From a virus (lineage: Duplodnaviria > Heunggongvirae > Uroviricota > Caudoviricetes): a stretch of 5,163 nucleotides of DNA. A program made the position numbers and the translations under genes. A model generated the notes under the pieces. The model was given only the letters and a program-made list of their open reading frames with translations, ran no database searches and was not told where the DNA came from. Numbering within the stretch: the first letter of the stretch is position 1; every line of letters starts with the position of its first letter. The stretch lies in IMG/VR virus record IMGVR_UViG_2547132270_000001, one strand, 5' to 3'. Positions 1-5,163 of this stretch are shown one piece after another.

Positions 1-2357
1 CCCAACAACCCCCCGCCGGTGGCATAGCCGCGCATCAGCCGGTAAAGATTCCCCACGCCAATCCGGCTGGTTGCCTCCTTCGTGAAGACAAACTCACCAC
101 GGTGAACAATCCCCGCTGGCTCATATTTGCCGCCGGTTCCCGTAAATCCCCCGGTCGCAAAATGGAATTTCGCCGCAGCTGCCTGAATGGCTCTACCGCC
201 TGACGCGGATGCGCCGCCACCAACAGCTCCGCCAATGGCGCTGCCGATACTCCCGACAATCCCCACCATTGCCTGCTTTAGCAGAATTTCTGTCATCATG
301 GACAGCACGGAACGGGTGAAGCTGCGCCAGTTCTGTTCACTGCCGGTCAGCATCGCCGCCATATTCTGTGCAATACCGTCAAAGGTCTGCGTGGCTGCAC
401 TTTTTACCTGCGACATACTGTCCGTGGCGCTCTCTTCCCACTCACTCCAGCCGGACTTCAGGCCTGCCATCCAGCTCCCGCGAAGCAGGTCTTCAGCCGC
501 CCAGGTCTTTTTCTGCTCTGACATGACGTTATTCAGCGCCAGCGAATTATCGCCATACTGTTCCTTCAGGCGCTGTTCTGTGGCTTCCCGCGCTGCCTGC
601 CGGTCAGTAAGCCCCCGGTTTTTCGCCTCAATGGCTGCCCGTTTTGCCCGTTGTTGCTGTGCGAACTTATCCGCCTGCTGCGCCAGCGCATTCAGGTGCT
701 CCTGATACGTGACCTTATCGCCAAGTACAGCCAGCTGGCGTTTGTACTCCAGCGTCTCATCTTTATGCGCCAGCAGGGATTTCTCCTGTGCGGACAGCTG
801 GCGACGTTGTGCCGCTTCCTCCAGTACAGCGAACTGACTCTCCGCCTTCCACAAATCCCGGCGCTGCTGGCTGATTTTCTCATTCGCTCCGGCATGCTTC
901 TCCAGCGTCCGGAGTTCTGCCTGAAGCGTCAGCAGGGCCGCATGAGCACTGTCTTCCTGACGATCGCCCGCAGACACCTTCACGCCGGACTGTTTCTGCT
1001 TTTTCAGCGTCGCTTCATAGTCCTTTTTCGCCGCCGCCATCAGCGTGTTGTAATCTGCCTGCAGGATTTTTCCGTCTTTCAGTGCCTTATTCAGTTCTTC
1101 CTGACGGGCGGTATATTTCTCCAGCGGCGTCTGCAGCCGTTCGTAAGCCTTCTGCGCCTCTTCGGTATATTTCAGCCGTGACGCTTCGGTATCGCTCTGC
1201 TGCTGCGCATTTTTGTCCTGTTGACTCTGCTGTTCAGCCTTCTTTCGGGCGGCTTCAAGCGCAAGACGGGCCTTTTCACGATCATCCCAGTAACGCGCCC
1301 GCGCTTCATCGTTAACAAAATAATCATCCTTGCGCAGATTCCAGATGTCGTCTGCTTTCTTAAACGCAGCCTCTGCCTTAATCAGCATCTCCTGAGCGGT
1401 ATCAGGACGACCAATATCCAGCACCGCATCCCACATGGATTTGAATGCCCGTGCTGTCCTGTCTGCCCAGGTCTCCAGCGTGCCCATGTTCTCTTTCAGG
1501 CGGCGGGTCTGGTCATCAAACCCTTTCGTTGCGGCCTCGTTCGCCGCCTGCAATGCCCCGGCTTCATCTCCGGAACGCTGCAACTGAGCAACATACGCAA
1601 TCTGCTCCGCCGTCACGTTATGGAACTGACGTGCCATCGCTGTCAGTCCCGACGTCGGGTCTGTGGTCAGCTTCCCGAAGGCTTCAGCGACCTTGTCCAC
1701 CTCCACGCCGGATGCAGAGGAGAAACGCGCCACACTCTGGCTGATCGCCTCAAACTGCTCACCACCACGCACGCCGGCATTCACCAGCGCCGTAAGAGAC
1801 TCGCTGGTCTGGTTAAACGTCAGCCCTGCCGCCTGCCCGGCTCTGGACAGGACCAGCATACGATCTGCCGTCAGACCCGACTGATTGCCGGAAAGGACCA
1901 GCGTTTTGTTGAAATCGGACAGGGTTGAGTTGCCCTGATACCAGGCATACGCCAGCGCACCGGTCGCCACCGCCAGCGAGGTGGCCCCGACCATCGGCAG
2001 GGTGATCGCACCGGCAAGCCCCCTGAACATGGGGATCAGCCCGCCGAAGGAGTCCTTCACCTGACCACCCTGTTGCAGCAGGATCAGCCACGGACTTTGC
2101 CCGCCTGCAAGCTGCGTGGCCACATCGGTGAACTGCGCAGGCAGCATACGCATGGCGGCTTTATACTGCCCGACGGAAATCCCCGCTTTCTGTGCAGCCA
2201 GCGCCTGTCGGCTCAGCGACTGTTCAACGACTGCCGCTGTTTTTTTCGCATCACTTTCCGTACCGGAAAAATGACGCCTGACTCTGGCCATCTGCTCGTC
2301 AAATCTGGCCGCATCCAGACTCAAATCAACGACCAGATCGCCTACCGGTTCAGCCAT
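1..2357 (-). CDS. H: Tail tape measure protein (lambda gpH-like); 3'-truncated by window edge, about 785 N-terminal codons present
   Basis: Minus-strand ATG at 2357-2355 preceded by GGAGGAG (2370-2364). Hand translation gives MAEPVGDLVVDLSLDAARFDEQMARV..., matching lambda gpH. Spot translation at about 1220-1520 gives FDDQTRRLKENMGTLETWADRTARAFKSMWDAVLDIGRPDTAQEMLIKAEAAFKK... and at 1-62 gives ...IGVGNLYRLMRGYATGG..., both in the same frame as the start codon. No minus-strand ORF in this frame is reported in the track between 1 and 2357, consistent with one uninterrupted frame that lacks an in-window stop. Confidence 0.9.
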   Translation of the reverse strand, partial: MAEPVGDLVVDLSLDAARFDEQMARVRRHFSGTESDAKKTAAVVEQSLSRQALAAQKAGISVGQYKAAMRMLPAQFTDVATQLAGGQSPWLILLQQGGQVKDSFGGLIPMFRGLAGAITLPMVGATSLAVATGALAYAWYQGNSTLSDFNKTLVLSGNQSGLTADRMLVLSRAGQAAGLTFNQTSESLTALVNAGVRGGEQFEAISQSVARFSSASGVEVDKVAEAFGKLTTDPTSGLTAMARQFHNVTAEQIAYVAQLQRSGDEAGALQAANEAATKGFDDQTRRLKENMGTLETWADRTARAFKSMWDAVLDIGRPDTAQEMLIKAEAAFKKADDIWNLRKDDYFVNDEARARYWDDREKARLALEAARKKAEQQSQQDKNAQQQSDTEASRLKYTEEAQKAYERLQTPLEKYTARQEELNKALKDGKILQADYNTLMAAAKKDYEATLKKQKQSGVKVSAGDRQEDSAHAALLTLQAELRTLEKHAGANEKISQQRRDLWKAESQFAVLEEAAQRRQLSAQEKSLLAHKDETLEYKRQLAVLGDKVTYQEHLNALAQQADKFAQQQRAKRAAIEAKNRGLTDRQAAREATEQRLKEQYGDNSLALNNVMSEQKKTWAAEDLLRGSWMAGLKSGWSEWEESATDSMSQVKSAATQTFDGIAQNMAAMLTGSEQNWRSFTRSVLSMMTEILLKQAMVGIVGSIGSAIGGAVGGGASASGGRAIQAAAAKFHFATGGFTGTGGKYEPAGIVHRGEFVFTKEATSRIGVGNLYRLMRGYATGGGLL

Positions 2358-3188
2358 ACCGGACTCCTCCTGCGATCCCTTCTGATACTGTCATCAGCAT
2401 TACGTCATCCTCCGTCATGTCCGCCACATCCGGGGAAGCGGGGATAACTTCATTCCCGTCCGGACCAAAACTAACACCTCCGGCAAGCCCTGCCGCTTTC
2501 TGCATCAGCACATCATCTTCAGGCTCTTCGTCAGCCTCGCGCCGGTTCAGCAGACTGAAATCCAGCGGATGCATATCCGGATCGCTGAAAAACAGGCTGA
2601 GCACGGTGTACGTCAGCCCGGAAAAGTGCATATCCAGCAGAACATCATGAAAATAATGGGTACTGTAAAAGCGGTGCCAGTCGGCATACTCCGTGGATGA
2701 CATCCCGGCAAGCATGGCGCGCCAGTCGGGTCGCCCCATCTCACGCGCCAGTTTCAGGGCAAAACTCAGCTCACCGTCGAACACTTTCCCGCAGAAACAG
2801 GCTCTGCAGGCCCGGCGTCCTCTGCCTGTTCAGGGGCATCATTCACCACAAACTCATACATTCCGGATAGCCGGTACACCACGTTTTCAGCATGAGAAAT
2901 TGCCTCCGTGGGCCAGGTGGTAAGCACTTCCTGCTCAATCTGTTTAACGGCTTCATTCATGGACGGCTGCTTTGTCTTCTGAGGATGGTTATGCCACAGG
3001 GACATCGCCACCACAAAAGCACCGGTTCTGATGGCGTCTTCCACAGTAAACTTCCGGTTGCTGTCTGACTCCGCCTGTTCTGCCTGCCGTTTCATCAGGG
3101 CGAGATGCTCAATACGCTGCAGGGCTGACAGTTCAGAAAGCGTGACGGTCACGCCGTTATGTTCAAATGATTCGGTTTTCAGGAACAT
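2350..3188 (-). CDS. T: Tail assembly chaperone G-T fusion, produced by programmed -1 ribosomal frameshift at 2790-2784
   Basis: The -1 frame is open from the slippery site to TGA at 2352-2350 (track ORF 2350..2784, whose 'M' is really a GTG codon read after the shift: GGG AAA GTG TTC GAC GGT GAG CTG = G K V F D G E L). It has no independent start or SD and its end overlaps the H start by 8 nt, as in lambda. Confidence 0.85.
2364..2370 (-). promoter_or_regulatory. Shine-Dalgarno (GGAGGAG) for H, lying inside the 3' end of the T frame
   Basis: Minus-strand GGAGGAG, then 6-nt spacer, then ATG at 2357. Confidence 0.6.
2766..3188 (-). CDS. G: Tail assembly chaperone gpG (zero-frame product)
   Basis: 140-aa ORF, ATG at 3188-3186 with GGAG SD (3200-3197) 8 nt upstream. 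It starts 15 nt after the V stop, the same gap as in lambda. It ends ...AGKCSTVS with TGA at 2768-2766 and carries the slippery heptamer near its 3' end. Confidence 0.9.
   Translation of the reverse strand: MFLKTESFEHNGVTVTLSELSALQRIEHLALMKRQAEQAESDSNRKFTVEDAIRTGAFVVAMSLWHNHPQKTKQPSMNEAVKQIEQEVLTTWPTEAISHAENVVYRLSGMYEFVVNDAPEQAEDAGPAEPVSAGKCSTVS
2784..2790 (-). promoter_or_regulatory. Programmed -1 frameshift slippery heptamer G GGA AAG (X XXY YYZ)
   Basis: Plus strand 2784-2790 is ctttccc, so the minus strand reads GGGAAAG. Zero-frame codons are GCG-GGA-AAG (A-G-K of gpG); the -1 frame reads GGG-AAA-G and continues into the T frame. Confidence 0.85.
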
Positions 3189-3196
3189 CGCTGATT

Positions 3197-3200
3197 CTCC
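3197..3200 (-). promoter_or_regulatory. Shine-Dalgarno (GGAG) for G in the 15-nt V-G spacer
   Basis: Minus-strand TAA-TCC-GGAG-AATCAGCG-ATG. Confidence 0.55.
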
Positions 3201-3203
3201 GGA

Positions 3204-3944
3204 TTAACTGGCGGTGACGTTGATTTCTGCAACCGCAGCAAACTCACCATTACCGGATACGACCGGAATGTTGACCTTGCCTGCAGCAACACCTTTCACG
3301 GTGATGGTCATACCACTGACCGACACGGTGGCTTTTGTTTTATCCGCAGACACCGCACGGAAGCTCTTGTCGGTTGCGCCTTCCGGCTGGAATGCCACGG
3401 TCAGCGTCGTGCTCTGCCCTTTAACCACCGAGGTGCTGGCAGGCGTCACGGTCATGCCGGTTGCCGCTGTTACCGTGCTGCGATCTTCTGCCATCGACGG
3501 ACGTCCCACATTGGTGACCTTCACCGTACGGGTGATCACTTCCTTCGCTGTCACCGCCTTACCGATGCTGCTGACCCAGCCGCGGAACACATCGACCGTG
3601 CCGTTCGGGAAGCGGATTTTATAGGCACGGGTATCACCTTCATTAAACCACGCCAGCAGCGCCTGCTGCCCCTGCTCTCCGGGCATCCACGCCAGCGTGA
3701 AGCTGGTATCTCCGGCTGACTTCTGCCCCTGTCCGGTCGCGGTCCAGTCCGCATCTTCATCATCGAGATAACTGTCGTCATAGGACTCAGCGGTCAGTTC
3801 GCCGGGCGTCAGGTCTTTAACTTTAGCCAGACGCGACCAGTCAACGTCTGAAAGCGGATTCGCATAAGGGTCACCGCTCCCCTTATAAACCCACAGGGTG
3901 GTCCCGGCACCTTTCACCGGCATTGTAGGATTTGGTACAGGCAT
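3204..3944 (-). CDS. V: Major tail tube protein gpV (246 aa) with C-terminal Ig-like domain
   Basis: ATG at 3944-3942 with GAGGA SD (3953-3949) 4 nt upstream, overlapping the U stop. Translation [36 protein letters not shown]... matches lambda gpV. The track's upstream ATG at 3974 has no SD and lies inside U. TAA stop at 3206-3204. Confidence 0.9.
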
Positions 3945-3948
3945 ATCG

Positions 3949-3953
3949 TCCTC
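3949..3953 (-). promoter_or_regulatory. Shine-Dalgarno (GAGGA) for V, overlapping the U stop codon
   Basis: Minus-strand GAA-ATG-TGA-GGACGAT-ATG: the SD GAGGA shares its first two bases with the U stop TGA. Confidence 0.6.
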
Positions 3954-4347
3954 ACATTTCATAGGTAATGACATAAGTCAGATCGGCTGAACTCCACAGG
4001 CCCGCATCATCGTCGCGCCGGTAGTCATAGCCACTGGCCACCATACTGGTGATCAAATCTGACAGTGCCGGGATATCGCTCATCACCGGATAAATCCGGG
4101 ACTCCATCCACGAATCAAGCTCTGAATCCGGCACCTGAGCAGGCAGGAAAACTTCGATATGCAGCTCTGCCTGCCAGGTATCGCTGTCCAGCTCTTCGCC
4201 CGTGTATTCAGCGCCGGTGAGATAAACGGCAACTGCCGGAAAATCCGCCTCATCAAAAACAGCGGGGCGACCATCAAAAAGCGTCGCCCCGGTGTCATGC
4301 TTCTCCAGTGCATCCAGTACGGCTGCACGGAGTTCAGTATGTTTCAT
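3952..4347 (-). CDS. U: Tail terminator protein gpU (131 aa)
   Basis: [70 protein letters not shown]... matches lambda gpU in sequence and length. Start ATG 4347-4345 overlaps the Z stop TGA 4346-4344 (ATGA). Confidence 0.92.
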
Positions 4348-4877
4348 CGCTTTATTACCATTCTCAGTTGATGCTGCAGCGCATAGCCCAGCTCTTTCGG
4401 AAGACGTTCACGCCGTATCCGTTCAATATTCTGTTTAAATGCCGTGGTCAGCGGCACCGCCATCGGAATTTTCACCACATCAATGGGGTAACGGTTTTTC
4501 CCGGCCACACGCTGCATGACATGCCACCGGCCATTTTTTAATCGCTGGATAAATGCCCGCTGATAACGATGCCGACCGGCCCGTAGCGTACTGTTGGGAC
4601 GACTTCCGGTGATCCGTATCCCCAGTTTGATGACAGGTAAATCACCGCGATTAACAATGATTTTTACGTGCGGATTTTTGACCGTGGCCTTTTTCTGTCT
4701 GGCCCTTTCCTTTACCAGTTTTCGCCGCACCTTTGTCTCACGGGCAACCTGTGACGCCGACTGATTCATTGCCGTTGTGGCCACGCGGTTAATGGCCATT
4801 GCGGAGGCACCGGGCACCGCCGTTTTGCTGATACGGCTGAGATTTTCAACGGCCTGCTCAAGACCTTTTATAGCCAT
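4344..4877 (-). CDS. Z: Tail completion protein gpZ (177 aa; shorter variant)
   Basis: ATG at 4877-4875 with AGGGGG SD (4887-4882), 11 nt after the FII stop. N-terminus MAIKGLEQAVENLSRISKTAVPG... and C-terminus ...[69 protein letters not shown] match lambda gpZ as I recall it; the central region differs. Confidence 0.88.
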   Translation of the reverse strand: MAIKGLEQAVENLSRISKTAVPGASAMAINRVATTAMNQSASQVARETKVRRKLVKERARQKKATVKNPHVKIIVNRGDLPVIKLGIRITGSRPNSTLRAGRHRYQRAFIQRLKNGRWHVMQRVAGKNRYPIDVVKIPMAVPLTTAFKQNIERIRRERLPKELGYALQHQLRMVIKR

Positions 4878-4881
4878 ACAT

Positions 4882-4887
4882 CCCCCT
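4882..4887 (-). promoter_or_regulatory. Shine-Dalgarno (AGGGGG) for Z in the 11-nt FII-Z spacer
   Basis: Minus-strand TGA-AAGGGGGATGT-ATG. Confidence 0.55.
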
Positions 4888-4888
4888 T

Positions 4889-5163
4889 TCAGCGGCGACG
4901 GTTAACGGCAGGCGGCACGCCACGCCCGAGCCAGAGATGACAGCTTCCGCCATCATCCGGCGAAATCCGGTCTATCCAGAAGTTTTCCTCACCGATGGTC
5001 AGCGTGTCGCCGCGCCGCAGCTGCCGCACATCATCAGTCCGGACAAACAGGGACGGGCTGGAGCCTTCAACGCGTACGCCCTGTCCGGCATAGCTGATAT
5101 TTTCAGGGTCATCAAAAACACCACGTATCACAGCACCGGACTGCTCACCGGATGTAATGGTGG
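4889..5163 (-). CDS. FII: Head-tail joining / tail attachment protein gpFII; 5'-partial (start lies beyond the right window edge)
   Basis: Frame is open to the window edge. Hand translation of 5163-4889 gives ...TITSGEQSGAVIRGVFDDPENISYAGQGVRVEGSSPSLFVRTDDVRQLRRGDTLTIGEENFWIDRISPDDGGSCHLWLGRGVPPAVNRRR, matching the lambda gpFII C-terminus. The track's 'M' at 5131 is an internal GTG (Val). TGA stop at 4891-4889. Confidence 0.9.
   Translation of the reverse strand, partial: TITSGEQSGAVIRGVFDDPENISYAGQGVRVEGSSPSLFVRTDDVRQLRRGDTLTIGEENFWIDRISPDDGGSCHLWLGRGVPPAVNRRR

Follow-up and report, generated by a model that had tools for sequence, protein, structure and literature searches.

Levin, Hendrix and Casjens in 1993, and Xu, Hendrix and Duda in 2004, 2013 and 2014, are said to have described how phage lambda makes its gpG and gpGT proteins by programmed -1 ribosomal frameshifting. 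In lambda, gpGT is made by -1 slippage of about 4% of ribosomes at G_GGA_AAG, and the gpG:gpGT ratio of roughly 30:1 is crucial to tail assembly (PMC5009743; PMC3296357; PMC7618472). The other ~96% of ribosomes keep the 0 frame, and thiolation of tRNA-Lys modulates the ratio of the two proteins (PMC3296357), both of which have chaperone roles (PMC5009743); the binding partner of the lambda T domain is V. Heptamers of the X_XXA_AAG class are the most proficient slippery motifs in E. coli (PMC4066793), and the lambda-type site shares this class, decoded by the shift-prone tRNA-Lys(mnm5s2UUU), with the frameshift signals of dnaX and IS3/IS911. The latter, however, have defined stimulators (an upstream SD-like element and a strong hairpin or pseudoknot downstream) and far higher shift rates, whereas the lambda-type site has a low rate (~4%), no upstream SD-like element and a weak candidate element downstream.

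The overlap of G and T and its slippery heptamer

The window, by which we mean the whole 5,163-nt stretch of viral DNA that was analysed, is about 96% (96.2%) identical to positions 7691-12886 of phage lambda J02459, the FII-Z-U-V-G-T-H tail block. Its genes run in the order V - G - T - H, all on the minus strand, with V directly upstream of G and H directly downstream of T. A preliminary description of the locus had given coordinates without a strand; all of them are correct for the minus strand. Z, a neighbouring gene, is a mosaic variant with respect to lambda. The features of the locus are as follows.

3204..3944, minus strand: gene V, major tail tube protein with a C-terminal Ig-like domain (PF16461, 1.4e-70; Big_2, 3.8e-20; lambda annotation)
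3188..2766, minus strand: gene G, tail assembly chaperone gpG, 140 aa, the 0-frame product (ORF; PF06894; TIGR01674)
2829..2766, minus strand: 64-nt zone open in the G frame and in the -1 (T) frame alike (the T frame opens at 2829, G ends at 2766)
2790..2784, minus strand: slippery heptamer G_GGA_AAG (unique in the window, in phase with G, the same as the published lambda site)
2784..2350, minus strand: T segment in the -1 frame, 144 codons and TGA (PF06223; TIGR01715)
join(3188..2784, 2784..2350), minus strand: predicted G-T fusion coding region, 279 aa (conceptual translation, base 2784 read twice)
2706..2776, minus strand: predicted downstream RNA structure, a candidate frameshift stimulator (fold and consensus fold)
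1..2357, minus strand: gene H, tape measure protein, cut by the window end (PF06791, 1.5e-70; PF09718, 3.3e-21)

A scan of 2250-3300 found no promoter-like sites, and the two terminator-like sites in that interval correspond to the chance level. The plus-strand ORFs that run antisense to G and T, such as 2417..2650 and 2693..2923, are mechanical and have no support.

GGGAAAG occurs once in the window, on the minus strand and within gene G, where it is phased as G_GGA_AAG and codes for Gly-Lys in both frames. The 3' end of G reads ...G GGA AAG TGT TCG ACG GTG AGC TGA, with five sense codons after AAG and the stop as the sixth codon after the heptamer, the distance of six codons that had been claimed before. 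In the -1 frame (GGG AAA GTG TTC GAC...), 144 sense codons follow GGG AAA before the TGA at 2352..2350. The ATG of H lies at 2357..2355, and the end of T and the start of H have ATGGCTGA in common, an 8-nt overlap; both the open stretch of about 144 codons and the overlap of this length were correctly described earlier. H has the SD sequence AGGAGG at 2371..2366, with a duplex energy of -10.8 kcal/mol. Conceptual translation across the heptamer predicts a fusion junction in which ...PVSAGK is followed by VFDGEL... and a junction peptide ...VSAGKVFDGELSFALK; the expected G-K-V-F-D junction is found within it (...VSAGKVFDGEL). Any frame shift that yields G-T must fall within 2829..2766.

The bare sequence GGGAAAG occurs in the window about as often as chance would have it (one observed against 0.76 expected; at least one in 110 of 200 shuffles), so the heptamer by itself is no evidence, and we used its phase, position and conservation instead. 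Among the 1556 codons of the window's genes there are only two in-phase X_XXY_YYZ heptamers. G_GGA_AAG falls inside the 64-nt two-frame zone, with 146 open -1 codons counted from the heptamer on, while the other, AAAAAAT in Z, is followed by only 19. As in a lambda-type G / G-T pair, the T frame is the G frame minus 1, the two ORFs overlap, and the slippery heptamer sits inside the overlap in phase with the upstream ORF. The arrangement is non-random, as seen in the phase and position of the heptamer, in a -1 ORF that is a real protein domain, and in an architecture that is kept in diverged relatives.

Comparison with lambda and with diverged relatives

Both products have clear lambda homologues. 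G matched PF06894 (4.9e-59) and the lambda equivalog model TIGR01674 (2.4e-64, 215 bits, cutoff 74), and T matched PF06223 (2.1e-14) and the lambda equivalog model TIGR01715 (2.9e-55, 185 bits, cutoff 77), the last alignment beginning at T residue 5, upstream of any ATG. Both domains were detected in the conceptual G-T fusion; a PDB sequence search with the same fusion returned no solved homologue. The T protein is 99.3% identical to lambda T in amino acids, and gene G is 96.2% identical to lambda G in nucleotides. Moreover, the site lies in a stretch of 88 nt (2720-2807), with 17 nt before the heptamer and 64 nt after it, that matches lambda base for base. The V-G-T-H order, G_GGA_AAG, the distance from heptamer to G stop, the 144 codons of T and the 8-nt T/H overlap are likewise shared with lambda, from which the G-T locus differs only in allelic changes, namely 16 nucleotide substitutions in G and five in T. 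One of these touches the predicted downstream hairpin, where position 2719 is C in the window and T in lambda, which changes a G.U pair to G-C. We do not expect functional consequences of these differences. The lambda G / G-T architecture proposed in the preliminary description is borne out by the overall identity of the window, the identical 88 nt and the matches to the lambda equivalog models.

The anatomy of the locus, its homology, the identity of the site context, the conserved architecture and the lack of a credible T start come from the present analysis. With a site context identical to lambda and with the homology of both domains, the site is almost certainly a lambda-type tail assembly chaperone G / G-T programmed -1 frameshift, and no sequence feature in the window speaks against this reading. 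The slip itself, its rate and the functions of the proteins are carried over from the lambda literature. By analogy, both tRNAs would occasionally re-pair one base back, on GGG and AAA (~4% of passages in lambda), and the slipped ribosomes would bypass the G stop five codons on and read 144 more T codons to give the 279-aa G-T, the remaining ribosomes giving the 140-aa gpG. As published for lambda, the tape measure protein H would be coated by gpG and by the G part of gpGT, and the T part would recruit the major tail protein V; the chaperones gpG and gpGT would be absent from the virion, and their ~30:1 ratio, set by the slip rate, would be needed for tail assembly. We transfer the low, fixed G:G-T ratio and its role in tail assembly to this locus on the strength of the 88 nt shared with lambda at the site. 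The frameshift is already known (Levin 1993, Xu 2004) and is real but ordinary, a textbook case of programmed recoding; the window is a close lambda allele with an identical site, of small value as a discovery.

A viral-contig scan with the window's own T returned just 99%-identical loci. More diverged relatives were obtained with a tblastn divergence ladder and with scans seeded with diverged T peptides, among which the Providencia seed led to only two loci. In 12 of 12 diverged phage loci (T identity from 96% down to 35%), T lies in the -1 frame relative to G, and the two frames overlap by 25-73 nt, each overlap containing an in-phase motif ending A_AAG. Each of the 234 parsed loci (61 distinct sequences) has a slip-prone motif in phase at the homologous position, as GGAAAAG (143), GGGAAAG (87), AAAAAAG (3) or GGGAAAA (1). 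The motif ends in A_AAG in the G-frame phase in 233 of the 234, and in A_AAA in the remaining one. The peptide xELxFxxxLARE[MF]GRPDWR, encoded in the T frame, is kept from the slip site on.

Phage 21, the Stx-converting phages / Sakai ECs1801, mEp237, mEp043, Gifsy-1 and mEp460 all resemble the window in having T in the -1 frame with a short overlap, and this lambdoid set (phage 21, Stx, mEp, Gifsy-1) also has A_AAG at the homologous codon and the T N-terminal peptide kept from the slip site. At the same time, the P-site half of the motif varies. Unlike in the window, it is A_AAA in Stx1/Stx2d phages, and the groups of mEp237, mEp043 and Gifsy-1 have the non-canonical G_GAA, G_GAA_AAG having been described as less slippery (PMC6924986). 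The Gifsy-1, mEp460 and Providencia clades have just one or no codon between AAG and the stop of G, as against five in the window.

The predicted downstream structure and the rate of slippage

The slip rate is ~0.3% for the bare heptamer and ~4% in lambda. Levin and colleagues reportedly saw, in 1993, a modest downstream effect that was not attributable to a simple hairpin. In an E. coli reporter the shift at GGGAAAG was 0.277% when no stimulator was present, and it rose to 3.8% with that of IS911 and to 43% with that of IS3. We infer that the sequence context, possibly including the stem 8 nt downstream, raises the rate about ten-fold over that of the bare heptamer. The SD-like class of upstream stimulator, which in signals of the IS3/IS911/dnaX type lies 6-17 nt before the heptamer, is absent here, as the 20 nt before the GTG codon that follows the slip (reaching 14 nt upstream of the heptamer), GAGCCUGUUUCUGCGGGAAA, gave only -4.3 kcal/mol against the anti-SD.

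Two accounts of the downstream region were weighed. On balance we lean slightly towards the heptamer alone driving the shift, with the predicted stem perhaps a by-product of conserved GC-rich coding sequence. More tentatively, and with less confidence on our part, an uncharacterised branched RNA stimulator may exist at the lambda-type site; it would explain the rise from ~0.3% to ~4%, would be kept by synonymous codon choice in the lambda, Stx and mEp237 clades, and would give way in more distant clades to a stop codon beside the weaker G_GAA_AAG.

In IS3/IS911/dnaX-type signals the stem-loop or pseudoknot lies 5-9 nt past the heptamer. The outer stem predicted here starts 8 nt past it, with 2776..2769 paired to 2713..2706 (an arm in the T codons Leu-Ala-Gly), and two hairpins lie inside (fold z = -1.9). 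When the window's coding sequence was randomised synonymously, the native codons folded better (z -2.2; helix probability 1.00 vs 0.14), and the same was seen in mEp237 (z -2.7) and Stx1 (z -1.4), with helix probabilities of ~1.0 vs ~0.1; this preference of native codon choice for the fold argues against the heptamer acting alone. The test was positive in three of seven clade representatives, and the helix was not predicted in those of mEp043, Gifsy-1, mEp460 and Providencia, as would be expected of a by-product. In favour of the by-product account, too, LAREMGRPDWRAML, the T motif that is conserved best, is encoded in the region of the stem.

Covariation of the stem was examined with 13 sequences first and then with 61. 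In the consensus fold of the 61, the percentage of paired positions and the covariation score were above all shuffles. One pair, 16:84, goes from G:C to A:U to C:G through a synonymous third position, a compensatory switching that speaks against the heptamer alone. On the other side, robust covariation was not significant in the same 61 sequences (pairs changed on both sides were reached in 69 of 500 shuffles, and further pair types in 10 of 500), and no Rfam family matched anywhere in the window at E<=1, both of which fit a heptamer working by itself. The covariation support for the stem is suggestive only. Sharma 2014 (Table S4) lists the cluster gpG G_GGA_AAG_4 as true, with 'structure Y' and 'SD N', and the ECs1801 cluster also as 'structure Y', which again favours a structural contribution, as does the gap between the reporter rate of the bare heptamer and the ~4% of lambda (PMC3296357 for lambda).

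Other routes to T

A stand-alone 144-aa T starting at a GTG is given in GenBank J02459, RefSeq NZ_CP067311 and many phage records. This GTG (2784..2782) is in frame and is the first -1 codon after GGGAAA, so that the earlier claim of a T segment devoid of both start codon and SD stands for the SD and fails for the start codon. An independent gene T initiated there, for which no frameshift would be necessary, is nevertheless highly improbable despite these annotations. No SD precedes the GTG, whose anti-SD duplex of -4.3 kcal/mol is no better than the window background (mean -5.0) and contrasts with -10.8 kcal/mol for both Z and H. Only lambda and phage 21 have GTG as the codon that follows the motif; ten of the 12 diverged loci carry GTC, GTT, GCA, GCC or GTA instead, with the flanking peptide kept. 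At the first ATG of T (2739; residue 16 of T, codon 18 from GGG) six loci have Phe, and in the parsed loci the T frame upstream of the slip site is open for only 2-21 codons and holds no conserved start. Moreover, gpGT is the product reported for lambda, and no free T is listed among the products (PMC5009743; PMC3296357). Because the GTG lacks an SD and is not conserved, the reading that T has no credible independent start stands, and T would be translated only as a C-terminal extension of G.

Known transcriptional-slippage tracts are far longer than three G's or three A's. RNA polymerase slippage on GGGAAA, by which some mRNAs with a one-base deletion or a two-base insertion would be translated normally to G-T, has next to no chance of being the source of the fusion and was rejected for its run length (just 3 G and 3 A) and for the conserved codon phase (A_AAG in the G frame in 233/234), which is relevant to tRNA re-pairing and not to the polymerase, even though homopolymer runs can slip and are so used in some secretion-system and IS genes (PMC5009743) and the AAAAAAG variant of Stx phages has six A's. 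[quoted passage not shown]

Programmed frameshifting at G_GGA_AAG is of value here for annotation. J02459, the RefSeq pipeline and many phage records list the stand-alone T from GTG, where the correct product would be the joined 279-aa G-T; the phage 21 record OL657228 annotates the equivalent joined G-T CDS.

The lambda-like tail block and its slip site

Every long ORF with homology in the window lies on the minus strand, and the whole is 96.2% identical to the FII-Z-U-V-G-T-H tail block of phage lambda (J02459 7691-12886). Matches spanning 80% or more of it occur in 88 phage records, and 3685 of the 5426 complete E. coli genomes carry matching prophages.

Tail genes of the window and their family matches
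Minus strand: FII, Pfam Phage_attach
4344-4877, minus strand: Z, Pfam Minor_tail_Z
Minus strand: U, Pfam Phage_tail_U
Minus strand: V, major tail protein, Pfam Phage_TTP_12 and Big_2
3188..2766, minus strand: G, tail assembly chaperone, TIGR01674 (2.4e-64) and PF06894
2350-2784, minus strand: T, TIGR01715 (phage_lam_T, equivalog; 2.9e-55) and PF06223
ATG at 2357..2355, minus strand: H, tape measure protein, Pfam TMP_2 and Tape_meas_lam_C

A scripted search found GGGAAAG once in the window, at 2790..2784 (-). The 3' end of G reads ...TCT GCG GGA AAG TGT TCG ACG GTG AGC TGA, so the heptamer is phased G_GGA_AAG, with five sense codons before the G stop. One base back, the frame reads GGG AAA GTG TTC GAC... 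and runs past GGG AAA for another 144 codons before a TGA at 2352..2350 (-) closes it; as the H ATG is at 2357..2355, T and H share the 8 nt ATGGCTGA (2350-2357). Both frames are open over 64 nt (2829..2766 (-)), with the heptamer inside, and conceptual translation predicts a G-T fusion of 279 aa that joins ...PVSAGK to VFDGEL.... All the figures of the preliminary description (a heptamer near the G stop, about 144 open -1 codons, an 8-nt overlap with the H start, a G-K-V-F-D junction) are thus correct, the minus strand merely having been omitted. The T/H overlap is of a kind typical of translational coupling, as is the 4-nt overlap (ATGA) of the Z stop and U start at 4344-4347 (-).

The bare heptamer is not enriched in the window (1 observed vs 0.76 expected; at least one copy in 110 of 200 shuffles); the non-random part of the G/T slip site is its context, not the heptamer alone. 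Just two in-phase X_XXY_YYZ heptamers occur among the 1556 in-frame codon positions of the window genes: G_GGA_AAG, with 146 open -1 codons counted from the heptamer, and A_AAA_AAT in Z (4533-4539 (-)), with 19 open -1 codons after it, which falls outside the efficient E. coli motif class and is probably due to chance.

Aligned base by base with lambda, G carries 16 substitutions and T 5 (99.3% protein identity), all of them outside 2720-2807; the window thus equals lambda without a break from 17 nt before the heptamer to 64 nt after it. This identity, the equivalog matches and the layout conserved in relatives (see below) bear out the lambda tail chaperone G / G-T architecture that had been proposed.

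Conservation of the site and entry into T

We compared the window with 12 phage loci, in which T identity declines from 96% down to 35%. In all 12, T lies one frame back (-1) from G, the two open frames share only a short overlap (25-73 nt), and an in-phase motif ending A_AAG lies inside it: GGGAAAG in phage 21, Stx2a and PhiR5_1; AAAAAAG in the Stx1 and Stx2d phages and the Stx2a phage Stx2_499; and GGAAAAG in mEp237, mEp043, an Enterobacter phage, Gifsy-1, mEp460 and a Providencia phage. Three more scans, seeded with diverged T peptides, gave 234 parsable loci (61 distinct 101-nt segments), and every one has a slip motif at the homologous position (GGAAAAG 143, GGGAAAG 87, AAAAAAG 3, GGGAAAA 1), the A-site lysine codon being constant and the P-site half variable; the layout is conserved, as had been claimed. 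The single GGGAAAA is in a viral contig of the mEp043-like clade (L204 698-704), where G_GGA_AAA replaces G_GAA_AAG, and this is the only parsed locus with an A-site codon other than AAG.

G_GAA_AAG occupies the homologous site in more distant relatives, namely loci L090-L095 (e.g. L093 895-901, L095 883-889) and the 143 parsed loci counted above. It is not a canonical X_XXY_YYZ, because re-pairing after the shift would leave the P-site tRNA-Glu mismatched, and has been called 'less slippery' (PMC6924986). The clades of Gifsy-1, mEp460 and Providencia have the G stop 1 or 0 codons past AAG, versus 5 in the window; we infer that a close stop after this weaker motif may be a different way to tune the rate.

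In lambda, gpGT is made by -1 slippage at G_GGA_AAG, with ~96% of ribosomes keeping frame and a crucial gpG:gpGT ratio of ~30:1; gpG binds H, as does gpGT through its G part, the T part binds V, and the virion contains neither gpG nor gpGT (PMC5009743; PMC3296357; PMC4493119; PMC7618472). X_XXA_AAG is the most proficient heptamer class in E. coli (PMC4066793). Because the site context is identical, we transfer this mechanism to the window with high confidence: ribosomes would slip -1 at G_GGA_AAG, pass the G stop and continue into T, yielding the G-T fusion. The evidence supports reading the site as a known signal, the programmed -1 frameshift of lambda G/G-T, carried here by an allele from a lambda-like phage or prophage. 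Hypomodification of tRNA-Lys(mnm5s2UUU) increases the shift and lowers phage yield (PMC3296357), which places the shift on the ribosome.

Transcriptional slippage as the source of the frame change is unlikely: the runs span just three bases, the conserved feature is the codon phase, relevant to tRNAs but of no consequence to a polymerase, and tRNA modification mutants alter the gpG:gpGT ratio (PMC3296357). Independent initiation of T has in its favour a GTG (2784..2782 (-)), the first -1 codon after GGGAAA; of the earlier claim that T has neither start codon nor SD, only the second part therefore stands. The 20 nt upstream of this GTG pair with the 16S anti-SD no more strongly than the window background (-4.3 kcal/mol, window mean -5.0; Z and H -10.8, G -7.3). 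Of the 12 diverged loci, 10 have GTC, GTT, GCA, GCC or GTA in place of the GTG, while the T-frame peptide is kept from the slip site on (xELxFxxxLARE[MF]GRPDWR). Six loci have a Phe codon in place of the first T ATG (residue 16; codon 18 from GGG), and the TIGR01715 profile alignment begins upstream of this ATG, at T residue 5. Judged from these sequences, the GTG neither functions as a start nor is conserved; with no SD, no conserved GTG and a peptide kept from the slip site, T would be entered from upstream, i.e. from G, and independent initiation is rejected. A non-coding T frame is excluded, being contradicted by the TIGR01715 and PF06223 matches, which identify the -1 ORF as a real protein domain.

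A stand-alone T from GTG is nevertheless annotated in J02459 (10115-10549), by the RefSeq pipeline (NZ_CP067311, L237 2525-2959) and in many phage records; among 16 records inspected, just phage 21 (OL657228) has a joined G-T CDS. T as a stand-alone gene is thus a common database mis-annotation. The site itself is of low interest, leaving this mis-annotation and a weakly supported downstream stem.

A candidate downstream stimulator

Sharma et al. measured shifting at GGGAAAG as 0.277% without a stimulator, 3.8% with that of IS911 and 43% with that of IS3, and count the cluster gpG (G_GGA_AAG_4) among the true cases, 'SD N / structure Y'. Going from 0.277% for the bare heptamer to lambda's ~4% takes a roughly ten-fold boost from the context. 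A 101-nt segment starting at the heptamer is predicted to fold into a branched structure (-41.5 kcal/mol, z = -1.9), whose outer stem pairs 2776..2769 with 2713..2706 (-), starting 8 nt past the heptamer.

Across 13 sequences, pair 16:84 of this fold occurs as G:C, A:U and C:G, its 3' side using a synonymous third position. Among the 61 sequences, percent paired (88.6 vs 84.5) and covariation score beat 500/500 shuffles, for a structure derived from the same sequences, but relatedness-robust covariation was not exceptional (pairs changed on both sides, 69/500 shuffles; pair types, 10/500). Synonymous randomisation with the T peptide and dual-coded part held fixed gave z values of -2.2 (window), -2.7 (mEp237) and -1.4 (Stx1), with an outer-helix probability of ~1.0 for these native sequences and ~0.1 for randomised ones; in the same test, the helix was not predicted in the mEp043, Gifsy-1, mEp460 and Providencia representatives. 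The evidence for the stem as a frameshift stimulator is suggestive only.

Variation within the block

At 2719 (-) the window has C and lambda T, a change that is synonymous in T and replaces a G.U with a G-C pair in the hairpin predicted downstream (alignment pair 45:72). Z (4344-4877 (-)) is a mosaic variant, 78% identical to lambda at the nucleotide level versus 95-99% for neighbouring genes; a central segment of ~45 residues is replaced, leaving 177 aa versus 192 (15 fewer), and other E. coli prophages carry the same variant at ~95% identity. Called mechanically, the V ORF begins at ATG 3974 (-) (256 aa) and overlaps the end of U, whereas the lambda start, ATG 3944 (-) (246 aa, MPVPN...), has the better SD (-6.1 vs -4.5 kcal/mol); records differ, HK630 having the long form and J02459 a label of 256 with coordinates for 246. 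Finally, MW057783.1 ('Campylobacter phage CJLB-4'), labelled a C. jejuni phage, is 96.2% identical to the window over 5.1 kb, uses lambda gene names and has an identity and bit score equal to lambda's own; this suggests that a lambda sequence was given an unexpected host name.
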